DNA of 18,186 nucleotides from positions 1-18,186 of the forward strand of contig DYFC01000066.1 in the NCBI GenBank assembly GCA_020725385.1, written 5' to 3'. The stretch comes from Nitrospira japonica (GTDB lineage Bacteria > Nitrospirota > Thermodesulfovibrionia > Thermodesulfovibrionales > SM23-35). The notes beneath the pieces are model-generated. The model made no database searches, was not told the DNA's origin, and saw nothing but the letters and a program-made list of their open reading frames with translations. A program made the position numbers and the translations under genes. Below, piece by piece: positions 1 through 18,186 of this stretch (positions are counted from its first letter, which is position 1; each line of letters opens with the position of its first letter).

Positions 1-13
1 AATAAATTTTTGA

Positions 14-86
14 GCAATGTCTGCATTATTTGGGTTAACGGTCACGTGGAACGGTTTTCTGCAATATTTGCATTATTTTGGATTAA
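14..86. repeat. Imperfect direct repeat, 2 copies
   Basis: GCAATGTCTGCATTATTTGGGTTAA (14-38) and GCAATATTTGCATTATTTTGGATTAA (61-86). Confidence 0.55.
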
Positions 87-135
87 ACTATTTAAGTTAT
101 ATGCTCGAATGTTTTATAATTTCAGGAAGTAAAAT

Positions 136-813
136 ATGATCCCATATAAAGATGATAACCCTACTTACACGACTCCTTATGTAACAATAGGTATTATTAT
201 CATTAATATCTGCGTTTTTTTATTGCAGGTTTTTTCTCAATCAGGAATGCGAGATATTACATTTTCATATGGCGCTATCCCCCATTCTTTAATAACATTT
301 GAGAGAATTCAGCCTATCCATCCTATTATGACAGTTTTTACCTCAATGTTTATGCACGGAGGTTTATTTCATATTGCGGGTAATATGCTTTATCTCTGGA
401 TATTCGGGAATAATATAGAAGATCAACTCGGACATTTTCGTTTTATTATTTTTTATCTTTTCTGCGGAATTACAGCTGCATATTCATATGCAATAACAAA
501 TGCCAGTTCTGTTATTCCGATGGTCGGTGCAAGCGGCGCTATTTCGGGAATTCTCGGAGCATATATGCTTCTTTTTCCAAGAGCAAACATTCATACCTTA
601 ATATTTTTTGGCTTCTTTGTTACAACAGTAAAAATTCCAGCCTTGATAGTTATTGGATTTTGGGCTATTATACAATTCATTAATGGTATGATAAGTTCAG
701 GCTATCAAGGAACTTCTGGCGGAGTCGCATGGTTTGCACATATAGGAGGATTCCTAATCGGGCTTGCAACTATAAAAATATGGATTCCAAGGAGGAAAAG
801 GCTGTGGTTGTAA
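136..813 (+). CDS. Rhomboid family intramembrane serine protease
   Basis: Multiple hydrophobic segments; rhomboid motifs HGGLFHIAGNMLYLWIFG, catalytic GASG (Ser) and AWFAHIGG (His). Confidence 0.95.
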   Translation: MIPYKDDNPTYTTPYVTIGIIIINICVFLLQVFSQSGMRDITFSYGAIPHSLITFERIQPIHPIMTVFTSMFMHGGLFHIAGNMLYLWIFGNNIEDQLGHFRFIIFYLFCGITAAYSYAITNASSVIPMVGASGAISGILGAYMLLFPRANIHTLIFFGFFVTTVKIPALIVIGFWAIIQFINGMISSGYQGTSGGVAWFAHIGGFLIGLATIKIWIPRRKRLWL

Positions 814-1688
814 TTTGTCCAAAATGTAAAATAAAACTCAAAATCGATGATTCAAAACTAACCGAAAAAGGCACAAGATTCAAATGCCCGAAATGCAGCA
901 CTACTCTTCTTGTAAAAAAACCACCTGTGCCTTCTGCAAAACCTGTTGACAATCTTAAAGTTCTAATCGCACATTCAAATTCTTCAACTATCAATCTTAT
1001 TGAATCAATCTTGAAATCCGAGGGATATAAGACAATTACTGCTTCTGATGGCATTGATGCAATGGTAAAAGCAATTAAGGAAATGCCTTTTCTCCTAATA
1101 CTTGAGGTTAGTTTGCCTAAAATATACGGTTTTGAAGTTTGTAAAAGATTAAAGTTAAGACCTGAAGCAAAGGATATGAAATATATTCTCATAAGTTCAG
1201 TTCATGATGATAGAAGGTACAGGAGACAACCTGAATCACTTTACGAAGCCGATGATTATATAGAAGAACATAAGTTACAGGAACTTCTTCTTGATTCAAT
1301 TAAAAAGCTCAAATTGCCCGGCGAAGAACCCAAGACAACTGAAATTAAAACTGAAAAACCTTCTGAAATACCCGAAGAAGTGAAAGTTACTATAAAGCAT
1401 GAGATAGAAACTCCTCCCGAGCAAAAACAAGTTAAACCCCAACTCTCAGAAATGGTAGAGAGAGCAAAGAGGCTTGCAAGAGCAATTGTCTCGGATATTT
1501 ATCTTTATAATACTCCTAAAGCTGAAGAGGCAATAAGAAATAACACATTTTTTTCAGTTTTTGCTGCTGAATTACGTGAAGGACAAAAACTTTATGATAA
1601 TCGTATTCCACAAGAAATAAGGTCCCAGGGTGACTTTTTTAAAGAGACAATTCAGGAATTTATCGAAAACAAAAAGAAAAATTTATGA
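804..1688 (+). CDS. Zinc-ribbon (MJ0042-type) + atypical response-regulator receiver + Pro/Glu-rich linker + C-terminal helical domain protein
   Basis: CPKC...CPKC zinc ribbon; receiver-like stretch KVLIAH...ASDGIDA...LLILEVSLPKIYGFEVC...ADDYI. Start reassigned from 729 to in-frame GTG at 804 because GGAGG at 791-795 is an ideal Shine-Dalgarno and the zinc ribbon begins there. Confidence 0.88.
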   Translation: MVVICPKCKIKLKIDDSKLTEKGTRFKCPKCSTTLLVKKPPVPSAKPVDNLKVLIAHSNSSTINLIESILKSEGYKTITASDGIDAMVKAIKEMPFLLILEVSLPKIYGFEVCKRLKLRPEAKDMKYILISSVHDDRRYRRQPESLYEADDYIEEHKLQELLLDSIKKLKLPGEEPKTTEIKTEKPSEIPEEVKVTIKHEIETPPEQKQVKPQLSEMVERAKRLARAIVSDIYLYNTPKAEEAIRNNTFFSVFAAELREGQKLYDNRIPQEIRSQGDFFKETIQEFIENKKKNL

Positions 1689-1775
1689 TTTATTAAAATA
1701 TTCAGAAAATAAAAGAAATAATTAGAAAATCAAATTTATTCATGAATATTCAATATTATTATCCGATAAAACACC

Positions 1776-1805
1776 TTGCCTAAATTATACATTTCTTATT
1801 ATATT
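1776..1805 (+). promoter_or_regulatory. Putative sigma70-type promoter of groESL
   Basis: TTGCCT (1776-1781), 18-nt spacer, TATATT (1800-1805), abutting/overlapping the CIRCE element. Confidence 0.5.
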
Positions 1806-1830
1806 AGCACTCATCAAGATTGAGTGCTAA
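1804..1830. promoter_or_regulatory. CIRCE element (HrcA operator)
   Basis: Exact consensus TTAGCACTC-N9(ATCAAGATT)-GAGTGCTAA upstream of groES. Confidence 0.98.
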
Positions 1831-1876
1831 CAAAACAAAACGAAATTCTTAAATAAAACGAAAGGAGAAGAGTCAT

Positions 1877-2164
1877 ATGAAGTTCAAACCATTAAGAGAC
1901 AGAGTTTTTGTAAAGTTCTCAACCGAGGAGGAAAGGACTGCAGGTGGTATTTATATACCTGATTCTGCAAAAGAAAAACCTCAAAAAGGTGTTGTCATTG
2001 CAGTTGGACCGGGCAGAGTTACAGATGACGGGAAACGTCAGGCTATGGAAGTAAAAGTTGGCGATACTGTACTGTTTGACAAATATTCTGGTTCAAAAAT
2101 CAAAATGGATGATGAAGAATATTTGATTATCAGAGAAGAAGATATACTCGGCATTGTTGAATAA
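1877..2164 (+). CDS. groES: Co-chaperonin GroES
   Basis: [34 protein letters not shown] motifs; 95 aa; AGGAG RBS; directly upstream of groEL. Confidence 0.99.
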
Positions 2165-2196
2165 GAAAATTAAAATTATTAAAGGAGGATACATTA

Positions 2197-3825
2197 ATGG
2201 CTAAGCAGTTAATTTTTGATGAAGCAGCAAGAAGCGCAATACTCAGAGGCGTTGCAATGCTTACAGATGCAGTGAAGGCAACACTCGGACCAAAGGGAAG
2301 AAATGCTATACTCGACAAAAAATATGGAGCACCTACAATAACAAAAGACGGTGTTACTGTCGCAAAAGAGATAGAATTAAAAGATCCATGGGAAAATATG
2401 GGTGCACAGCTTGTTAGAGAAGTTGCATCAAAAACCTCTGATACCGCCGGTGATGGTACTACCACTGCAACAGTTCTTGCACATGCAATATATAGAGAAG
2501 GCATAAAGAATGTTGTCGCAGGCGCAAACCCTATGGATATTAAACGGGGAATCGAAAAAGCTGTAGAAGTTGTAATCGAAGAACTCAAAAAGATGAGCAA
2601 ACCGGTACAGGATAAAAAGGAAATTGCACAGGTTGGAACAATATCAGCCAATAATGATTCATCAATTGGCGAACTTATAGCAGAGGCAATGGATAAGGTT
2701 GGCAAAGATGGTGTTATAACTGTTGAAGAAGCAAAAAGCATGGCAACAACTCTCGATGTTGTTGAAGGTATGCAGTTCGACAGGGGATATATTTCTCCTT
2801 ACTTTATAACCGATCCCGAAAGAATGGAATGCGTTCTTGAAGATGCCTATATTCTTCTCCATGAAAAGAAAATTTCAAGTATGAAAGACCTTCTTCCTAT
2901 TCTTGAACAGACAGCTAAAATGGGTAAACCACTCATGATTATTTCTGAAGAAGTTGAAGGTGAAGCACTTGCAACATTAGTTGTAAATAAATTACGCGGG
3001 ACAATTCAAGTTTGCGCAGTAAAAGCGCCTGGTTTCGGTGATAGAAGAAAAGCTATGCTTGAAGATATAGCAGTATTAACAGGCGGCACAGTTATTTCCG
3101 AAGATCTTGGAATTAAACTGGAAAATGTAAAATTAACTGATCTGGGTAGAGCTAAAAAGATCAATGTTGATAAAGAAAATACAACTATTGTTGAAGGTGC
3201 GGGCGATCCTGCAAAGATTCAGGGAAGAGTAAAACAGATAAAAACACAGATTGAAGAGACAACATCTGACTATGACAGAGAAAAACTCCAGGAAAGACTT
3301 GCAAAACTTGTTGGCGGAGTAGCTGTTATAAATGTTGGAGCTGCCACCGAAACCGAAATGAAAGAAAAGAAAGCAAGAGTTGAAGATGCGCTCAATGCTA
3401 CAAGAGCTGCTGTAGAAGAAGGCATTATTCCCGGTGGCGGTGTAGCACTGTTAAGATGTCTTCCTGCCCTCAAAGGCCTTAAACTCGAAGGAGATAAACA
3501 AATTGGTGCAGAAATAATTAAAAGAGCACTCGAAGAACCTATAAGACAAATTGTAAATAATGCGGGTCTTGAAGGTTCTGTAGTTGTTGAAAAAGTCAAA
3601 CATGCAAAAGATCCGAATTTCGGGTTTGATGCAGACAGCGAAGAATATGTTGATATGTTAAAAGCAGGAATTATCGACCCTACAAAAGTTACACGTTATG
3701 CCCTTCAGAATGCTGCATCAGTTGCTGCATTGATGCTAACAACCTCTGTAATGATTACTGATATACCTGAAGAGAAACCCGAAGCACCAATGCCTCCGGG
3801 CGGTGGAATGGGCGGAATGTACTAA
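2197..3825 (+). CDS. groEL: Chaperonin GroEL
   Basis: [36 protein letters not shown]-terminal GGMGGM; AAGGAGG RBS. Confidence 0.99.
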
Positions 3826-3852
3826 AAGAGAACTGATAGGTTAAATTAAACC

Positions 3853-3895
3853 AAATATACAGGGGCAATTCGTTTGATTGCCCCTGTATATTTTT
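3853..3895 (+). terminator. Intrinsic terminator after groEL
   Basis: Perfect 17-bp inverted repeat AAATATACAGGGGCAAT (3853-3869) / ATTGCCCCTGTATATTT (3877-3893), 7-nt loop, ending in a T run. Confidence 0.9.
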
Positions 3896-3918
3896 GTACA
3901 ATAGGATACGGAGATAAT

Positions 3919-5412
3919 ATGGAACGACTTGATGTTAAAGTATTATCAGGAATAATAGCTACCGGAACAAAATTAATTTATATAAAAACACCAAGTGAAA
4001 AACGCGCAGAAAGAGCTATTAATCAAGCTATCAAACAAATTAAAGGCATTGATAATTTTTATATCTGGACTTGTACAAAAGGATTCACCCGTGACGGAAA
4101 TTTGATTCCTGATACAAGTGATCCTTCAAAAGCACTCGAAATAGCTCTAAATGAAACTGAACCTGCTGTTTTTTTATTCAAAGACCTTTCATGGTTCTGG
4201 AAAGACAATCCATTTATTATCCGGAAGCTCAAAGATTTCGCTGCTTACGCAAACCGTAAAGCTATTATTATTACAGGCTGGGATGAAAAAGTTCCCGAGC
4301 CTTTAGAAGAAGAAATATTTCTCTTCTATCAAAGTCTTCCAACAATAGAAGAAATCACTAATTACCTATTATATTTACAAAAAAATGATCCTTTTCTGGC
4401 TGCTGCATCAGGGCAAGATCCTGAATTAATTGGTAAACTTGCAATAGTTGCGAGAGGACTGGATCTAACAGACATTGATTACGGTATTCGTGCTATGCGA
4501 CTTGCAGGTGACAAAAAAGGTGACGCAATCCTTCAGACTCTTTTCAGGACAAAACAGAAAATAATAAATGCAAGCGGAATCATGGAGTTTGTCGAAAATG
4601 ATGTTAAACCAGATCATCTCGGGGGCATGGAAAATCTTAAATACTGGATGGAACGTAGAGAAAAAGCTTTTGGAATTGAAAATATTTCGTCCGGGAAAAA
4701 CTTGCCAAAGGGTATCTTAATCATGGGGATTTCAGGCTGCGGCAAGTCTCTTTTTGTAAAAGTTCTTGCTGCAAGGTGGCAACTACCTCTCATCCGTCTT
4801 GACATGTCCTCAATTTATTCCGGAATTTATGGTTCTCCTGAATCAAGTCTGAATAAAGCATTCAATACAGTTGAGGTAGTAGCGCCCTGTGTCTTGTGGA
4901 TCGATGAGATTGAAGCAGGGATTAGTTCTCAAGGATTCAAAGAAGAAGGAGGACCTGCATCAAGAATTCTTGGATCATTTCTTATATGGATGCAGGAAAA
5001 AAGAGCGCCAGTGTTTGTTGCTGCAACTGCAAACGCAATTGAGATGTTACCTGCTGAAGTCATTCGCAAAGGCCGTTTTGATGAAATCTTTTTTGTATCG
5101 CTTCCTGATAAAAAAGCCCGTGAAGAGATTTTTCGGATCCATTTATCAAAACAAAATGCTAAGTTTAGCGATAATGATATATCATTATTTGCAGAAGTAA
5201 CAGAAGGTTATTCAGGTGCAGAGATTGAACAGGCAGTTAAGACAGCTGCATTTGAAGCTCTCGCAGAGAGGCGTCCTATAGTACAGCATGACCTTATGGT
5301 TGCTTTTAGCCGTACAGTGCCTCTTTCAACAACAATGGCAGAACAAATCAAAAAGATAGAGGCATGGGCATATAAAAGGGCAGTGCCTGCTTCAGGAAAA
5401 TATAAAAAGTAG
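3919..5412 (+). CDS. Ycf46-like AAA+ ATPase
   Basis: Walker A GISGCGKS, Walker B VLWIDEIE, second region of homology ATANAIEMLPAEVIRKGRFDE; LGGMENLK and C-terminal PLSTTMAEQIKKIEAWA typical of the Ycf46 family. Start moved to ATG 3919 (GGAG at 3910-3913) because the longer start lies inside the terminator. Confidence 0.88.
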   Translation: MERLDVKVLSGIIATGTKLIYIKTPSEKRAERAINQAIKQIKGIDNFYIWTCTKGFTRDGNLIPDTSDPSKALEIALNETEPAVFLFKDLSWFWKDNPFIIRKLKDFAAYANRKAIIITGWDEKVPEPLEEEIFLFYQSLPTIEEITNYLLYLQKNDPFLAAASGQDPELIGKLAIVARGLDLTDIDYGIRAMRLAGDKKGDAILQTLFRTKQKIINASGIMEFVENDVKPDHLGGMENLKYWMERREKAFGIENISSGKNLPKGILIMGISGCGKSLFVKVLAARWQLPLIRLDMSSIYSGIYGSPESSLNKAFNTVEVVAPCVLWIDEIEAGISSQGFKEEGGPASRILGSFLIWMQEKRAPVFVAATANAIEMLPAEVIRKGRFDEIFFVSLPDKKAREEIFRIHLSKQNAKFSDNDISLFAEVTEGYSGAEIEQAVKTAAFEALAERRPIVQHDLMVAFSRTVPLSTTMAEQIKKIEAWAYKRAVPASGKYKK

Positions 5413-5457
5413 CATTTCTAATTTGACTATATTCTTAGTATTTTGTCATTCTAAGAT

Positions 5458-6483
5458 ATGTTGAAAAAAATATATTACACAATAACAGGAATTGTAGCAC
5501 TTTGTTTTTTCTACATAATAATTCAGCTTTTCGCTCCATTACCTATAGGGAATAAGAATATAGAAATTCAAATACCTAAAGGCTCTACATTCCGTCAGGC
5601 TGCTGAGATTTTTTCAAAAGAAAAAATATTGCGGGATAAAAATCTCTTCCTTTTTCTTGGAAGAATAACAGGAATTGATAGAAAAATAAGAGCAGGGTAT
5701 TATTCAATTTATAGTTCAATGAATCTTCTTGATTTACTCAAAGCTCTTAGAAGAGGGCAAATTATTGAATATGAAATAACAATTGTAGAGGGAGATTCCT
5801 TATCCGAGATCGCACAAAAACTTGAAGAAAAAAATATTATAAATAAAGAAGAGTTTAGAAAATTATCAACCGACAAAAACTTACTCGCTTACTTTAAAAT
5901 TGATGCACCTTCATTTGAAGGTTATATTTTCCCTGATACTTATAAAATACCTAAAGGGATGGAGCCATCAGAAGCAATCGGTATGATGATAAATAAAATG
6001 CGGGAAAAATTTAATGACGATTTAAAGAAGAGAGCAGATGAAATAGGCTTATCTGAAAAAGAAGTTCTGACACTGGCTTCGATAATAGAAAAAGAAGCTG
6101 CTGTTGATGAGGAAAGACCATTAATTTCAGCAGTATATCACAATCGTCTAAGGAAAAAGATGCTACTTCAGGCTGACCCGACTTCTATTTATGGAATAAA
6201 AAGCATGAATGAAAAAATAACTTATGATGATCTCAAAAGGCATACTCCATATAATACATATGTCATAAAAGGATTGCCACCCGGACCAATTGCATCTCCG
6301 GGCTTGAAATCCATTAAAGCAGCTTTATATCCGGCAAAAGTTGATTATCTATATTTTGTATCGAACAATGACAGGACACATGTTTTTTCAAAAAATATGG
6401 ATGAACATTTAAGAGCAGTAAAAGAATATCGTAATAAGAAGAAATTAGAGAAAGAAGACACCGGAGATAACAATTCAGGTTAA
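5458..6483 (+). CDS. mltG: Endolytic transglycosylase MltG (YceG family)
   Basis: N-terminal TM anchor; EGYIFPDTY, LASIIEKE (catalytic Glu), LQADPT, PYNTYVIKGLPPGPIASPG, YLYFV motifs. Confidence 0.96.
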   Translation: MLKKIYYTITGIVALCFFYIIIQLFAPLPIGNKNIEIQIPKGSTFRQAAEIFSKEKILRDKNLFLFLGRITGIDRKIRAGYYSIYSSMNLLDLLKALRRGQIIEYEITIVEGDSLSEIAQKLEEKNIINKEEFRKLSTDKNLLAYFKIDAPSFEGYIFPDTYKIPKGMEPSEAIGMMINKMREKFNDDLKKRADEIGLSEKEVLTLASIIEKEAAVDEERPLISAVYHNRLRKKMLLQADPTSIYGIKSMNEKITYDDLKRHTPYNTYVIKGLPPGPIASPGLKSIKAALYPAKVDYLYFVSNNDRTHVFSKNMDEHLRAVKEYRNKKKLEKEDTGDNNSG

Positions 6484-6484
6484 T

Positions 6485-7537
6485 ATGAAAAAAAGAAAAA
6501 AAACTATAACAATTAATGTTGGCAGAGTAAGAATTGGAGGGAATAATCCGATAGCTGTTCAATCCATGACAAAGACAGATACTGCTGATGTTGAATCAAC
6601 TGTAAAACAAATACATTCTCTTGAAAAAACTGGATGTGAAATTATCAGAGTTGCAGTGCCTGACATGGCTGCTGCAAAATCTTTGGGAAGGATAAAGAAG
6701 GGCATAAATATTCCATTAATTGCAGACATTCATTTTGACTGGAGACTTGCTCTTGAGGCTGTTAAACAGGGAGTTGATGGTCTTAGAATAAATCCTGGAA
6801 ACATTGGTGCGCAATGGAAGATAAAAGAAGTAGTAAATGCTGCAAAGGAAAGAGAGCTTCCAATTCGCATCGGAGTGAATGCAGGATCCCTTGAAAAAGA
6901 TATTTTGAAGAAATATAAACATCCTGTGCCTGAAGCTCTTGTTGAAAGCGCAGGCAGAAACATAGATATACTTGAAAATATGGGTTTCAATTCTATTAAA
7001 GTATCTTTAAAAGCATCTGATGTTCTAACAACAATTGATGCATATAGATTGTTCTCAAAAAAATACAGGTATCCTTTGCATATAGGAATATCAGAGGCAG
7101 GACCGCCTTCGCAGGGAATAATTAAAAGCTCTGTGGGACTTGGTATTTTGCTCAATGAAGGTATTGGTGATACCATAAGGGTTTCTTTGACTTCAGAACC
7201 AGAGGAGGAAGTCAGGGTAGCTTATGCAATACTTGGCTCATTGAAATTAAGACAGCGCGGAATAAATATAATCTCCTGCCCAACATGTGGAAGAACAAAA
7301 ATAGATCTTAAAAAGCTCGTTCATAAAGTTGAACAGCATGTAAAAAACATAAATAAACCTATTACACTTGCGGTAATGGGATGTGTTGTAAATGGTCCTG
7401 GAGAAGCAAAAGAAGCGGATTTCGGTATAGCCGGTGGAAAAGGCAGAGGCATTCTTTTCAGGAAAGGTGAAATAATTAAAAGCGTAAAAGAAGAAGAACT
7501 GCTTGATTGTCTTATTGAAGAATTACAGAAATATTAG
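6485..7537 (+). CDS. ispG: (E)-4-hydroxy-3-methylbut-2-enyl-diphosphate synthase
   Basis: IAVQSMT, IADIHFD, RINPGNI, IRIGVNAGSL, GIGDTIRVSL, and the Fe-S ligands in CPTCGR and MGCVVNGPGEA. Confidence 0.98.
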   Translation: MKKRKKTITINVGRVRIGGNNPIAVQSMTKTDTADVESTVKQIHSLEKTGCEIIRVAVPDMAAAKSLGRIKKGINIPLIADIHFDWRLALEAVKQGVDGLRINPGNIGAQWKIKEVVNAAKERELPIRIGVNAGSLEKDILKKYKHPVPEALVESAGRNIDILENMGFNSIKVSLKASDVLTTIDAYRLFSKKYRYPLHIGISEAGPPSQGIIKSSVGLGILLNEGIGDTIRVSLTSEPEEEVRVAYAILGSLKLRQRGINIISCPTCGRTKIDLKKLVHKVEQHVKNINKPITLAVMGCVVNGPGEAKEADFGIAGGKGRGILFRKGEIIKSVKEEELLDCLIEELQKY

Positions 7538-9840
7538 TCTTCAAATTTTTCAAGTTCTTTTAGAAAAGCATCATTACACATTAAATCAAGAACAACCTTA
7601 GATACACTCTTTATTACATCCGGTAAAAGATCTCCTTTTTCTATCTTTGCAAGATCATTATAAATAACAAGCGAATTTAAAAATATTGCTGACTGCCATG
7701 ATTTTTTAACAAATTCCTGTCTTTTCTTTGTCAGATGCTGCCTGTTTAAGAATTCATGAAAAATATCAGCATCCATATTGATAAATATATCAACACCTTT
7801 ACTGTCACCACTCGGGACAACTTTTGCGATATCTTCACCACACCATGAGGAACCATCATCTTTTTTGATTTCGGTCCATGTTCTGCAACCCTCTTTTTTT
7901 TCTTTATAAACAAGAACTGGCTGGGGAAGCTGGTAATTTTTTATCTTTGCTAAAGAAGGCAATGAAGGAAGGTTAATTTTACTTTCCAAATCTTTTGGCT
8001 CAATATATTTAATCTTAAACTCAACAACCAGAGGTTCAAAGTTGTGTCTTGTAAGCATAGCAATAACATCCTTAATATCGCCAACCTTTGCTTTTTTAGA
8101 AGGAAAAAGTTTTGCAGTTATTTTACCATTCCATATATGATAGGATTTCATAATATCCGGATATATAATAAATGAGCCTTTTTCAATTTCCCTGCTGAAA
8201 TAATCATTCGGAGCATCTGTCTCAAATGTAATTCTTGCATATGAATTTATAGCAATCTGTTTGATTTGATGTCCCCTAATTTTTAAATAAGTTGGCATCC
8301 ATTTTCCTGTATATTCCCTACTGACTAGATCCCCTATGTCTGATTCATCCTTTATATTTCCACCGTGTCCGAGATAACCGAGTATAGAGCGATTCTTTTT
8401 AATTAACTTTGAAAGAATTCCTTCTAAGAACCTTGTATCTTCAGGATTCCTGGATATTTGCTCTTCTCTTCTTTTCTTATTAAGCTGTCTCAAGCCTTCA
8501 TGTCTGCCTAATTCTTCTGCGAGTATGGCTTCGATTTCTTTTGATACTTCATTTTCACGCATTCTGTCTCTTGATGGCATAAAAGTTTTTTCTCTTATAT
8601 TAGTCTCAACATCCGTGCAATCAATATGCACCAAAAGAGAATCTGCAAGATAATGAAGATTTGCCTTTGTCTTTAAAAACGACCTGCCTATAGTTGCATG
8701 TGTCTGACCATTAATTGTAAAGAAAATAGCATCATTAGTTGTGGAGAATTCTTCTTTACCGGTGTCCTCTTTAAAAACAGAGACTTCAATAGTTCTTTTA
8801 CCGAATTTGCCTAATTCAGCTATTATAGGGATTATAACCGGACATTTTTCTTCAAGATTATCCTTATCATCTTTTAAAATTCGCACCCTGTTGCCCATAA
8901 GGATATTTGGATTAGGTTTGTCCTTTGTTATTTTAATTTTTCTTGTTTCATATAATAACAACGGCAGTGCTGGTGAATGTAAAACTCTATTTAAAGCTTT
9001 CCAGAGGTTTGATGTAATAGCAGATGGTTCGGGAAGGTAATAATTGTAAAGCTTGATATATGTACCTGAATTCAAAAACTCATTTTCAGGCAGTATTCCA
9101 AGAGGCTCTCCATGAAAAGACAATATCTCTCCATTTTCATCAACAAAATACTCATACCATGAATTTTTATATTCAGACGTTGTTGCAATATGCAATCTAA
9201 CAAGTGTAAAACCCCATTTATCAGGCTGGCCTCTATTCAATAATCCAGGTGTCTTTCTCGAAAGAATCAACTGGTAATTATATTCTCCACAATTAGGCAA
9301 TACACCGCTACCACCCATATTATATTTCCCCTGAACAAATGGTATCCTGTTTTTATTTCCTCTATGGAGTGATAGAAAAGTGCTCTCGAAATCAACAGGA
9401 TGCTGGCCTTCACCTGTATCGGCAATAATAATATTTGGTCTTTTTTTATCTCCTTCGGCAATAACCATTATATTTTTTGCTATATTTCTTCTTTCTTTTT
9501 CAGGAATTTCAGAAGGATCACCATTTTTTATCCCAAAAAATATCTCAACAGCTTCCTTCATTGTCTTTGGAGCGTTTTTAGATTCAGGGTCAAGATTTCT
9601 TAATTTACATTCTTTTAAAAGAAGTGCATCTATAGAATTGATAGGCTTTTCAGCTAAGGCAGCGATAGAATTTTTTGCCTGGTTGTTTATTGTATTAAAA
9701 TTGCCTTCATAACCGCCATAAGGTCTCCAGCTTGATAAATCTACAAGGAATGGCTCGGAGTCAATAATATCTTTTACTTCATATTCTGACTTTGCAGATA
9801 TTAATTTAAATAAAAGCTCTTTTGAATATTCTTCGTTCAT
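7534..9840 (-). CDS. Large protein with N-terminal GHKL (HATPase_c / MORC / TopoVIB-like) ATPase domain; function unknown
   Basis: 768-aa ORF; Bergerat-fold motifs in order: N-box LAEKPINSIDA, G1 IADTGEGQ, G2 QGKYNMGGSG, later SGTYIKL; downstream FMPSRDRMR resembles the S5-like transducer region. C-terminal half not recognised. Confidence 0.8.
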   Translation of the reverse strand: MNEEYSKELLFKLISAKSEYEVKDIIDSEPFLVDLSSWRPYGGYEGNFNTINNQAKNSIAALAEKPINSIDALLLKECKLRNLDPESKNAPKTMKEAVEIFFGIKNGDPSEIPEKERRNIAKNIMVIAEGDKKRPNIIIADTGEGQHPVDFESTFLSLHRGNKNRIPFVQGKYNMGGSGVLPNCGEYNYQLILSRKTPGLLNRGQPDKWGFTLVRLHIATTSEYKNSWYEYFVDENGEILSFHGEPLGILPENEFLNSGTYIKLYNYYLPEPSAITSNLWKALNRVLHSPALPLLLYETRKIKITKDKPNPNILMGNRVRILKDDKDNLEEKCPVIIPIIAELGKFGKRTIEVSVFKEDTGKEEFSTTNDAIFFTINGQTHATIGRSFLKTKANLHYLADSLLVHIDCTDVETNIREKTFMPSRDRMRENEVSKEIEAILAEELGRHEGLRQLNKKRREEQISRNPEDTRFLEGILSKLIKKNRSILGYLGHGGNIKDESDIGDLVSREYTGKWMPTYLKIRGHQIKQIAINSYARITFETDAPNDYFSREIEKGSFIIYPDIMKSYHIWNGKITAKLFPSKKAKVGDIKDVIAMLTRHNFEPLVVEFKIKYIEPKDLESKINLPSLPSLAKIKNYQLPQPVLVYKEKKEGCRTWTEIKKDDGSSWCGEDIAKVVPSGDSKGVDIFINMDADIFHEFLNRQHLTKKRQEFVKKSWQSAIFLNSLVIYNDLAKIEKGDLLPDVIKSVSKVVLDLMCNDAFLKELEKFED

Positions 9841-10045
9841 ATTGATTTTTAAATAATCATTTTATTGTTTTTAAGTTAAATTATTATAGAGTAACCATAT
9901 AAAATTTGTTAACCCAAATAATGCAATTGAAATAAAGCAGATATTGCGAAAATATTTATTAAGCTTTTAAAATAAAGAATTTAAAATATATAACAATAAG
10001 CTAAAAAATAAAAAAGCCACTATTTCGGGTAATATATATTTATTT

Positions 10046-13000
10046 ATGATTTATATGCCAAATGTAAACATTCCAAATCCATCAAACAAGAAAATACTTT
10101 CTATCGTGGTTCAGGGACGTAACGACAATTACATGGGAAATTTTATATGGAGACTTTCCACAAATATAAATAAGCAGTCAAAAAATATTTTTGCTCTTGG
10201 TTATGAAAATCAAGCTGAAATTATATTGGTCGATTGGGGAAGTGAAATTTCCCTTAAGGATGTATTAATACTCAATAATGAAGCAAAGTCTCTTCTAAGG
10301 ATAATAGAAGTTCCACCATGGATAGCAAACAAATACAATCTTGACTCGCCCTATTCCTGTGTTCATGCTATTAACACAGGAATAAGAAGAGCTCATGGAG
10401 AATATGTCCTTTTCTGCGATGGAGACACATATGTTCCTCTTAATTCAATGGAAAAGATTTTCAACATGTTAAACGACGGGAATTTGAACGGAATTCCTAT
10501 TAATAAACTGCTCCTTCTTGCCTCGCGTTACCATATACCTAAATCTTTTCAAGAGACAATGCCCGAACTTGAAGATATAGACAATTATATTGAGAAAAAT
10601 CTAATTACCCTTTCCCACGATAAAATTAATATTGATAATTTTATGGGCACTGCCACGGCTTATTTAATGTCAAGGGATTTATGGTTTGAATCCAGGGGGT
10701 TTGATGAAAAGCTTATTTACTGGGGATGGTTTGATATAGATCTTTTCTGCCGCATAATTACAAAGTATCCTGTCTTTGATTTTGAAGATTTTGGAATGCT
10801 TTTTTTTCATCTTGAACATTACACCGATTCGAAGAATCGTTCTCTTGAAAAAGAAAACCCGAGAAAACCAAATCCAATGATTTATCCTTCGGGATTCACA
10901 AATAACATGGAAAACTGGGGTTTATCATCCGAAAAGCTGTTGGAAACATTTTTATTTCCCATTATCTTTATACATAAAGGCGATAGCGATTATCTCACAT
11001 ATACCCTCAGGTGTGCCAAGTTGTTCAATCCACATTCAGAAATTATCTTGCTCGGCGATGAGGCAAACGAACATTTCAAATCTCATGGCATAAAACACTA
11101 TTATTATTCTGAATATGAAGGAGAAGAGTCCCGTCTGTTTGATTCAATATTTAAATATATTGCAGGTACAGACCACCCCGGGAAACCATGGTGGGTACAC
11201 TTTGTTTTCAAAAGATGGTTTCATGTCTATTTTTTCATTAAAAAACATAATATTTCCAGATTCTGGATTTTTGATTCCGACACCTTAATTCTTTCAGACT
11301 TAAGTAAACAGGCAATAAAGTTCATTGATTTCGATTGCACCGAACAGTGCAATGGTTCATGCATGAATGGTTTAATAGGAAATTCAGGTATAGTTAAAGG
11401 TTATATTGATACAATCAACAAGTTATTTCAGGATGAAGAATTTCTCTTAAAACAACAAAAAGAATTCGAGACAAAAAAAACATATGCTTTTACAGAGATG
11501 AGGGCATACGTTTTTTTTAGAAATAATTCGGGTATCAAAACGATTCGCCTAAATTCAATAATTGATGGTGAAACTTTCGATGACTGTATCTGCCAGCAGC
11601 ATGATATGGAGATGGAAGGAGGAGTTAAAAAACTTTATTTTAAAAATAACAGCGTTTATCTTAAACATATTCCTGATCAAAAATTAATCAAAGCTAATAG
11701 CCTTAATATGAGCTGGGTGCCTGTTTCATTTATAAAACAAGTTTATGATATTGTAAGCGAGAAAAAACCCTTATCCTCACAACAGTCTTCAAAAAATGAA
11801 TTTTCCAGAAAAGATAGTGATTTGCCGGTACATTTTTTCACGATCGTACTTAACGGAGAACCCTTCATCAGGTATCATATTGAAGCATTCAAACAATTAC
11901 CATTCAAATGGCACTGGCATATTATTGAAGGCGTCGCGGACTTAAAACATGATACAGCATGGAGTCTGAAATATGGAGCAAGAATCACCGATGAGATACA
12001 TGATAAAGGCTTAAGCAATGACGGCACAACCGGCTATATAGACCAGATAAAAAAGCAATTTCCCGAAAACGTCTCTGTTTACCGTAAACCGGAAGGTATA
12101 TTCTGGGATGGCAAGATCGAAATGGTCAATGCCCCGCTTTCTAACATTAACGAAGAGTGTCTTCTCTGGCAGGTGGATGCTGACGAATTATGGACCGTAG
12201 AGCAGATATGCAAAACCCGTTCTCTTTTTATTGAAAATCCGGATAAGACCGCTGCTTACTATTACTGCCATTATTTTGTCGGCGAAAAACTTATTATTTC
12301 AACACGTAATACATATGGTAATCATACTGATTATGAATGGTTGAGAACATGGCGTTATATTCCCGGTGATCGCTGGATGGCACATGAACCTCCAAAACTT
12401 TTTAGAAAAACCGGGAACGAACAATGGATTGATATAGCTTCAATTAATATCTTCAGACACAATGAAACAGAAGAACACGGGCTCATTTTTCAGCATTATT
12501 CTTATGCAATAGAAGAACAATTATTTTTCAAGGAAAGATATTTCGGTTATTCTGGAGCAGTAAATAAATGGAAACTGCTCCAGAGACAGACTCACTTCCC
12601 TGTACTTTTAAGACATTTTTTCAACTGGGTTGAAGACAACGCGCTCGTTGATACAGTTGAAGCTTTAAATATAAAACCACTTGCATGGAAAGAAGTTGAA
12701 GGACAATGGCATTTCAGACATCATGAACTGCCTGAGGAACAAAAATCTTATGCCAGCACAAAGCAGCAAGCACACAAAACAGAAAAGAAACAAATTAAAG
12801 CCGGGAAAAATATCTTATGGATTCGCACAGATGCAATAGGCGATGCTATCCTATCAGCTTCAATGCTTCCTTATATCAGGGTGAAATATCCCGAAGCAAA
12901 TATAAATGTTGTTTGCCAGAAGCATATTGCAGAAATTTATGAACCATCTCCTTTTATTGATAGAATTATAGTTTTTGATGAAAAGCTTCTCTTTGATGAT

Positions 13001-16000
13001 AAAAATTATTTAAAAGCTATACTTAAAGAAATTCAGGACGTAAATGCCGATATTGCTTTTAATCCGGTTTATTCTCCAAAACCTGTTACAGACATTCTTA
13101 CTATCGGAAGTGTTGCAAAAGAAAAAATAGGACTTGAGGGTGATCTATCGAATATTCCTGCTGATTTTAGAGAAAACAGCAAAAAACACTATACTAAACT
13201 TATAAAAAGCGAAGGCATATTCAAGGCCGAAATTGAAAGACACCGGGATTTTCTCAAAGGTCTTGATATTAATCCATTGGAACTAAAACCCGTTATATGG
13301 CTAACAGAAGAAGACGAAGAATATGCCGATAATTTTTTTAGAATTCGTAACATTGTTCCTGAGAATACAATTATTCTTGCCAGTTGCGCTCAGTTTATTA
13401 TCAAATATTATCAACATTATGGAATAGCACTTTCTAAGATATGCAAGGAAAATGATTTTACCGTAGTTGCAGTTGGAGCAGATCATGAAAAAGAGAGGAA
13501 TCAATTCAATCTGAACATGATCGGTTCCAGCACGATAAATCTATGCGGTCAGACAACAATCCGCCAGACCGCTGCTTTAGTTAAGAGAAGCCGTCTTGTT
13601 GTTAGTGCTGACTCAGCAGTTGGTCATATTGCCTGTGCTGTTGGAACACCTAATGTAATCATTATTGGAGGCGGACAATTCGGGAGATTTTTCCCTTACT
13701 CACCTTTAACTGCTGTTGTCTGTCACCCTATGCAGTGCTATCAGTGTAACTGGGCTTGTAAATTTCCGAGACCTTATTGCATTCAAAATATTTCTTCTAT
13801 AAGTTTATCCGAAGCTATCAGGGAAACATTGAATGGAATTCCGGATAGACCAAGAATATTTTTTGAAACAGATGCTATAAAAGACAAAATTCAGGGTCAG
13901 GATTACTGGAAATGGTTCGGGGAGTATATTAAATTTACGCCTTCAGATTTGATACCTATTGAAAAAAGTCCTGAGTCAGATAAAAAATCGCCCCCTAATC
14001 TTGAAAAAACAGGAAGAATAACCTTTTCAAAACTTGATGAAAATGCAATCATTGGTGGAGGATTCATCGCCACAACATTCAAGGCAGGTTTGTGCAACAG
14101 AATATTAGAATGGACAATTCTCAGAGAAATTAGCGAAAAATACGGGATGACAATTCTCGTTGACTGGGAAGAGGTAAAAGACGGCTCGATAATATTACCT
14201 TCAACACAATATTTTGATCTTTCAACTGCGTCCTCTGAAATTGCCGGAACATTTATACCTTTAAGAACCGACCTTCCCGATATAAACTCACTTGATGATC
14301 TAAAAATCGAGAAAAATAAAAATTATATTCTAATATGCGAATGGAATTACAAACGTAGTCTTACAGATGAGAAAAAACGAATTCAGGAAATCCAGATTGG
14401 CAAAAGATATTCTGACAGGATTAATGATTTTCTTAAAGAATATGAAAAAAATGTTATTGTCGGCCTTCATGTACGAAGAGGTGATTATATTCCTACAGAG
14501 AAATTTCTACTGTCAGATAAAAAATTTTATCGGATACCGGATGAGTGGTATCTCAATATCGCAAAACAGATTTTGAATGAAATACCCGGTGCAAAATTTT
14601 TTCTTGCAACAGATGCCACCGAAGAAGAGAAAAAAATATTTAGAGAAAATCTACCTGTAATATCTATATCAGCCGGCAAAGAAACACCCCGTCTTGATAT
14701 ACTTGAACTTTTTACCCTTTCGAGCCTTCCAGCAATTATATGTTCTGTCTCGACTTTCAGTATATTTGCAAGAGATTACGGTAGGGAAAAGGTTTCTGTA
14801 TGGCCTAAAGAACCGTATCAGGATATTAGAGATGAGATCGAAATGATAAAAAGAACATCTTCAACCTTTTCTTTAAAAATCAGCCCATCAGCAGCATTAC
14901 CAAGAATTTCTGTGGTTACACCTTCATTCAATCAGGGCCAATATATTGAAAAGACAATTCTTAGCGTACTCGAGCAGGGTTATCCTGACTTCGAGCACAT
15001 AGTAATTGATGGTGGCTCTACAGACAATACACCGGACATTCTAAAAAAATATCCGCACTTAAAATGGATATCCGAAAAAGATGAAGGTCAGGCTGATGCT
15101 TTAAATAAAGGATTCAGGATGGCCAGCGGAGACATTATTGCATGGATTAATTCAGATGACTGGTACGAGCCTGAAGCTTTTAATACAGTTGCCATGTGGT
15201 TCAAAGAAAATCCGGATAAGAATATTGTTATGGGTGATTGTAATCTGATTGACAGAAACGGGACAGTATTTTACGTAGCAGAAAACTATGAACGTGGCTT
15301 CGAAGAGATAAGCCGCTTCTGGATAACAGGCTCTATTCCAACACAACCTGCAATTTTCTTCAGGAAGAGTCTGCTCGATGAATTTGGCTATCTTGATAAA
15401 TCTCTTCATTATGCTATGGACTATGACCTCTGGATAAGATTTGCAGGTAAGAACCGTTTTTATCACATTAAAAAAATTGTTGCCAACTATCTTTTCCATG
15501 AAGGTTCGAAGGGTGGTATCCATCAGGATTGGGACAAGTTTATCCCTGATTGCAAGAAGGTATTCAAAAAACACGTTCTTTCCAGAAGACCTCCTGAAGT
15601 TTCTGTTGTAATTGCCTGTTATAATCAGGCTGTTTTTTTACCGGAAGCTGTCAGGAGTGTTACAGAGCAGGTATTTCAGGATTTTGAAATAATCATTGTC
15701 AACGATGGAAGCACGGATAATACAGAACAGGTTGCTGAAATGCTCGTTCAAAAATATCCTGACAATATTATAAAAATAATAAATCAAAAAAATATGGGTG
15801 TTTCTGCAGCAAGAAATGCTGGAATTAAAGCTTCAAGTGGAAAATATATTCTTCCTCTGGATGCCGATGACATGCTTCATCCTGATATGCTTTTACGGAC
15901 AACAGGACTTTTGGATACATACCCGGAAGTAGGGATAGCATATACCGATGTTCAAAAATTCGGGAAATTAGAAGAATACTGGCAGTCATGGGATTGGGAT

Positions 16001-17644
16001 TTAAACAGGCTTTGCTTTCAGAATATACTGCCTTATTGTTCGCTTTACCGGAGAGAAGTATGGGATACCGCCGGTGGATACAAAGAAAGAATTATTTTTG
16101 GATATGAAGACTGGGATTTCTGGATAAGTTGCGCTGAAAAAGGTATAACAGGCAAACGCATTCCTGAAAATCTATTAATATATCGTACGAAAGAAACAAG
16201 CCGGGACACAGAAGCAATTAAAAGCCATGAAAAATTGTTTGCCCATATTGTTTTAAACCATCCTTCATTGTATAAATCCGATACAATTGCATGGGCAAAA
16301 AGTGTTGTAGGAACTTTAGAAAATTCAGACGTAGTAAAAGATGATAAGGTTGCTTCAATTTCCACTAAGGGATTCTTTAAACCAATGAATATTCTTCTTT
16401 GTGTTCATAGTTTTCCAACACAGAGAATGGCGGGCACAGAGCTCTATGTCTATCATTTAGCAAAGGAATTAATGAATAAAGGACATAATATCAAGGTGCT
16501 TTATCCTGTATATGATAATAATTCGGATTACATTGATATAAAAGAAGATAGTTTCGAAAATATCACGCTTGCGCAGATGCATTTGAGACCCCCTTCCAAT
16601 ATAATCGAGCATTTCAAAAATGAACAGGCAGCGAATGTTTTTAATAATTATATATCCTTGAATCCACCCGATATAGTTCACTTTCATCATTTCATGGGAA
16701 TTTCTGCTTCTCCGCTTAAAGCATGTCACGAACAAAATATCCCTTCAGTTGTAACTTTGCATGATGAATGGATTTTGTGCGAACAGCTTCATTACCTTCT
16801 GCCAGATGGCACCTTCTGTAGCGGTCCGGAAACAATTCAGAAATGCGTTGAATGCTTCATTATACGTCATCCAGAGATTCAACTAACCAATATAAAAGAA
16901 AATATATACGAGGCTTTTGTTCTAAGACGCCGGTTTTTTATCGAGGCTCTTAAGTGGATAACTACTTTAATTGTCCCTTCTTTATTTTTGAAAAACGAGT
17001 TAACAAAACATAAATTTATACATCCTAATATATTACATGTACCTCTTGGACTTCATACTTTTACTTCTGTCCCGTATAAGATGTCGCCTGATACCACAAG
17101 ATTGACATATCTCGGAAATATAAATTTTACCAAGGGATTCGACGTTCTGATCAAAGCATTTAATCTAATTAATATAAACAGAGCGGAACTGAATGTTTAT
17201 GGAAAAGTGCAGGATGAAGTATTCTTCCATCAGGTAATGTCCCTTAACATGAAACCTTATCAGGTTAAGATTCATGGACAATATAATCCGTCCGAATTGC
17301 CCAAAATCTTATCAAAAACAGATTTAGCTGTTATACCTTCACGCTCGGAAAACTACCCCTTTGTTGTTAGAGAATGTCTTCATGCCAGTGTTCCTGTTAT
17401 TGCTTCAAATGTCGGCGGCATACCCGAAATTATAAAGAATGCTGAAAATGGACTATTGTTTGAGTCAGGAAATTTTCAGGATCTTGCATCCAAATTAATG
17501 CTTTTGATTATGAATCCGAAAATGTTGTTGAATTTCAGAAAAAACATTAAACCTGTAAAAAGCATCGAAGAAGATGCTTCTGAATTGGAGAACATATATA
17601 AAGAAATTCTTGAGAATAAAAAATTAATACTCAGGAAAAAATAA
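10046..17644 (+). CDS. Giant multi-module glycosyltransferase (about 8 modules: three divergent GT-A-like, GT9-like, GT11-like, two GT2, GT4)
   Basis: 2532-aa uninterrupted ORF. Motifs: FCDGD and RGFDEKLIYWGWFDIDL; FDSDTLI; VDADELW; ILWIRTDAIGD and DSAVGHIACAVGTP; GLCNRI, HVRRGDY and STFS; ISVVTPSFNQ, DGGSTD and NSDD; VSVVIACYNQ, NDGSTD and LDADD; MNILLCVHSFP, GTELYV and ENYPFVVRE. Start could alternatively be ATG 10055. Confidence 0.92.
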   Translation: MIYMPNVNIPNPSNKKILSIVVQGRNDNYMGNFIWRLSTNINKQSKNIFALGYENQAEIILVDWGSEISLKDVLILNNEAKSLLRIIEVPPWIANKYNLDSPYSCVHAINTGIRRAHGEYVLFCDGDTYVPLNSMEKIFNMLNDGNLNGIPINKLLLLASRYHIPKSFQETMPELEDIDNYIEKNLITLSHDKINIDNFMGTATAYLMSRDLWFESRGFDEKLIYWGWFDIDLFCRIITKYPVFDFEDFGMLFFHLEHYTDSKNRSLEKENPRKPNPMIYPSGFTNNMENWGLSSEKLLETFLFPIIFIHKGDSDYLTYTLRCAKLFNPHSEIILLGDEANEHFKSHGIKHYYYSEYEGEESRLFDSIFKYIAGTDHPGKPWWVHFVFKRWFHVYFFIKKHNISRFWIFDSDTLILSDLSKQAIKFIDFDCTEQCNGSCMNGLIGNSGIVKGYIDTINKLFQDEEFLLKQQKEFETKKTYAFTEMRAYVFFRNNSGIKTIRLNSIIDGETFDDCICQQHDMEMEGGVKKLYFKNNSVYLKHIPDQKLIKANSLNMSWVPVSFIKQVYDIVSEKKPLSSQQSSKNEFSRKDSDLPVHFFTIVLNGEPFIRYHIEAFKQLPFKWHWHIIEGVADLKHDTAWSLKYGARITDEIHDKGLSNDGTTGYIDQIKKQFPENVSVYRKPEGIFWDGKIEMVNAPLSNINEECLLWQVDADELWTVEQICKTRSLFIENPDKTAAYYYCHYFVGEKLIISTRNTYGNHTDYEWLRTWRYIPGDRWMAHEPPKLFRKTGNEQWIDIASINIFRHNETEEHGLIFQHYSYAIEEQLFFKERYFGYSGAVNKWKLLQRQTHFPVLLRHFFNWVEDNALVDTVEALNIKPLAWKEVEGQWHFRHHELPEEQKSYASTKQQAHKTEKKQIKAGKNILWIRTDAIGDAILSASMLPYIRVKYPEANINVVCQKHIAEIYEPSPFIDRIIVFDEKLLFDDKNYLKAILKEIQDVNADIAFNPVYSPKPVTDILTIGSVAKEKIGLEGDLSNIPADFRENSKKHYTKLIKSEGIFKAEIERHRDFLKGLDINPLELKPVIWLTEEDEEYADNFFRIRNIVPENTIILASCAQFIIKYYQHYGIALSKICKENDFTVVAVGADHEKERNQFNLNMIGSSTINLCGQTTIRQTAALVKRSRLVVSADSAVGHIACAVGTPNVIIIGGGQFGRFFPYSPLTAVVCHPMQCYQCNWACKFPRPYCIQNISSISLSEAIRETLNGIPDRPRIFFETDAIKDKIQGQDYWKWFGEYIKFTPSDLIPIEKSPESDKKSPPNLEKTGRITFSKLDENAIIGGGFIATTFKAGLCNRILEWTILREISEKYGMTILVDWEEVKDGSIILPSTQYFDLSTASSEIAGTFIPLRTDLPDINSLDDLKIEKNKNYILICEWNYKRSLTDEKKRIQEIQIGKRYSDRINDFLKEYEKNVIVGLHVRRGDYIPTEKFLLSDKKFYRIPDEWYLNIAKQILNEIPGAKFFLATDATEEEKKIFRENLPVISISAGKETPRLDILELFTLSSLPAIICSVSTFSIFARDYGREKVSVWPKEPYQDIRDEIEMIKRTSSTFSLKISPSAALPRISVVTPSFNQGQYIEKTILSVLEQGYPDFEHIVIDGGSTDNTPDILKKYPHLKWISEKDEGQADALNKGFRMASGDIIAWINSDDWYEPEAFNTVAMWFKENPDKNIVMGDCNLIDRNGTVFYVAENYERGFEEISRFWITGSIPTQPAIFFRKSLLDEFGYLDKSLHYAMDYDLWIRFAGKNRFYHIKKIVANYLFHEGSKGGIHQDWDKFIPDCKKVFKKHVLSRRPPEVSVVIACYNQAVFLPEAVRSVTEQVFQDFEIIIVNDGSTDNTEQVAEMLVQKYPDNIIKIINQKNMGVSAARNAGIKASSGKYILPLDADDMLHPDMLLRTTGLLDTYPEVGIAYTDVQKFGKLEEYWQSWDWDLNRLCFQNILPYCSLYRREVWDTAGGYKERIIFGYEDWDFWISCAEKGITGKRIPENLLIYRTKETSRDTEAIKSHEKLFAHIVLNHPSLYKSDTIAWAKSVVGTLENSDVVKDDKVASISTKGFFKPMNILLCVHSFPTQRMAGTELYVYHLAKELMNKGHNIKVLYPVYDNNSDYIDIKEDSFENITLAQMHLRPPSNIIEHFKNEQAANVFNNYISLNPPDIVHFHHFMGISASPLKACHEQNIPSVVTLHDEWILCEQLHYLLPDGTFCSGPETIQKCVECFIIRHPEIQLTNIKENIYEAFVLRRRFFIEALKWITTLIVPSLFLKNELTKHKFIHPNILHVPLGLHTFTSVPYKMSPDTTRLTYLGNINFTKGFDVLIKAFNLININRAELNVYGKVQDEVFFHQVMSLNMKPYQVKIHGQYNPSELPKILSKTDLAVIPSRSENYPFVVRECLHASVPVIASNVGGIPEIIKNAENGLLFESGNFQDLASKLMLLIMNPKMLLNFRKNIKPVKSIEEDASELENIYKEILENKKLILRKK

Positions 17645-17666
17645 GAAATGGCTCCCGGGGAGGGAC

Positions 17667-17684
17667 TCCCGACATCCGTCGGGA
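17667..17684. repeat. 18-nt REP-like palindrome B
   Basis: TCCCGAC-ATCC-GTCGGGA, perfect 7-bp stem with 4-nt loop. Confidence 0.9.
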
Positions 17685-17692
17685 CAGGGTGG

Positions 17693-17976
17693 TTAATCCC
17701 GAACGCCTTCGGGACTCTGCCGACTGAGCAGGTAATCGATATATGCTCTGCTTTTCTTACCCTTAATCTCTTTCTCCCGTTTCATCGCTGCCGAACGGGT
17801 CTCATATTCCTCTGTGTACACGCATCTCCACGGTCCTTTTTTGCTTTTTGTGTGTTTTGACCCATGATATTTGGAATCGTTATGTTGATAGATTCGACGT
17901 GCAAGATTATCCGTATGACCAACATAGTACTCAGAGGTTGATTCACTTTGTAGTATATATATATAAAGTATGACAT
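17693..17976 (-). pseudogene. Small GIY-YIG nuclease (YhbQ/UPF0213/Slx1-like), frameshifted in a (TA)6 tract
   Basis: Manual translation with one TA unit removed from 17954-17965 gives 93 aa: MSYFIYILQSESTSEYYVGHTDNLARRIYQHNDSKYHGSKHTKSKKGPWRCVYTEEYETRSAAMKREKEIKGKKSRAYIDYLLSRQSPEGVRD. It has YIL/YVG strands, RR..QHN, GPW and AMKREKEIK (catalytic Arg and Glu). Confidence 0.92.
17697..17714. repeat. 18-nt REP-like palindrome A
   Basis: TCCCGAA-CGCC-TTCGGGA, perfect 7-bp stem with 4-nt loop. Confidence 0.9.
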
Positions 17977-17984
17977 GGATAATT

Positions 17985-18060
17985 TGGCTCCCGGGGAGGG
18001 ACTCGAACCCCCGACAGGGTGGTTAACAGCCACCTGCTCTGCCGACTGAGCTACCCGGGA
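17985..18060 (-). tRNA. tRNA-Asn (GTT)
   Basis: 76 nt TCCCGGGTAGCTCAGTCGGCAGAGCAGGTGGCTGTTAACCACCCTGTCGGGGGTTCGAGTCCCTCCCCGGGAGCCA; full cloverleaf, GTT anticodon, GGTTCGA T-loop, G73 discriminator, encoded CCA. Confidence 0.98.
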
Positions 18061-18070
18061 ACAGATTATT

Positions 18071-18100
18071 TTTATAACAAAATATTTCTACTTTTGTCAA
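18071..18100 (-). promoter_or_regulatory. Putative sigma70 promoter of tRNA-Asn
   Basis: Minus strand TTGACA (18100-18095), 18-nt spacer ending in TGT (extended -10), TATAAA (18076-18071), 10 nt upstream of the tRNA. Confidence 0.7.
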
Positions 18101-18108
18101 ATTAACGA

Positions 18109-18170
18109 ATTGCCTCATCAAAAATCTAACTGAAAATGATTCATTGCCTCATTTAAAAATCTAAATGAAA
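18109..18170. repeat. Imperfect direct repeat, 2 copies
   Basis: ATTGCCTCATCAAAAATCTAACTGAAA (18109-18135) and ATTGCCTCATTTAAAAATCTAAATGAAA (18143-18170). Confidence 0.65.
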
Positions 18171-18186
18171 TAGAAAGACATTACAA

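What the first reader, a model, noticed from the sequence alone, without database searches (positions are those of the whole stretch)
17649..18060. tRNA / GIY-YIG nuclease / edited tRNA-copy cassette: candidate minimal tRNA-targeting mobile system
Seen: on the minus strand the order is intact tRNA-Asn, 8 nt, a GIY-YIG gene of about 93 codons, then a second copy of tRNA nt 10-76 that overlaps the gene's 3' end and carries two palindromic replacements. The conserved blocks (15, 14 and 20 nt) are 100% identical to the tRNA, which suggests a recent or homogenised duplication. Established: integrase-driven islands duplicate tRNA 3' ends, but no integrase or transposase is present here; GIY-YIG domains act as homing endonucleases and as the endonuclease of Penelope-like elements. 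Inference: the roughly 336-bp unit is a minimal selfish element in which the nuclease promotes insertion or amplification at tRNA genes, comparable to the RAYT-REP partnership but with a GIY-YIG enzyme.
Basis: partly seen in the sequence, partly recalled or inferred. Interest (0 to 1): 0.88.

Follow-up and report, generated by a model that had tools for sequence, protein, structure and literature searches.

The report
Hairpin-marked GIY-YIG cassette at tRNA genes
A tiny nuclease gene sits between the cell's only tRNA-Asn gene and a hairpin-scarred partial copy of that tRNA, and the same three-part cassette recurs, sometimes in tandem arrays, beside many different tRNA genes in bacteria of many phyla, which marks it as a probable new kind of minimal selfish DNA element.

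Summary
The minus strand carries tRNA-Asn(GTT), 8 nt, a 93-codon GIY-YIG gene, then a copy of tRNA nt 10-76. That copy has three blocks (15, 14, 20 nt) identical to the tRNA and two replacement hairpins.

The ORF carries a +2 frameshift in a TA run. Two independent assemblies lack it; two show the window's form.

The layout is general. Of 178 homologous loci from at least 12 phyla, 126 have a same-strand tRNA within 300 nt, against about 1.4% expected by chance. Of 108 evaluable loci with the tRNA upstream, 87 carry a partial copy of that same tRNA after the ORF (control windows: 1 of 100).

The replaced tRNA arm is nearly always a hairpin with the base TCCCG...CGGGA. Such hairpins are 30-fold enriched beside the ORF and show compensatory changes.

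Empty sites, decayed remnants and tandem arrays exist (up to 6 units of 341 nt). The protein tree follows the tRNA type across phyla.

The protein is a catalytic-domain-only nuclease of the SLX1/UPF0213 branch, under purifying selection.

Best reading: a selfish cassette nested at tRNA genes that spreads and amplifies by recombination through its tRNA-derived arms, probably triggered by its own nuclease. Nuclease activity, target and hairpin role are inferred. Seven full-text searches found no description. Interest is high.

The parts
18071..18100 (-). Promoter-like TTGACA-18 nt-TATAAA upstream of tRNA-Asn; probable source of transcription for the tRNA and the cassette
   Evidence: Read directly. 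The same motif sits upstream of tRNA-Asn in relatives. The consensus scan did not list it, because that scan requires T at position 6 of the second hexamer.
17985..18060 (-). Intact tRNA-Asn(GTT) with encoded CCA; the only tRNA-Asn gene found in the genome
   Evidence: ARAGORN; Rfam RF00005 at 64.7 bits. Among 37 tRNAs found in G000, this is the only Asn.
17977..17984 (-). 8-nt spacer between the tRNA's CCA end and the ATG
17693..17976 (-). GIY-YIG nuclease gene (SLX1/UPF0213 branch, catalytic domain only). ATG at 17976, stop TAA at 17695-17693. Here it is broken by a +2 frameshift in the TA run.
   Evidence: The frameshift is polymorphic across runs.
17954..17966 (-). TA dinucleotide run carrying the 2-nt excess that shifts the frame
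   Evidence: One search reports '2 left out at 17954' in X1 and X8.
17649..17729 (-). Pseudo-tRNA-Asn: tRNA nt 10-24, hairpin 1, nt 35-48, hairpin 2, nt 57-76. The last 11 codons and the stop of the ORF lie inside it.
   Evidence: Blastn blocks. Not called as a tRNA by ARAGORN or Rfam. 24 distinct homologous 71-nt copies align.
17697..17714 (-). Hairpin 1, TCCCGAA-GGCG-TTCGGGA. It replaces tRNA nt 25-34 and encodes the ...SPEGVRD tail.
   Evidence: Invariant stem in 24 copies. Variant stems with paired changes occur elsewhere in the order.
17667..17684 (-). Hairpin 2, T-CCCGAC-GGAT-GTCGGG-A. It replaces tRNA nt 49-56.
   Evidence: Four of 7 pairs show changes on both sides; 98.2% of cells are paired.

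Best explanation
The feature is one copy of a widespread selfish cassette nested at tRNA genes.

The cassette has three parts:
- a small GIY-YIG nuclease gene (about 80-95 codons, SLX1/UPF0213 branch, no DNA-binding domain) on the same strand as an intact tRNA gene, usually just downstream of it;
- a partial copy of that same tRNA on the far side of the ORF, usually running to the tRNA's last base;
- a signature hairpin (5'-TCCCG...CGGGA-3', or TCCG... in one protein clade) that replaces one or two arms of the partial copy.

Shown here: the architecture, its recurrence at about 17 tRNA isotypes in at least 12 phyla, empty and decayed sites, tandem arrays, hairpin covariation, and purifying selection on the protein.

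Inferred mechanism:
1. The ORF is expressed from, or by read-through of, the tRNA transcription unit.
2. The nuclease makes a nick or break in or beside the tRNA gene or hairpin DNA.
3. The break is repaired by homologous recombination through the two tRNA-derived arms (the intact tRNA on one side, the pseudo-copy on the other).
4. In register with an empty allele, this copies the cassette in, as in homing. Out of register between sister chromosomes, it adds units of tRNA 3' part, ORF and hairpin, giving the observed arrays.

The hairpin keeps the pseudo-copy from being a tRNA or a target and breaks its homology into blocks of 20 nt or less, which would slow deletion of the ORF. Its conserved base suggests that it is also a protein recognition site, most likely for the nuclease.

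In this window the cassette sits at the sole tRNA-Asn gene, as a single unit, with a frameshifted ORF that is intact in near-identical DNA from other samples.
For: Recurrence:
- 70 of 100 genome loci and 59 of 80 metagenome loci have a tRNA within 300 nt.
- Over the 178 distinct loci, 116 have a same-strand tRNA upstream and 10 downstream.
- My chance estimate from 37 tRNAs in 2.46 Mb is about 1.4%.

Pseudo-copy:
- 87 of 108 evaluable tRNA-upstream loci have at least 20 nt of collinear exact blocks of the same tRNA after the ORF, against 1 of 100 control windows.
- In 67 of those 87 it ends at the tRNA's last base.
- 7 of 10 tRNA-downstream loci have a 5' pseudo-copy.

Hairpin:
- The replaced segment is a TCCCG...CGGGA hairpin across isotypes.
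- There are 256 such hairpins in 104.8 kb beside ORFs against 32 in 388 kb further away. 133 of 178 loci have one.
- Hairpin 2 has 4 of 7 pairs with compensatory changes. The covariation score is 0.19 against 0.062 in shuffles (0 of 500 as high).
- Hairpin class follows the protein clade.

Mobility:
- Empty tRNA-Asn sites occur in G005 (same genus, identical tRNA), G021 and G025. G013 has a remnant with an internal deletion.
- The pseudo-copy signature occurs in only 15 of 151 genomes of the order (13 of 79 genera); the reversed-pattern control gave 0.
- Two GIY-YIG lineages about 45% identical occupy the same tRNA-Asn locus in opposite layouts.
- On the tree the tRNA label needs 32 changes against 51.7 when shuffled (0 of 200 as low). 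tRNA-Asn clades span Nitrospirota, Desulfobulbia, Myxococcota, Planctomycetota and Verrucomicrobiota.

Amplification:
- G043 has 25 matches in arrays at tRNA-Val (6 units of 341 nt, 0-7 differences), Lys, Asp, Leu and Met.
- Arrays of pseudo-copies occur in L002, L003, L030 and L031.

Protein:
- Pfam GIY-YIG, E 6e-19.
- Profile match to UPF0213 BH0048 at 7e-11 and to SLX1 at 6e-6.
- AF2 model with pLDDT 78.7; top fold matches are 1zg2, Slx1 and the I-TevI catalytic domain.
- Y3, Y14, R24 and H28 are invariant and E64 nearly so.
- dN/dS is 0.06-0.18 in the closest pairs.

Precedent: the phage GIY-YIG enzyme SegB lies beside tRNAs and drives recombination-dependent tandem amplification of a tRNA-segB unit (PMC13096335, passages read).
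Against: - No nuclease activity, cleavage site or transfer event has been observed; every mechanistic step is inferred.
- The protein has no DNA-binding domain (90 aa; the tail at residues 84-90 is disordered), so the source of target specificity is unexplained.
- The intact tRNA stays beside the nuclease gene. If the tRNA gene is the target, self-cleavage must be tolerated or prevented in some unknown way.
- Strong purifying selection and persistence at the same locus in several genera would equally fit a host-beneficial gene.
- Only 2 loci were found in 2.9 million viral contigs, and PHROGs gave nothing, so no vector is evident.
- In relatives of the Desulfobulbia hosts, empty sites carry the same tRNA core sequence and a similar terminator as occupied ones; acceptor-stem bases vary. 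There is therefore no sign of co-conversion of the tRNA with the cassette.
- A 2006 survey reports Slx1-like GIY-YIG domains fused to tRNA/RNA methyltransferase-like domains, which hints at an RNA-level role (PMC1564403, section 11).
- This genome has one unit only, and it is frameshifted in the window.
Confidence: 0.6

Rival explanations
1. Hairpin-directed mobility, like REP/RAYT or IS200/IS605. The nuclease recognises the TCCCG...CGGGA hairpin in single-stranded DNA. With host replication and repair functions it moves or copies the hairpin and ORF into stem-loops of tRNA genes arm for arm. Homologous recombination through tRNA arms is secondary.
For: - The base of the hairpin is conserved while the inner stem and loop vary with paired changes.
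- The hairpin sits at different positions of the tRNA copy in related cassettes: anticodon-arm 5' side in the window, 3' side in L028 and L031, T arm in others.
- Hairpin class follows the protein clade.
- A second, non-tRNA GIY-YIG subfamily in this genome is flanked on both sides by inverted hairpins with the same core.
- The nearest solved relatives are structure-selective SLX1 nucleases.
Against: - GIY-YIG enzymes hydrolyse DNA and are not known to do strand transfer (my recall).
- The hairpins are not dispersed like REPs. A scan for perfect TCCCG/TTCCG-start hairpins (stem of 7 or more) found 7 in the whole genome, 2 of them in the cassette. The scan missed the shorter-stemmed hairpins beside the second GIY-YIG subfamily.
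- Co-variation of hairpin and protein may be mere linkage.
- Array units are exactly what unequal homologous exchange predicts.
Confidence: 0.2
2. A host-useful or addictive RNA-level system. The GIY-YIG protein acts on tRNA or pre-tRNA (quality control, or a toxin), and the transcribed pseudo-tRNA/hairpin is its regulator, decoy or antitoxin. Linkage to a tRNA gene then reflects function and co-expression rather than mobility.
For: - Same-strand placement directly after the tRNA.
- Purifying selection on the protein.
- Tandem pseudo-copy units ahead of the ORF in L031 and others recall RNA-repeat antitoxins (the comparison is my recall).
- Slx1-like domains are reported fused to a TrmH-like and a COG4123 methyltransferase (PMC1564403, section 11).
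Against: - No RNase activity is known to me for GIY-YIG domains (recall).
- Patchy occurrence (15 of 151 genomes of the order), empty sites and decayed copies, and arrays of whole ORF units are typical of selfish DNA.
- The hairpin lies upstream of the ORF in one layout and downstream in the other, so it has no fixed place in the mRNA.
- In some lineages a terminator separates the tRNA from the ORF.
Confidence: 0.13
3. A leftover attachment-site duplication from an integrase-driven island that has since been lost, with the GIY-YIG gene as surviving cargo.
For: - tRNA 3' parts are classic att sites (Williams 2002, as cited in PMC9897764; passages read).
- In L111 an integrase-like gene end and a tRNA-Asn 28-76 fragment lie just upstream of a cassette.
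Against: - No integrase or transposase is in the window.
- The same roughly 340-nt unit, with nothing but the ORF, recurs in 126 loci and in arrays.
- The duplicated segment carries conserved arm-replacing hairpins, which integrase sites lack.
- A mirror-image layout also exists.
Confidence: 0.03
4. An assembly or sequencing artefact: a chimeric repeat of the tRNA.
For: The window is a short contig of a metagenome-assembled genome and ends in a repeat.
Against: Independent contigs bridge flank, pseudo-copy, gene and tRNA. More than 20 relatives share the same 71-nt pseudo-copy.
Confidence: 0.01

Closest known systems
Free-standing GIY-YIG homing endonuclease SegB of T-even phages (PMC2330249, abstract seen in the listing; PMC13096335, passages read)
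   Same: - A GIY-YIG nuclease gene lying among or beside tRNA genes.
- SegB homologues are enriched near tRNAs of many isotypes in phages.
- SegB drives recombination-dependent tandem amplification of a unit made of a tRNA gene plus segB, using microhomology between the tRNA 5' end and the segB 3' end.
- Presence/absence behaviour is typical of selfish genes.
   Different: - Here the host is a bacterial chromosome; only 2 loci were found in viral contigs.
- The protein is a 90-aa catalytic domain of the SLX1/UPF0213 branch with no DNA-binding domain. PHROGs gave no match, and the group I intron endonuclease model scored 17.1 bits against a cut-off of 56.
- The cassette carries a partial tRNA copy with arm-replacing signature hairpins, which is not reported for SegB in the passages I read.
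Bacterial UPF0213 proteins (BH0048, EF2693) and eukaryotic SLX1 structure-specific endonuclease
   Same: These are the best sequence and fold matches, with the same minimal GIY-YIG core. SLX1 cuts branched and stem-loop DNA (entry titles, plus my recall), which fits a hairpin or cloverleaf substrate.
   Different: - SLX1 has a RING domain and an SLX4 partner.
- The UPF0213 proteins have no known function.
- The 2006 survey I read does not mention tRNA-gene linkage, pseudo-tRNA or hairpins for them.
REP elements and their RAYT transposases; IS200/IS605 (recalled, not tested here)
   Same: A small enzyme gene is partnered with a short conserved hairpin whose stem is kept by paired changes.
   Different: - The enzyme here is a GIY-YIG hydrolase, not an HUH/Y1 transposase.
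- The hairpins are not dispersed through the genome; they are confined to the cassettes.
- The target is a tRNA gene copy.
Integrase-driven genomic islands and prophages at tRNA genes (attL/attR)
   Same: An intact tRNA on one side and a displaced partial tRNA copy on the other. The native 3' flank follows the partial copy.
   Different: - There is no integrase.
- The insert is about 340 nt.
- The repeat spans up to 67 nt and is interrupted by hairpins.
- Tandem arrays and a mirror layout exist.

Membership tests
GIY-YIG nuclease superfamily (Pfam PF01541) | Profile match above the curated cut-off | tested here: met
   68.6 bits against a cut-off of 22.6, E 6e-19, covering residues 1-73.
GIY-YIG nuclease superfamily (Pfam PF01541) | Conserved Tyr...Tyr-x-Gly, Arg, His/Asn and Glu of the active site (the residue roles are my recall) | tested here: met
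   Y3, Y14, G16, R24, H28 and N29 are invariant and E64 is at least 90% conserved in 16 sequences.
GIY-YIG nuclease superfamily (Pfam PF01541) | Three-stranded sheet plus helices fold | tested here: met
   AF2 model with pLDDT 78.7. Top Foldseek rows are 1zg2, Slx1, the I-TevI catalytic domain and the UvrC N-terminal domain, although all have E > 0.001.
GIY-YIG nuclease superfamily (Pfam PF01541) | Nuclease activity | not testable with these tools
   Needs a biochemical assay.
SLX1 / UPF0213 branch | Closer to UPF0213/SLX1 than to the I-TevI, UvrC or Penelope branches | tested here: met
   Profile against PDB sequences: 1zg2 at 7.3e-11, 1ywl at 4.2e-9, SLX1 at 6e-6 to 5e-4. No I-TevI or UvrC chain reached E <= 1.
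Free-standing homing endonuclease gene | Presence/absence polymorphism at one conserved site among relatives | tested here: met
   Occupied, empty and decayed tRNA-Asn sites. 15 of 151 genomes of the order carry the signature.
Free-standing homing endonuclease gene | Site-specific cleavage of the allele that lacks the gene, followed by copying of the gene into it | not testable with these tools
   No activity or transfer data are available.
Free-standing homing endonuclease gene | Separate DNA-binding domain giving long-site specificity (as in I-TevI and Seg proteins; my recall) | tested here: not met
   The protein is 90-95 aa, all of it catalytic core plus a disordered tail.
SegB / group I intron GIY-YIG endonucleases | Match to the family models | tested here: not met
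   TIGR01453 scored 17.1 bits against a cut-off of 56.05. PHROGs returned 0 families at E <= 0.01.
REP/RAYT-type system | HUH/Y1 transposase | tested here: not met
   The only significant Pfam matches are GIY-YIG and the related T5orf172; a third, Elongin_A at E 0.12, is below its cut-off.
REP/RAYT-type system | Many dispersed extragenic copies of the hairpin | tested here: not met
   A scan for perfect TCCCG/TTCCG-start hairpins (stem of 7 or more) found 7 in 2.46 Mb, 2 of them in the cassette. The scan missed the shorter-stemmed hairpins beside the second GIY-YIG subfamily.
Integrase-type tRNA island | Tyrosine or serine recombinase gene inside the element | tested here: not met
   None among the 8 real-looking ORFs of the window. 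The unit is about 340 nt.
Functional tRNA (for the second copy) | Cloverleaf recognised by tRNA models | tested here: not met
   ARAGORN finds one tRNA only. Rfam finds no tRNA match at 17649-17729 even at E <= 10.

The most novel reading that the evidence does not exclude
The GIY-YIG enzyme and the TCCCG...CGGGA hairpin form a two-part mobile system: a structure-selective nuclease plus its own DNA hairpin. The system writes the hairpin into copies of tRNA genes arm for arm and amplifies itself beside them. This would be a new class of hairpin-guided, tRNA-targeting selfish element, present in at least 12 bacterial phyla and distinct in mechanism from homing endonucleases, integrases and REP/RAYT. 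The non-tRNA GIY-YIG subfamily flanked by the same hairpin would be its free-living cousin, which would give the large, function-less UPF0213 family a biological role.
Probability: 0.3. Interest if true: 0.95.

Novelty: new variant of a known kind. Interest (0 to 1): 0.86.

Why it matters
If right, this is among the smallest autonomous selfish DNA units known in bacteria: about 340 bp, with one 90-aa enzyme. It would also be a general and so far overlooked source of tRNA-gene fragments, tandem repeats and assembly breaks beside tRNA genes in many phyla.

It would assign a role to part of the very large UPF0213/SLX1-like family, which has 13,011 cluster representatives at E <= 1e-3.

It extends the phage SegB-tRNA link to bacterial chromosomes.

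It offers a compact nuclease-plus-hairpin pair whose specificity can be tested directly. It also bears on annotation, because the pseudo-copies and read-through ORF tails (...SPEGVRD, ...RASR, ...GC) derive from tRNA sequence.

Tried and rejected
Rfam at E <= 10 found no known RNA family for the pseudo-copy or hairpins.

The consensus promoter and terminator scan found neither the tRNA promoter I read by eye nor a terminator after the pseudo-copy.

PHROGs gave nothing. The viral-contig scan gave 2 weak loci, which I did not study further.

I tested whether the tRNA travels with the cassette. Among relatives of the Desulfobulbia hosts, 26 of 31 genomes gave 27 tRNA-Asn loci and 3 carry the ORF. 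A fourth, L240, shows what looks like an ORF start at the locus end. Empty sites have the same tRNA core sequence, so this gives no support for co-conversion.

I considered that hairpin 1 derives from the local acceptor stem (TCCCG/CGGGA). I rejected this because hosts with a TCCTGGG acceptor keep TCCCG hairpins.

I considered that the hairpins are 3'-end stabilisers of the mRNA. I rejected this as a general role because they lie upstream of the ORF in the mirror layout.

dN/dS caveats: only 38 of 171 pairs had usable dS, and the L121 row was misaligned by an indel, which inflates its ratios.

The tree is 'quick', built on 93 columns, and 43 of 90 branches are unresolved. I dropped 7 rows: L011, L012, L018 (truncated), L019, L020 (distant) and L022, L023 (duplicates of L002, L004).

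Literature: seven full-text searches found no paper describing GIY-YIG genes nested at bacterial tRNA genes with pseudo-tRNA hairpins. Supplements were not opened. Subscription-only papers are outside the library, so 'not in print' holds only for these searches.

The order-wide pattern search covers only the window-type signature.

I ran no complex prediction, since no binding claim is made.
Full report
THE OBSERVATION

On the minus strand of the window, ARAGORN and Rfam call one tRNA-Asn(GTT) at 18060-17985. Eight bases later comes an ATG (17976).

The GIY-YIG frame is open from 17965 to a TAA at 17695-17693 (Pfam PF01541, E 6e-19). It is 2 nt out of register with that ATG because of a TA run. 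Homologues begin M-x-Y-F-V-Y-I-L-Q-S, so removing one TA gives a 93-codon gene.

Blastn against the whole 2.46-Mb, 71-contig genome finds three collinear blocks identical to the tRNA: 15, 14 and 20 nt, corresponding to tRNA nt 10-24, 35-48 and 57-76. There is no other copy. Between the blocks lie two perfect hairpins. The ORF's last 11 codons and its stop lie inside this pseudo-copy, and the TAA is the U36-A37-A38 of the former anticodon loop.

Contigs from independent runs bridge flank, pseudo-copy, gene and 30 nt of the tRNA (X1, at depth 41.6). Two runs (X1, X8) have 2 nt fewer in the TA run, which gives an intact ORF. Two low-depth runs (X2, X4) have the window's form. The duplication is therefore real, and the frameshift is a polymorphism or a low-coverage error. 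This tRNA is the only tRNA-Asn among the 37 tRNAs found in the genome.

SURROUNDINGS

The window is a whole contig. Near relatives place the organism in Thermodesulfovibrionales, Nitrospirota (record titles).

The other genes are ordinary: rhomboid, response regulator, GroEL, an AAA ATPase, YceG, GcpE, a 768-aa ORF without a Pfam match, and a 2532-aa multi-glycosyltransferase that converges on the cassette. There is no integrase or transposase.

The last 81 nt of the window are the end of a repeat found at 15 or more contig ends.

Upstream of the tRNA I read TTGACA-18-TATAAA, a motif shared by relatives. The consensus scan does not list it.

THE LAYOUT RECURS

In 41 related genomes, 31 have a match. 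The 8 best (67-78% identity, full length including the ...SRQSPEGVRD tail) all lie after a tRNA-Asn. Of the 20 loci fetched, 16 hold a tRNA: Asn in 13, Ala in 2, Asp plus Val in 1.

A profile scan of one genome per GTDB species returned 80 loci from at least 12 phyla. With the first 20 loci, 70 of 100 have a tRNA within 300 nt. A metagenome scan gave 59 of 80, all on the ORF's strand.

Over the 178 distinct loci, 116 have a same-strand tRNA upstream and 10 downstream. Many of the rest have the ORF within 350 nt of a contig end. From 37 tRNAs in 2.46 Mb I estimate about 1.4% by chance.

The isotypes seen are Asn, Ala, Val, Asp, Ile, Met, Pro, Cys, Phe, Leu, Gly, Gln, Ser, Arg, Tyr and Lys.

After the ORF, 87 of 108 evaluable upstream-tRNA loci carry at least 20 nt of collinear exact blocks of that same tRNA, against 1 of 100 control windows. 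In 67 of the 87 the copy runs to the tRNA's last base. In the mirror layout, 7 of 10 loci have a 5' partial copy ahead of the ORF.

Where it can be compared, the native 3' flank of the tRNA follows the pseudo-copy.

THE HAIRPIN

Across isotypes and phyla, the segment that replaces a tRNA arm is almost always a hairpin with the base TCCCG...CGGGA. The anticodon arm is replaced most often.

Perfect hairpins with this core occur 256 times in 104.8 kb beside ORFs and 32 times in 388 kb further away, a 30-fold difference. They are present in 133 of 178 loci.

In 24 distinct 71-nt pseudo-copies of the window type, 99.1% of cells pair. Hairpin 2 has changes on both sides in 4 of 7 pairs, and the covariation score is 0.19 against 0.062 in shuffles (0 of 500 as high). 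Hairpin 1 is invariant there but shows paired variants elsewhere in the order.

In related cassettes the same hairpin sits at a different place in the tRNA copy (L028, L031).

Hairpin class follows the protein clade. In clade 1, 19 of 26 hairpins are of the TCCG type; in clade 2, 94 of 109 are of the NCCCG type.

GAIN, LOSS AND AMPLIFICATION

G005, of the same genus, has an identical tRNA-Asn and promoter but neither ORF nor pseudo-copy. G021 and G025 are also empty. G013 has an ORF remnant with an internal deletion.

The pseudo-copy signature occurs in 15 of 151 genomes of the order (13 of 79 genera). The reversed control pattern gave 0.

Two lineages about 45% identical occupy the same tRNA-Asn locus in opposite layouts.

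On a 93-row tree, the tRNA label needs 32 changes against 51.7 when shuffled (0 of 200 as low). tRNA-Asn clades cross phyla. The tree is poorly resolved, and related rows share labels.

Pseudo-copy units are repeated, some with their own promoter, in L002, L003, L030 and L031.

One Chitinophagaceae genome (G043) has 25 matches, arranged as follows:
- tRNA-Val followed by 6 units of 341 nt, with 0-7 differences between units;
- tRNA-Lys with 3 units, tRNA-Asp with 5, tRNA-Leu with 3;
- a mirror array ending in tRNA-Met.

Each Val unit consists of the tRNA's terminator, the ORF, a D-arm-like stretch, the hairpin and tRNA nt 44-76. This is the product expected from unequal exchange between the tRNA and the pseudo-copy.

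THE PROTEIN

It is a bare GIY-YIG core. Y3, Y14, G16, R24, H28 and N29 are invariant and E64 nearly so.

The profile matches UPF0213 BH0048 (7e-11), EF2693 and SLX1. The model has pLDDT 78.7 with a disordered tail at residues 84-90. Its best fold matches are 1zg2, Slx1-Slx4 and the I-TevI catalytic domain, although all have E > 0.001.

It matches no PHROG and falls below the cut-off of the intron-endonuclease model.

dN/dS is 0.06-0.18 in the closest pairs.

The family has 13,011 cluster representatives at E <= 1e-3 and 1,599 at E <= 1e-10. Some products hold two domains, probably read-through of tandem units.

HOW IT MOST LIKELY WORKS (INFERRED)

1. The ORF is expressed with, or by read-through from, the tRNA unit.
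2. The nuclease breaks DNA in or beside the tRNA gene or hairpin.
3. Repair uses the intact tRNA and the pseudo-copy as homology arms.
4. In register with an empty allele this copies the cassette in. Out of register between sister chromosomes it adds units.

The hairpin disables the pseudo-copy as a tRNA or target and cuts its homology into blocks of 20 nt or less. Its conserved base suggests protein recognition.

The phage enzyme SegB gives a tested precedent for steps 2-4 beside tRNA genes (PMC13096335, passages read; PMC2330249, abstract).

Weak points:
- no activity data;
- no DNA-binding domain;
- the intact tRNA remains next to the nuclease gene;
- no sign that the tRNA allele moves with the cassette;
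- a 2006 survey notes fusions of Slx1-like domains to RNA/tRNA methyltransferase-like domains (PMC1564403, section 11), which keeps an RNA-level role open.

COMPARISON AND NOVELTY

The element works like a free-standing homing-endonuclease gene combined with SegB-like segmental amplification. It has the attL/attR look of tRNA islands and a REP/RAYT-like enzyme-hairpin pairing.

It is not a member of the Seg/I-TevI, RAYT or integrase families, because the defining features I tested were not met.

Seven full-text searches found no description. The library lacks most subscription papers, and I opened no supplements.

I file it as a new variant of a known kind. There is a 0.3 chance that it is a distinct hairpin-guided class.

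Noticed in passing
window 18106-18186: The last 81 nt of the contig are the end of a multi-copy repeat. The same sequence lies at the ends of 15 or more other contigs of G000 and has very high depth in all four runs laid. It contains two copies of a roughly 35-nt unit. It is probably an insertion-sequence end, about 45 nt upstream of the tRNA-Asn promoter.
   Followed up: partly
G000 contigs C27:21788-22030(-), C29:108896-109081(+), C65:3488-3681(-): A second GIY-YIG subfamily, about 35% identical, is not beside tRNAs. C29 is truncated and C65 is broken. The copies are flanked upstream by GTCATTCCCGC...GCGGGAATCCAG; C27 and C65 (and L020 in a relative) are also flanked downstream by GGATTCCTGCTTTCGCAGGAATGAC. 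These are inverted hairpin repeats with the same TCCCG...CGGGA-type core as the tRNA cassettes.
   Followed up: partly
L111:380-700: The closest relative of the window's cassette (87% identity) is preceded by only tRNA-Asn nt 28-76, not by a whole tRNA. That fragment follows the end of an integrase-like gene, so a classical integrase island appears to have used the same tRNA-Asn as its attachment site.
   Followed up: no
L104 (G013:C11), just after tRNA-Asn: A decayed GIY-YIG remnant: the N-terminal and C-terminal codons remain, the middle is deleted, and no pseudo-copy follows.
   Followed up: partly
L229-L233, L238, L223 (Desulfobulbia and Chitinophagaceae loci): In these lineages the ORF's ATG follows directly on the T-run of the tRNA's own terminator, and the terminator is duplicated after the pseudo-copy. 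In the Thermodesulfovibrionales loci there is no terminator between the tRNA and the ORF.
   Followed up: partly
window 10046-17644 (+): A single 2532-aa ORF combines glycosyltransferase family 2, 9, 4 and 1 domains. Its stop lies 4 nt from the end of the pseudo-tRNA, on the opposite strand.
   Followed up: partly
window 7534-9840 (-): A 768-aa ORF with no Pfam family at E <= 1e-5.
   Followed up: no
P0022, P0023, P0028: Predicted proteins of 166-214 aa with two GIY-YIG stretches. They are probably gene calls that read through two units of a tandem array.
   Followed up: no

Follow-up and report, generated by a model that had tools for sequence, protein, structure and literature searches.

A partial tRNA-Asn copy with two signature hairpins beside a small GIY-YIG nuclease gene points to a probable tRNA-targeting cassette in Nitrospira japonica

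The window analyzed here, an 18,186-nt stretch of Nitrospira japonica DNA, contains an intact tRNA-Asn gene followed on the same strand by a small nuclease gene and a partial copy of the same tRNA that forms the 3′ end of the nuclease gene (Table 1). The intact gene is the sole tRNA-Asn that ARAGORN found in the assembly. Its promoter-like boxes were read by eye, as the consensus scan omitted a box whose last letter is A; relatives carry equivalent TTGACA/TATAAA boxes 5′ of their intact tRNA. On direct reading of the window, the interval between tRNA-Asn and the nuclease gene has no promoter of its own. The nuclease start codon (ATG, 17976-17974) lies 8 nt past the 3′ end of the tRNA, and the tRNA copy, together with the first of two hairpins within it, supplies the final 12 codons and the TAA stop (17695-17693). 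The encoded protein is ~93 aa in relatives; here its frame is broken by 2 extra letters in a TA run (17954-17965), present in the X1 and X4 contigs and absent from the X8 contig. In the ORF list, 4 nt separate the end of the tRNA copy from the stop codon (17642-17644) of a convergent 2532-aa ORF.

Table 1. Features of the tRNA-Asn/nuclease locus, in coordinates of the window
Feature	Position	Strand	Basis or remark
Promoter-like TTGACA-N18-TATAAA	18071..18100	minus	direct reading; 10 nt 5′ of tRNA-Asn
Intact tRNA-Asn (GTT)	17985..18060	minus	ARAGORN; Rfam tRNA 64.7 bits
GIY-YIG nuclease gene, SLX1/UPF0213 type (by sequence)	17693..17976	minus	translations, PF01541, alignment with relatives
Partial tRNA-Asn copy, whole	17649-17729	minus	alignment with intact tRNA-Asn
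tRNA copy nt 10-24 (D arm)	17715..17729	minus	15-nt exact match; encodes nuclease C-terminal LLSRQ
Hairpin 1, TCCCGAA GGCG TTCGGGA (tRNA sense)	17697..17714	minus	replaces tRNA nt 25-34
tRNA copy nt 35-48 (anticodon loop/stem 3′ half and variable loop)	17683..17696	minus	14-nt exact match
Hairpin 2, TCCCGAC GGAT GTCGGGA	17667..17684	minus	inner 14 nt replace tRNA nt 49-56
tRNA copy nt 57-76 (remaining T arm, 3′ acceptor strand, CCA)	17649..17668	minus	20-nt exact match

Aligned with 17640-17760 and written in tRNA sense, the intact tRNA-Asn reads GCTCAGTCGGCAGAG, CAGGTGGCTG, TTAACCACCCTGTC, GGGGGTTC, GAGTCCCTCCCCGGGAGCCA, and the copy GCTCAGTCGGCAGAG, TCCCGAAGGCGTTCGGGA, TTAACCACCCTGTC, CCGACGGATGTCGG, GAGTCC...CCA. 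As an earlier note on this DNA had described, nt 25-34 and nt 49-56 (the 5′ T stem and the start of the T loop) are replaced rather than interrupted, with no target-site duplication. The two 18-nt palindromes have 7-bp stems and GGCG or GGAT loops, are each preceded by a G, and differ at stem pair 7 (A-T versus C-G); both are part of the minimum-energy DNA and RNA folds. A genome-wide scan for TCCCGA-N6-TCGGGA returned 2 copies in 2,463,613 bases, both within the tRNA copy, and the 2 matches to TCCCGANNNNNNTCGGGA in the window compare with a mean of 0.00 in 200 dinucleotide shuffles, which, with none elsewhere in the assembly, excludes chance. Over 17320-17776, an independent X1 contig shows 0 differences from the window, and the arrangement recurs in run X8 in a strain that is ~98% alike, indicating that this stretch is not an assembly artifact. 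Among the sequencing-run contigs, we saw no joint, deletion, or circle forms of the locus, and no RNA run contained more than a tRNA-sized portion of the window, which carries no information on expression.

The nuclease matches PF01541 over residues 3-75 (69.4 bits against a cut-off of 22.6, E 3.3e-19) and is a single domain of 93 aa with no joined DNA-binding domain, unlike the Seg/Mob homing endonucleases. The conserved Tyr of GIY, Tyr and Gly of YIG, central Arg, and C-terminal Glu, which we take by analogy to have catalytic roles, are all found, and Y6, Y17, G19, R26/R27, and E67 are invariant across 8 aligned sequences. Its closest PDB relatives are 1zg2 (E 5.7e-10), 1ywl (8.5e-8), and SLX1 chains (1e-4 to 5e-3; also 4xlg), and the PDB sequence search returned no I-TevI or UvrC chains at E up to 0.01. 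By sequence, the protein is a member of the SLX1/UPF0213 (YhbQ-like) branch. TIGR01453 scores 18.7 bits against a cut-off of 56, and NCBIfam, PADLOC, and PHROGs offered no specific family, just sub-threshold GIY-YIG-type matches. According to PDB molecule names and literature descriptions, SLX1 is a structure-specific nuclease that cleaves branched and stem-loop DNA, which agrees with a nuclease that would read a hairpin. The nuclease is almost absent from phage, plasmid, and viral-contig collections: phage records gave 2 partial protein matches (41% identity), plasmid records 1 protein match within a chromosome-sized record, and IMG/VR 6 matches, N-terminal fragments only.

Related Thermodesulfovibrionales carry layouts like that of the window. 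Within a search set of 41 genomes including G000, tRNA-Asn, a GIY-YIG gene, and a tRNA copy with hairpin 1 (mostly together with hairpin 2) follow one another in seven genomes. Among genome_contigs we found 560 protein relatives and examined the best 80 loci, which come from more than 10 phyla. An adjacent same-strand tRNA is present at 60 of these 80, with Asn, Val, Met, Ala, Asp, Pro, Ser, and Glu isotypes represented, and 67 have a TCCCG...CGGGA hairpin no more than 200 nt from the nuclease gene; the strict motif is missing at 13. Around the genes, 163 hairpin matches were counted where 5.9 would be expected; 113 of them fall into the 50.5 kb closest to the gene, and the remaining 171.5 kb account for 50. 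In a motif-blind check on 38 extra copies of tRNA nt 44-52, 29 were preceded by CGGGA, placed directly before nt 44-52 or, in Asn, before TTAACCNNN, with variant hairpins at 6 and none at 3. The co-occurrence of hairpin and GIY-YIG clade, on which the earlier note's reading turned, is therefore positive in related genomes and across phyla.

The positions at which the hairpin replaces tRNA sequence recur. Among the best 80 loci, the junction in Asn copies is 24/35 (last tRNA nucleotide before the hairpin/first after it) in 32 distinct copies and 28/35 in 6, and Val, Met, and Pro copies have 26/44 in 10. Copies that precede the intact tRNA start at nt 1, reach the hairpin after nt 24, 26, or 28, and continue only as far as ~42-47 (in Asn copies of several phyla) or 55-60; in the complete form, the post-hairpin part of upstream Asn copies corresponds to ~nt 35-46. 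Downstream copies begin at nt 6-21 (about nt 10) and reach 73-76. Relatives keep a hairpin at the hairpin 2 position with covarying stems, and at three loci hairpin 2 is absent and the T arm intact. Some loci are tandem arrays, with 7 units of 84 nt in L018, 9-10 units of 75 nt in L036, and three nuclease genes in L084. ARAGORN labels hairpin copies as tRNAs with 4-letter anticodons. The left-hand junction is absent from the window, whose contig stops 126 nt 5′ of the tRNA, and also from several relatives (L004, L005); the insert in the window measures ~0.35 kb and the complete form in relatives ~0.5-0.6 kb. We rejected a coding constraint as the reason why hairpin 1 is conserved: non-coding upstream copies carry the same hairpin, and in non-Asn cassettes the nuclease ORF ends before it.

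The hairpins form a conserved family with compensatory changes, as had been proposed from the window alone. Across 31 distinct 18-mers from relatives, pairs 6 and 7, which the motif search did not impose, are paired in 99% of cells and show 22 double changes, a covariation matched by 0 of 500 shuffles. From phylum to phylum the five outermost base pairs (TCCCG/CGGGA) stay the same, and the inner pairs covary; in 103 distinct hairpins, the inner pairs comprise 215 Watson-Crick, 2 G-U, 3 A-C, and 7 other. This near-lack of wobble suggests that the hairpin resembles a DNA rather than an RNA element, and the spacing of its half-sites (14 to 34 nt) fits a stem-loop but not a rigid dimer site. Two other ideas about the stem were set aside: the G-U and A-C counts are uninformative as a marker of strand, and the first 5 pairs equal the tRNA-Asn acceptor stem here, yet the same base accompanies Met, Val, and Pro tRNAs with other stems, which argues against acceptor-stem mimicry.

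The motif is also abundant away from the cassette, so its tie to GIY-YIG genes is not exclusive. In many relatives, TCCCG...CGGGA is 3-9 times commoner than the reversed control (230 vs 26 in G039, 130 vs 26 in G001), and relatives rich in the hairpin hold just 1-8 PF01541 matches per genome, UvrC included. Four relatives in which a UvrC-sized protein is the only PF01541 match lack this excess, though they are kin and not independent (G005, 5 vs 9; G013, 5 vs 12; G032, 2 vs 31; G033, 2 vs 73). One genome has ~200 dispersed hairpin copies; of 20 sites sampled in a Bacteroidales genome, 15 had no nearby tRNA or GIY-YIG gene, and some were plain terminators. A second small GIY-YIG clade of the N. 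japonica genome is bracketed by inverted TTCC(C/T)GC...GC(G/A)GGAA hairpins. The only Y1_Tnp match in this genome is weak, partial (23.2 bits), and away from the locus.

These comparisons partly support the earlier interpretation, which envisaged an active process overwriting the left arms of DNA stem-loops. Left-arm replacement describes both hairpin sites in the window, but it is not a general rule across tRNA copies: Val, Met, and Pro copies swap the whole anticodon arm (nt 27-43), some Asn copies have nt 39-47 replaced, and the second hairpin site is lineage-specific (T arm or acceptor). As the motif occurs nowhere else in the 2.46-Mb genome, overwriting is not a genome-wide process here. 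The anatomy fits a junction left by cassette insertion better than an overwriting activity that runs freely.

An empty site in G012 (L113) bears on how the cassette arose. There, leuB, a promoter, tRNA-Asn, and the flank ctaaaatcaagggtttgcagagatgcaagcc follow one another; in filled sites the same flank comes after the 3′ end of the tRNA copy, and the leuB-side promoter drives the upstream hairpin copy at three loci. This comparison places the cassette inside the ancestral tRNA. Further empty sites, including that in G005 (L009), indicate sporadic presence at a conserved site, as homing endonucleases show. Compensatory T-stem changes distinguish the remnant from the intact tRNA at two loci only (L032 and L058), as if sequences with two histories had been joined at the hairpin; most remnants do not differ from the local tRNA. 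Each of the two alleles also occurs as a functional tRNA-Asn type in the family of L058 (18 and 7 of 25 loci), and the cassette is found in 1 of the 25. In a quick, weakly supported protein tree, Asn clades mix Nitrospirota, Thermodesulfobacteriota, Planctomycetota, Verrucomicrobiota, and Acidobacteriota, and isotype is clustered (26 changes vs 36.2 when shuffled, 0 of 200 as low). This pattern suggests that the cassette spreads horizontally while keeping its tRNA target.

On balance, we think it somewhat probable that the palindromes are the signature hairpins of a tiny homing-type cassette, consisting of a promoter, a replacement tRNA, and a 93-aa nuclease, and that they act at the DNA level. 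The 5′ half of its complete form would consist of the ancestral promoter and tRNA nt 1-24, a hairpin, nt 35 to ~46, and a spacer with its own promoter, and the 3′ half of the intact tRNA, ~11 nt, the nuclease gene, nt ~10 to 24, a hairpin, and nt 35-76 with the ancestral terminator. A core of tRNA 10-24, hairpin, and tRNA 35-46, together with the replacement tRNA and nuclease gene, would have entered the resident tRNA gene by copying at a break in its anticodon arm, presumably through double-strand-break repair or homing. The window would then be a simplified derivative, retaining an intact tRNA-Asn, a frameshifted nuclease gene, and the right-hand junction. Hairpin 1 would be the junction hairpin, standing where the presumed cleavage region was, such that the spare copy would be neither cleavable nor a working tRNA. 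Hairpin 2 may reflect a second event of like kind in the ancestral T arm that removed the T-loop box; of the 42-nt direct repeat that flanks the nuclease gene, it would leave uninterrupted blocks of 14 and 20 nt, and the cassette should therefore resist loss through repeat recombination.

The loci directly show their anatomy, their conservation, the stem covariation, and the empty site; anticodon-arm cleavage, the repair pathway, and hairpin binding are the parts of this proposal that we infer from that anatomy. Outer pairs that are kept and inner pairs that covary suggest that the hairpin is probably the cis element of a structure-specific nuclease. A dual role in immunity and recognition is an assumption on our part, as immunity alone would need no conserved sequence and recognition alone no arm replacement. 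Several observations count against homing. The intact tRNA beside the nuclease gene is unchanged and would stay a target, the window's nuclease gene is frameshifted, RecA-type repair would have only short homology arms, of 15-42 nt, to work with, and TCCCG...CGGGA is neither exclusive to the cassette nor present in strict form at every locus. The missing left-hand junction, the finding of compensatory remnant alleles at just two loci, and the near-absence of the protein from phage, plasmid, and viral-contig collections weigh in the same direction.

The same loci could also be read without any insertion: the nuclease would recut the resident tRNA, unequal recombination would produce tandem tRNA units with or without the nuclease gene, and the hairpin would be a nuclease-resistant anticodon-arm allele spread by biased gene conversion, with selection keeping the last functional copy. 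Near-identical hairpin-bearing tandem units 5′ of the intact tRNA and tandem nuclease units 3′ of it favor this local explanation, as does the report that SegB yields just such arrays in phage T6 (PMC13096335, in the part consulted). Ongoing conversion is indicated by remnants that mostly match the tRNA beside them and by T-loop polymorphisms that change in step in intact and remnant copies from genome to genome; three loci (L025, L026, and L120) look as if re-conversion had been partial and a new hairpin had then formed at nt 39-47. However, upstream copies end at ~nt 42-47 in several phyla, pointing to an inherited boundary rather than independent decay, and compensatory allele differences set the remnant apart from the intact tRNA at L032 and L058. 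The sporadic distribution (1 of 25 in one family) and the phylum-crossing protein clades require transfer between genomes, and the invariance of the outer five pairs is left unexplained; we regard a purely local origin as unlikely. In another reading, the tRNA promoter would drive tRNA, nuclease mRNA, and tRNA-like tail as one transcript, in line with the lack of a separate promoter for the nuclease gene. The hairpins could then act in RNA as 3′ (or 5′) stabilizers or processing signals, or the hairpin-bearing pseudo-tRNA repeats could form a ToxI-like decoy or antitoxin RNA that binds the nuclease. Repeat arrays placed 5′ of a small nuclease gene are reminiscent of type III toxin-antitoxin loci, whose ToxI repeats bind ToxN. 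In Val, Met, and Pro the hairpin swaps exactly the anticodon arm (26/44), with 5 conserved pairs equaling the length of the anticodon stem, and one hairpin has two U-G pairs on the sense strand (L013:1453-1470). Slx1-like bacterial domains are also fused to RNA/tRNA methyltransferase-like domains in the portion of a 2006 survey consulted (PMC1564403).

Against a role in RNA, wobble is nearly absent from the 227 inner pairs, and a tRNA fold is impossible, since downstream copies are without the 5′ acceptor strand and upstream copies without the T arm and 3′ strand. The hairpin stands 3′ of the gene, 5′ of it, or both, depending on configuration; no Rfam family matches the tRNA-like tail, whose RNA fold is unexceptional (z -1.68, 12 of 200 shuffles as good); and the hairpins have no T run and hence are not terminators. 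Together, these points make an RNA function quite improbable in our view. Least probable, and only barely credible to us, is that generic GC-rich palindromes (REP-like or terminator stems) have been moved by another enzyme or by slippage and have gathered in DNA the cell can spare, for example dead tRNA copies, with no functional tie to the GIY-YIG protein. The genome-wide enrichment of the motif in many relatives, mostly far from GIY-YIG genes, the copies that are ordinary terminators, and the weak Y1-transposase match could be explained in this way. But both copies in this genome lie within the cassette, junction positions recur across phyla and tRNA types, the relatives with a UvrC-sized match alone show no hairpin excess (with the same caveat of kinship), and the second GIY-YIG clade is bracketed by related hairpins of its own.

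Extending the homing-type reading, it is conceivable, though we would not yet call it probable, that small SLX1-like GIY-YIG nucleases and TCCCG...CGGGA hairpins form an unrecognized partnership, similar in function to REP/RAYT but with a hydrolytic nuclease. One branch would be a self-sufficient mobile cassette of ~0.5 kb that invades the anticodon arms of essential tRNA genes in at least 10 phyla, pays for the damage with its own tRNA, and leaves hairpin-marked pseudo-tRNA scars and arrays that count past events, with the hairpin as the cis site of its nuclease. Within the main texts covered by a full-text literature search, no paper linked small bacterial GIY-YIG genes with partial tRNA copies or such hairpins, and in the literature searched we found no demonstrated role for UPF0213-like single-domain GIY-YIG proteins; section 11 of the 2006 superfamily survey mentions neither tRNA linkage nor hairpins (PMC1564403). 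If correct, the proposal would describe one of the smallest autonomous DNA elements known to us, made of a 93-aa protein, a tRNA, and two hairpins, and a third way for a selfish element to live inside an essential tRNA gene, beside self-splicing and integrase att duplication. The large UPF0213-like family would gain a testable function and a defined nucleic-acid partner, and the odd 'tRNA-???' labels, partial tRNA calls, and pseudo-tRNA arrays seen in annotation would be accounted for. Such a minimal nuclease, reading a short hairpin whose base is conserved, would be of interest to enzymologists as well.

Several known systems resemble parts of this arrangement. No intron family was found by Rfam in 17400-18186 at E up to 10; with Rfam 15, the intact tRNA alone passes, with nothing above noise on 17649-17729, and a search for intrinsic terminators gave 0 terminator-like sites in 17500-18186 (TTAACC and GTCCCT follow the hairpins). 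Group I introns of tRNA anticodon loops that carry GIY-YIG genes are likewise nuclease-linked mobile insertions at the anticodon whose damage is compensated (PMC3984707, in the part consulted), but the N. japonica locus has no ribozyme, and compensation would come from a second intact tRNA gene rather than from splicing. At integrase islands and prophages in tRNA genes, an insert likewise follows the intact tRNA, and the 3′ part of the tRNA is directly repeated. Here, however, no recombinase lies between the repeats, GIY-YIG being the sole ORF family found there; the repeats are broken by hairpins into 15, 14, and 20 nt; and the crossover region is an anticodon arm that bears a heterologous hairpin.

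Among GIY-YIG enzymes, SLX1/UPF0213 proteins are nearest to the window nuclease by sequence (1zg2, 1ywl, 4xlg), but the RING domain and SLX4 partner of SLX1 are missing here, and SLX1 is a repair enzyme rather than part of a mobile cassette. [quoted passage not shown] SegB is, however, a two-domain I-TevI/Seg phage protein, whereas the chromosomal 93-aa protein here is a catalytic domain alone, by sequence of the SLX1/UPF0213 branch, and the consulted part of the SegB study describes no signature hairpin or anticodon-arm replacement (PMC13096335). REP/RAYT systems likewise feature short GC-rich hairpins in which the base is conserved and the top varies, and of which some genomes hold many dispersed copies (PMC2817692, PMC3733652, as far as consulted), and the gene of the second GIY-YIG clade is bracketed by inverted hairpins in a comparable way. 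They differ in that both the linked enzyme and the bracketed gene here are of the hydrolytic GIY-YIG type, not HUH transposases, and in that the tag is TCCCG/CGGGA rather than GTAG or CGTC, with two copies of the window type in the genome.

The intact tRNA-Asn gene, a partial copy of that tRNA and, between them, a single GIY-YIG nuclease gene (PF01541, E 3.3e-19) all lie on the minus strand within the final 540 bases of the window, a stretch that independent metagenome contigs reproduce. Aligned with the intact gene, the copy retains tRNA nt 10-24, 35-48 and 57-76 exactly (blocks of 15, 14 and 20 nt), with nt 25-34 (CAGGTGGCTG) swapped for TCCCGAAGGCGTTCGGGA at hairpin 1 and nt 49-56 (GGGGGTTC) for CCGACGGATGTCGG, thereby completing TCCCGACGGATGTCGGGA, at hairpin 2. 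This alignment bears out the earlier note, which had read both changes as replacements rather than insertions, without target-site duplication. Its details of the palindromes were also right: each has a 7-bp stem preceded by a G, with GGCG and GGAT loops, and the two differ by one compensatory pair. The window's two TCCCGA-N6-TCGGGA sites compare with 0.00 expected there (200 shuffles), and no further site occurs anywhere in the 2.46-Mb assembly.

Together, the D-arm remnant, hairpin 1 and the TTAA left from the old anticodon loop supply the nuclease's final 12 codons (...LLSRQSPEGVRD) and its TAA stop. Two surplus letters in a TA run at 17954-17965 disrupt the nuclease frame and are also present in contigs of two metagenome runs (X1 and X4). 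A strain in run X8, ~98% alike, lacks them and has an open frame, and the proteins of relatives are intact at 93-94 aa. By sequence, the nuclease groups with UPF0213 proteins and SLX1, and not with two-domain homing endonucleases. This clade has one copy in the genome; another small GIY-YIG clade has three copies or remnants there. Nearby, a long ORF with a glycosyltransferase-like C-terminal part stops with 4 nt separating it from the tRNA copy's 3′ end. The AT-rich stretch at the window's end is found again at 13 further sites in the assembly (contigs C2, C11, C12, C15, C16, C18, C28, C31, C33, C47, C50, C53 and C55), six of them contig ends, and in relatives too; contig depth over it reaches ~4500. 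Lying immediately upstream of the tRNA promoter, it is probably a repeat at which the assembly breaks.

Coordinates of the tRNA, nuclease and hairpin features (window positions unless a genome, contig or locus is named)
Feature	Position	Strand	Basis or remark
Intact tRNA-Asn(GTT)	17985-18060	-	ARAGORN, Rfam
Partial tRNA-Asn copy	17649-17729	-	Alignment with intact gene; downstream in tRNA sense
Hairpin 1	17697-17714	-	
Hairpin 2	17667-17684	-	
GIY-YIG nuclease gene	17693-17976	-	ATG 8 nt past tRNA CCA
2532-aa ORF	10046-17644	+	
~80-nt AT-rich stretch	18106-18186		
Second small GIY-YIG clade (MKNYYVYILCSKRNGTLYIG...)	G000 (window's own assembly) C27:21500-22200, C65:3300-3900, C29:108760-109460		
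Pseudo-tRNA arrays, hairpin replacing anticodon arm in each unit	L018:780-1404; L036:565-1315; L035:1120-1394; L047:1-290		Directly upstream of intact tRNA
Stray remnant (L011 / L132)	G006:C1:617300-618900		
Hairpin-bearing tRNA-Ala copies	L107:901-1092		

Across 40 related genomes and the window's own, the order tRNA-Asn, nuclease gene, hairpin-bearing copy was found again in G015, G002, G009, G022, G004, G001 and G037, with truncated forms in G003 and G011. Hairpin 2 covaries among relatives (TCCCGCC..GGCGGGA, TCCCGCA..TGCGGGA, TTCCGCA..TGCGGAA), and at loci L004, L016 and L019 it is missing with the T arm intact, indicating that the two hairpin events are separable. Several relatives carry one or two copies upstream of the intact tRNA, consisting of nt 1-24, hairpin 1 and nt 35-46. 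The stray remnant in G006, 29 kb away from that genome's intact tRNA-Asn, comprises the nuclease gene's last ~70 nt and a tRNA copy with both hairpins. At two other loci, L120 (G023:C20) and L127 (G018:C90), a different GIY-YIG clade (…YVYVIKS…IYIGQT…) lies directly 5′ of tRNA-Asn; in the downstream remnant at L120 the hairpin follows the anticodon loop and replaces nt 39-47, as in L025 and L026.

Searching species-representative genomes with the nuclease protein returned 560 relatives, of which the best 80 loci were examined. As labelled, these come from Nitrospirota, Thermodesulfobacteriota, Bacteroidota, Ignavibacteriota, Chlorobiota, Planctomycetota, Verrucomicrobiota, Acidobacteriota, Methylomirabilota, Omnitrophota and Fidelibacterota, among others. 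A same-strand tRNA adjoins the nuclease gene at 60 of these best 80 loci, lying within 60 nt upstream at 45 and at or just past the gene's 3′ end at seven (four overlapping it). The linked isotype is Asn in most, and also Val, Met, Ala, Asp, Pro, Ser or Glu. In these cross-phylum loci the gene adjoins a partial copy of the linked tRNA whose anticodon arm is swapped for a hairpin with a TCCCG...CGGGA base. At 67 of the 80 loci the strict motif is no more than 200 nt from the nuclease gene (163 matches in total, 5.9 expected), so it does recur in related genomes together with this GIY-YIG clade, as the earlier note's reading entailed. In a motif-blind check, tRNA nt 44-52 had 38 extra copies: CGGGA precedes 29, variant hairpins (GTCCGC..GCGGAC, CCCCG..CGGGG, TCCGAT..ATCGGA) precede six, and three have neither. 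Junctions are fixed: in Asn copies the hairpin joins nt 24 to nt 35 (32 copies) or nt 28 to nt 35 (6), and in Val, Met and Pro copies nt 26 to nt 44 (10), an exact swap of the whole anticodon arm. Second hairpins occupy the T arm or acceptor, the place differing by lineage. Seven loci are mirror images, with nt 1-26, the hairpin and nt 44 to ~57 followed by the nuclease gene and then the intact tRNA.

That the hairpins form a conserved family rather than a chance resemblance, as first proposed from the two palindromes, is upheld by stem pairs 6 and 7, which lie outside the search pattern: pairing holds in 99% of cells and 22 double changes occur, a result matched by 0 of 500 shuffles. Pairs 1-5 are set by the pattern and uninformative in this test, their conservation resting on the motif-blind check. 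The 103 distinct hairpins have a modal stem of 7 bp, loops of 2-4 nt and total lengths of 14-34 nt. Such variable spacing of conserved halves argues for a folded stem-loop over a duplex site for a rigid dimer. Their inner pairs comprise 215 Watson-Crick, 2 G-U, 3 A-C and 7 other combinations; the near absence of wobble pairs argues that the hairpin acts as DNA, or stems from a process making perfect palindromes, rather than being a long-evolving RNA helix.

Many relatives, and genomes from other phyla as well, contain far more TCCCG...CGGGA hairpins than small GIY-YIG genes. Of 20 hairpin sites sampled in a Bacteroidales genome, 15 have no tRNA or GIY-YIG gene within ~850 nt, and some sites are plain terminators. 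Relatives whose only PF01541 match is a UvrC-sized protein show no hairpin excess, a comparison among kin genomes that does not constitute a test. One whole chromosome (G039:C1) carries ~200 dispersed TCCCGC-TCGTAG-GCGGGA copies in both orientations (230 pattern matches vs 26 for a reversed control), a REP-like family. In the Bacteroidales genome G041, two hairpin-bearing tRNA-Ala copies, labelled tRNA-??? with 4-letter anticodons by ARAGORN, lie by a tRNA-Ala/tRNA-Ile pair near 16S-like sequence, with no GIY-YIG gene within the 3.8 kb examined.

The outer five pairs stay constant across phyla despite protein identity down to ~45% and inner pairs free to change, suggesting that something must read them. 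Their sole constant partner is the nuclease, a putative reader with structure-specific enzymes as its closest characterised relatives. Support for this role comes from the window genome's second small GIY-YIG clade, which is flanked by inverted GTCA-TTCC(C/T)GC-loop-GC(G/A)GGAA-TCCAG copies, the upstream one 11 nt before the ATG. That clade's hairpin is also dispersed, solo on C3, C21, C29, C31, C45 and C53 and in ~85-nt hairpin-spacer-hairpin doublets, and looks REPtron- or MITE-like. Hairpin 1 would mark the cassette junction in the presumed target's place, so that the spare copy could be neither cleaved nor converted to a second tRNA; the intact tRNA next to the nuclease gene is still a potential target. 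Hairpin 2 would take out the T-loop box and break up the repeat that flanks the nuclease gene, shortening its longest unbroken run from 42 to 20 nt, and this should slow cassette loss.

Upstream copies run from tRNA nt 1 to 24, 26 or 28 before the hairpin and stop past it at ~nt 42-47 for Asn (Nitrospirota, Desulfobulbaceae, Planctomycetota, Verrucomicrobiota) or nt 55-60 for Met and Val; downstream copies start at nt 6-21 and extend to the tRNA 3′ end. A true empty site (L113, in G012) reads leuB-promoter-tRNA-Asn-terminator, and its terminator flank stands after the downstream copy in filled relatives. In loci with an upstream copy, it is this copy that the leuB-side promoter drives, and the spacer provides the intact tRNA with a separate TTGACA/TATAAA box. 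From these reciprocal ends and flanks, the resident tRNA gene appears split at the anticodon arm, its halves flanking a unit of hairpin, nt 35-46, spacer/promoter, tRNA, nuclease gene, nt 10-24 and hairpin. Such a cassette would be the expected product of an anticodon-arm break repaired from a template carrying nt 10-24, hairpin and nt 35-46, whether through gap repair in which a circular or tandem form crosses over, or through plain homing from a filled allele. The window locus, L004 and L005 lack the left junction; for the window locus, either it was deleted when the two nt 1-24 repeats recombined or it is located past position 18186, where the contig ends.

At loci L032 and L058, remnant and intact tRNA differ by compensatory T-stem changes, implying that both alleles were formerly working tRNAs. 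In the family of L058, the two alleles serve as functional tRNA-Asn at 18 and 7 of 25 loci; the cassette occurs at only one of the 25, and one further locus has a lone upstream scar. In a quick, weakly supported protein tree, phyla intermix within Asn-linked clades, and isotype clusters yet switches inside the Bacteroidota/Ignavibacteriota/Chlorobiota group. The compensatory alleles, the sparse occurrence and the phylum-mixing clades are independent signs of transfer. At L154 (G065:C8), a lone upstream-type scar (TCCCGGTGGGCCGGGA, then tRNA nt 35-53) precedes tRNA-Asn by ~137 nt, and GIY-YIG genes are absent within 1.5 kb.

A full-text literature search found no description of tRNA-linked small GIY-YIG cassettes, hairpin-bearing pseudo-tRNAs or this hairpin family; the Slx-1 section of a 2006 superfamily survey (PMC1564403) mentions none of them, and Rfam, NCBIfam, PADLOC and PHROG have no entry for them. 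We file the cassette as a GIY-YIG element of the free-standing homing type located at tRNA genes, unusual in its replacement tRNA, signature hairpins and scar arrays. Those arrays hold 3-10 near-identical hairpin-bearing units of 75-95 nt in tandem upstream of the intact tRNA, and tandem nuclease units, 2-3 each, lie downstream at L084, L035, L047 and L112 (a Bacteroidales genome). Phage SegB, according to PMC13096335, is a GIY-YIG nuclease whose cut sites in tRNA genes lie at a T-loop-like motif; it drives recombination-dependent tandem amplification of tRNA plus nuclease by way of homology that the 3′ end of the segB gene shares with the tRNA 5′ region. As described there, the SegB arrays provide a tested precedent for the tandem units at the present loci.
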